This document shows positions 1 through 40,307 of a stretch of 40,307 bases of DNA, in pieces. Each line of letters starts with the position of its first letter. Within the stretch, counting starts at the first letter, position 1. This DNA comes from Candidatus Sulfopaludibacter sp. SbA3 (lineage in GTDB: Bacteria > Acidobacteriota > Vicinamibacteria > Vicinamibacterales > UBA2999), in contig CAMBHC010000001.1 of NCBI GenBank assembly GCA_945866285.1, positions 1 to 40,307 of the forward strand, given 5' to 3'. Under the pieces are notes generated by a model, which worked only from the letters and a program-made list of their open reading frames with translations, did not search any database and was not told where the DNA came from. Made by a program: the position numbers and the translations under genes.

Positions 1-2
1 GC

Positions 3-242
3 ATCCGGCTGGTCGCGTCGGCGTCGCGCCACGGCGGCAAGGTGCGCGCGGTCGTCGAGCCGCAGGAACTGGACCACCACGACCCCCTGGCGAACCTCGT
101 CGGTCTCGAGAACGCGCTGTATCTCAACACCGACCTGCTCGGCGAGGTCGGCATCGTCCAACGAACCGGCAGCCTCACGCAAACCGCCTATGCGCTGCTG
201 AGCGACCTCGCGCGCATCTCTCAACGTCTTCATGACCTTTAA
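3..242 (+). CDS. 3'-terminal fragment of a gene entering from the left edge; homoserine-dehydrogenase-family C-terminus (tentative)
   Basis: Frame open from base 3 to TAA 240-242. The tail ..DPLANLVGLENALYLNTDLLGEV..TQTAYALLSDL fits the HSDH C-terminal pattern (PLA.V.G..NA ... TA.AV..DL), but the usual GAGAG stretch is not conserved. Confidence 0.35.
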   Translation: MRLVASASRHGGKVRAVVEPQELDHHDPLANLVGLENALYLNTDLLGEVGIVQRTGSLTQTAYALLSDLARISQRLHDL

Positions 243-263
243 CTTCTTAACTCGTGGACGCTC

Positions 264-1451
264 ATGCCCGGACCATTAACAGGCTTTACCGTTCTGGATC
301 TCACCCGTGTGCTGTCGGGGCCGTACTGCACGATGGTGCTCGGCGATCTCGGCGCACGCATCATCAAGGTTGAGCAGCCCGGCAAGGGCGACGACACGCG
401 GGCCTGGGGCCCGCCGTTCCTCGGCGAGGAGAGCGCGTACTTCCTGAGCATCAACCGCAACAAGGAAAGCGTCACGCTCGACTACAAACCGGCGGCCGGC
501 CGCAAGGTGCTCGCGGAGCTGATCGCGAAGGCCGACGTGCTGGTGGAGAACTTCCGTCCCGGCACCCTCGAGCGCGCCGGGTTCGGGTGGGACGCGGTGC
601 ACCAGGAGTTCCCACGACTCGTCTACGCATCGATCGCGGGCTATGGGCAAACCGGGCCGCGCAAGGACGAGGCCGGCTACGACGCCGTCATGCAGGCGGA
701 AGGCGGTCTGATGAGCGTGACTGGCGACGCCGATCGTCCGGGCTACCGACTGGGCGTGGCGATCACCGACATGGTCGCGGGGCTCTACTGCTCACAAGGG
801 ATCACCGCGGCGTTGCTGGCGCGCGAGCGCTCCGGCGAGGGACAGCGCGTCGACATCGGGATGCTCGACACCACGGCCGCCCTGCTCACCTACCAGGCCG
901 CCAACTGGTTCGCCACCGGGCAGACGCCGCAACGCCGGGGCAACCGCCACGCGACAATTGCTCCATACGAGACGTTCACCACCGCCGACGGCGAGATCGT
1001 GGTCGCGGTGGGCAACGACGACCTCTGGAAGCGCTTCTGCCCGGCGGTGGGCCTGCCCGAGCTGGCCGCCAATCCGCGCTTTGCGACCAACCGCGATCGC
1101 ATGGCCAACTACGACGACATGCGGCCGCCCATCGATCGCGTCTTCCGCACCGCGACCAATGCCGAGTGGATTGCACGGCTGAATGCCGCCGGCGTGGCCA
1201 ACGGCGAGGTGCGCGACATTGGACAGATGCTGAACGACCCACAACTGGCCGCCCGCGAGATGGTGCAGACGATGATGCACCCCACGGTCGGCGCGATCCG
1301 GGTGGTCGGCGCCCCCATCAAGCTGTCGGCCACGCCCGCCAGCCTGCGAACCCCGCCGCCGGTGCTGGGCCAGCACACCGATGCGGTACTCGCCGAGCTG
1401 GGCTACGCGGCCGGAGAGATCGCTGCCCTGCGAGCGAATCGGGTGGTGTGA
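264..1451 (+). CDS. Family III CoA-transferase (CaiB/BaiF type)
   Basis: 395-aa ORF. The N-terminus LTGFTVLDLTRVLSGPYCTMVLGDLGARIIKVE, plus ENFRPG and GYDAVMQAEGG, are typical family III CoA-transferase motifs. Confidence 0.9.
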   Translation: MPGPLTGFTVLDLTRVLSGPYCTMVLGDLGARIIKVEQPGKGDDTRAWGPPFLGEESAYFLSINRNKESVTLDYKPAAGRKVLAELIAKADVLVENFRPGTLERAGFGWDAVHQEFPRLVYASIAGYGQTGPRKDEAGYDAVMQAEGGLMSVTGDADRPGYRLGVAITDMVAGLYCSQGITAALLARERSGEGQRVDIGMLDTTAALLTYQAANWFATGQTPQRRGNRHATIAPYETFTTADGEIVVAVGNDDLWKRFCPAVGLPELAANPRFATNRDRMANYDDMRPPIDRVFRTATNAEWIARLNAAGVANGEVRDIGQMLNDPQLAAREMVQTMMHPTVGAIRVVGAPIKLSATPASLRTPPPVLGQHTDAVLAELGYAAGEIAALRANRVV

Positions 1452-1452
1452 T

Positions 1453-1476
1453 CCAAGCCCCCAAGTCCCCAAGCCC
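1453..1476 (+). repeat. Three tandem 8-bp units CCAAGCCC / CCAAGTCC / CCAAGCCC
   Basis: Read directly from the sequence. It lies immediately after the CoA-transferase stop (1449-1451) and 24 bp upstream of the ATG at 1500. Confidence 0.6.
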
Positions 1477-1499
1477 CTTAACGAAGTAAGATCACGTTA

Positions 1500-1928
1500 A
1501 TGGCTGATGTTGCTCTCGTCCGGAAGCGGGTCAAGACCGCGATTGAACAGGCTCGGCGGGATCAGGCGGAACGCCGTGGGCGCGTCACCGAGGCGACCAG
1601 GGCCTATGAGGGCTTCCTCGAGAACGCGGCCATCCCGGTCTTCAAGATGTTCGCGAACATCCTCAAGTCCGAAGGCCTGCACTTCGAGGTGATGACGCCA
1701 GCCGGTGGCGTGCGCCTGCAGTCGGAGCGGCAGCGCGATGATTGCATCGAGATGGAACTCGATACGACCGCGGATCCGCCGCAGCCGCTCGTCACCATCA
1801 CGCGCGTCCGCGGCAGCCGCATCGTCCAGTCGGATCGCTCCATCAAGGGCAGCAACCCGCTGGTGCAGCTGACCGAAGATGATGTGATCGAGATGCTGCT
1901 GGAAGAACTGCGACCCTGGCTGCTTTAG
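1500..1928 (+). CDS. Hypothetical protein (142 aa), no recognisable family
   Basis: ATG-initiated ORF with coding-like composition, unlike the Arg/Gly-rich antisense frames. Convergent with the PilT-like gene. No motif recognised. Confidence 0.55.
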   Translation: MADVALVRKRVKTAIEQARRDQAERRGRVTEATRAYEGFLENAAIPVFKMFANILKSEGLHFEVMTPAGGVRLQSERQRDDCIEMELDTTADPPQPLVTITRVRGSRIVQSDRSIKGSNPLVQLTEDDVIEMLLEELRPWLL

Positions 1929-1973
1929 CCATCAGACGGGTCTAACGACCCGCCGCTACGTCTCGGTTGACAC

Positions 1974-3707
1974 TTAGGCGAGCCGCTCGACCACGCTCGT
2001 GTCGATGCCTTCGCGCTTGAGGCCGGCCAGCAGGCGATCGCGATCCGGCGACTTGCGGAACGCTTCGCGGACATCAACAACCCCTGAGTGCACGAGCCCA
2101 ACCAGCGCGTCGGCCAGCGGCACCATGCCATGCTTGCGGCCGCCTTCGAGTGCGGCTTGCAGCTGTCCCGACGAGCCGTCGCTGATCACGCGGGTGACCG
2201 CCGCGGTGGCCAGCAGCACTTCGCGCGCCGCCACCCGGCCGCCGCCCGACTTCTTCAAGAGCACCTGCGCGACCGCGCCGCGGAAGGTTTCCGCCATCGC
2301 CGCGCGCACGCCCGCGCGCGCATCGGCCGGTGCCAGTTCCACGAAGCGCTCCACGGCCTCGATAGTCGAGGGCGCGGTGATCGAGACGAACACCAGGCCT
2401 TCTGATGCGGCCTGCAGTAGCAGCGGCACCATGTGCGCCGAGGCCAGGTCGTCCACGGCCAGCACATCCGGGTCTTCACGCAGGGCCGCGCGTGCGGCGC
2501 TCAGTGCGTCGTCCACACCGCCGCGAATTTCGCGCTGGCTGACAATCGCGGTGCGGTTGTCGTGCACGAGGCGGATCTGCCGTTCGAGCGTGACCACGTA
2601 CTCGGCCCGCTGACGATTGACCAGGTCGACGAGGGCCGAGACCAGGGTGGACTTGCCGTTGCCCGGCAAGGCGGCCACCAGCACCAGGCCCTGAGGCTCG
2701 GTGGCCAGGGCCTGCACTTCACGCGACAATCCCAACTGTTCGGCGGTCGCCGCGCGCGTCGCGATCATATGGAACACGACGCCGGGGCCGCGGTGATCCG
2801 TGAACGTGATGCAGCGCACGCGGCCGAGATCCGCAAACTCGGTGAGCCACTCCGTGGACTCGCCGCGACCAACGGCTTCCTGCTCGGCTTCGGGCACGAT
2901 TTCCATCACCGCGGACTCGACGTCGGCGCGGGAGAGTGGCGGTTCGCCGTCCAGCGGACGAATGTCGCCTTCGACCCGAATCGAGGGCCGGCAATCAGAG
3001 GTCACAAACAGCGCGGACGCGGCGCGGGCCGCGGCCAGGCGCAGCAGGCGCTCAACGCCGGAGCCGCGCATCGCGGCAGCCCGTGGCGGCACTTCAATGC
3101 GAACCGTCCGGGTCATCTGGAGAACGGGGGCACGCTCGGCGACGGCCGGCGCCTCGTCAATCACCACCGGCTCATCGATCGCGAGCGGTTCCTCGACGAG
3201 GGCCGGCGCATCAGCGACGATGGGCAGCTCTTCGACAACCGGAGCCGGCTCCTCGCTGACCAGCACCGGTTCCGCCATCACCTCGAGCGGCGCTTCACTG
3301 ACCTGTGCCGGCTGGTCGATGGCCGCAACGGGCACCGGCACGTCCACCAGTGTCGGCGGCACGTCGAGGTTCACCGGCGGCGCGGCCACCGCCGCCACCG
3401 ACTTGCGGCGACGGCGGATCTCAATCCAGATGTCGTCGCCCCCGCGAGCCGCCACCACCGTAAAGGCGTCGTGGTCCCGCGGCGGCAGGCGATGTTCGAC
3501 GGCGCCGAACTCCTCAAGCGAATCCTGGGCGGCCGCGGGCAGCAGCTGCTGCAGCATGCCGGTCATCGCGCCGAGGTTCAGGATCTGCGACGACAGCTCC
3601 TGCGTGCCCGCGCCCACGACAACGTACGGCCGCTCACCGACGTGCATCACCAGAGCGTCGCCATCGGCGCGGACCATCGCGGTCAGAAGAGATTCGACTA
3701 GTGCCAT
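1974..3707 (-). CDS. PilT/PilU-family secretion ATPase homologue with two N-terminal PilT-N domains, a Pro/Val/Ala/Glu-rich linker and degenerate catalytic motifs
   Basis: 577 aa. The C-terminal half aligns with PilT: LVLVAALPGNGKST (Walker A), REDPDVLAVDDL (Walker B region), LLKKSGGGRVAAREVL. Two copies of the PilT N-domain are present, at residues about 1-100 and about 215-320. Confidence 0.8.
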   Translation of the reverse strand: MALVESLLTAMVRADGDALVMHVGERPYVVVGAGTQELSSQILNLGAMTGMLQQLLPAAAQDSLEEFGAVEHRLPPRDHDAFTVVAARGGDDIWIEIRRRRKSVAAVAAPPVNLDVPPTLVDVPVPVAAIDQPAQVSEAPLEVMAEPVLVSEEPAPVVEELPIVADAPALVEEPLAIDEPVVIDEAPAVAERAPVLQMTRTVRIEVPPRAAAMRGSGVERLLRLAAARAASALFVTSDCRPSIRVEGDIRPLDGEPPLSRADVESAVMEIVPEAEQEAVGRGESTEWLTEFADLGRVRCITFTDHRGPGVVFHMIATRAATAEQLGLSREVQALATEPQGLVLVAALPGNGKSTLVSALVDLVNRQRAEYVVTLERQIRLVHDNRTAIVSQREIRGGVDDALSAARAALREDPDVLAVDDLASAHMVPLLLQAASEGLVFVSITAPSTIEAVERFVELAPADARAGVRAAMAETFRGAVAQVLLKKSGGGRVAAREVLLATAAVTRVISDGSSGQLQAALEGGRKHGMVPLADALVGLVHSGVVDVREAFRKSPDRDRLLAGLKREGIDTSVVERLA

Positions 3708-3850
3708 TCTTCAAAGTGCCAAGGGTGCCAGGGTGCCACAGGTGCCAGAGTACCAAGTGTGCCAGAGTGCGGTGCCGTGGCCCGCGTGCCAAGCTGTGTA
3801 TCGGCGAGCATTGGCCTGCACCTTGGCACGGTTGGCACCGTGGCACCTTC
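3701..3850. repeat. Array of GTGCCA (7 perfect, + strand) and inverted TGGCAC (3 perfect) hexamers with 8-9 bp periodicity
   Basis: GTGCCA at 3701, 3716, 3725, 3733, 3742, 3759 and 3786. Variants GTACCA at 3750 and GTGCCG at 3772. TGGCAC at 3824, 3833 and 3841. A 9-bp inverted repeat pairs 3785-3793 with 3822-3830. Confidence 0.85.
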
Positions 3851-3880
3851 TTAGTTCATCGGCTGCGGCGAGGGCAGACG

Positions 3881-4603
3881 TTAGCGAGACCGTTCGGCCA
3901 GGTGCAGGGTCATCAGGCCGAACAGCAGCGGCACCACGCGAACGTTGGTGAATCCACGCGCCGCGAGCAGCGCCGCGACACCGGTCGCGCCGGGGTAGCG
4001 GCGAATCGATGCCGGGATGTAGCGATACGTGTCGGGGTCGCGATGCAAGAGCCAACCGAGAGTGGCGCCAACCACCGTCAGGTACGACAGGTAGACGGCG
4101 CGGACCAGAGCGGGTTGCGGTCGATTGAAGTCCAGCGAGAGCAGGCGGCCGCCCGGCCGCAACACCCGGGCGATCTCGTCGATGGCGAGGGTGAGGTCCG
4201 GCACATTGCGAAGCCCATATCCCGTTGTCACGAGATCAAACGACGCGGACCGCAGCGGCAGGTCCGTCATGTCACCGGTGATGAAGCCGACGGGCGCTTG
4301 CCCGCCGTAGCCTTGGCGACGGTGGGCGAGTTGCAGCATGCGATGGGTGAGGTCCAGGCCGACCACCCGCGCGCCCTTGGCAGCCGCGGCGAAAGCGATG
4401 TCGCCGGTGCCGCAGGCCAGATCCAATGCGCGCTCCCCGGGCCGCACCTGCGCCATCTTGATGAGCGTCCGCTTCCAACGCGCATCCTGTCCGTAGGACA
4501 GCACCGCGGTGATGAGATCGTAGCGATCGGCAATGGTGGTGAACAGCGCGCGGTTGTAGGCGCGCTTGCGTTCGGGTGAATCGAATGCCGACCGCAGGGA
4601 CAT
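3881..4603 (-). CDS. ubiE: Demethylmenaquinone / ubiquinone biosynthesis C-methyltransferase (UbiE/MenG family)
   Basis: YDLITAVLSYGQDARWKR, LDLACGTGD (SAM motif I), FDLVTTGYGLRNVPD and LRPGGRLLSLDF. The start is taken at ATG 4603-4601 (MSLRSAFD..), which overlaps the feoB stop as ATGA; the longer ORF to 4696 would run into feoB. Confidence 0.85.
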   Translation of the reverse strand: MSLRSAFDSPERKRAYNRALFTTIADRYDLITAVLSYGQDARWKRTLIKMAQVRPGERALDLACGTGDIAFAAAAKGARVVGLDLTHRMLQLAHRRQGYGGQAPVGFITGDMTDLPLRSASFDLVTTGYGLRNVPDLTLAIDEIARVLRPGGRLLSLDFNRPQPALVRAVYLSYLTVVGATLGWLLHRDPDTYRYIPASIRRYPGATGVAALLAARGFTNVRVVPLLFGLMTLHLAERSR

Positions 4604-6006
4604 CAGAACCCGAAGACGGCGCGCGCTACCGCCGCCGTGAACAGCGTCACGATGAAGCCGAGGGCCAGCGGCATCAGCGCGCCGATCGCGGTCCACTTCG
4701 CGCTCAAGGTCTCTTTGTAGATGGTGATGATGGTCGTCGCGCAGGGATTGTGGAGCAGCGAAAACAGCATCAGGTTCACCGCCGTCAGCATGGTCCAGCC
4801 ATGCTGGTCCACGAGCAGGGCGCGCAGCCCATCCATGGAGTCCATCTCGGTCATCATGCCCTGGGACATGTACACCATCAGCATGGTCGGGACCACGATT
4901 TCGTTGGCCGGAATGGCGATGATGTACGCGAGCAGGATCACGCCGTCGAGACCCATCGCCCAGCCCAGCGGCTGGAGGAAATCAGCCGTCCGCGTCGCCA
5001 GGCTGACGCCGCCGGGCGAGATGTTGGCCAGCAGCCAGATCACCGCACCGGCCGGGGCCGCCGTGACGATCGCGCGCCACAACACGAACAGCGTGCGGTC
5101 AATCAGCGAGGTGTAGAGAATGCGGGCCATCGCCGGCCGCCGGTACGGCGGCAGCTCCAGGGTGAAGGCTGAGGCCTCACCGCGCAGCACCGTGCGCGAC
5201 AGCGCCCACGACACCACCAGCGTGAATGCCACGCCCACCAGCACGATGCCCACCACCGCCCCGGCGGCGACCAGCGACGCCACGGCTGGCGGGAACGCCG
5301 CCGCCACGAAGATCGTGGCCAGCATGATCAAGGTCGGAAAGCGGCCGTTGCAGGGCACGAAATTGTTGGTGAGAATCGCCACCAGCCGCTCGCGCGGCGA
5401 GTCGATCACGCGGGTCGCAATCACGCCGGCCGCGTTGCAGCCGAAGCCCATCGCCATCGACAGCGCCTGCTTGCCATGCGCCCCCGCGCGCTTGAACAGG
5501 TAGTCGAGATTGAACGCCACCCGCGGCAGGTAGCCGAGGTCCTCGAGAATGGTGAACAGCGGGAAGAAAATTGCCATCGGCGGCAGCATCACGCTGATCA
5601 CCCACGCCAGGCCGCGATAGACGCCGTGCCACACGAAGCCGGTGACCCACCACGGCACCCCGAGTTGCGTGAACCACGCCGCCGCCAGGTCTTCGAACCA
5701 GAAGAATCCGGTCGCGAGCATTTGCGACGGGACATTCGCGCCGACGATGGTCAGCCAGAAGATCACCGCCAGGATGCCCAGCATCAGCGGCAACCCGAAC
5801 AGTCGCGAGGTGACCACGCGATCGATTCGCTGATCGAGTTCAAGCGGACCCGAACCGGAATCCTGCACGGCCCGCCGCGTAATGCGCTCGACTTCCCCGT
5901 ACAGCGACGTCACGACCTCTTCGCGGAAGCCGGCATCGAGCGAACGGCGCAGCGCCGCCGCCTCGCGGACAATGTCGCCGGGGGTCACGGTCAGCGACTC
6001 GCTCAT
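4603..6006 (-). CDS. feoB: Ferrous iron transporter FeoB, membrane (permease) portion as a separate ORF
   Basis: 467-aa polytopic protein with FeoB gate/nucleoside-recognition-like segments (FGLPLMLGILAVIFWLT.., GFGCNAAGV, NFVPCNGRF). Its ATG overlaps the stop of the G-domain ORF (ATGA at 6003-6006). Confidence 0.85.
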   Translation of the reverse strand: MSESLTVTPGDIVREAAALRRSLDAGFREEVVTSLYGEVERITRRAVQDSGSGPLELDQRIDRVVTSRLFGLPLMLGILAVIFWLTIVGANVPSQMLATGFFWFEDLAAAWFTQLGVPWWVTGFVWHGVYRGLAWVISVMLPPMAIFFPLFTILEDLGYLPRVAFNLDYLFKRAGAHGKQALSMAMGFGCNAAGVIATRVIDSPRERLVAILTNNFVPCNGRFPTLIMLATIFVAAAFPPAVASLVAAGAVVGIVLVGVAFTLVVSWALSRTVLRGEASAFTLELPPYRRPAMARILYTSLIDRTLFVLWRAIVTAAPAGAVIWLLANISPGGVSLATRTADFLQPLGWAMGLDGVILLAYIIAIPANEIVVPTMLMVYMSQGMMTEMDSMDGLRALLVDQHGWTMLTAVNLMLFSLLHNPCATTIITIYKETLSAKWTAIGALMPLALGFIVTLFTAAVARAVFGF

Positions 6007-6821
6007 TGCGCGCCTTGCAGCGCGATTTTCCTGCTGAAGCGCGCGTCCGGCTTCTGCTGGCGCACCACCAGTTCGGCGAGTCGTCCGCTGGCCAGCGCTT
6101 CCTCAACCGGCACGTCGCCGTCGAGCAGGCGAATGGCAATCCAGCGTGCGTTCGGTACGCCAGGTGCGGCCGCTTCGATCATCGGCACCAGCTTGCTGAC
6201 CGCATGTTCGAACGCCGCCGTTCCCTTCGAGCGCAGCGGCTGGGTCACGGCTTCGCCCGAGGCCACCGCGGCCACTTCGCCGAGCAAGGCCATCATGTTC
6301 TCGCCAGTGCGCGCCACCACTGGAATGGCCGGCACGCCCAGATCGCGCGCCAGGCTGCGCGTGTCCACCGCGATGCCGCGGCGCTTCGCTTCATCCATGA
6401 GATTCACGGCAATGACGACGCGATCGGTGATCTCGAGCACCTGCAGGACCAGGTAGAGGTTGCGTTCGAGGGCGCTGGCATCCACCACCACCACGGTGCA
6501 GTCGGGGCGCCCGAACAACAGGAAGTTTCTCGCCACTTCCTCATCGTCGGAGGCCGAGAGCAGCGAGTAGGTGCCAGGCAGGTCGACGAGCTTGTAGCGG
6601 ACGCCGCCGAACTGGAAGCCGCCCTCGGCCCGCGTCACGGTCTTGCCGGGCCAGTTGCCGGTGTGCTGGCGAAGGCCGGTCAGGGAATTGAACAGCGTCG
6701 ACTTGCCGGTGTTCGGGTTGCCGGCCAGCGCGACCACATGATCGAACGCGCCGACCGCGGCCCCGAGCTGGGCCATCTCGGCGTGCACCGGGCAGGTTTC
6801 GCAATTGTGTTCAACGCTCAT
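6003..6821 (-). CDS. feoB: FeoB N-terminal GTPase (G-domain plus helical domain) as a separate ORF
   Basis: ALAGNPNTGKSTLFNSLTG (G1), GNWPGKTV (G2), VDLPGTYSL (G3) and AVNLMD (G4). Ends 4 nt into the permease ORF. Confidence 0.85.
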   Translation of the reverse strand: MSVEHNCETCPVHAEMAQLGAAVGAFDHVVALAGNPNTGKSTLFNSLTGLRQHTGNWPGKTVTRAEGGFQFGGVRYKLVDLPGTYSLLSASDDEEVARNFLLFGRPDCTVVVVDASALERNLYLVLQVLEITDRVVIAVNLMDEAKRRGIAVDTRSLARDLGVPAIPVVARTGENMMALLGEVAAVASGEAVTQPLRSKGTAAFEHAVSKLVPMIEAAAPGVPNARWIAIRLLDGDVPVEEALASGRLAELVVRQQKPDARFSRKIALQGAQ

Positions 6822-6842
6822 GATCGGTGTCTCAATTCGTCC

Positions 6843-6879
6843 TCACGCAAGCGGCTTGCGCAATCACGCAAGCGGCTTG
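6843..6879. repeat. 16-bp perfect direct repeat TCACGCAAGCGGCTTG (6843-6858 and 6864-6879)
   Basis: The second copy is the last 13 coding nt plus the stop of the DtxR-FeoA gene. The first copy lies in the 42-bp spacer before feoB. Each copy contains the near-palindrome GCAAGCGGCTTGC. Confidence 0.8.
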
Positions 6880-7874
6880 ACGAGCACGCGGTCCGACTGT
6901 TCGCGACGAAGGGCGATGGTCGTCCCGCGCAACCGATACGCGCGCGGGTCGCCGGCGAAGGTGGCCAGGTCGCTGCGAATGCGCGCGCCGGGCGTGAACC
7001 CAAGGTCGAGCAGCCGGCGCCGCGCAAAGCCGCGAAACGCGGGATCGAGGGCAATCACCTCTGCGGATGCTCCGGACGGCAGCCCCGACAGCGGCAGGAC
7101 GCCTTCGGGCCACGGCTGTGCCACCTGCGCGGCGGTCACCGCGGCCACGTGGATGTTCGAGGCGACCATCGGGGCAAGGCGGTACTCGTTTTCGCCATCG
7201 CTCAGAACCACCCGCGTCGGTGACCGATCGACCACGCGAATGACCTGCCCGAGCCTGAGGCCTTCGGCCGACAACTGCGCATAGGCCAGCGGCGGCTCAT
7301 CCTCGAGATGAACAATGCGCCCGGGCGTCGAGGGTGGCCACGCGCCCAGCGGCGTGCCCGGCGACTCGGGGACCGAGCCATCGCCTGTCGGAATCGGGTC
7401 GCCATGCGGATCCATTACGGGATGCCCCATCGCGGCCGACAGCCGATCGAGTTGCGCCTTGCTCAGGCTGTGCTCGGCCCGCTCGGCTGCTTCGTGCACG
7501 CGATGAATCGGCACGCCCAGTTCGTCGGCGAGGTAGAGCTCCCACAGGCGATGCGCGCGCAGGACGTGCAACGCAACACGCTCGCCCTCGGCCGTGAGCT
7601 GAAACTGCGCCCCTTCAGAGCGGACCAGGCCCTCGCGTTCGAGGCGTTGCGTCAGCGCCATCAGTTGGCGATCGCCCATGCGCAGCGCGCCTTGCAGCGA
7701 AGTGAACGAGGCGGCATGGCCGTCGGTGGCTTGCCGCAGCAAGTGCTTGAGGGCGTTCTCGGTCCGCTCGCGCGCTTGCGCGAGGCGGTGCTTCCGGACC
7801 GCCGTGACCGCGCCATACTCGGGCGCGAACACCGCCAATCCAACCGCGATGAGAAGGAGGAGGTAAATCGTCAA
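6864..7874 (-). CDS. Membrane-anchored DtxR-family metalloregulator fused to an extra FeoA domain (TM - HTH - dimerisation - SH3/FeoA - FeoA)
   Basis: TTG start. N-terminal hydrophobic helix IYLLLLIAVGLAVFA. DtxR-like LRAHRLWELYL..HEAAERAEH..MDPHGDPIP. Two FeoA/SH3-like modules follow (..GRIVHLEDE..GLRLGQVIRVV.. and ..GASAEVIAL..RRRLLDLGFTPGARI..LRGTTIALRREQSDRVLV). Confidence 0.75.
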   Translation of the reverse strand: MTIYLLLLIAVGLAVFAPEYGAVTAVRKHRLAQARERTENALKHLLRQATDGHAASFTSLQGALRMGDRQLMALTQRLEREGLVRSEGAQFQLTAEGERVALHVLRAHRLWELYLADELGVPIHRVHEAAERAEHSLSKAQLDRLSAAMGHPVMDPHGDPIPTGDGSVPESPGTPLGAWPPSTPGRIVHLEDEPPLAYAQLSAEGLRLGQVIRVVDRSPTRVVLSDGENEYRLAPMVASNIHVAAVTAAQVAQPWPEGVLPLSGLPSGASAEVIALDPAFRGFARRRLLDLGFTPGARIRSDLATFAGDPRAYRLRGTTIALRREQSDRVLVKPLA

Positions 7875-7892
7875 TTTTGATTAATCAAAATT
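7873..7892. promoter_or_regulatory. 20-bp perfect palindrome AATTTTGATTAATCAAAATT, candidate metalloregulator operator
   Basis: Perfect dyad in an AT-rich island. It overlaps the TTG start (7872-7874) of the DtxR-FeoA/feo operon and lies 69 bp upstream of the divergent DtxR-family repressor gene. Confidence 0.55.
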
Positions 7893-7960
7893 ACACCACG
7901 GCGGCACACAAAAAGTCAACCACGCCAGGCCTTCAAGTTTGGTAACATGCTGAAAAATAG

Positions 7961-8629
7961 ATGCTTCCGTCGAGCACCGTCGAAAACTACCTGAAGGCGA
8001 TTTACGTCGGCGAGACCCACCTGACGGACGGGCAGAAGCTCGTCCCGATGGGTCAGTTGGCCGGTGCCCTCGGCATCGCCCCGGGCACTGCCACCACCAT
8101 GGTGAAGGCCCTCGCCGAGTCTGATCTCGTCGACTACGAGCCCTACAACGGCGTGCGGCTGACCGCCGCCGGCCAGAAACTGGCGGCGCGCGTGTTGCGG
8201 CGGCATCGCCTGATCGAGTTGTTCCTCGTCCAGGTGGTCGGCATGAAATGGGACGAGGTCCACGACGATGCGGAGCAGATGGAGCACGTGGTGTCGGATG
8301 CGTTAATCGAACGCATTGACGAGATGCTCGGCCGGCCCGAAGTCGATCCGCACGGCGATCCCATCCCCACGGCCGACGGGCAGCTCCCGCATCGTACGCT
8401 CGAGACCTTGTTGACTTGCCCGCTCCACACGCCGGTGACGGTGGCGCGCGTCACGGATCAGGATGCGGCGTTCCTGCGCTTCATCGAGAGCCACAACCTG
8501 AAGCCTGGGCAGACAATTGAAGTGGAAGCGCGCGATGACGTGTCTGACAGCGTGCGCCTGAAGGCCCCGAACGGCGTGCGCATGACCCTTGGCACGCGCG
8601 CCGCGTCGAAGCTGCTCGTTACCGGATGA
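7961..8629 (+). CDS. DtxR/IdeR/MntR-family metal-dependent transcriptional repressor
   Basis: ENYLKAIY, LAGALGIAPGTATTMVKAL (HTH), RRHRLIELFL, EQMEHVVS, DPHGDPIP and a C-terminal SH3-like domain. Confidence 0.9.
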   Translation: MLPSSTVENYLKAIYVGETHLTDGQKLVPMGQLAGALGIAPGTATTMVKALAESDLVDYEPYNGVRLTAAGQKLAARVLRRHRLIELFLVQVVGMKWDEVHDDAEQMEHVVSDALIERIDEMLGRPEVDPHGDPIPTADGQLPHRTLETLLTCPLHTPVTVARVTDQDAAFLRFIESHNLKPGQTIEVEARDDVSDSVRLKAPNGVRMTLGTRAASKLLVTG

Positions 8630-9263
8630 GGTCGAGCACCGCGGCCAGATCGCGGGGATGGTCAACGACAAACGGAGTCGCCGGTGGCGACTCGCCAAAC
8701 TTCAAGGCGCCGAAACCATAGCGCGCGAACACAAACGGACAGGATGCGGCCACTGCCGTCAGCGCATCGGCCGGCGAATCGCCAATCAAGACAATCTGAT
8801 CGCCAGGCGCCAGTGCGCGCAACGCCTGAAGGCCGCGCGGGTCAGGCTTGCGGCCGTACTCGCCGTCGCCGCCAATCACGCGGGTGAAGAAGCCGCGCAA
8901 GCCCAGCGCCTCCAGCAACCCGATCGCCGGCCCCAGCGGCTTGTTGGTGAGTACCGCCAGCGGCCCACGCCGCATGGCCCGCCCCAACTCTTCGTGAATG
9001 CCAGGATAGGCGACGGTGTGATCCATCAGCCGCCGATCATAGATCTTCAGGAAGCGGTCGAGCGCGCCCGGCGTTTCGGGGTCGAGGCCAGATTGCTCCA
9101 GCGCCCGCCTCACCAACACCGGCGCGCCATCACCGACCATCGTCACGACTTGCGCCACCGACAGGGGCGGCGCGCCGTAGGCTTGCACCAGCTCGCTCGC
9201 CGCCTCGCCGAGGTCGCGCGCCGAGTCGATCAGCGTGCCGTCCAAATCAAAGGCTATGATCAC
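8619..9263 (-). CDS. HAD-IA hydrolase, phosphoglycolate-phosphatase-like
   Basis: GTG start. IIAFDLDGTLIDS (motif I), LTNKP (motif II) and IGDSPAD (motif IV). Confidence 0.8.
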   Translation of the reverse strand: MIIAFDLDGTLIDSARDLGEAASELVQAYGAPPLSVAQVVTMVGDGAPVLVRRALEQSGLDPETPGALDRFLKIYDRRLMDHTVAYPGIHEELGRAMRRGPLAVLTNKPLGPAIGLLEALGLRGFFTRVIGGDGEYGRKPDPRGLQALRALAPGDQIVLIGDSPADALTAVAASCPFVFARYGFGALKFGESPPATPFVVDHPRDLAAVLDLIR

Positions 9264-9283
9264 AAGGCGTTGATCATAACGGC

Positions 9284-10003
9284 ATGAACACGCTGGTCCT
9301 ATTGTCGGGCGGACTCGACAGCGCGGTGCTCGCTGCCCACGAAGCGCAACACGCCACCGTACAGCCGCTGTACGTCAGCGTCGGACTGGCGTGGGAAGGC
9401 GCCGAACTGGCGATGGTCGATCGCCTGCTGGCGGCGCCGGCGTTTCCGGAACAGGTGCGGCCGCTCGTACGCCTGGAGTTCACCATGCGCGACGTGTACA
9501 GCGCCTCGCACTGGGCCATTCGTGGCGTGCCCCCCGCTTACGACACGCCGGATGAAGACGTCTACCTCGCAGGCCGCAATCTCGTCTTGTTGACGAAAGC
9601 CGCCGTCGTTGCGGCCAGGAGCCACGCGCATCGCATTGCCCTTGGGCCGTTGGCGGGCAATCCGTTTCCCGACGCCCGTCCCGAGTTCTTTGCCGCCATG
9701 GCCACGGCGCTGTCGCTTGGCCTGGCTCACCCGATCGAGATCGCCACACCCTTCCTGAACTGGGACAAGGCGCGAGTCATTCAGCGCGGCGTCGAGCTCC
9801 GGGTCCCGCTGGCGTTGACGCTCTCGTGCATGAGCCCGATCATCACCGCCGACCTGCCGCACCACTGCGGCCTGTGCAGCAAGTGTCGCGAGCGCCGCGA
9901 CGCGTTTACCGCCGCTGGTGTCACGGACCCCAGCGTCTACGCCCACCCATCACCGCGCGCCTGGCGGGCAGGACAGTCGTTGGCCGGCGGAGCACTGACC
10001 TGA
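9284..10003 (+). CDS. queC: QueC-family (7-cyano-7-deazaguanine synthase-like) PP-loop ATPase
   Basis: LLSGGLDS PP-loop, LAGRNL, DARPEFF, and the Cys cluster SC..HHCGLCSKCRERR typical of the QueC zinc site. The substrate-region motif (YGQRH) is not conserved. Confidence 0.65.
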   Translation: MNTLVLLSGGLDSAVLAAHEAQHATVQPLYVSVGLAWEGAELAMVDRLLAAPAFPEQVRPLVRLEFTMRDVYSASHWAIRGVPPAYDTPDEDVYLAGRNLVLLTKAAVVAARSHAHRIALGPLAGNPFPDARPEFFAAMATALSLGLAHPIEIATPFLNWDKARVIQRGVELRVPLALTLSCMSPIITADLPHHCGLCSKCRERRDAFTAAGVTDPSVYAHPSPRAWRAGQSLAGGALT

Positions 10004-10026
10004 CGACGTTTGGAGAGGTAACCGAG

Positions 10027-10227
10027 ATGGCGAACGAAGACTCGAAATCACAACAACACGGGTTGGTAGCGCCGACCGCGCCGGCACACGCCCACGAATG
10101 GACCCACGATGACGTGGAGCCCACGGTCCCGCCGGTTTCGGTCAGCACCTGCTCCTGTGGCGCCATTCGGCGCTCGTGGCAGGACGATGACGGTGAGTAT
10201 CGTGAGGAGATTGGCTATCTGTCGTAA
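10027..10227 (+). CDS. Small hypothetical protein (66 aa)
   Basis: ATG preceded by GGAGAGG 7 nt upstream. Acidic/His-rich sequence with a CSCG motif. No family recognised. Confidence 0.35.
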   Translation: MANEDSKSQQHGLVAPTAPAHAHEWTHDDVEPTVPPVSVSTCSCGAIRRSWQDDDGEYREEIGYLS

Positions 10228-10273
10228 CGTGGCGCTCAGTGAACCCAGGGCGACTCGCGTAAACTACGCGCAT

Positions 10274-11251
10274 ATGCGCTCATTGGTCACGGCTCTCGCA
10301 CTTTCGGCACTCGCCTTCTCGTCAATCGTCATGGCGCAGGGTTCCGCGCGGATCAATCCCATGATCGCGCTGCACGAGCGCGGGTTGCCGGTGTTCGGCG
10401 TCACGCACCCGCCGATCGTCGCAGGCGGACGCGGACCAGCCAGCGTGGCGGGGTCGAACGCGCCGGTGGCGGCTCCCCTGCCCTCCCTGGTCGACGCCGC
10501 GCGCGAGACGATGGCATACCGGTTCAGCGACTTTGCCTACGACAACTACGCCAGCGCCAATGCCGATCGCTTTCTCGGCTACATGGGCGCCATGCTGGCC
10601 GCCGGCGGTTCGGCGCGGGAACACGCCTTCATCTCAAAGGTGCCGATCATTCATACGGATCCCGCAGTGGCCACCGCCCGCATCGTCGAGCAACTGAATG
10701 CCGGTCATGTCGGCGTGATGCTGCAAGAGGTTGAAAGCGCGGATGAAGTCCGCGCCGGGCTGGCGGCCCTGCGCTTTGCCGCCAAGGGCGGAACCCGCCC
10801 CAATGACGGTGTGGGTCTCGCGGCCGCCTATTGGAAGCTGACCGAAGCCGAGTATCGCGAGAAGGCCGACCCCTGGCCGCTCAATCCCAGGGGCGAGTTG
10901 GTTCTGTGGGCGATCGTCGAGAGCAAGAAGGGCATCGCCAACATCCGGGAGATCGCACAGGTGCCCGGCCTCACCGTGATCGTCGTCGGAGCCGGCACAC
11001 TCGGCGGCGTGTTCTCGACGACCGGTGCCGACGGCCAACGGGTGCGCGATCAGGCAGGGTTTGACGCGGGCGTGTCAGCCATCCTGTCCGCCTGCAAGGA
11101 ATTCAAGGTGGCGTGCAGTCACCCTGCGAACAACCCGACGGAGGTCGCGGATTTCATGGCGCGCGGCTTTACGGTGTTTACGATGCAGCGGCGCGATCCC
11201 GCCGCGTTCGATGCGATCACCACGGGGCGCAGGATTTCCGGGCGGCACTGA
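10274..11251 (+). CDS. Secreted HpcH/HpaI-aldolase-fold-like protein (tentative)
   Basis: Start chosen at MRSLVTALALSALAFSSIVMAQG (signal-peptide-like). GVMLQEVESADEVRAGLAALRF and VLWAIVESKKGIANIREIAQVPGLTVIVVGAGTL parallel the HpaI segments LVPMV..A.EA..AV.A.RY and VLVQIET.EA..N...I..V.GVD..FIGP.DL. Confidence 0.5.
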   Translation: MRSLVTALALSALAFSSIVMAQGSARINPMIALHERGLPVFGVTHPPIVAGGRGPASVAGSNAPVAAPLPSLVDAARETMAYRFSDFAYDNYASANADRFLGYMGAMLAAGGSAREHAFISKVPIIHTDPAVATARIVEQLNAGHVGVMLQEVESADEVRAGLAALRFAAKGGTRPNDGVGLAAAYWKLTEAEYREKADPWPLNPRGELVLWAIVESKKGIANIREIAQVPGLTVIVVGAGTLGGVFSTTGADGQRVRDQAGFDAGVSAILSACKEFKVACSHPANNPTEVADFMARGFTVFTMQRRDPAAFDAITTGRRISGRH

Positions 11252-11262
11252 CCTGTGCGCGC

Positions 11263-12210
11263 CTACCGTTCGATGCGGATGGTGCCGTCGCCGGTGCGGA
11301 CTTTGAGGGCCTTGCCGCCCTCGCCCATCTTGCTGCGCATGGTGCGCCGCCGCTCACGGCGCTCGTCGCTGTCCTCGCCCGGCTTACGCTCACCGGCCTG
11401 ATCTTCCAGCAACGGATGCGATGACCGCACGGTGCCGTCGCTGGTTTCGGCGTCGAGCTCCGCGTTGAAGACCGACGGCAAGGTCAGCGTGATGCTGCCG
11501 TCGCCGGTGGTGAGGTCCCAATTGTCGGTCATCACGGTATCGACGTCGATCTGCGCTCGGACTGATCCGTCACCGGTCTTCAAGTGCAGCACCGACGGCT
11601 TCCCCTCGAAGCCAATGCTGCCATCGTCGGTCTCGAGGTCGATCTTGCCGGTGATCTTGTCGAGGCGAATGGAGCCGTCGCCGGAGCGGATGTTGATGTC
11701 GCCGGCCAGGCGCGTCGCCGTCACGCTGCCGTCCACGGTGGTCAGCGCGATCTTGCCGTCGAGCGCCTCGGCGCGAATGGAACCATCGCCGCTGCGCGCG
11801 ACGATGTTGCTGGCACGGGGCACGGCGACGCGCAGGCGCGCCGTGGGCGCGATGTGGACGCCAATCGTGAGCCCGCCGTATTCGGTGCGCGACGGGCCGG
11901 TCACCTTCAAGACGATCTTGTCGCCCTGCTGGGTGGCTTCGACCTTAATCTGATCGATCAGCGACTGCTCCATCGCGCGCTTTTCAATCTCGACTTCCAC
12001 CTCGGCCTTGTCCCAGGAGTGGATCTCGATGGCGCCGTCGAAGGTATCGAGGTCGATCTCGGGCAGGCCGGCGACCTTGAACGTCTTGGTCTCGCGGGCC
12101 GACAGCCCCTCGGTGTTGAGGTTGACCTCGCACGCTGCCAGGAACGTGGACGCGAGCAGTAACGCGCCGGTAATGGGCAGGGCGCGATGGGTCGTGAACG
12201 TCATGGGCAC
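11263..12210 (-). CDS. DUF4097-type beta-strand-repeat lipoprotein (putative adhesin)
   Basis: Lipobox LLLASTFLAAC. Repeated SGDGSI / T(D/V)DGS(I/V) strands are characteristic of DUF4097. Confidence 0.7.
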   Translation of the reverse strand: MPMTFTTHRALPITGALLLASTFLAACEVNLNTEGLSARETKTFKVAGLPEIDLDTFDGAIEIHSWDKAEVEVEIEKRAMEQSLIDQIKVEATQQGDKIVLKVTGPSRTEYGGLTIGVHIAPTARLRVAVPRASNIVARSGDGSIRAEALDGKIALTTVDGSVTATRLAGDINIRSGDGSIRLDKITGKIDLETDDGSIGFEGKPSVLHLKTGDGSVRAQIDVDTVMTDNWDLTTGDGSITLTLPSVFNAELDAETSDGTVRSSHPLLEDQAGERKPGEDSDERRERRRTMRSKMGEGGKALKVRTGDGTIRIER

Positions 12211-12238
12211 CTCAGGCAGATAGACGAGCCGATCCGGA

Positions 12239-13465
12239 TTACTGTTCCAATGCCGGGCGGCCGGCCAGGTAGGTCTGCCTGACGGCCAGACCCGGCCCGA
12301 GAACCACCAGGTCGGCGGTCATACCAGGGGCAATGGCGCCAACGCCGGCCAGTCCCAGTTCGGTGGCTGGGGTGGTCGAGCACATCTGGGCTGCGTCAAT
12401 CAGGGACACACCGGCTCGTTGGACCAGTGTCCTGAACGCCGCATCCATCGTGAGGATGCTGCCGGCCAGGGTGCCGTCTGCCAGTTCGGCGGTGCGCCCG
12501 GTCACGACGATCTCCTGGTCGCCCAACCGTGTCCGCGACCCGACCGGCAACCCCGATCCGGCCGTGCCATCAGTGATCGCCATCATGCGACGCGCGGACT
12601 TCATGCGTATCGCCAGCGACACCAGTGCCAGGTGCACATGAAACCCGTCGCAGATGATCTCCGCCGCGACCGCCTCAGATTCAAGCACCGCACCGACGAC
12701 CCCGGGCGAGCGCGACGTGGGCGATGACATGCGATTGAACAGGTGCGTGGCATGCCGCACGCCCGCCGCAATGGCCGCACGTGCTTCGTCGTAGGTGGCG
12801 CCGGTATGGCCGATCGACACGCGATGCCCGGCGGCCACGAAGCGGCGAACCAGGTCCAGGCCGCCCGGCAGTTCCGGCGCGAGCGTGATTATGCCGGTGG
12901 CGGCACCGTGACGCGCAATCACCGCGAGAATGTTGGCGGCGCTGAAGTCACCCTCGGCGGTTTCACTGGCAGGCAGGACTGAAGTCCCGCCGCTACGCAA
13001 CCGGTCAGCGCCCATCGGCGGCAGGCGCAAGCATCGCGGCGGTTGCGCACCGCTCCAGGCCGGATTGATGAAGTTGCTTTCCAGGTGCGCCGGCAGCACG
13101 CGCGCGGATTGGGGTGCGGGCGACGACTGCGCCGCGGTCACGGCGGCCAGCAGGTCACTGAGCGTCGATGGATCGCAGGCCACCGACGTGGGACAGAAGC
13201 CCGTGACGCCAAACTTCGGCATTCGGCGCGCAATCTCGGCGACGGCGCTGCCGCCGGCGAGCACGTCAATGCCCTCGACACCATGAACGTGAACGTCGAT
13301 GTAGCCGGGGACAATCACGTGGCCGGCGCAGTCGATCCGGGTGGCGCCGGCTGGGCCATCGATGTTGCGGGTCTCAATCGATTCGATGCGACCGTCGCGG
13401 ACCACCAGCGTGCCCCTCGGCACGACCCGATCCGGCAACACCAGGTCGGCGCCGGCCAGCACCAT
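12239..13465 (-). CDS. nagA: N-acetylglucosamine-6-phosphate deacetylase
   Basis: PGYIDVHVHG, HRVSIGHT, THLFNRMS. The start is taken at ATG 13465-13463 (MVLAGADLVLPD..), overlapping the upstream stop as ATGA. Confidence 0.85.
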   Translation of the reverse strand: MVLAGADLVLPDRVVPRGTLVVRDGRIESIETRNIDGPAGATRIDCAGHVIVPGYIDVHVHGVEGIDVLAGGSAVAEIARRMPKFGVTGFCPTSVACDPSTLSDLLAAVTAAQSSPAPQSARVLPAHLESNFINPAWSGAQPPRCLRLPPMGADRLRSGGTSVLPASETAEGDFSAANILAVIARHGAATGIITLAPELPGGLDLVRRFVAAGHRVSIGHTGATYDEARAAIAAGVRHATHLFNRMSSPTSRSPGVVGAVLESEAVAAEIICDGFHVHLALVSLAIRMKSARRMMAITDGTAGSGLPVGSRTRLGDQEIVVTGRTAELADGTLAGSILTMDAAFRTLVQRAGVSLIDAAQMCSTTPATELGLAGVGAIAPGMTADLVVLGPGLAVRQTYLAGRPALEQ

Positions 13466-14370
13466 CACGCGGCGGAACGCGCGGCCGACCGCGCGGCGCC
13501 AATGGCCACGCCGTCGGCGCCAAGGGTCGACAGCACGATGCGCACGTGCTCGGCCTGCGCGGGCCGCAGCCGGCGGCTGCACTCCACGCGAATGGCGTCG
13601 AGCATCATGTCACCAGACGAGGCGAGGGTGCCGCCCAGCACGATGACTTCAGGGTCCAACATGGTCGCGAGGTTGGCCACCGCCATGCCGACGTACTTCG
13701 CGGTGTCGCGAACCACCGAGATGCAGACGCCGTCGCCCACCCGGGCGCCCTGAAGCACATCGTCAGCGGTAATCCGCGTCAGGTCGCCGCCGACGTGGTC
13801 GGCGACGGCCGAGCGATCACCCGACTTGATGCGCCACACGAGACGCCGCACGATGCCGGCCGCCGCGACTTCTGCTTCCAGGCCGCCGTGGCGACGATAG
13901 TCCTCGCGCTCGACCGGGTTGAGAGCCAGCCAGCCGATCGAGCCGGCGAGACCGCGCGCACCGGCCCACGGGGCGCCGTTGATCAGGACACCCGCGGTGA
14001 CGTGCAGGCCAATGGCGCAGGTGATCACTTGCTGGAAGCCGCGCGCGGCGCCACACCAATGCTCGGCGATGACCGCGGCGGTGCCCGCGGCGATAGCCGT
14101 GGCGGCGCGTGCCCCTGGGGCCGCCGCCGACAACGCCGCAACGATCTCGGCAGGCACCGGTTCGCCGGCCTGCGGCAACGCGACGGCAAGGGCTGACACG
14201 TTGCCACCGGCGCCGGCGATCGCCTTGCGCGCGGTGTCGCTGATGGCATCGGCGATGTTGCCGGGGGCTGGCGGCAGCTGTTCGCGAGACAGCACCCGCC
14301 CGCTGTCGTCAACCACGACGGCGCGGGTGACCGAATCCGAGAAATCGACGCCGAGCGTCAGTTCAGGCAT
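13465..14370 (-). CDS. ROK-family sugar kinase-like protein
   Basis: LGVDFSDSVTRAVVVDDSGRVL and GAPWAGARGLAGSIGWL resemble ROK motifs. The CxCGxxGC zinc motif is absent. Translationally coupled to nagA. Confidence 0.6.
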   Translation of the reverse strand: MPELTLGVDFSDSVTRAVVVDDSGRVLSREQLPPAPGNIADAISDTARKAIAGAGGNVSALAVALPQAGEPVPAEIVAALSAAAPGARAATAIAAGTAAVIAEHWCGAARGFQQVITCAIGLHVTAGVLINGAPWAGARGLAGSIGWLALNPVEREDYRRHGGLEAEVAAAGIVRRLVWRIKSGDRSAVADHVGGDLTRITADDVLQGARVGDGVCISVVRDTAKYVGMAVANLATMLDPEVIVLGGTLASSGDMMLDAIRVECSRRLRPAQAEHVRIVLSTLGADGVAIGAARSAARSAA

Positions 14371-14469
14371 GGTCAGGATGATCCATCACGAACAGGACGC
14401 CCCATCGCAGTTGCTCCCGCATGTGGCGGACCACGCCCGCTGGCAGGTTGGCATCGGCATACACCCGGG

Positions 14470-15600
14470 TCAGGCGCGACCCTTCCCGCGCTTCTTAATC
14501 TGTTTGCGGGCCTCGCGTTCGAGATCGTCGACCAGCGTCTGCCGCTGCGCGAGTAGCCTCTTGTGCTTGCGGCGGCCGTTCTTGTGGCCGACGGCATACT
14601 CGCAGAACAGTGGGAAGGCGATCGTCGAATCGGCGTACACCACGGCGGTGTCAGGCAGCACGCTCGGATTGATCTTGCCCCAACTCACGGCTTCGGCCGG
14701 CGTGGCGCCAGACAATCCACCCCACACCACCGAGTCGGTGGTGATCTGGATGAAGTAGTCGTTGCCACCCTTGGGAATGCCGTAGACCTCCCACAGAGTG
14801 GGCTGGCCTTGCAGATAGAAGTTCTTCGGCGAGCCGCCGCCCAGGATCACGCAGCCGTTCTTCTCGGCGGCGCGGATGATCGCGCACACCTCGTTGACGT
14901 CCTTGTTGGGATCGATCTGCAGCGTGCTGCGGTTGATTAACTCGTGGTACGCGACGTTCATGCCGATCGAGCTGTCGCCCGGAGACGAGGTGTAGATCGG
15001 GACACCGTACTTCGCGGCCGAGGCGACCACCGAGTACTTGGCGCAGCCGGGGCGCACCTTCAGCAAATGCTTGCCGAGCGCCTCGTGCAGTTCGGCCGAA
15101 GACATCGGGCCTTCGAGGCCGCTCGACACCAGGAAGTCGCGGATGAAGCTGTCGGTATCGAGCAGCACCTGCGCGGGAAACAGCACGTCGTAGATGCGAA
15201 TGACGCCTTCGTCATAGAGCACCCGGTCATCGACGAACGGCGAACCTCGGCGCAGCGTGAAATTCAGCGCGTAGTGCAGGTCGTGATAGAGGTTGGCCCC
15301 GGTGCTGATGATGAAGTCAATCAGCCCGCGCTCCATCAGCTCGATCACGCAACCGCCAAGGCCGGCCGGGGTCATGGCGCCGGCGATCGTCAGGGCGATG
15401 GTGGTGTTGTTCTGCTTGGCGAGCATCTTGTCGCCATAAATTCGGCAGGCCTCGCCCAGGCGCGCCCCGTTGAAGGCCTGAAAGCCCTCATCGATCAGCG
15501 TGCGGATGGCCGCGCTGCCCTTCGGCCGGTAGTAGCGAATGGGCTTGCCCTTGAGAAATGACTTGGCGCCTTTCGGCGCGCCAGCAGCACGGTACGGCAT
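14470..15600 (-). CDS. Deoxyhypusine synthase-like protein
   Basis: EGFQAFNGARLGEA, TIALTIAGAMTPAGLG, DFIISTGANLYHDLH and GGGSPKNF. Start at ATG 15600-15598 (MPYRAAG..). Basic C-terminal tail. Confidence 0.8.
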   Translation of the reverse strand: MPYRAAGAPKGAKSFLKGKPIRYYRPKGSAAIRTLIDEGFQAFNGARLGEACRIYGDKMLAKQNNTTIALTIAGAMTPAGLGGCVIELMERGLIDFIISTGANLYHDLHYALNFTLRRGSPFVDDRVLYDEGVIRIYDVLFPAQVLLDTDSFIRDFLVSSGLEGPMSSAELHEALGKHLLKVRPGCAKYSVVASAAKYGVPIYTSSPGDSSIGMNVAYHELINRSTLQIDPNKDVNEVCAIIRAAEKNGCVILGGGSPKNFYLQGQPTLWEVYGIPKGGNDYFIQITTDSVVWGGLSGATPAEAVSWGKINPSVLPDTAVVYADSTIAFPLFCEYAVGHKNGRRKHKRLLAQRQTLVDDLEREARKQIKKRGKGRA

Positions 15601-15682
15601 GGCTTCTAGACTATTCCAAAACTTGCCCGCTCGCAGGCTGGTTTCGGGGCATCTGGCCTGGCTTTGGAGTAGCATCTGGACT

Positions 15683-16117
15683 GTGACTGAGGGCGCGTGG
15701 GTCCCCGTAGCGGGCGTGCTGGCCGCCGGTATCATGGCAGCTGTCCTGTTCTTCTGGTGGAAGGGCCAGCCGTTCGCCGACGGCGACGTGTTCCGCGCCA
15801 GCCGCCTGTCGAGCGGCAACCGGTTCTTCCCGACCCAGGTCCTGGTTACACCGGCCTCGGTGGTCCACTACACTCCGGAAGTGGTCGGCCGAAAAGAACA
15901 TTCGATCCACATGGCACATGTGGCGTCGGTCAGCATTGATACCAACCTGTTCTTCTCCAACGTCCTGATTGAGACGACCGGCGGCACAACCCCGGTGGCG
16001 TGCCATGGGCACCGCAAGGCCGATGCGATCCGCATGAAGCAACTGATCGAGCAGTACCAGACGCAGTACTACCGCACCGCCGGTACGCCATCCGCTGCCG
16101 AGGTGTCGCGTGGATGA
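15683..16117 (+). CDS. Single-pass membrane protein with bacterial PH-like domain (tentative)
   Basis: TM segment VPVAGVLAAGIMAAVLFFWW followed by ..VLVTPASVVHYTPE..IHMAHVASVSID..SNVLIETTGG.. The start is uncertain (GTG 15683 chosen). The stop overlaps the next gene by 8 nt. Confidence 0.45.
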   Translation: MTEGAWVPVAGVLAAGIMAAVLFFWWKGQPFADGDVFRASRLSSGNRFFPTQVLVTPASVVHYTPEVVGRKEHSIHMAHVASVSIDTNLFFSNVLIETTGGTTPVACHGHRKADAIRMKQLIEQYQTQYYRTAGTPSAAEVSRG

Positions 16118-17462
16118 CCTGACCTTCACGGCACGCCGGCACAGCGCCGGCAGCGGCAGCCATCGTGGCGAGCCCCCCGACCTCGAGACGCGCTTCAAGA
16201 CCCTGGTGCAATCGCCGCTGCGCGCCGGAATCCTGCGTTTCCTCTCGGCCCGCCCAGAGGAGTCGTTCGATAACGAAGCGATCATGCAGACCTTCGGGCG
16301 CATGCGCCAGGACGTCGACAACTGCATCCGCGAACTGGTCGAGTTCGGCGTCGTCCGCAAGAACCCGGGTGACACCGCGACCTACGGCGCCATGCGGCCC
16401 GACGCGGAACCCATCGCAAAGCTGCTGGACGTGTTTCTCGAAGGCCGCGCCTACCTCGGCATCGAAGAAGCCTCGCCGTCGGTGCAGCGCTTCCGCGAAA
16501 TGATCGGCCGCGACGAGAAGATGCTGGCGATCTTCGAGTGGATCCGCACCGCCGCCAAGTCCGACATCTCGGTCCTGATCCTGGGCCCGACCGGCTCGGG
16601 CAAGGAAGTGGTCGCGCGCATGATTCACGAACTGTCGCGGCGCGGACCCGAGAACTTCCAGGCCGTGAACTGCGCGGCCCTGCCCGACAGCTTGTTCGAG
16701 TCGGAAATCTTCGGCTACGAAAAAGGCGCCTTTACCGGCGCGCATGACCGCAAGCCTGGCCGCCTTGAGCTGGCCAACGGCGGTACCTTGTTCTTTGACG
16801 AGGTCGGCGACATGTCGTTGATGGCACAAGCCAAGTTGCTGCGTGTGCTTGAGGAACGCCGGTTCGAGCGCCTGGGTGGCAATAAGTCGATTCACGTCGA
16901 CTTCCGCCTGATCTCGGCGACCAATCGCCCACTCGACATGTTCGTCCGCGAAAGCCGGTTCCGCGAGGACCTCTACTACCGCATCAACGCCTTTGCGATC
17001 CGCCTGCCGTCGCTGCGCGAACGCGCCGTCGACATTCCGGTGCTGGCCAATCGCTTCCTGGCGCGCTACTGTGCGGCCAACGGCCTGCCGCTTGACGCCA
17101 AGCAGTTCTCGTCGGAAGCCCAGGACCTGATGGCGTCGTACCATTGGCCCGGCAACATCCGCGAACTCGAAAGCACGGTCTCGCGAGCGGCCCTGTCCGC
17201 GCCGGGGCGGTCGATTCGCGCGGCCGACATCGAGTTCCTTCACGGCCATGCCATGGCGCGACCGGACGAGACGTCCAATCGCCTGCCCTCACTCCGCGAC
17301 TCCGAACGCGCGCACATCATTCGCGTGCTGGAGGCGACGGCGTGGAACAAGCTCGAAGCCGCCAAGGTTCTCGACATCAGCCGAGGGACGCTCTACCGCA
17401 AGATTGAGGAATACGGCCTGGAACCTGCCGCCGGGTCAGGACGGCGACGCGGCCGGAGCTAA
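16110..17462 (+). CDS. Sigma-54-dependent transcriptional activator (bEBP): N-terminal winged-helix-like domain, AAA+ core and Fis-type HTH, with no receiver domain
   Basis: GPTGSGKEVVA (Walker A), GYEKGAFTGA (GAFTGA loop), LFFDEVG (Walker B), RLISATN, and C-terminal AAKVLDISRGTLYRKI. Confidence 0.9.
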   Translation: MDDLTFTARRHSAGSGSHRGEPPDLETRFKTLVQSPLRAGILRFLSARPEESFDNEAIMQTFGRMRQDVDNCIRELVEFGVVRKNPGDTATYGAMRPDAEPIAKLLDVFLEGRAYLGIEEASPSVQRFREMIGRDEKMLAIFEWIRTAAKSDISVLILGPTGSGKEVVARMIHELSRRGPENFQAVNCAALPDSLFESEIFGYEKGAFTGAHDRKPGRLELANGGTLFFDEVGDMSLMAQAKLLRVLEERRFERLGGNKSIHVDFRLISATNRPLDMFVRESRFREDLYYRINAFAIRLPSLRERAVDIPVLANRFLARYCAANGLPLDAKQFSSEAQDLMASYHWPGNIRELESTVSRAALSAPGRSIRAADIEFLHGHAMARPDETSNRLPSLRDSERAHIIRVLEATAWNKLEAAKVLDISRGTLYRKIEEYGLEPAAGSGRRRGRS

Positions 17463-17511
17463 GGCGTGCAAACGCCGCCAGTTGATTCACTCTGTCGCTT
17501 AATGTCATATC

Positions 17512-17540
17512 AAATAAGGCGCGAGGCGCCGTATTTTGTT
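17512..17540 (+). terminator. Candidate intrinsic terminator after the sigma-54 activator gene
   Basis: AAATAAGGCGC-GAG-GCGCCGTATTT stem (one mismatch) followed by TGTT. A small GGCGT-GCAA-ACGCC hairpin also sits at 17463-17476. Confidence 0.4.
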
Positions 17541-17698
17541 GTCTGCATATGACTCTATGGTCGTGTATACTCCATCCCGTCGTGAAGAAGTTACCAGCCC
17601 CACAGCTCCCTGCTCATTCGTCTCGAGGCTCGATGTCGCCCGTTGCGGAACCCACCCGCGCCAAGGCGGTCTGGGGTTCATAAGAAAATAAAGCGCAC

Positions 17699-20224
17699 AT
17701 GCGCTCCTTGCCGCTCGCAGCCCGTATCTACATCGGCGCCACCGTTGCCATCGGCGCCCTGCTGCTGGTGTCGCTCGGTCCAAAATCGACATTCGCCAGT
17801 CCCTACCTCTTCACTGTCCTCCTGCTAGGTTCGGCCTTCACTTCAGCATTCAAGGTCAGCCTGCCACTCGCCAAGAGTGGCTCGACGATGTCGGTCTCGT
17901 ACGCGGTTGACTTCGCGGCGCTGCTGCTACTGGGCCCGAACGAAACGATGATCGTCGCGGTCATCAGCGCGTGGAGCCAATGCACCTTCCGGATGAAGGT
18001 GAAAAACCCGGTCTATCGCACGCTGTTCAGCATGGCGTGCCTCGCCATTACGGTGCAGGCCGCAGGCTTCGTCTACGAGGCGCTAGGCGGCGTTCCTGGC
18101 ACCCTGGCCCACGACGTGCCCGGCCTGGCCAAGCCCCTCGTCGCGGCCGCGACGATGTATTTCGTGTTCAACACGTGCCTGATCGCCATCGCCGTGGCGC
18201 TGGTCACGCGACAGACGTTCGTCGCGGTGTGGAACCAGAATTTCCTGTGGAGCGCGCCCAGTTACTTCGTCGGCGCCGGCGCCGCCGCCATCGCCACGTG
18301 GGCGGTGATGACCTCTGGAGTGGCAATGGCCATGCTGGCCGCCGCCCCGCTCTACCTGACCTACCGCACCTACAAGGTCTACCTCGGGCGCATTGACGAC
18401 GAGCGCCGGCACGTTGAGGAGATGGCCGACCTGCACCTGGCGACGATCGAAGCGCTGGCGCTCGCGATCGACGCCAAGGACCAGACCGCCCAGTCGCACA
18501 TCCGGCGGGTGCAGGTCTACGCCACCGGCCTCGCCCGCGGCCTCGGCATGTCCGACACCGAGGTCCAGGGCGTCAAGACCGCCGCGCTGCTCCACGACAT
18601 CGGCAAGCTCGCCGTTCCCGAGCACATCCTGTCGAAGCCGGGTCCGCTCACGCAGGAAGAGTTCCAGAAGATTCGTGTCCACCCGCAGGTCGGCGCCGAG
18701 ATCATCAGCGCCGTGCCCTTCCCGTATCCGGTCGCGCCGCTCATCCTGAGCCACCACGAACGGTGGGACGGCAAGGGCTATCCGCAGGGCCTCAAGGGCG
18801 AGGAAATTCCGCTCGGCGCGCGCATCCTGTCGGTGGTCGACTACTTCGACGCACTGACGTCCGATCGGCCGTATCACAAGGCCATGACCCACGTCGCCGC
18901 CCTGGCCCTCTTGCAGCAGGAAGTCGGCCGCGCCCTCGACCCGACCGTCGTCGCAATGTTCATCAAGATGGAAGCGGAGATGGCTGCCGCCGCCAGTACC
19001 ATCGACACCGCGACGCCGCGCCGCCTGTCGCTCGAACCGACCAACGAGCGCGGCCGCCCGGCCGTCGGCTTCCAACCCGAATCCACCAAGAGCAGCACGG
19101 TGTTCGAGGACATCGCGCTCGCCCACCGCGAAATCTATGCGCTCTACGAAATCGCCCAGACCATGGGCACCAGCCTGGGCGTCGCCGACACGATGGCGCT
19201 GATCTCGTCGAAGCTATCGAACCTGGTGCCGTTCTCGTCGTGCGCATTGTGCCTGCACGATGAAGAGGCCGACACGCTGCGTTGCCGGTTCGCCACGGGC
19301 GTCGAAGCCGAGACGATCGGCACCATGTCGGTTCGCGCCGGCCAGGGCCTGACCGGCTGGGTGGCCCGCAACCGGCGCCCGCTGGTCAACGCGCGGCCGA
19401 GCGCCGAGTTCGAGGCCGCCGGCATCACGGGCGTCGCCACCAGCTTGCAGTCGGCACTGGTCGCGCCGCTCGTGTTCAGCGACCGCTTCATCGGCACGCT
19501 CGCCGTCTATTCGACGCAGGCCGATTTCTACACCGACGACCATCGCCGCCTGCTGGATCGCGTGAGCGAACAGGCCTCGGCCGTGATTCACAACTCGATC
19601 GTCTTCGAGCAGACGCAGGAAGATTCGCTGACCGACCCGCTGACCGGCCTGCCGAACACCCGCTTCATGTTCATGCACCTGACGCGCGAGCTCGCCCGCG
19701 CCGAGCGGTTGAAGGCCGAAGTCGCCCTGCTCGTGATGGACCTCGACCGCTTCAAGGAAATCAACGACAGCCACGGCCACCACGTCGGCGACCGCGCCTT
19801 GCGTGAAGTCGCCACCGTGCTGCGGTCCGGCATCCGCCCGTATGACATTTGCGTCCGCTACGCCGGCGACGAGTTCATCGTCGTGTTGTCAGGCTGCGGC
19901 GCGGAAGAGGCCGACCGCAAGCGACTGGAACTGCAGCGGATCGTTGACGACCTGCTGTTCGAAGCGCGGCCCGGGCGCCGCCTCCCGCTCGCCATCAGCA
20001 TCGGCGCGGCCATCTACCCACAGGACGGCGACACCTACGAAGCGCTGCTGGCCACGGCCGACAGCCGCATGTATCGCGACAAGTCACGCCGGAAGCAACG
20101 CGTCCAGGTTCAGCCGGCCGCAACCGGTACCGACGGCCTGCCCGACGTGAACGTGCCCCTGCCGGCTCCAGCCGCGGAGATCTCCGAGATCGACATTCAA
20201 CGGGCTGGCTTCGGAGTGCTCTGA
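17699..20224 (+). CDS. Multi-TM sensor with HD-GYP phosphodiesterase, GAF and GGDEF (AGDEF variant) domains
   Basis: About 220-aa polytopic N-terminus. AALLHDIGKLAVP .. HHERWDGKGYPQGL (HD-GYP). GAF-like region. LVMDLDRFKEINDSHGHHVGD .. RPYDICVRYAGDEFIVV (GGDEF domain with an RxxD I-site). Confidence 0.9.
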   Translation: MRSLPLAARIYIGATVAIGALLLVSLGPKSTFASPYLFTVLLLGSAFTSAFKVSLPLAKSGSTMSVSYAVDFAALLLLGPNETMIVAVISAWSQCTFRMKVKNPVYRTLFSMACLAITVQAAGFVYEALGGVPGTLAHDVPGLAKPLVAAATMYFVFNTCLIAIAVALVTRQTFVAVWNQNFLWSAPSYFVGAGAAAIATWAVMTSGVAMAMLAAAPLYLTYRTYKVYLGRIDDERRHVEEMADLHLATIEALALAIDAKDQTAQSHIRRVQVYATGLARGLGMSDTEVQGVKTAALLHDIGKLAVPEHILSKPGPLTQEEFQKIRVHPQVGAEIISAVPFPYPVAPLILSHHERWDGKGYPQGLKGEEIPLGARILSVVDYFDALTSDRPYHKAMTHVAALALLQQEVGRALDPTVVAMFIKMEAEMAAAASTIDTATPRRLSLEPTNERGRPAVGFQPESTKSSTVFEDIALAHREIYALYEIAQTMGTSLGVADTMALISSKLSNLVPFSSCALCLHDEEADTLRCRFATGVEAETIGTMSVRAGQGLTGWVARNRRPLVNARPSAEFEAAGITGVATSLQSALVAPLVFSDRFIGTLAVYSTQADFYTDDHRRLLDRVSEQASAVIHNSIVFEQTQEDSLTDPLTGLPNTRFMFMHLTRELARAERLKAEVALLVMDLDRFKEINDSHGHHVGDRALREVATVLRSGIRPYDICVRYAGDEFIVVLSGCGAEEADRKRLELQRIVDDLLFEARPGRRLPLAISIGAAIYPQDGDTYEALLATADSRMYRDKSRRKQRVQVQPAATGTDGLPDVNVPLPAPAAEISEIDIQRAGFGVL

Positions 20225-20344
20225 CTCGGGGAACGGGGATCAGGAATCAGGAGCGGGTCCGTCAGGGGGTTCGCGGCGTCTACGCCCATCTGTCGCAACA
20301 ATTCTCCGGCACGGTCGTGACTACGACCCCCGGATCACGAACCC

Positions 20345-21118
20345 CTACATCCCGATGATGTGGTACCCGGCATCGACCATGATCACTTCGCCGGTAATGC
20401 CACGGCCAGCATGGCTTAACAGGAATGCGGCGGTGTCGCCGACTTCTGACGTTTCGATCGCCCGGCGCAGGGGCGCCTTCTCGCGCACCACACCCAGGAT
20501 CGACGAGAAGCCACCAATGCCGGCCGCCGCCAGCGTCTTGACCGGACCCGCGGAAATGGCGTTGACGCGAATGTTTTCAGGACCCAGGTCCGCGGCCAGA
20601 TAGCGAACCGACGATTCGAGCGCGGCCTTCGCCACGCCCATCACGTTGTAGTTCGGGAAGACCCGGTCGCTGCCGAGGAACGTCAGCGTCACCACGCTGC
20701 CGCCGCCGCGCTTGGCCATCAGGGGTTGTGCGCCACGAGTCAGCGCGATCAGCGAGTACGCGCTGACGTCCAGCGCCTGCTTGAAACCCTCTCGCGTCGT
20801 CTTCAGGAAGCCGCCGGTGATTTCTTCCCGCGCCGCGAAGGCGGCGCCGTGCACGAGGAAATCCAGTCCGCCGTGGTCCTGTTCGATCCTCTCGAATACG
20901 GCGGCGATCTGTTCATCGCTGGTGACGTCGCAGGGCAACACCGTCGGCTTGGGATCAAGCGTGGCGGCCAATTCGCCGACATGCTCTTCGAAGCGACCCT
21001 GGTATGTGAGGATGAGTTTCGCGCCCGCGTTGGCGGTGGCCTGCGCGATGGCCCAGGCGAGCGAACGATGGTTCGCCACGCCGACGATCAATCCAACCTT
21101 GTCGGTAAAGTCTGCCAT
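20345..21118 (-). CDS. fabI: Enoyl-[acyl-carrier-protein] reductase (NADH)
   Basis: VGVANHRSLAWAIAQ, YNVMGVAKAALE and ISAGPVKTLAA. The start ATG overlaps the upstream stop as ATGA. Confidence 0.92.
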   Translation of the reverse strand: MADFTDKVGLIVGVANHRSLAWAIAQATANAGAKLILTYQGRFEEHVGELAATLDPKPTVLPCDVTSDEQIAAVFERIEQDHGGLDFLVHGAAFAAREEITGGFLKTTREGFKQALDVSAYSLIALTRGAQPLMAKRGGGSVVTLTFLGSDRVFPNYNVMGVAKAALESSVRYLAADLGPENIRVNAISAGPVKTLAAAGIGGFSSILGVVREKAPLRRAIETSEVGDTAAFLLSHAGRGITGEVIMVDAGYHIIGM

Positions 21119-21873
21119 CAGCGATTCTTTTTCCCACCACGGCGGCGGCGGCCGCCGCCCTGCCCCTGGCCTTGGCCCTGGTTCTGGCCTTGGTTCTGGC
21201 CTTGGTTCTGGTTCTGACCCTGGTTCTGACCTTGTTGTCCCGGGCCGCTACCGTGTTCGCGGAAACGCATCGGGCCCAGGTTGTCCTGGCTGCCGCCACC
21301 GCCCGCCCGCCGGCGGCCGCGGAACTTGCCGCCGCCTCCGGCACCACCGGCGCCACCGGCATGGCGCTGCGCGCCACCGTTGTGACGGCCTCGGTTGTTC
21401 AGGGATTGGATGGTGAATTCGGGAAGGGCGCGGGGCGCGGGTGTCGCACCTTCAAGCTTGGGAAAAGTGGCGCGTATGAGGGACCGCCGGAATCCACCCT
21501 CGCGCAATTGGTCATCCTCGACCTCGGGCGCCGCGGGCACCGGCGCGGAGTCAATGATCGGCGGAGCGGCCGTCAGCGGCACGTTCGGTGTCTCATCCAC
21601 AACAGGTAATGGGGGTGGCGGCGGTGATTGGGGACGCGGGGTCGCGCCCTGCAGGCCATCGAGCACTTGCGCAAACAGCGCGGGGGGTTGGGTCTTGCGG
21701 CGTGGCGCCGGGACCTTGGCCTCCTTGTATTCGTGCTCGGCCTCGCAACTGCCGCAGCGCGTGCGTTGGATGGTTTCGTCGACCATGGCCACGATGGCAT
21801 GATCCGTAATGCGGCGCTCGCGCGGACAATAGTCGTCCGTCACGTCGCCGGGCCGATACCGGCGGTCTTGCAT
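21118..21873 (-). CDS. Hypothetical protein: N-terminal zinc-ribbon-like module plus a long disordered Pro-rich, RGG and (GQN)n tail
   Basis: DDYCPRERRITDH..RCGSCEAEH, then low complexity ending GQQGQNQGQNQNQGQNQGQNQGQGQGQGGGRRRRGGKKNR. Confidence 0.6.
   Translation of the reverse strand: MQDRRYRPGDVTDDYCPRERRITDHAIVAMVDETIQRTRCGSCEAEHEYKEAKVPAPRRKTQPPALFAQVLDGLQGATPRPQSPPPPPLPVVDETPNVPLTAAPPIIDSAPVPAAPEVEDDQLREGGFRRSLIRATFPKLEGATPAPRALPEFTIQSLNNRGRHNGGAQRHAGGAGGAGGGGKFRGRRRAGGGGSQDNLGPMRFREHGSGPGQQGQNQGQNQNQGQNQGQNQGQGQGQGGGRRRRGGKKNR
21163..21237. repeat. Imperfect 6/12-nt tandem repeats (GGTTCTGGCCTT / GGTTCTGACCCT units) encoding the (GQN)n tail
   Basis: Read directly from the + strand within the 3' end of the 21118-21873 gene. 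Confidence 0.7.
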
Positions 21874-22048
21874 GCAACTCCCCCGAAAACCCGATCAGCC
21901 TCCCGCCAAGCCGAATCGGTACTGGTCTTCTACTGCTTCGAACCGTTGGTCCATGGGCCGCGAACACGAGAGCGGCCGAGGGTCGTGTTGAGTGCGGGAA
22001 GCGCCTGTTCGGTCGGTAGACCGCAGGGCGCAGGGCAACCGGAATATA

Positions 22049-23437
22049 TCAGAGGCCCGTGCCCCGGGCAAGCCACACGCGCAGATCGGCCAACGCGGCC
22101 GCTACCGCGTCCGGATGCGTTGACTGCGGCGTCTTGCGGGCCCGCACCGACGCGGCCGCCGTCACCCGCTCCTTCACATCGTCAGCAAACAGGGTGCTCG
22201 ACTCGCGCCATTCCGGCAAGGACAGGGCTTCGAAGTCGCGACCCTCGGCCAGCAGCTTGCGGACCATCGCGCCAACCACTTCATGCGACTGCCGGAACGG
22301 CATGCCGCGCGAGACCAGGTAATCGGCCACGTCGGTGGCCAGCAACAGCCCGGACGCCGCGCGCCCCGTGCGCTCGGGATGCAGGCCCAGCTTGCCGATC
22401 ACCGCGGCAGTTGCATCGAGCGAGACCGCCAGTGTGTCTTCCGAATCAAACAATGGCTCTTTGTCTTCCTGTAGGTCCTTGTTGTAGCCGGTCGGCAGAC
22501 CCTTCATGGTGATCAGGAATCCGGTGAGATGACCGATGGCCCGCCCGGCCTTGCCGCGCACCAGCTCGAGCGGGTCGGGATTCTTCTTCTGCGGCATCAT
22601 GCTGCTGCCGGTCGCCGACGAGTCGGCCAGTTCGAAGAAACCGAATTCTTCGCCGGTCATCAGGATGAAGTCTTCCGCAATGCGTGACAGGTGGATCATC
22701 GACAGCGACACGGCGTGCAGGAAGCTCACCGCAAAGTCGCGATCGGACGAGGCGTCCATGCTGTTCGCCACCACGCGCGCAAAGCCCAGGCGCGCGGCCA
22801 GCGCGGCGGTATCGACGGCGTAGCCCGTGCCGGCGATCGCGCCCGATCCCAACGGCATCGCGTTGGCTTCTTCACGCGCGATCTCCAGCCGCTGATGGTC
22901 GCGGCGCAAGGCCGCGGCGTGGCTCAACAGAAAGTGCGACACCAGCACGGGCATGGCGCGGCGCATGTGCGTGTACGACGGCATCAGCGCATCACCGGCG
23001 CGCTCGGCCTGGTCGGCAAAGGCCGTAATCGCGGCGCGCAACTTTTCCTGCAGCAGCGGGATGCGCCGGCGCAAATACAACCGCAGGTCCAGCGACACCT
23101 GCTCGTTGCGCGAGCGACCGGTGTGCAAGCGGCGGCCGGCATCGCCGACACGGGCGACGAGCTGGCGCTCGACGAAGCTGTGGACGTCTTCGTCGACGCC
23201 GTTCACCCAGGCCGGATCCGTGCGGCCCTGTTGGAGGATGGCCGACAGCGCCTCGGCAATCGCCTTCGCGTCGGCGGCGGCGAGCACGCCGGCGTTGGTC
23301 AGCGCCTCCGCCCACGCCAGGCTTCCGGTCACGTCGTCTTCGAACAGGCGGCGATCAAACGGAAAGGAGACGCCAAAATCAAACGCCGCGGGATCGGGAG
23401 CCGAGTCGAAGCGGCCGGACCAAAGATGCTGGGACAT
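22049..23437 (-). CDS. argH: Argininosuccinate lyase
   Basis: LWSGRFDS.., the GSSMMPQKKNPD signature and TGYNKDLQEDKE. Start at ATG 23437-23435. Confidence 0.92.
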   Translation of the reverse strand: MSQHLWSGRFDSAPDPAAFDFGVSFPFDRRLFEDDVTGSLAWAEALTNAGVLAAADAKAIAEALSAILQQGRTDPAWVNGVDEDVHSFVERQLVARVGDAGRRLHTGRSRNEQVSLDLRLYLRRRIPLLQEKLRAAITAFADQAERAGDALMPSYTHMRRAMPVLVSHFLLSHAAALRRDHQRLEIAREEANAMPLGSGAIAGTGYAVDTAALAARLGFARVVANSMDASSDRDFAVSFLHAVSLSMIHLSRIAEDFILMTGEEFGFFELADSSATGSSMMPQKKNPDPLELVRGKAGRAIGHLTGFLITMKGLPTGYNKDLQEDKEPLFDSEDTLAVSLDATAAVIGKLGLHPERTGRAASGLLLATDVADYLVSRGMPFRQSHEVVGAMVRKLLAEGRDFEALSLPEWRESSTLFADDVKERVTAAASVRARKTPQSTHPDAVAAALADLRVWLARGTGL

Positions 23438-23474
23438 GTGCTTCCAGTAGGGCGGGTCTTCAGACCCGCCTTTG

Positions 23475-24524
23475 TTAAGCCGACAAAGTGCGGCCGACGA
23501 TGCGGCTGGCACCCTTGAATAGTTTCACACGAACGGTGCCGGTCACGCGCTCCTGGGTGGACCACACGTAGGCATCGAGGCCAGGCCGCAGGCGATCGAA
23601 CCACTCGCCGCGGCCGAGCACCCCGGCATAAGCGGTGCCGATCACCGGCGCGAAGTGGTTCACGCTCGCGGATGAAGACTGGCGCTCGAGTTCGCGGCGG
23701 GCATCGTGCAAGACCGCCGCGGCCGGAGCTTCATACACCACACACGACCTGCTGCGATCGAGACGGTTCTTGACGCGATCGCAACGGCCAATACCATGCT
23801 CGCCGGCGATCGTCGTCAGGCTGTCAATGAGTTCCACCGGCGTCATGGTCACGCCGTTGATGCCAGTGGGCGTGCCGCGCTCGAATGACAGTTCCACGAC
23901 CGCCGGAGTGGCCGGCGTCTGCTCCAAGTTGCGCGAGCACTTGAACGTCGAATCCGGGACTTCCTGCGACGCGTCGTCGGCCGGTCGTCCCACCGTGCGA
24001 CCCCACAGATTGTCGTCGATGCGCTCGGTTCCCTCGACGGGCACCGCTACGCCGAGTCGATCGGCATACTCGGCGACCTGGGCAGGCGTCATGCCGTCGG
24101 CGCACGCCACTACCTGCAGGCTGGCGTCCAGCATCCGCACCGGCTGATGCAACCGCGCACGGTCGCGTCCCGTCGAAGCGTGGGCGACCATGGTGGCGCC
24201 CTCGATGCGCGCCACTTCGACCAGCTGCTTCGCGATCAGCGGACGCGAGAGCGCCGTGGCCAGCGGATAACGGCCCTCCGAGAGTGCGTCTGCCCGCAGC
24301 GAGGGCCACACGTAATCGCGGACAAACTCGTCGCGCGCGTCGATGACGTGCGCCCGCACGGCGCCGGCGGCCAGGGCCCGGTCGCGAATCTCCATGAGAT
24401 CGGTGGACTGACCCAGTCCGAGCGTGAACGCGACCACGTCGGTCGCGTACTTGTCCGCCAACCAGGGGATGGCGACCGAGGACCGCAGCCCTCCCGAATA
24501 GGCCAGCACAATCGGCGTCTTCAA
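23475..24524 (-). CDS. argG: Argininosuccinate-synthase-like protein, atypical (PP-loop and substrate motifs not conserved, short C-terminus)
   Basis: IVLAYSGGLRSS.., DVVAFTLGLGQ, ARDEFVRDYVWP, RPLIAKQLVEVA and VRVKLFKGASRIVGR are collinear with ArgG. The start is taken at TTG 24524-24522, overlapping the argR stop (TTGA). Confidence 0.7.
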   Translation of the reverse strand: MKTPIVLAYSGGLRSSVAIPWLADKYATDVVAFTLGLGQSTDLMEIRDRALAAGAVRAHVIDARDEFVRDYVWPSLRADALSEGRYPLATALSRPLIAKQLVEVARIEGATMVAHASTGRDRARLHQPVRMLDASLQVVACADGMTPAQVAEYADRLGVAVPVEGTERIDDNLWGRTVGRPADDASQEVPDSTFKCSRNLEQTPATPAVVELSFERGTPTGINGVTMTPVELIDSLTTIAGEHGIGRCDRVKNRLDRSRSCVVYEAPAAAVLHDARRELERQSSSASVNHFAPVIGTAYAGVLGRGEWFDRLRPGLDAYVWSTQERVTGTVRVKLFKGASRIVGRTLSA

Positions 24525-24970
24525 CGCGCGAGTTCCTTTAGCTTCTTCACCACGGCCAAGGCGTTCCTGGCATCCCGGGCGATGATCAGAATCGTGTCGT
24601 CGCCGGCGAGTGTGCCGACGACCTCGGGTAGCCGCGATCGGTCGATCGCCAGGCCGAGCAATTGCGCCTGCCCCGCCCCCGTTCGCAGCACGACCAACTG
24701 CTGCACCGGTTCGATATTGACCAGGTATTCCGACAGCGCCTTCCCCAGCGTGCCCAACGCCGTCGTCTGTGGCGTCTCTTCGATGGACGAGGGCTGATAC
24801 GCGCCGTCGGCGGACCGCTTGAGCAGTCCCAGTTCCTTGATATCGCGCGACAGGGTCGCCTGCGTGACCACAAACCCCCGCGCGGCGAGGTGCTGGCGAA
24901 GCTGCTCTTGGCTGCGCACGGCCTCGTGCTCGACGACGTCCTTGATGGCGGAGAGGCGCTGGGCTTTCAT
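24521..24970 (-). CDS. argR: Arginine repressor
   Basis: QEQLRQHLAARGFVVTQATLSRDIKELGL (wHTH) and GTLAGDDTILII (arginine-binding core). Confidence 0.9.
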   Translation of the reverse strand: MKAQRLSAIKDVVEHEAVRSQEQLRQHLAARGFVVTQATLSRDIKELGLLKRSADGAYQPSSIEETPQTTALGTLGKALSEYLVNIEPVQQLVVLRTGAGQAQLLGLAIDRSRLPEVVGTLAGDDTILIIARDARNALAVVKKLKELAR

Positions 24971-24993
24971 CGTTATGCGTCCGGAACGGACAG

Positions 24994-25011
24994 TATACAT
25001 AAATATACAAT
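24994..25011. promoter_or_regulatory. ARG-box-like 18-mer TATACATAAATATACAAT
   Basis: Matches the E. coli ARG box TNTGAATWWWWATTCANW at 15 of 18 positions. Lies 24 bp upstream of the argR ATG, in the argR/argC divergent region. Confidence 0.45.
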
Positions 25012-25028
25012 GAAATTACGCCGCTTTA

Positions 25029-25057
25029 TTGACACGAAACACTATTCTGTGTATAAA
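25029..25057 (+). promoter_or_regulatory. Sigma-70-type promoter TTGACA-N17-TATAAA for the argC operon
   Basis: TTGACA at 25029-25034, a 17-nt spacer, and TATAAA at 25052-25057, read directly from the sequence. Confidence 0.5.
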
Positions 25058-25065
25058 TATCCCTC
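25048..25065. promoter_or_regulatory. ARG-box-like 18-mer TGTGTATAAATATCCCTC overlapping the -10 element
   Basis: Matches TNTGAATWWWWATTCANW at 14 of 18 positions. Overlaps TATAAA at 25052-25057. Confidence 0.4.
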
Positions 25066-25095
25066 TTGGCGCATAACATTTCGTCGGTCCAGCAG

Positions 25096-26088
25096 GTGCC
25101 TATTCGCGTTGCCGTGGCAGGAGCTACGGGCTTCGCCGGACAGGAATTGATCCGCCTGCTCGCCCGGCATCCCAACGTCACCATCGCCGCGGCTACCGGT
25201 TCGCAAGCGACCAGCGCCCCACGCAGCCTGCCTGCGTTGAAGCGGATTTGGGATGGCACGGTCGTGCCGCTTGACCCGGCCGCATTGACGGGCACGGCCG
25301 ACGCGGTGTTTCTTGCGCTGCCTGAAGCCGCCTCGGCCGAAATCGCGCCCGTGCTCGTCAGCGCCGGGCTGCGCGTGATCGACCTGTCGGGTGCCTTCAG
25401 GCTGCGGGACGAGGCGTCGCGGGCGCGCTGGTACCCGGCGACGAAGGCCCGGCCCGATGGGATCGCGTACGGCCTGACCGAATTCGAGGTCGATGCCATT
25501 CGCACCGCGCGGTTGTTGTCGAACCCCGGTTGTTATCCGACGGCTTCGCTGCTGGGCCTGTTGCCCTTGCAGCGCGCGGGCTTGTTGCTGCCCGGCTCCG
25601 AGATCGTGATCGACGCGAAGTCCGGCATCTCGGGTGCGGGCAAGGCACCGTCGGATCGCACGCACTTCTCCGAGAACCACGGCAGCGTGGCCGCCTACAA
25701 CCCGTTCGGCCACCGGCATACGCCGGAAATGGAACAGGCGCTGGGCCGCACCGTGACGTTTGTGCCGCACCTGGTGCCGCTCGACCGCGGCCTGCTGGCG
25801 AGCCTGTATGCGCGGCTCGTGCCGGGCACGACGGCCGCCGCCGTGACCGCGGCCTTCGAGCGCGAATATGCTGATGCGCCGTTTATCCGCGTGACTGGCG
25901 ACGCGCTGCCAGAAATCAAGCATGTCGCGCACACGAATTTCTGTGACCTCGGCTGGAAAGTGGACGAAGCCACCGGCCGCGTGTTCGTGGTGAGCGTGAT
26001 TGACAACCTGGTGAAGGGCGCCGCCGGGCAGGCCATCCAGAACTTCAACGTGATGTTTGGCCTCGACCAGAAAGCAGGCTTGCTGTGA
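25096..26088 (+). CDS. argC: N-acetyl-gamma-glutamyl-phosphate reductase
   Basis: VAVAGATGFAGQELIRLL and NPGCYPTASLL (active-site Cys). GTG 25096 is chosen because it gives MPIRVAVAGATG. An in-frame TTG at 25066 is the alternative start. Confidence 0.9.
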   Translation: MPIRVAVAGATGFAGQELIRLLARHPNVTIAAATGSQATSAPRSLPALKRIWDGTVVPLDPAALTGTADAVFLALPEAASAEIAPVLVSAGLRVIDLSGAFRLRDEASRARWYPATKARPDGIAYGLTEFEVDAIRTARLLSNPGCYPTASLLGLLPLQRAGLLLPGSEIVIDAKSGISGAGKAPSDRTHFSENHGSVAAYNPFGHRHTPEMEQALGRTVTFVPHLVPLDRGLLASLYARLVPGTTAAAVTAAFEREYADAPFIRVTGDALPEIKHVAHTNFCDLGWKVDEATGRVFVVSVIDNLVKGAAGQAIQNFNVMFGLDQKAGLL

Positions 26089-26894
26089 AGCGCGCGGTTG
26101 TGTTGAAGCTCGGTGGCGAATTGCTCGAAAGCCCGGATCGCCTGGCCGCCATCGCCAAGGTGATCAAGCTGGCCGCCAGGCGGCGACCGCTGATCGTGGT
26201 GCACGGCGGTGGCCGCGAGATCGATGCGTCGCTGGCGCAAGTCGGCATTCCGAAGCGGCAGGTCGATGGCCTGCGCGTGACCGATCCGGAAACACTCGAG
26301 ATCGTCGTCTCGGTGCTGGCCGGCTCGATCAACACCCGGTTCGTGGCGGCGATCAACGCGGCCGGTGGCCGCGCGGTCGGCCTGACCGGCGCGGATGCCG
26401 GCGTGGCCCCGGTGAAGAAAGCCGCGCCGCACAAGGCGACCAGCGGCGACACGGTCGACCTGGGCATGGTGGGCACGCCGGTGCCGAACGCGCCGACCCC
26501 CGAGCTGCTCGCGCTCTTGTGCAAGGCCGGCTACGTGCCGGTGATCGCTTGCGTCAGCGCCTCGAGGGAAGGACAACTGTTCAACGTCAATGCCGACACG
26601 CTGGCCGGCAGCCTGGCGTCACGAATCAAGGCCAAGCGCCTGGTGATTGCCGGCTCGACCGCGGGCGTGCTCGACAAGCGCGGACAAACGATCCCGCGCC
26701 TGAACAAGACCCACATCACGAAGCTCGTGACCTCGGGCACCGCGAATGCGGGCATGGTCGCCAAGCTCACGGCGTGCCAGGCGGCGCTTGCCGGCGCCAG
26801 CAGCGTAGAAATTATCGACGGGCGTGATGCCAGGCGCATTGCCCAGGCCGTGGCGCTGCAAGAGACCACCGCCACTTCCAGGGTGGTGAAATAG
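26085..26894 (+). CDS. argB: Acetylglutamate kinase
   Basis: VVLKLGGE, IVVHGGG, GLRVTD, NVNADT. The GTG start overlaps the argC stop (GTGA). Confidence 0.92.
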   Translation: MKRAVVLKLGGELLESPDRLAAIAKVIKLAARRRPLIVVHGGGREIDASLAQVGIPKRQVDGLRVTDPETLEIVVSVLAGSINTRFVAAINAAGGRAVGLTGADAGVAPVKKAAPHKATSGDTVDLGMVGTPVPNAPTPELLALLCKAGYVPVIACVSASREGQLFNVNADTLAGSLASRIKAKRLVIAGSTAGVLDKRGQTIPRLNKTHITKLVTSGTANAGMVAKLTACQAALAGASSVEIIDGRDARRIAQAVALQETTATSRVVK

Positions 26895-26896
26895 CC

Positions 26897-28120
26897 GTGA
26901 CGACGAAGACCGACACCGTAACCGCGCTTGAAGCGCAGCACGTGCTCCAGACCTACAAGCGGCAGCCCGTCGTCTTTGTGCGCGGCGAGGGCACCCGCCT
27001 GTTCGATGCCGACGGTCGCGCCTACCTCGATTTCATTTCGGGCATTGGCGTGGTGGTGCTCGGACACGCGCATCCCGGCCTGGCCGCGGTCATTGCCGAC
27101 CAGGCCAAGACCCTGGTGCACACCTCGAATCTCTATTACCACCCGCTGCAGGGCCAGTTGGCCGCGCGGCTGTCGGCCCTCTCGGGACTGCAGCGCGCGT
27201 TCTTCTGCAACAGCGGCACCGAGGCGGTCGAGGCGTGCCTCAAGTTCGCGCGCCGCTTCTGGTACTCGCAGGGCGTCAGGAACCGCACCGGGTATGTCGC
27301 CCTCGAGCACGGCTTCTCGGGCCGGACCATGGGCGCGCTGTCGGTCACCGCCAACGCGCACTACCGCGATCCGTTCGGGCCGCTGATTCCCGGCGTCACG
27401 TTCGTCGCGCCCGACGACATCGCCGGCCTCGAAGCCGCCGTGACGGAATCAACGGCCGCGATCATCGCGGAACCGATCCAGGGCGAAGGTGGCGTGCGCC
27501 CGCTGTCGCCGGAGTTCGCCGCGGCAATCGCCCGCGTGACCAGGAAGACCGGCACGCTGCTGATCGCCGACGAAATCCAGTGTGGCCTCGGCCGAACCGG
27601 TCATGCGTTCCATTACCAGTCGCTCGGCTGGACGCCGGACCTGGTGACCGTGGGCAAGGCCATCGGCTCGGGCATTCCGATCGGGGCGGCACTGGTCGGT
27701 GAACATGTCGCCAAGCAGATCTTCGCCGGCGACCACGGCACGACTTACGGCGGCAACCTGTTGTCGACACGAGCGGCGCTCTACGTGCTGGACCAGCTCG
27801 ATGCGCTGAAGCCACACATCGCCAACATGGGCGCGCTGTTCGAGCAGCGCCTGCTCGACCTGCAGCGCAAGCATCCGGTGGTGACCGCGGTCCGTGGCGC
27901 CGGCCTGATGCGCGGACTGGAACTGGCCGTCGACGCACAGCCGGTGGTGGAAGCCGCGCTGAAAGCGAACCTGTTGGTGAACCGCACCGCCGAACGCGTG
28001 GTGCGAATGCTGCCGCCGCTCACCGTCTCGGCGGCCGAGATCGAGGAAGCCATCGCGATTCTGGATGGTGCGTTGGCGTCAGTCAAGGTCGAGGGATCGA
28101 CGGTTGAGGTGAGAGCGTGA
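26897..28120 (+). CDS. argD: Acetylornithine aminotransferase
   Basis: FCNSGTEAVE, LIADEIQCGLGRTG, TVGKAIGSG (PLP lysine) and HGTTYGGN. Confidence 0.9.
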   Translation: MTTKTDTVTALEAQHVLQTYKRQPVVFVRGEGTRLFDADGRAYLDFISGIGVVVLGHAHPGLAAVIADQAKTLVHTSNLYYHPLQGQLAARLSALSGLQRAFFCNSGTEAVEACLKFARRFWYSQGVRNRTGYVALEHGFSGRTMGALSVTANAHYRDPFGPLIPGVTFVAPDDIAGLEAAVTESTAAIIAEPIQGEGGVRPLSPEFAAAIARVTRKTGTLLIADEIQCGLGRTGHAFHYQSLGWTPDLVTVGKAIGSGIPIGAALVGEHVAKQIFAGDHGTTYGGNLLSTRAALYVLDQLDALKPHIANMGALFEQRLLDLQRKHPVVTAVRGAGLMRGLELAVDAQPVVEAALKANLLVNRTAERVVRMLPPLTVSAAEIEEAIAILDGALASVKVEGSTVEVRA

Positions 28121-28749
28121 CGATGCGAGTGGTGGTGGACAACGGACCGGGCAAGGGGCGCCGGCCACAGACGACCACGTTGTCGGCCAAGCCGCCGCGT
28201 ACTGCCCGTCCGGTCACAACGCTCCGCGCCGCGGTCGCCGCCGACGCGCCGACCCTGCACGTCCTGATTGCCGCGCACCTGGAAGAAGGCCGCCTGTTGC
28301 CCCGCACGCTCGGCGAGCTCGCCGACCACGCGCCTCGCTTCGTCGTCGCGATTCAGGACGACAAAAGCGTCGCCAGGGGCGAGCGGATTATCGGCTGCGC
28401 CGAGCTGGCGCCGCTCTCGAAGACGGTCGCCGAAGTACGGTCCCTGGTGGTCAGCCACGACGCCCGACAGTCGGGACTCGGTCATCGCATGGTCGAGGAA
28501 CTCGGCCGCCGCGCCCGCCGCGAAGGGTTCGCGCGTGTCTGCGCGTTTGCACACGACGCCCGGTTCTTCGTGCGGATGGGGTTCTCGATCGTTCCGCACA
28601 CTTGGGTGCCTGAGAAAATCGCACACGACTGCCATTCGTGCCCGCTGTTCCGTAACTGCGGTCAATACGCCATCGTGCTGGACCTGGAGCGGGCTCACGC
28701 CCTGAGCGGCACCGGCAAGAGCGCAGCAGTGGGGAATCGCCGTGGCTGA
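28117..28749 (+). CDS. GNAT-family N-acetyltransferase, short N-acetylglutamate-synthase-like
   Basis: EVRSLVVSHDARQSGLGHRMVEEL (acetyl-CoA motif A) and a C-terminal C-x2-C-x5-C cluster (DCHSCPLFRNC). Overlaps argD (GTGA) and argJ (8 nt). Confidence 0.75.
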   Translation: MTMRVVVDNGPGKGRRPQTTTLSAKPPRTARPVTTLRAAVAADAPTLHVLIAAHLEEGRLLPRTLGELADHAPRFVVAIQDDKSVARGERIIGCAELAPLSKTVAEVRSLVVSHDARQSGLGHRMVEELGRRARREGFARVCAFAHDARFFVRMGFSIVPHTWVPEKIAHDCHSCPLFRNCGQYAIVLDLERAHALSGTGKSAAVGNRRG

Positions 28750-29953
28750 CATTTATCCGATCGATGGTGGCGTCACCGCGCCTGCCGGCTTTCGAGCCGC
28801 GGGCCTGCACTGCGGCATCAAGGCCAGCGGCAAGCCCGACCTGTCGCTGGTCGTCAGCGACGCACCGGCTCAGGCAGCCGGCGTGTTCACGTTGAACCTG
28901 GCCAAGGCGGCGCCGTTGCTCGTCTGCGAGAAACATCTCGCGGCCACTGGCGGACGCGCGCGCGCCATCATCACCAACAGCGGTTGCGCCAACGCGTGCA
29001 CGGGGCCACAAGGCCTGGCCGACGCCCACGAGATGGCCACATTAACGGCCGCCGCGGTCGGCTGCGACGTGTCGCAGGTGCTGGTGCTGTCCACCGGCGT
29101 GATCGGCGTCAACCTGAAGATGGACAAGCTGCGGACCGGCATTCCGCAGGCGGCCGCCGCACTCAGCGAGTCTGGCGGCGCGGCCGCCGCTCGCGGCATC
29201 ATGACCACCGATCCGTTCCCGAAGGAATACGCCGTCGAAGTGCGCACCGACGTCGGCTCATTCCGCGTCGGCGGCATGGCCAAGGGCTCGGGCATGATCG
29301 AGCCGCGCATGGCGACGATGCTGGGCTACCTGACGACGGACGCGACGGTGGATCCCGTGATGCTGTCGCGCGCGCTTTCAGACGCGTGCCGGTTCACATT
29401 TAACGCGATCACCGTCGATGGCGAGCCCTCGACCAACGACTGCGTGCTGGCCCTGGCTAATGGCGCCAGCGGCGTCGAGATCACCGAGAACCTCTATGCC
29501 GACCTGTTCGAAGCGTTCCGGACGGTGGCCCATGAACTCGCACTGGGCGTGGTCCGCGGCGGCGAAGGCGCGACCAAGCTGATTGCGATCAAGACGACCG
29601 GTGCGGCGACCGACGCCGACGCCTGGATGGCGGCGCGCGCGATTGCCAACTCGCCGCTCGTCAAGACGGCCGTGCACGGCGGCGATCCCAACTGGGGCCG
29701 ACTGATCGCTGCTGCCGGCCGCTCCGGGGCCGCGTTTGTGCTCGACGGCGCACGGGTACAAATCGGATCGCTGATCCTGTTCGAGAACGGGCGCCCGTTC
29801 GACGAACTCGCGCCGCAAGCGGCTGACTACCTGACCGGCAAGGAGATCGCGATTGAGGTCAACCTCGGTACCGGCGGATCGCACACCGCCACCGTGTGGA
29901 CCTGCGACCTGTCTGCCGAGTACGTGAAGATCAACGCCGAGTACCGGACCTAA
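28742..29953 (+). CDS. argJ: Bifunctional ornithine acetyltransferase / N-acetylglutamate synthase
   Basis: NSGCANACTG, KGSGMIEPRMATMLGYLTTDA (autoproteolytic site) and GGDPNWGR. Confidence 0.92.
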   Translation: MADIYPIDGGVTAPAGFRAAGLHCGIKASGKPDLSLVVSDAPAQAAGVFTLNLAKAAPLLVCEKHLAATGGRARAIITNSGCANACTGPQGLADAHEMATLTAAAVGCDVSQVLVLSTGVIGVNLKMDKLRTGIPQAAAALSESGGAAAARGIMTTDPFPKEYAVEVRTDVGSFRVGGMAKGSGMIEPRMATMLGYLTTDATVDPVMLSRALSDACRFTFNAITVDGEPSTNDCVLALANGASGVEITENLYADLFEAFRTVAHELALGVVRGGEGATKLIAIKTTGAATDADAWMAARAIANSPLVKTAVHGGDPNWGRLIAAAGRSGAAFVLDGARVQIGSLILFENGRPFDELAPQAADYLTGKEIAIEVNLGTGGSHTATVWTCDLSAEYVKINAEYRT

Positions 29954-29956
29954 CAA

Positions 29957-30880
29957 TTGCAGAACTTTCTATCCATTCTTGATCTCGATCCCGATCGCCT
30001 CGCCAAGGTGCTGGAGTTGGCCGCCAAGGTCAAGCGCGAGCGCGTCAAGGGCATGAAGGCGCCCACCTGGAACGCGCTCAATGGCAAGCACGTTGGGCTG
30101 TTGTTCGAGAAGCCTTCGCTCCGCACGCGCGTCACCTTTACGATTGGCGTCCGCGAGTTGGGCGGCGACATCGTCGAGATCCCGGCTGACGTGATGCACG
30201 CCGATCGTGAGCCCATCCAGGACGTCGCGCGCAATCTCGAGCGCTGGGTTGACGCGGTCGTCATCCGGACATTCGCCCAGGAGCGCCTGTCGCAGATCGC
30301 GGAAATCACACCGAAGCTGCACGTCATCAACGCCCTCAGTAACGAGGAGCATCCCTGCCAGGCCCTCGCCGACATGCAGACGCTGGTCGAGAAGTGGGGC
30401 AAGTTCGACGGCCGCCGGATTGCGTTCGTCGGCGACGGTAACAACGTGTGCGCCTCGCTGGTGCACGTGGCGATGCTGCTCGGCATGGCCGTGCATGTGG
30501 CGACGCCGAAGGGCTACGAGCTGCCGGATGAAGTGGTCGACCAGGCCGCGGCCGTGTCACAGAAGGGTGCCGGCCTCACCGAGTTTATCGACCCCAAGGC
30601 AGCGGTGCGAGAGGTAGACGCGGTCTACACCGACGTCTGGACGTCGATGGGCCAGGAGGTCGAGTACGCCGACCGCAAGAAGCTGTTCCAGCGGTACCAG
30701 GTGAATGAGACGCTGATGGCGCTCGCCAAGCCCGGCGCCCTGTTCATGCATTGCCTTCCGGCGCATCGCGGTGAGGAAGTCACGGACGAGGTGATCGAAT
30801 CACCAATCTCGGTGGTGTTCGATCAGGCCGAGAATCGGTTACACGCGCAGAAGGCACTGCTGCTGCAGATGCTCACGTAG
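29957..30880 (+). CDS. argF: Ornithine carbamoyltransferase
   Basis: FEKPSLRTRVTF, HPCQALAD, DVWTSMG, HCLPAHRGEEV. TTG start. Confidence 0.92.
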   Translation: MQNFLSILDLDPDRLAKVLELAAKVKRERVKGMKAPTWNALNGKHVGLLFEKPSLRTRVTFTIGVRELGGDIVEIPADVMHADREPIQDVARNLERWVDAVVIRTFAQERLSQIAEITPKLHVINALSNEEHPCQALADMQTLVEKWGKFDGRRIAFVGDGNNVCASLVHVAMLLGMAVHVATPKGYELPDEVVDQAAAVSQKGAGLTEFIDPKAAVREVDAVYTDVWTSMGQEVEYADRKKLFQRYQVNETLMALAKPGALFMHCLPAHRGEEVTDEVIESPISVVFDQAENRLHAQKALLLQMLT

Positions 30881-30899
30881 GACGGCAATCCCGTCCTAC
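30877..30899. terminator. Bidirectional hairpin GTAGGACGG-CAATC-CCGTCCTAC between convergent genes
   Basis: 9-bp perfect stem. The argF TAG (30878-30880) and the TAG of the minus-strand gene (30896-30898) both lie inside the stem arms. Confidence 0.5.
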
Positions 30900-32161
30900 T
30901 CCTTGACCCGGCGGGCACGAATCAGCGCCTGGATCTCGTCGTTGCGGCCGTTTTCAAAATAGAGCCGCTGCCGCCCGTCGGGGTCCTGCGACACGACGGC
31001 GGGAATCGAGCTGGCGACGACGGTCCACCCGGAGGGCAGCACCACGGCGTTCCTGGGGCGACCGAACGCCCGGTCCCAGACCAGTTCGTCTCCCTCGAGC
31101 AGATAGCGATTGGCATCGGTGTAGGTCTCGGTAATCCGCAGCCGCACCGACTGCCCCTGCTTCACGGCTGGGAATGAGATCACCACGATCTGCGTCGTGT
31201 CGGTGACCGGCTCGCCGGCATCGAGGCCGCGCTTCTTCAACTCCGCGCCGTTGAGCGTCTCGACCTTCAACACCTCACCCGTGTCCAACAAGACCGCTGA
31301 CGGATTCGACACCGAGCTGCCGGCGCGCACCACGTTGAAGTAGTGACCGACGCCCGGGCGCGACTCGGTGTAGTCGTGATACAGGCTGAACGAATGCGTC
31401 GTCGGGTCGTTGGGGAAGTAGACGATCTCGCGGTCCTGGTGCGCCCGATCCGACAGCCGTGAGGCCTGCGAGGCTATCGTCACTGGCGCTGAGGCACCGC
31501 GGGTCGTCGGCAACTTCTGGGTGAACGGCGCCAGCCCGGGCTTGGCGCGAATGACCAATGGCGCCGCGGCGGCGCTGGTGATCATGAACGTGATCATCAC
31601 GCGGCCATCGGCAGTGGCCATCACCTGCGACGGCACGTTGCAGCTGATCAACCGATAGCCCGCCGGCAGGACAACCGCATTGCGACGAATGCCGAGGGAG
31701 CGGTCAAAGACAATGGTGTCGCCATCGCGGAAGTAGCTCTTGGCGTCCTTGTAGGTCTTGTCGATCAGGACGCGGCCTTCGCCGCCCTTCGGCACCGGTC
31801 GAGCCAGGTAGACCTTGAGCCATTCGGTCTCGAGGTCAGCCGCTGGGTGTCCCTCGGCTCGCGCCTGCTTGCCGCTGACCACTTCCCACTTGAGCGGCTG
31901 CCCCGTCATCATGTCGACCACGCTCTCGTCGGTGGCCACGCTGCCGCGGCGAAGGGCGTTGAAGAAGTAGGGCGCGCCGGCGGTCGTCGCAGTGACTTCA
32001 TACAAGATTCGAAACTGCGCGCTGTCTGGGCCGAGCAATTCGTACCGCGTGTAGTCGTCTTCCTGGGTCTGGCGCTGGGGCGCCTGGGCGAACACCGCCG
32101 AGGAGCACAGCAACGCCAACATCAGGGCGAACGCCGCTTTGAATCTCATGCCCGGAATCAT
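30896..32161 (-). CDS. Secreted protein made of two tandem copies of an unrecognised ~190-aa domain
   Basis: Signal peptide MRFKAAFALMLALLCSSAVFAQA. The halves align: YFFNALRRGS..TGQPLKWEVVSG / HYFNVVRAGS..TGEVLKVETLNG, and FDRSLGIRRNAVVLPAGY / WDRAFGRPRNAVVLPSGW. The start is 32161 or 32149. Confidence 0.6.
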   Translation of the reverse strand: MIPGMRFKAAFALMLALLCSSAVFAQAPQRQTQEDDYTRYELLGPDSAQFRILYEVTATTAGAPYFFNALRRGSVATDESVVDMMTGQPLKWEVVSGKQARAEGHPAADLETEWLKVYLARPVPKGGEGRVLIDKTYKDAKSYFRDGDTIVFDRSLGIRRNAVVLPAGYRLISCNVPSQVMATADGRVMITFMITSAAAAPLVIRAKPGLAPFTQKLPTTRGASAPVTIASQASRLSDRAHQDREIVYFPNDPTTHSFSLYHDYTESRPGVGHYFNVVRAGSSVSNPSAVLLDTGEVLKVETLNGAELKKRGLDAGEPVTDTTQIVVISFPAVKQGQSVRLRITETYTDANRYLLEGDELVWDRAFGRPRNAVVLPSGWTVVASSIPAVVSQDPDGRQRLYFENGRNDEIQALIRARRVKE

Positions 32162-32196
32162 AGCGCGGACCCAGAGCGGGCCGCCACGTCCGCCGG

Positions 32197-33120
32197 TCAG
32201 CGGGTGCTGGCCCTCACCCATTCGACAATCCGCTCGTCTGGCATCAGCGCCTGCGCGGTCATCAGGTAGGACAGACCCTCGAGGCGCTTGCGAAGGCCCT
32301 GCTCGATGCCGCCGAACGACATCAGGTGCGGCACGATCAACACGGTGCGACCCGCCGCGACCTGCTGTTCGACGCGGTCTCGCAAGTCCTTGGTTGCGGC
32401 CTCACGCATGACCGCACCGGCATCGTCGCGAACGGTCATGTAGTCGACCGATGCAAAGGGTGCGGCGGCCCGAACCTGCTCGGCCAGCACCTTCATGTCG
32501 TTGAGCCATCGGCGGTTGTCGTCATCCGGCACAGGGCCGTGGGCGACAAGAATCACGGCTTCGCTCTCTGGCGTTTGGCTGATCGATCGCGCGCGGTCGG
32601 CGACGATCTGCGCGATGATCGGGTGGCGATTGAACGCCGGCGTCATGCGAACGGGGACCGATCTCGTAACCGGCGAGGTCGGGTCAACCGCCGGCAGATG
32701 CGCGGCGTGTTCGCCGGCCGCCGCCGGTGCGCCGTGCGACGAGTGGTTCATCTTCGCAAACAGCTTGAGGTCGGCAGGCGGCTCGGCCCGCAGGCCGAGC
32801 AGGTACTCGGTCGAGGTGATCACCGAGCTGTGCGACGAGACAAATAGCGGTACGGCCACGATCGAGGTCACTCCGCGGGCGGTCAGTTTGTCGACGGCGG
32901 CCTGGATCGACCCCCGCGAGGCCATGCCAAACGCCACCTCCGTCGGTTGGGTCTGGTCCACGATCTTGGCGACGGCGGTCACTCGCTCATTCCACTGCGA
33001 GGCACCGCCGTGCGCCAGCAGTAACACACCGGTCTGACCGGGGGGCTGCGCGTTGGCACCGACCGCCGCAGAAAGAACCAGCACAAGAACCGTCGCGACC
33101 ACTCTCATCGTTTTCTCCAT
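32197..33120 (-). CDS. Periplasmic CbiX/SirB-like (class II chelatase fold) protein with a His-rich insert
   Basis: Signal peptide MRVVATVLVLVLSAAVGANAQ. Two CbiX-like halves (VLLLAHGG..IVAVPLFVSSHS and VILVAHGP..VLIVPHLMSFGG). Insert NHSSHGAPAAAGEHAAH. Confidence 0.55.
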   Translation of the reverse strand: MEKTMRVVATVLVLVLSAAVGANAQPPGQTGVLLLAHGGASQWNERVTAVAKIVDQTQPTEVAFGMASRGSIQAAVDKLTARGVTSIVAVPLFVSSHSSVITSTEYLLGLRAEPPADLKLFAKMNHSSHGAPAAAGEHAAHLPAVDPTSPVTRSVPVRMTPAFNRHPIIAQIVADRARSISQTPESEAVILVAHGPVPDDDNRRWLNDMKVLAEQVRAAAPFASVDYMTVRDDAGAVMREAATKDLRDRVEQQVAAGRTVLIVPHLMSFGGIEQGLRKRLEGLSYLMTAQALMPDERIVEWVRASTR

Positions 33121-33128
33121 GACCGGCG

Positions 33129-34286
33129 TTACGCCGCTTGAAGTCCTTGCACGTCGGGCGAACGGCGCCGGCGAAGCCACGCCGTGAACCGGCGGAACGC
33201 CAGGGCGATGCCGGTGTAGACGAGAACCACGCCGCCGGCTGATACGATCCCGGCAATGGTCTGACCGGTGAGACCGTAAATTTCTCCGGTGTGAGCGAAC
33301 CGCAACCACGAGCGCAAGCGCCGGCCAGCCGACAAGTCTGAGAACTTCTCCGACTTCTCGATCTCCCCAGTTCGACTCACCGTCAACGTGTCGCGCTTCT
33401 GCGGCTGTCCGCTATAGCCTTCATCGACCGTAAAGACAAACGGTGCCCGCGGTCCGCCAGTCAGCCGCACAGTAATGGTTCGCCACGCCGGAACCCGTTC
33501 CTGCGCGCGAGCATAGGCCGCGTCGAGACCGTCAACAGGAACACTCTCGGCGCGAGGAGGAACGGCGGGCCGCGCTCCTTGAGCCGGCGCGGGAGGTGCC
33601 TCGCCCACCAGCCGGTAGACCAGGTTGCTTGCCCACGGATACGAGATCGGCACGGCTCCGGCCACGACGACCGCCAGTGGCACCGCCGACCAGAAGCCGA
33701 TCACGTTGTGCCAGTTGAAGTCGCGGGCCTTACCAGGCAGTCCTCCGCGGAACCACAGCACGTTCTTGAACTGAAGCCACGTCCACACCCGCGGGAACCA
33801 CAGGTAGATGCCGCTCAAGACGATGAACAGGAAGCCGAGATTCGCAGCGCCAGTGATGGCTCGTCCGGTTGCGCGGCTGGTGCCATCGAGAGCCAGGTAG
33901 CGATGCCACACCGTCATGGTGCGGAAAAAATTGCGCAGGCCGGCTGGTGGTTCGCCGACGATCGTGCCCGTGTAAGGATCGATGAGAAGGGACTTGTTGC
34001 CCTGGAACGTCACCGTGGCGGGCGCGGCGGCGGGCGCGCGCAGGGTGAAGCCAGTTGGTGCCAGCCCCGGCTGGGCTGCGGCCGCTTTCGCCAGCAGCGT
34101 CTCTGGCGGGAGGTGCCGGGCGCCAACCAGGGACGGCGCCGTCCAGGCGCCGCGGTCCGCCCACTCGAGCATTTGCTTCTCGTAGGTGAGGGCCACGCCC
34201 GTGATCGACATGATGAGGACCACAACCCCGGCAACAACGCCGCAGACCAGGTGCATCCAGAAAACGACCGAACGAAAGAGTCTCAT
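33129..34286 (-). CDS. PepSY-associated TM-helix protein (PiuB/FoxB-like inner-membrane protein)
   Basis: MRLFRSVVFWMHLVCGVVAGVVVLIMSITG, WHRYLAL, NWHNVIGFW, FAHTGEIYG. This is the typical PepSY_TM layout with conserved His residues. Confidence 0.8.
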   Translation of the reverse strand: MRLFRSVVFWMHLVCGVVAGVVVLIMSITGVALTYEKQMLEWADRGAWTAPSLVGARHLPPETLLAKAAAAQPGLAPTGFTLRAPAAAPATVTFQGNKSLLIDPYTGTIVGEPPAGLRNFFRTMTVWHRYLALDGTSRATGRAITGAANLGFLFIVLSGIYLWFPRVWTWLQFKNVLWFRGGLPGKARDFNWHNVIGFWSAVPLAVVVAGAVPISYPWASNLVYRLVGEAPPAPAQGARPAVPPRAESVPVDGLDAAYARAQERVPAWRTITVRLTGGPRAPFVFTVDEGYSGQPQKRDTLTVSRTGEIEKSEKFSDLSAGRRLRSWLRFAHTGEIYGLTGQTIAGIVSAGGVVLVYTGIALAFRRFTAWLRRRRSPDVQGLQAA

Positions 34287-34295
34287 GGGTTCAAG

Positions 34296-34312
34296 TTGAG
34301 ACTTAGTCTCAA
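34296..34312. promoter_or_regulatory. Inverted repeat TTGAGAC-TTA-GTCTCAA in the divergent PepSY_TM / pxpA promoter region
   Basis: 7-bp perfect arms, flanked by direct repeats of TCAAGTT (34291-34297 and 34309-34315), in an AT-rich island. Confidence 0.3.
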
Positions 34313-34359
34313 GTTAGGAACCAGCATATTGCCGACTAAAATGGTCGGTCAAGGACATA

Positions 34360-35121
34360 ATGAGAATTGATCTCAACTCTGACCTCGGCGAGTCATTCGG
34401 CCCCTGGCCGATGGGTGACGACGCCGCCCTGATGGCGAGCATTTCCTCGGCGAATGTCGCGTGCGGCTTCCACGCCGGCGATCCCGGCATCATGCGAGCC
34501 ACTGTGGCGCTGGCCAAGGCGAGCGGTGTCGCAGTCGGCGCCCATCCCGGCTTTCCGGACCTCGTCGGCTTTGGCCGGCGCGAGATCAAGGCGACGTTGC
34601 AGGAAGTGGAAGACTTCGTGGTCTACCAGGTGGCCGCGCTCGCGGGCATTGCTGCCAGCCAGGGTGTGCGCCTCCAGCATGTCAAGGCGCATGGTGCGCT
34701 CTACAACATGGCGTGCCGCGATCGCGCGCTTGCCGATGCCATTGCCCGTGCCGTCGCCGCCATCGACAAGAAGCTCATTCTGTTTGGATTGCCGAACTCG
34801 GAACTGATCACCGCCGGCCTGCACGCCGGGTTGCCGGTGGCGGCTGAAGTATTTGCCGACCGCGCCTACGAAGCCGATGGCTCGCTGGCCTCACGCCAGA
34901 AAGCCGGGAGCGTGATTCACGATCCGGCGGCGGTAGTCGTACGCGCCATCAGGATGGTGCGCGAACGACAGGTCGTCGCGCTCGATGGATCAGTGATCGC
35001 GCTCGAGGCCGACACCATCTGCCTGCACGGTGATACCGCCGGGGCCGCTGATCTGGCGCGCGCGGTGCGGGCCGGGCTTGCAGCGGCCGGGATTGAGATT
35101 CGCAGCTTCGGACAAACCTAA
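34360..35121 (+). CDS. pxpA: 5-oxoprolinase subunit A (LamB/YcsF family)
   Basis: IDLNSDLGESFG, NVACGFHAGDP, AHPGFPDLVGFGRR, KAHGALYN. Confidence 0.9.
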   Translation: MRIDLNSDLGESFGPWPMGDDAALMASISSANVACGFHAGDPGIMRATVALAKASGVAVGAHPGFPDLVGFGRREIKATLQEVEDFVVYQVAALAGIAASQGVRLQHVKAHGALYNMACRDRALADAIARAVAAIDKKLILFGLPNSELITAGLHAGLPVAAEVFADRAYEADGSLASRQKAGSVIHDPAAVVVRAIRMVRERQVVALDGSVIALEADTICLHGDTAGAADLARAVRAGLAAAGIEIRSFGQT

Positions 35122-35130
35122 CGGTTTGTC
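35111..35130 (+). terminator. Hairpin GACAAACC-TAAC-GGTTTGTC at the pxpA stop
   Basis: 8-bp perfect stem. The TAA stop (35119-35121) lies in the loop. There is no U-tract, so terminator function is uncertain. Confidence 0.35.
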
Positions 35131-35150
35131 CCCACGCGCCGGACGTGAAA

Positions 35151-35206
35151 CCTGTCACGTCAAGCTGCGGCTGTGACGCCTGTCACTCCAGTCTGCGGCT
35201 GTCATT
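35151..35206. repeat. Two tandem 28-bp units (CCTGTCAC..CTGCGGCTGT..), 21/28 identical
   Basis: Copy 1 is 35151-35178 and copy 2 is 35179-35206. Copy 2 overlaps the stop of the MacB-type permease gene. Confidence 0.5.
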
Positions 35207-36437
35207 CGTGACGCATCGCGTCGACCGGCTCCAATCGGGCGGCCTTCATCGCCGGGTAAAGACCAAACAGGATCCCGACACTCACCGACACGAAGAACCC
35301 CAGGGCCACTGCAGTCGTGGAGACGTGCGTGCTCCAACCGGCGTAGACCGCGATGCCGGCCGAGACCACCGCGCCCACGGCGATGCCCACCAGCCCGCCG
35401 CCGACCGTCATCAGCAACGTCTCGACCAGGAACTGCATGGTCACGTCACGGCGACGCGCGCCAGCGGTGCGGCGGACGCCGATCTCGCGGGTGCGCTCGA
35501 CCACCGAGGTCAACATGATGTTCATGATGCCGATGCCGCCAATCAGCAGCGCCAACGCCGCCACGCTGCCGACGACCACGCTGAACGTTCGTTGGGTCCG
35601 ATAACGCTGCGCCAGCAGTTCGCGCGGCACGACGAGCGTGAACTCGTCGGCGTCGCGGGTCTGACGCAGCAGCCGGCGAAAGACCTCCCCCAGTTCCTCG
35701 GAGCGTTCGCCGTCATCCACCTGGATCCAGATTTCATCGACCGGTTGATTCGGCGACACCTCGAAAGTGTGGCCGGTCAAGGTCGGTAGCGGGACGAAGG
35801 CCGCGCGATTGATTTGGTGCCACCCCATGCTGCTGCCGGCCTTGGGGTCCATGCCCTGCTCCCGGAGCACGCCCACCACCCGATAGTGATCGGCCGCGAT
35901 GGTGATGGTCTCGCCGATCGGATCACGAAAGCCGAACAGCTCCCTGGCCAGGCCCGGCCCAATCGTCGTCACGCGCGCGACCGACGCCTCGTCGCTGGCC
36001 GAGATGAAGCGCCCACGCGCGATGGCCAGACGAAGAATTCCCTGGAACGCCGGCGTGACCCCCAGGACCTGTCCCGTCAACGACTGCGGCGCGTGACCAA
36101 GCTTCAGGTAGCGCGACACGACCGGCGACCCCAGCGTCGCGGTCGGCACCAGTGACACGGCCCGTGACGCATCGGCGGCCGCGAGGCTTCGCTTCATGGT
36201 GCCACGCGCGTTCAGGCCTCCCGTGCTTTGCGCCACCAGGTTGTCGAGGCCAAGCGCATCCACTTGTGCCAGCGCTTCGCGCGCGGCGCCTTCGCTCACC
36301 GACATCATGGCGATCACCGCGGCGACGCCCAGGACCACGCCGGTCACGCTCAACGCCGTGCGCAGCCGGTAACGGCCCAGCGCTTCGGTTGCGATCCGCA
36401 GGTACTCGGTGAGTTCAGCGAGGTTGAAGGGCATCAC
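35202..36437 (-). CDS. MacB-type ABC transporter permease (MacB periplasmic core domain + FtsX), without a fused ATPase
   Basis: 411 aa. Begins directly with TM1 (LRTALSVTGVVLGVAAVIAMMSV), then a large periplasmic domain and the C-terminal FtsX segment GGIGIMNIMLTSVVERTREIGVRRTAGARRRD. Confidence 0.85.
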   Translation of the reverse strand: MMPFNLAELTEYLRIATEALGRYRLRTALSVTGVVLGVAAVIAMMSVSEGAAREALAQVDALGLDNLVAQSTGGLNARGTMKRSLAAADASRAVSLVPTATLGSPVVSRYLKLGHAPQSLTGQVLGVTPAFQGILRLAIARGRFISASDEASVARVTTIGPGLARELFGFRDPIGETITIAADHYRVVGVLREQGMDPKAGSSMGWHQINRAAFVPLPTLTGHTFEVSPNQPVDEIWIQVDDGERSEELGEVFRRLLRQTRDADEFTLVVPRELLAQRYRTQRTFSVVVGSVAALALLIGGIGIMNIMLTSVVERTREIGVRRTAGARRRDVTMQFLVETLLMTVGGGLVGIAVGAVVSAGIAVYAGWSTHVSTTAVALGFFVSVSVGILFGLYPAMKAARLEPVDAMRHE

Positions 36438-37800
36438 TACGCGCCGGGGCCCTGGCCGGCACCCCGGGCTCCGTCAGCATGACGCGATCACCCTCTCGCA
36501 CCCCGCTCGTCACTTCGGCCAGGCGATCGTTGGCCTGGCCAATCTCGACCGGTCGCGCCTCGGATCCCGAGAAGGTCTCCAGGTAGACCACCTGGTGGCC
36601 ATCCTTGTTGAAGATGGCGGTCACCGGCACCAACAGGACGTTCTGCCGGCTGCCGACGACCACGTCGGCGCGAATCGACATCTCGGGTCGCAATTCAGCC
36701 GTCGTGGGGTCGAGCGTGATGATCAAGTCAAACCGCTTGTCATCAAACGGGCGGGCCGCCGAGGCACTGGCAAGCGCGCCGACACGAGTCACCTTGCCGG
36801 TCAGCTTCAGGTTCGGGAACGCCTCGACGCGCACCACGGCCGCCTGGCCGGGGCTGACCCGGTGCACTTCTGCTTCGCTCACCGACGCTTCGACGAGCAT
36901 ACGGTTGACTTCCGGGATCGTGACGATGCCCTGCGTGGCAAACACCCGGTCGCCCACCCGCAGCTTGCGGCGCGGGTTGGCGGTCAGCAACTCTTCATAG
37001 ACCACCATGCCTGGGCCGCGCGCGCGCATGGTGCAGCCATCGATGAGGCGTGCCAGGCTGTTCACGCGCAGGTCGGTCTCGTGCACGCGCGTGCGGGCGA
37101 GGCCGAGTTGCGACGCCTTTTGCGAGAGTTGCAGGGCGGCCCGCTTCTGTTCGCGCGGATGCGAGAGCTGCACCACCACGTCGGCCCGCCGCCGGGCGAG
37201 ATTCAAGTCATCTTCGGCCTGCTCGAGCTGGTCGCTGGTCCGCGCCAGTTCGTCGCGCGTGATGAACCCCTTGTCGAGCAACGGCCGCAGGCTGGCGTAT
37301 TCCTCGCGCAGACGCTCGGCCTTCTTCTGCGCGCGCAGCAAGGTCGTGCGCGCCTCCTCAACGGTCAACGCGCCTTCACCTTCGGTGACCGCCTTGACCT
37401 CGGCACCGGCTTCGTCCCATTCCCCTTCGGCGACTTGCTGGTCCATCTGCGCCTGGCGCAGTTCCTGCCGGAGCCGCGCGAGTTCGACTTCCAGGTCGGT
37501 GGTGTCAAGCCTCACGAGGAGGTCCCCTTCGTTGATCTTGCTGCCCTCCGGGGCCAACTCACGAATCTCGATGTCGCGACCGGGAATCGGCGACCGGTAG
37601 GTGATCGACTGAATCGGCTTCAGCGTGCCGCTCGACGTCAGCGTGGCGGTGAGTTCGCCTCGGGTCACGGTCGCCGTCAACGGCGCGTCGGCAGGGCTGC
37701 GCCACAGTGCCATGACGAGCAGGGCCGCCGACAGCACGGCGGCAATGGACCACTTGACCGCGGGCCCGGCCACGCGATTCGTGTTGGCGGGTTTCGTCAC
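36415..37800 (-). CDS. HlyD-family periplasmic adaptor (membrane fusion protein)
   Basis: N-terminal TM anchor, lipoyl-like hairpins (KINEGDLLVRLD), a long coiled coil and a beta-barrel domain. The GTG start overlaps the TolC stop (GTGA). Confidence 0.85.
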   Translation of the reverse strand: MTKPANTNRVAGPAVKWSIAAVLSAALLVMALWRSPADAPLTATVTRGELTATLTSSGTLKPIQSITYRSPIPGRDIEIRELAPEGSKINEGDLLVRLDTTDLEVELARLRQELRQAQMDQQVAEGEWDEAGAEVKAVTEGEGALTVEEARTTLLRAQKKAERLREEYASLRPLLDKGFITRDELARTSDQLEQAEDDLNLARRRADVVVQLSHPREQKRAALQLSQKASQLGLARTRVHETDLRVNSLARLIDGCTMRARGPGMVVYEELLTANPRRKLRVGDRVFATQGIVTIPEVNRMLVEASVSEAEVHRVSPGQAAVVRVEAFPNLKLTGKVTRVGALASASAARPFDDKRFDLIITLDPTTAELRPEMSIRADVVVGSRQNVLLVPVTAIFNKDGHQVVYLETFSGSEARPVEIGQANDRLAEVTSGVREGDRVMLTEPGVPARAPARSDALQPR

Positions 37801-39260
37801 TGGTTCAGTTTGATCGGTGGCACGGCCGACATCGAGTCAGTCAGGTCGGTGCGCGGATTGAAGATACCAAGCAGGGCGCGCAACCTCAGCTTGGCCACGG
37901 CCGAGTCTGCCAACGCCTGGATGCGCCGGCCTTCGGCGGCCAGCAGGCCACTTTCGGCCGTCACGACATCGAGGTTGTTCGACAGGCCCGTCTGGTATCG
38001 CATCTGGGCCACTTCAACTTCCCGCCGGCCAATTTCCACACTGGTTTCAGCAGAGATCACTCCACGCAGCAATCGATCACGTTCCCGAAGTGCCTGCTTC
38101 ACATCATCGGAAATCTGGCGCTCGAGCGTCGCGACTTCACGGCGGCGCTGATCGCGATCGAGCACCGCCGACTGGTAGTCCACCTGTTGCGCCGTGCGAT
38201 CGACGGGCATGGCAATGGTGAAGAAGGTGGCGAACTGGTAGCCATCCATGGCAAAACTGGTGCGGAAGGAGTCGGCGGTCTCGCGCCGGGTGAGGGCCAA
38301 GTTGACGTCCACCTGCGGCAGCAGTTGGTTCTTCGTGAATCGAATCTGGTTCTCGGCATCGTCGCGCAACGCCACGCGACTGCGCAGGTCGAGGCGGTTA
38401 CCGAGGGCCAACGTCGTGGCCTGGACCGCGTCGATCGGTTCTCTTTCAGGACGCGGAATGTCGGCACGCACCTCAATGCGCTCGGAGGTCGGCCGGCCCA
38501 TCAGGAAAGTCAGTCGGTCGCGCGCGTCTTCGACGCCGGCCTGGGAGTCGAAGAACTGGCTTTCGGCCTGTGTCACCAGTTGCTGGGCGCGCAACACATC
38601 AAGCTGTGACACGAGGCCGGCATCCAACTTGGCCTCCGAGGCATCGCGTAGGCGGCGAGAGCGATCGAGACTCTGCCTCGCGACGTCGACGAATGACTGC
38701 TGCGCCACGACCCGGTAGTAGGCGGCCGCGACATCCACGGCAACTTGCTGCTCGGCCAGTGTCTGCTGCCGATTGGCGTCGGTGCGCCGCAACTCGGCGC
38801 TCGTCAACGAGCGACGGGCGACGCTTGAACCAAAGCCCCGCAGCAGCGGCTGCGTCACCGACAGCGTGGTGTCAGCATTGTAGAAAAGCACATCGGCTTC
38901 TGACAGTCGGCTCTGGTTTGGAATCTGGGACGAAGCGGTGGCGACCGACAACCGCAGGTCGGTGCCGGTCGTGAGTTTTTGCGACACGTCGACGCGATAG
39001 GTCTGGCTGCTGATGTCGGTGCGGCCGAAGGAGCCAAAGATGTTCGGCGTCACCTTGGGCTTGAACGTGTTGCGCGCGAGGCGCAATCCCAGGTCGGCCT
39101 GAGCGGTGGTATCGGCCTGGTTGATGAGCCGTTCGTTCTGCCCCAACGCTTCGTTGACTGCCTGCTCGAGCGTCAGGATCTGCGTGGTCTGGGCGGCGGC
39201 CGGCGAGGCCGCGAGCCATCCGCCAAGGGTCCACGTGGCAACAAGCTTCGCTCGTTTCAT
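37797..39260 (-). CDS. TolC-family outer-membrane efflux protein
   Basis: Signal peptide ..WLAASPAAAQ. Two repeats of the TolC helical/beta motif (LTLEQAV.., AEL.R....., QLDVLRAQQ..). The start is ATG 39260 or GTG 39263. Confidence 0.85.
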   Translation of the reverse strand: MKRAKLVATWTLGGWLAASPAAAQTTQILTLEQAVNEALGQNERLINQADTTAQADLGLRLARNTFKPKVTPNIFGSFGRTDISSQTYRVDVSQKLTTGTDLRLSVATASSQIPNQSRLSEADVLFYNADTTLSVTQPLLRGFGSSVARRSLTSAELRRTDANRQQTLAEQQVAVDVAAAYYRVVAQQSFVDVARQSLDRSRRLRDASEAKLDAGLVSQLDVLRAQQLVTQAESQFFDSQAGVEDARDRLTFLMGRPTSERIEVRADIPRPEREPIDAVQATTLALGNRLDLRSRVALRDDAENQIRFTKNQLLPQVDVNLALTRRETADSFRTSFAMDGYQFATFFTIAMPVDRTAQQVDYQSAVLDRDQRRREVATLERQISDDVKQALRERDRLLRGVISAETSVEIGRREVEVAQMRYQTGLSNNLDVVTAESGLLAAEGRRIQALADSAVAKLRLRALLGIFNPRTDLTDSMSAVPPIKLNQ

Positions 39261-40303
39261 CACCGAAGAGTAATCGGAAACGTGCCCGTCGCGCTTTCCC
39301 TGATGATGCCGCCGCGGCCACCCGTCGTCTCGCTCTTCTCGTCAAAGGTCAGCGTGCCGGTGATGACGCCGCCGGACAACGAGCCTTGGAACGCAAGAGT
39401 CAGCGTCGAGATGACCGTCTGCGTCGCGTCCGGGTTCCCGGGACGAGTCTCGGTGCGCTGGTCGCGAAAACCCAGGCTTGCCGGAGTGCCGGTGATGGTG
39501 AACGCGTTGCGAAACGAGTCGCTATGGATCGGTCCGTTGCACGTTTGCGAGATCACGGTGTCAGTGCCGCTGATCTCAGCCTTGCCGTTGACCGCCGACG
39601 ACGACTGAGAGTCCAGGGAAATGGTCATCGTGCCATTCAAGGCCCTGGTCACGACGCACGTCTCCACGCCGACGATTGTGCTCACAATTTGGCCAGTGAC
39701 AGGGCCGGTGAAGCTGCTCGGCCCGGCGGGCTCGTCTTCCTTGACCACCTGTGTGGCCACCAAGGCGCCGCCGCCGACCGCCGCGCCGACGATGCCGATC
39801 GTGGTCGCGGAAAGTCCGCCGCCGCCCGCGGCGCCAGATGCGCCGCCCGTGCCGCCACCGGCTGAACTACCCGCCGTCCCGCCACTGGTCGCGGCACTGG
39901 CGGCCGCGGCTTGCGCCGCTGTCAGCACATTGGTCTGCGCAATCGTCGCGGTGACGACCTGGCCTTGCGCCAAGGCGGACACCTGAATCTGAAACGCGCC
40001 AGCGACGGACGGCGTTAGCCCGGTGACCGCCGCCTGTCCGGCCGCATTGGTCGCAACGGTCAGGGTCGATGCGCCGCTAAAGGTCGCCGCTTTGCCACCT
40101 TCGATCGAGAACGTCACCAGCACGCCGGGCACCGGCAAGTTGTTGCGATCGCGGACTTCCACGACGGGTCGCACGGCGGTCTTCTGCTGGATGATGTTGA
40201 CCGCGTCTTCGCCTTCGATCACGACGATCTTGAAGCCGCCGGCCTGTGCCGACAGCGTCGCGGCGAGAAAGGTCAGCAGCAACGCGGCGATGCGACCGGT
40301 CAT
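39260..40303 (-). CDS. Secreted/membrane protein: signal peptide, Ig-like (Big-type) domain, Gly/Ala-rich segment with a glycine-zipper-like hydrophobic stretch, and an unknown C-terminal domain
   Basis: MTGRIAALLLTFLAATLSAQA. ..PVVEVRDRNNLPVPGVLVTFSIEGG..ATNAAGQAAVTGLT.. is invasin/Big_1-like. GGTGGASGAAGGGGLSATTIGIVGAAVGGGALVATQVV. First gene of the efflux operon. Confidence 0.55.
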   Translation of the reverse strand: MTGRIAALLLTFLAATLSAQAGGFKIVVIEGEDAVNIIQQKTAVRPVVEVRDRNNLPVPGVLVTFSIEGGKAATFSGASTLTVATNAAGQAAVTGLTPSVAGAFQIQVSALAQGQVVTATIAQTNVLTAAQAAAASAATSGGTAGSSAGGGTGGASGAAGGGGLSATTIGIVGAAVGGGALVATQVVKEDEPAGPSSFTGPVTGQIVSTIVGVETCVVTRALNGTMTISLDSQSSSAVNGKAEISGTDTVISQTCNGPIHSDSFRNAFTITGTPASLGFRDQRTETRPGNPDATQTVISTLTLAFQGSLSGGVITGTLTFDEKSETTGGRGGIIRESATGTFPITLR

Positions 40304-40307
40304 GGCC

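Follow-up and report, generated by a model that had tools for sequence, protein, structure and literature searches.

On balance, the cluster of GTGCCA/TGGCAC hexamers upstream of a PilT-like gene in the DNA analysed here (40,307 bp, referred to as the window) appears to be one copy of a slippage-generated, lineage-specific, dispersed short tandem repeat which would exert a structural or post-transcriptional effect in cis. The window comes from a genome of the Vicinamibacterales type (Acidobacteriota), and the repeat family to which the cluster belongs is found between the genes of such Acidobacteriota and of some Gemmatimonadales. We infer that the array is neither a sigma-54 promoter nor an operator specific to the pilT-like gene.

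The hexamer cluster and its surroundings

The hexamer cluster is real. GTGCCA occurs on the forward strand at 3701, 3716, 3725, 3733, 3742, 3759 and 3786, and reverse-strand copies (TGGCAC on the forward strand) are found at 3824, 3833 and 3841, so that all ten copies listed in an earlier sequence-only reading were recovered exactly on both strands; its one-off variants GTACCA (3750) and GTGCCG (3772) are also present. The 37 hexamers in the window are an ordinary total (29.5 ± 5.6 expected), and the anomaly therefore lies in their clustering: 10 of the 37 are packed into 146 bp, for which 0.098 are expected [Poisson P(≥10) = 2e-17]. The rest of the 40,307-bp window contains no stretch with three or more units at 7–10 nt spacing, in agreement with the earlier impression that there was no second cluster. 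The repeat unit is 8–9 nt long with consensus YYTGGCACC and spacing modes of 8 and 9 nt. TRF reports arrays of period 9 and period 17 at 3715–3770 and of period 8 at 3818–3847. The perfect 9-bp inverted repeat noted previously was borne out and extends to 12 nt at 92% (3785–3796 and 3819–3830). An identical intergenic region (IGR) is found in 17 independent metagenome assemblies, so that the array is not an assembly artefact. The description of all ten hexamers as one array holds for nine of them only, since the copy at 3701 represents codons 1–3 of the PilT-like gene (ATG GCA C) and reads ATGGCG in the 93% relative L001, which places it outside the array.

As had been proposed, the array is located between the stop codon of a ubiE/menG-type methyltransferase gene (3881–3883) and the ATG of the PilT-like gene (3707–3705). 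The genes and elements of this locus are all given on the reverse strand. The PilT-like ATPase gene (1974–3707) encodes 577 residues with a T2SSE domain; the protein scores 230 bits against TIGR01420 pilT_fam, under the cut-off of 319 bits. No exact record of this protein was found, because public calls begin at M11; the ATG start is backed by third-position substitutions in codons 1–10 among orthologues. The upstream neighbour (3881–4603, with an approximate 5′ limit) has a product of 235–244 residues in public calls.

Immediately before the pilT-like gene is an A/U-rich, Shine–Dalgarno-poor stretch, CUUUGAAGA, followed by the ATG (3705–3715), which we compared among orthologues. Next to it is the start-proximal direct array (3716–3793) of about eight sense-strand units (Y)YTGGCAC(C), comprising the six perfect copies between 3716 and 3786 and both variants; the spacing is a regular 9-8-9-8-9 nt near the start and is irregular at the distal end. 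The non-repeat centre of the element (3794–3816; sense strand CCAAUGCUCGCCGAUACACAGC) is kept between the window and L009 despite a difference of 0.40 at fourfold sites. The distal inverted array (3824–3848) consists of three sense-strand GGTGCCA units, is preceded by an A-rich run, AAGAA, and is found only in the subclade formed by the window, L223, L001, L226 and L009, where it has three or four units. On the sense strand the three GGTGCCA units thus come first and the TGGCACC units follow. A GGTGCA box (3817–3822) borders the distal array on its inner side. A GYGTGCA box is located at the equivalent place in the leaders of orthologues which have no GGCAC array, and the GGTGCA box may possibly be the seed of the inverted arm.

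Comparison with sigma-54 promoters

A sigma-54 promoter has GG at −24 and GC at −12, exactly 10 nt apart (TGGCAC-N5-TTGCW). The units could in principle provide −24-box promoters, or a decoy or roadblock for the holoenzyme, possibly served by the activator encoded at 16110–17462. The hexamer does match the −24 consensus, the sense strand carries it ahead of the gene in the orientation of a −24 element, and a sigma-54 activator (EBP) gene is present in the window. However, the consensus search found no array unit with GC 10 nt downstream of its GG, in agreement with the earlier remark that none has a −12 element at the obligatory spacing. Only two matches within the array have two or fewer mismatches (3749–3764, reverse strand; 3841–3856, forward strand), both with AC or GT at the position of the −12 GC, and the unit spacing of 8–9 nt never yields the GG-N10-GC geometry. 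Sigma-54-like matches in the whole window are below chance (10, compared with 19.2 expected), and the same arrays are found inverted, after stop codons and beside unrelated genes. We consider a sigma-54 element, including the decoy suggested by the sequence-only reading, to be highly improbable. The activator had also been credited with two DNA-binding domains, but it has a single HTH_8 domain; the second Pfam match covers the same residues (394–435).

Distribution and organization of the repeat family

A scan of contigs for three consecutive units, seeded on TGGCAC, gave at least 118 loci, and the abundance and taxonomic range reported here are lower bounds. Among the matches listed, at least 25 loci are from Acidobacteriota/Vicinamibacterales MAGs, in addition to one clear Gemmatimonadales locus. 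Six MAGs among those listed are matched on two to four contigs each; JBAROV01 appears four times, CAVYZT01 three times, JBPYFA01 and JANMWI01 twice each, and CAVVOD01 has three stretches, two of which are on one contig. The arrays in these MAGs have 4–37 units with mixed 8/9-nt spacing and are nearly all intergenic; the listed matches in other phyla lie mostly within coding sequence, as in-frame repeats of exactly 9 nt. A scan of viral contigs was uninformative, as nearly all matches were 9+9-nt coding repeats and one AT-rich contig had the opposite arrangement. The family is present at many unrelated loci, which is the behaviour that had been anticipated for a generic repeat element, and the dispersed intergenic arrays in related genomes lend support to one of the roles originally listed, that of a lineage-specific REP-like repeat. 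No functional relationship connects the genes that flank the arrays, which include lgt, fpg, accD, ilvD, glgB and SDRs. The idea of a regulon was set aside, the Pfam matches of 20 array-flanking genes having no common theme.

The arrays follow several rules. They are polar: along the GGCAC strand the first unit is a degenerate HGCACC, whereas the far end is abrupt. A degenerate HGCAC(C) unit opens more than 20 of 38 arrays. About one third of the loci are inverted pairs, and in all ten pairs compared a GTGCC array precedes a GGCAC array (P = 0.002). Arrays are found in either orientation, also after stop codons and between convergent genes; one example, in L087, has 30–37 units reading GGUGCC between two co-directional genes. 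We also considered a 'sponge sRNA' at L087, but this is unsupported, there being no sigma-70 promoter or intrinsic terminator in the surrounding scan. At the fpg locus, L121 has ten units compared with a single GGCAC in a relative, and the array is missing from orthologues at 77–83% identity. An A-rich run is located before many GTGCC arrays and a mild T-rich run after GGCAC arrays (T 0.27, compared with a background of 0.17). The leader logo is C-Y-Y-(T/A)-G-GCAC-C-Y-T.

In the reading that we favour, chance or palindromic GGTGC..GCACC seeds would give rise to arrays in place by replication slippage, with growth of the GGCAC strand at its 3′ end; outward-pointing pairs would then always be expected. 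That the GGCAC core is conserved between loci and between genomes is equally compatible with a sequence-specific binding factor and with sequence-specific slippage. We weighed whether the arrays are multi-site platforms for a sequence-specific nucleic-acid-binding protein, in which case the dispersed copies would constitute one regulon or chromatin feature. At the DNA level this could be a ribbon–helix–helix or nucleoid-type protein polymerising on 8–9-bp units, as MetJ does on metboxes and omega on heptads; on the transcript, a Csr/Csp/S1-like factor could occupy single-stranded UGGCACC units beside the start codon. The core is kept in leaders that were collected through the protein, so that this conservation is free of motif-choice bias, and GCAC reaches 48 per kb in leaders compared with 4.7 per kb in coding sequence. 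Among the pilT-like orthologues, 5–12 nt separate the last unit from a start codon without a Shine–Dalgarno sequence, and direct-only arrays are predicted to be unstructured and thus accessible. The fixed convergent pair arrangement is the type of rule that a directional binding protein imposes, and the TAACTGA repeats of Beggiatoaceae have been interpreted likewise (PMC4679880). The GGCAC strand is the sense strand in 13 of 18 start-proximal arrays, but this bias is not significant (P = 0.10). Furthermore, no candidate binding protein is encoded beside the array, the neighbours being a ubiE-like methyltransferase, the PilT-like ATPase and a 142-residue protein without a family match, and the array-flanking genes share no function. 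Arrays after stop codons, between convergent genes and in the opposite orientation at 30–37 copies also argue against a platform, as does the absence of the fpg array from orthologues. In our view such a platform is unlikely.

Conservation and unit turnover at the pilT-like locus

Orthologous feoB-ubiE-[IGR]-pilT-like loci also have GGCAC arrays down to approximately 73% protein identity, of the same kind and in the same orientation as the start-proximal array of the window and with from two to about 14 units. When leader content is placed on an NJ tree, no member of the window clade lacks an array, and these have 2–13 units. L004 and L008 differ from the window by 0.47–0.48 at fourfold sites, and in these comparisons the GGCAC units persist while the remaining IGR is unalignable. 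The lack of conservation in close relatives that would have spoken against a role for the array was thus not observed, and the pilT-like locus has retained an array through deep divergence.

The arrays gain and lose whole units. In relatives at 98 and 93% identity the differences amount to whole units of 8, 9 and 17 nt, and 1 of 20 assemblies with a protein at least 99% identical lacks one 9-nt unit. The assemblies from which this last figure comes are consensus assemblies, which hide variation within populations; a phase-variable contingency locus (simple sequence repeat) would be expected to change its unit number often between near-identical strains. Indels of 8, 9 and 17 nt between relatives exclude a coding function for the array, and a small ORF that crosses it (3846–3634, 70 residues) was rejected on the same grounds.

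Whole-unit indels are also what a neutral microsatellite would display, that is, a tolerated by-product of slippage with no effect on the expression of pilT-like or ubiE. The sporadic occurrence of arrays elsewhere, for which fpg serves as the control, the existence of both orientations and the presence of other intergenic short tandem families in related genomes or loci (GTGCTAC, GTCGACT, CAATGWT and, in the window at 1453–1477, CCAAGYCC) are all consistent with neutrality. However, the same-orientation, start-abutting array persists across fourfold-site divergence of 0.40–0.48, and the window and L009 are more alike in the IGR (identity 0.75) than at fourfold sites (0.60). The single difference in unit number among 20 near-identical strains suggests that the array is not a fast-drifting microsatellite, and a leader structure with a predicted energy of −70 kcal/mol would be unlikely to have no effect. 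We regard complete neutrality as doubtful.

Putative promoter and predicted leader fold

The motif TAA[CT]-N15–17-[GAC]CCGA is located upstream of 42 of 66 orthologues (38 of them at N16), compared with 13 matches elsewhere in approximately 740 kb scanned. It is also found in clades with a different upstream gene, where it is 16–36 nt from a start codon that is preceded by a Shine–Dalgarno sequence. In the window the motif comprises a −35-like element, TAACG (3879–3883), which overlaps the ubiE stop codon TAA (3883–3881), and a −10-like element, GCCGATGA (3856–3863). The −10 consensus of the sigma-28/FliA type is GCCGATAA. Based on its conservation, we interpret TAAC-N16-GCCGATGA as a putative sigma-28-like promoter overlapping the ubiE stop. 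The array is then probably within a leader of approximately 145 nt, with transcription starting near 3848; its status as leader follows from this start site, and the start site from the conserved promoter-like motif. A scan of 3300–4300 found no sigma-70-like promoters or intrinsic terminators, and no sigma-28-like motif was seen by eye in the flanks of arrays elsewhere.

The window leader has a predicted minimum free energy of −70.1 kcal/mol (z from −2.8 to −3.4) and is predicted to form a long imperfect hairpin (3732–3847), as anticipated by the 'structured leader' among the roles first proposed. In this fold internal GGCACC units form the stem with the GGUGCC arm, and neither the last two units nor the A/U-rich stretch nor the start codon takes part; the predicted unpaired probability for −15 to +3 is 0.60. 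The leaders of L001, L226 and L009 have z values from −4.0 to −6.2, with a hairpin that closes just before the start region, and the z values of inverted pairs at eight unrelated loci range from −4.7 to −13.8. The direct-only orthologous arrays of L004, L006, L008 and L027 fold no better than shuffled sequences (z ≥ −0.3), and thus the predicted hairpin is not the conserved feature of the locus. In the window region the predicted fold of the antisense strand is slightly more favourable than that of the sense strand, which means that folding provides no argument for a role at the RNA level. A scan of the whole window against Rfam 15 gave no match at gathering score.

Taken with the putative promoter, this fold suggests how a slippage-generated repeat might act in cis. 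Transcription of the pilT-like gene would start at approximately 3848 from the sigma-28-like promoter, such that the whole element would become the 5′ leader, and the three GGUGCCA units would pair with internal UGGCACC units into one long hairpin. The hairpin would begin a few nucleotides from the 5′ end and would leave the A/U-rich start region single-stranded. Such a 5′ stem-loop could stabilise or insulate the pilT-like mRNA and block or process read-through from feoB-ubiE, and the number of units may tune its effect. The effect of the array on expression could also be nil.

The hairpin might instead be a REP-like element within or ending the operon and serve the upstream message, by stabilising its 3′ end, by providing a processing site or by terminating it. 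The hairpin is located 35 nt past the ubiE stop, and the pilT-like gene would on this account be co-transcribed with feoB-ubiE or be reached by read-through. Arrays adjacent to stop codons read GTGCC on the sense strand of that gene in 12 of 14 cases (P = 0.013), L117, L174 and L202 have inverted pairs between convergent genes, and both the z values of the pairs and the A-rich and T-rich runs described above agree with such a function. On the other hand, scans of the locus and of the L087 array revealed no canonical intrinsic terminator (stem and U-tract), a conserved promoter-like motif is located upstream of the hairpin, and the direct-only arrays of relatives form no hairpin. We consider this role to be rather improbable.

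Comparison with known repeat systems

By analogy, the element is best read as combining the anatomy of cyanobacterial STRR and TAACTGA repeats with REP-like hairpins. The GGCACC arrays share with the STRR heptamers of cyanobacteria and the TAACTGA repeats of Beggiatoaceae, Cyanobacteria and Bacteroidetes (PMC4679880) head-to-tail units of 7–9 nt, from two to dozens of copies, many intergenic loci per genome, frequent placement a few nucleotides from a start codon without a Shine–Dalgarno sequence, downstream genes without a common function and whole-unit copy-number differences between relatives; they may also share a restriction to particular lineages. They differ in their G+C-rich unit, in their polarity and in their hosts (Acidobacteriota and Gemmatimonadales), and their abundance per genome is apparently lower, with one array in the 40-kb window. 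TAACTGA repeats form 169 direct sets and one indirect set (MacGregor, 2015; PMC4679880). In contrast, the inverted pairs that make up about a third of GGCACC loci have one fixed arrangement and long predicted hairpins.

REP/BIME elements of enterobacteria and pseudomonads are dispersed intergenic stem-loops which can stabilise upstream mRNA; the REP unit is an imperfect palindrome of 20–40 nt spread by RAYT transposases. GGCACC arrays are likewise dispersed and intergenic, often just past stop codons or between convergent genes. However, their unit is 8–9 nt, asymmetric and non-palindromic, a hairpin needs two opposed tandem arrays whereas many arrays are direct-only, and at least one array (fpg) seems to have grown on the spot out of one seed. 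The window ORFs scanned include no transposase. The 8-bp metboxes of MetJ, the 7-bp heptads of omega and the 8-bp boxes of ParG are tandem operators of ribbon–helix–helix proteins, and they resemble GGCACC arrays in their contiguous units of 7–9 bp, direct and inverted, in variable number and at several sites per genome. Such operators overlap the promoter that they regulate and have the gene of a cognate small repressor close by. The array is clear of the only conserved promoter-like motif, being located downstream of it, no ribbon–helix–helix or HTH family match was found among neighbouring ORFs, and arrays of up to 30–37 units, also after stop codons, are unlike these operators.

A more speculative alternative to dispersed slippage is that GGCACC arrays represent an undescribed genome-wide system of Vicinamibacterales-type Acidobacteriota, with either a dedicated factor that binds tandem UGGCACC or TGGCACC units of RNA or DNA sequence-specifically or a dedicated enzymatic mechanism that extends arrays 3′ on the GGCAC strand. 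Array polarity and the invariant outward pairs would follow from directional enzymatic extension. With a binding factor, the system would be a global post-transcriptional or chromatin-level regulon, and the 30–37-unit array of L087 might be a sink. We consider such a system quite unlikely; were a binding factor or a dedicated growth mechanism to exist, the arrays would represent an independent second case of the STRR/TAACTGA phenomenon, in another phylum.

To our knowledge, few soil bacteria are as abundant and as little studied as Vicinamibacterales, and their non-coding DNA is almost undescribed. In the literature searched, the two-unit strings of the repeat were not found in a bacterial context and no such repeats have been described in Vicinamibacteria; the titles and abstracts listed in a search on the motility of Vicinamibacteria did not address it. 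The present analysis provides a recognisable repeat family with rules for its unit, its polarity and its one fixed inverted-pair arrangement. Any genome scan of Vicinamibacterales will meet this family again, and arrays that are read locus by locus will be taken wrongly for sigma-54 promoters or for operators specific to one gene. For the conserved orphan PilT-like ATPase it offers a testable model of promoter and leader.

Repeat array and gene context

A motif search of the window located all ten GTGCCA/TGGCAC hexamers that the sequence-only reading had listed upstream of the PilT-like gene, together with both one-off variants, and the inverted repeats that it described were confirmed. The total of 37 hexamers in the whole window is unremarkable (29.5 ± 5.6 in shuffles); what stands out is the clustering. 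Ten hexamers fall within 146 bp where 0.098 would be expected (Poisson P = 2e-17), and, as had been judged by eye, there is no second cluster, since nowhere else in the window are three units found at 7–10 nt spacing. The hexamer at 3701 forms codons 1–3 of the downstream gene and is ATGGCG in a relative at 93% identity; because this copy is coding, the array proper is taken as 3716–3848. Tandem Repeats Finder gives a 9-nt and a 17-nt period for 3715–3770 and an 8-nt period for 3818–3847. The intergenic region is identical in 17 independent assemblies, and the array is therefore no artefact. A coding function was rejected because indels shift the frame, and an RHH-type operator because position and neighbourhood do not fit.

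The array lies between a ubiE/menG-type methyltransferase gene (minus strand, stop codon at 3881–3883) and a gene for a PilT-like T2SSE ATPase (1974–3707, minus strand), which scores 230 bits against pilT_fam, under the 319-bit cut-off. Public calls begin the PilT-like protein at Met11 (567 aa), ten codons downstream of the ATG/GTG at 3707 (577 aa; 3677–3707, minus strand). Orthologue substitutions in codons 1–10 are almost all at third positions, which shows the ATG/GTG at 3707 to be the true start. Named homologues put the organism in the Acidobacteriota, order Vicinamibacterales. The remainder of the window is housekeeping in character (feoAB, with feoB on the minus strand, and DtxR-type regulators, queC, arginine biosynthesis and a GGDEF/HD protein), and no pilus or flagellar genes were found in it.

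Conservation and turnover at the locus

The gene order feoB–ubiE–intergenic region–pilT-like–142-aa ORF is kept in relatives. Their intergenic regions carry arrays of sense-strand GGCAC(C) units that end 5–12 nt ahead of an ATG/GTG start without a Shine–Dalgarno sequence. Comparison of leader content with a neighbour-joining tree of the ATPase domain shows an array of 2–13 units in every member of the clade of the window, with leaders of 119–205 nt. In the sister clade the leaders are 51–128 nt long, and five members, including L027, have 2–3 units at the same place. The inverted arm of GGTGCCA units is restricted to a subclade consisting of the window and the orthologous loci L223, L001, L226 and L009.

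Of 20 fetched assemblies with at least 99% identical protein, one is short of a single 9-nt unit and one carries a point change. In relatives at 98% and 93% identity the differences are whole units of 8, 9 and 17 nt. The window and L009 differ by 0.40 at fourfold sites, with intergenic regions that are 75% identical; against the orthologous loci L004 and L008 (fourfold difference 0.47–0.48) only a promoter-like motif and the GGCAC units are still recognisable. This persistence and the whole-unit differences indicate that the array is long-lived at this locus and changes by gain and loss of units. Slippage would have both made and resized it.

Two observations concern the sister clade and the gene itself. 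The array-less leaders of six loci (L016, L020, L023, L028, L011 and L026) share a GUGUGCA-AUC-GCGCGCA box, a small hairpin with G·U pairs, followed by a further GCGCA(G/A) and then by a U-rich run immediately ahead of the start codon; the box may be an older leader element, ancestral to the GGTGCA box of the window. In L011 9-nt GTGCC/GGCACC repeats also lie inside the PilT-like coding sequence (654–747 and 1157–1197), in a variable Pro/Ala-rich linker where they encode VPK/VPE and APE/APQ, the motif expanding in frame within the gene.

Promoter-like motif and predicted leader

Neither a sigma-70-like promoter nor a canonical intrinsic terminator was found in the intergenic region. A two-block motif, TAA[CT]-N15–17-[GAC]CCGA, is present upstream of 42 of 66 orthologues (46–100% identity), with a 16-nt gap in 38, and has only 13 other matches in about 740 kb. 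It is also found in clades with a different upstream gene, where GGAG precedes the start codon and the motif lies 16–36 nt from that codon. The sigma-28 (FliA/SigD/WhiG) consensus is TAAA-N15-GCCGATAA, which the motif resembles in sequence. In the window it comprises TAACG at 3883–3879, overlapping the ubiE stop codon, and GCCGATGA at 3863–3856 (minus strand); across the upstream regions L001–L085 the pair reads TAA[CT]G-N15-GCCGA[T/C/A] at near-fixed spacing (window 3856–3883, minus strand). The conservation of this sigma-28-like pair hints that the orphan ATPase could belong to a sigma-28-type, perhaps motility, regulon. From the position of the motif, transcription is predicted to start near 3848, which would place the whole element in a leader of about 145 nt and make the array a transcribed part of the PilT-like leader. 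With this predicted start, the arrays seem to have been inserted downstream of an old promoter and ahead of the start codon.

The proposal that the hexamers form a sigma-54 element appears highly improbable, and the array does not qualify as a sigma-54 promoter: GC is missing ten bases downstream of the GG in every unit, and the window has fewer sigma-54-like matches than chance predicts. The window does encode a sigma-54 enhancer-binding protein (16110–17462), with an AAA+ sigma-54 interaction domain. It had been credited with two DNA-binding domains; a single C-terminal HTH_8 domain is present, and its first 130 residues have no Pfam match, so no receiver domain was detected.

The sense-strand leader is predicted to form one long imperfect hairpin (3847–3732; MFE −70.1 kcal/mol; z of −2.8 and −3.4 in two computations). 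It leaves out the last two units, an A/U-rich stretch and the start codon, and the unpaired probability over −15 to +3 is 0.60. In L001, L226 and L009 four GGUGCC units all pair with start-proximal units, and the hairpin takes in nearly the entire leader (z of −4.0 to −6.2). Leaders that have only direct arrays are no more stably folded than shuffled sequences, and for this region of the window the antisense strand equals the sense strand in folding. These results mark the hairpin as derived within the subclade and not as the conserved core of the element. No known RNA family matched.

Related arrays at other loci

The pattern TGGCAC-N2–3-TGGCAC-N2–3-TGGCAC, searched in one genome per GTDB species, was found at at least 118 loci. 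At least 25 are from Acidobacteriota/Vicinamibacterales MAGs, at least six of which have matches on 2–4 different contigs. Among the matches listed, the acidobacterial arrays have 4–37 units with mixed 8/9-nt spacing and are imperfect and almost all intergenic. Most listed matches in other phyla are either exact 9-nt repeats within coding sequence, in frame, or isolated microsatellites; a clear inverted pair is present on one Gemmatimonadales contig. Genes flanking the arrays (Lgt, Fpg, AccD, IlvD, GlgB, GlgC, UDG, SDRs, a radical-SAM enzyme, MacB-type permeases and others) show no common theme and include no motility genes. The same arrays thus occur at many unrelated loci, a finding which, on the sequence-only reading's own terms, refutes a gene-specific role. 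We are confident in classifying the cluster upstream of the PilT-like gene as a local copy of a dispersed, lineage-specific family of short tandem repeats.

As a control for persistence, the ten-unit array of contig L121 (5651–5735), which lies directly against the GTG start codon of fpg (mutM), a start that lacks a Shine–Dalgarno sequence, was compared with fpg orthologues (L227–L233). At 77–83% identity the array is absent and the adjacent CACTATSCTGA element is kept; in one orthologue a lone GGCAC stands at the corresponding position. Away from the PilT-like locus, then, arrays are gained and lost, and from these sequences the fpg array, at least, looks to have expanded in place from a seed. 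A neutral microsatellite is in our estimate an unlikely description of the array upstream of the PilT-like gene.

On balance we lean towards reading the cluster as a local copy of the dispersed family with some function, the functional part, taken separately, being tentative. The array would sit within the pilT-like leader, where its inverted arm would give rise to a 5′ stem-loop, and it would act structurally or post-transcriptionally, by stabilising or insulating the mRNA or by handling read-through from ubiE. A binding platform for a DNA- or RNA-binding factor seems no more probable than a neutral repeat. The unit of the family has the logo C-Y-Y-(T/A)-G-GCAC-C-Y-T, drawn from leaders found via the protein and hence free of motif bias; GCAC occurs at 48 per kb in these leaders compared with 4.7 per kb in coding sequence.

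Polarity and comparison with known repeats

When arrays are read in the GGCAC direction, more than 20 of 38 have a degenerate HGCAC(C) unit first and an abrupt end; in keeping with this, GTGCC arrays finish in GGTGCR. In all ten independent inverted pairs a GTGCC array precedes a GGCAC array, never the reverse (P = 0.002). Arrays adjacent to a stop codon have GTGCC on the sense strand of that gene in 12 of 14 cases (P = 0.013), and those adjacent to a start have GGCAC in 13 of 18 (P = 0.10). Growth at the 3′ end of the GGCAC strand, from a palindromic GGTGC..GCACC seed giving two arrays growing outwards, would account for both the polarity and the pair arrangement. The sequence of the window fits such growth: the start-proximal end is regular (9-8-9-8-9 nt), the inner end is irregular, and innermost, at the inner end of the inverted arm, lies a GGTGCA box that is kept in array-less orthologues.

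Inverted pairs at eight unrelated loci also have strong predicted folds (z of −4.7 to −13.8), and for these pairs REP/BIME elements are the nearest functional analogy. Judged by its unit, which is 8–9 nt long and not palindromic, the array is not a REP, and that it is a REP-like element serving the upstream operon we regard as slightly less probable than either a binding platform or a neutral repeat. In anatomy the arrays come nearest to the cyanobacterial STRR heptamers and to the TAACTGA repeats of Beggiatoaceae, Cyanobacteria and Bacteroidetes, which are likewise dispersed, intergenic, often abut start codons lacking a Shine–Dalgarno sequence and are of unknown function (PMC4679880). The acidobacterial arrays differ from these systems in their G+C-rich unit, phylum, polarity and invariant outward-pointing inverted pairs. 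In the literature searched, this GGCACC repeat family is not described. As a family the arrays are of moderate interest; in front of the PilT-like gene, taken alone, they are an ordinary feature.

Other repeats

The longest array found (L087, 1673–1907) has 30–37 units of GGCACCYT and lies between two co-directional minus-strand genes, for an MBL-fold protein and a TerB/DUF697 protein, so that GGUGCC would be the sequence in the mRNA; the flanks of the array have no promoter-like or terminator-like site. An AT-rich IMG/VR viral contig (L290, 323–423; 27% G+C) has three TGGCAC and, about 55 nt later, three GTGCCA, an arrangement opposite to that of every acidobacterial pair and probably an unrelated protein-binding site.

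Other short tandem repeats in intergenic regions of related genomes or loci include GTGCTAC ×3 beside GGCAC arrays, GTCGACT ×6, CAATGWT and a 39-nt unit ×3 (L091 at about 6470–6490, L137 at about 3380–3400, the upstream regions of L050 and L232, and L052); such repeats seem to be a general trait of these soil genomes. The window has a second one, CCAAGYCC ×3 with an 8-nt period (1453–1477), between a CoA-transferase stop (1451) and the start (1500) of the conserved 142-aa ORF, for which no family match was found. An enoyl-ACP reductase-like gene (20345–21247, minus strand) has tandem repeats of 6, 18 and 30 nt (GCCCTG-type; 21157–21234) at the 5′ end of its stop-to-stop ORF, upstream of the Pfam domain. 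They either encode an N-terminal extension rich in Gln, Gly and Asn or are a further non-coding repeat.
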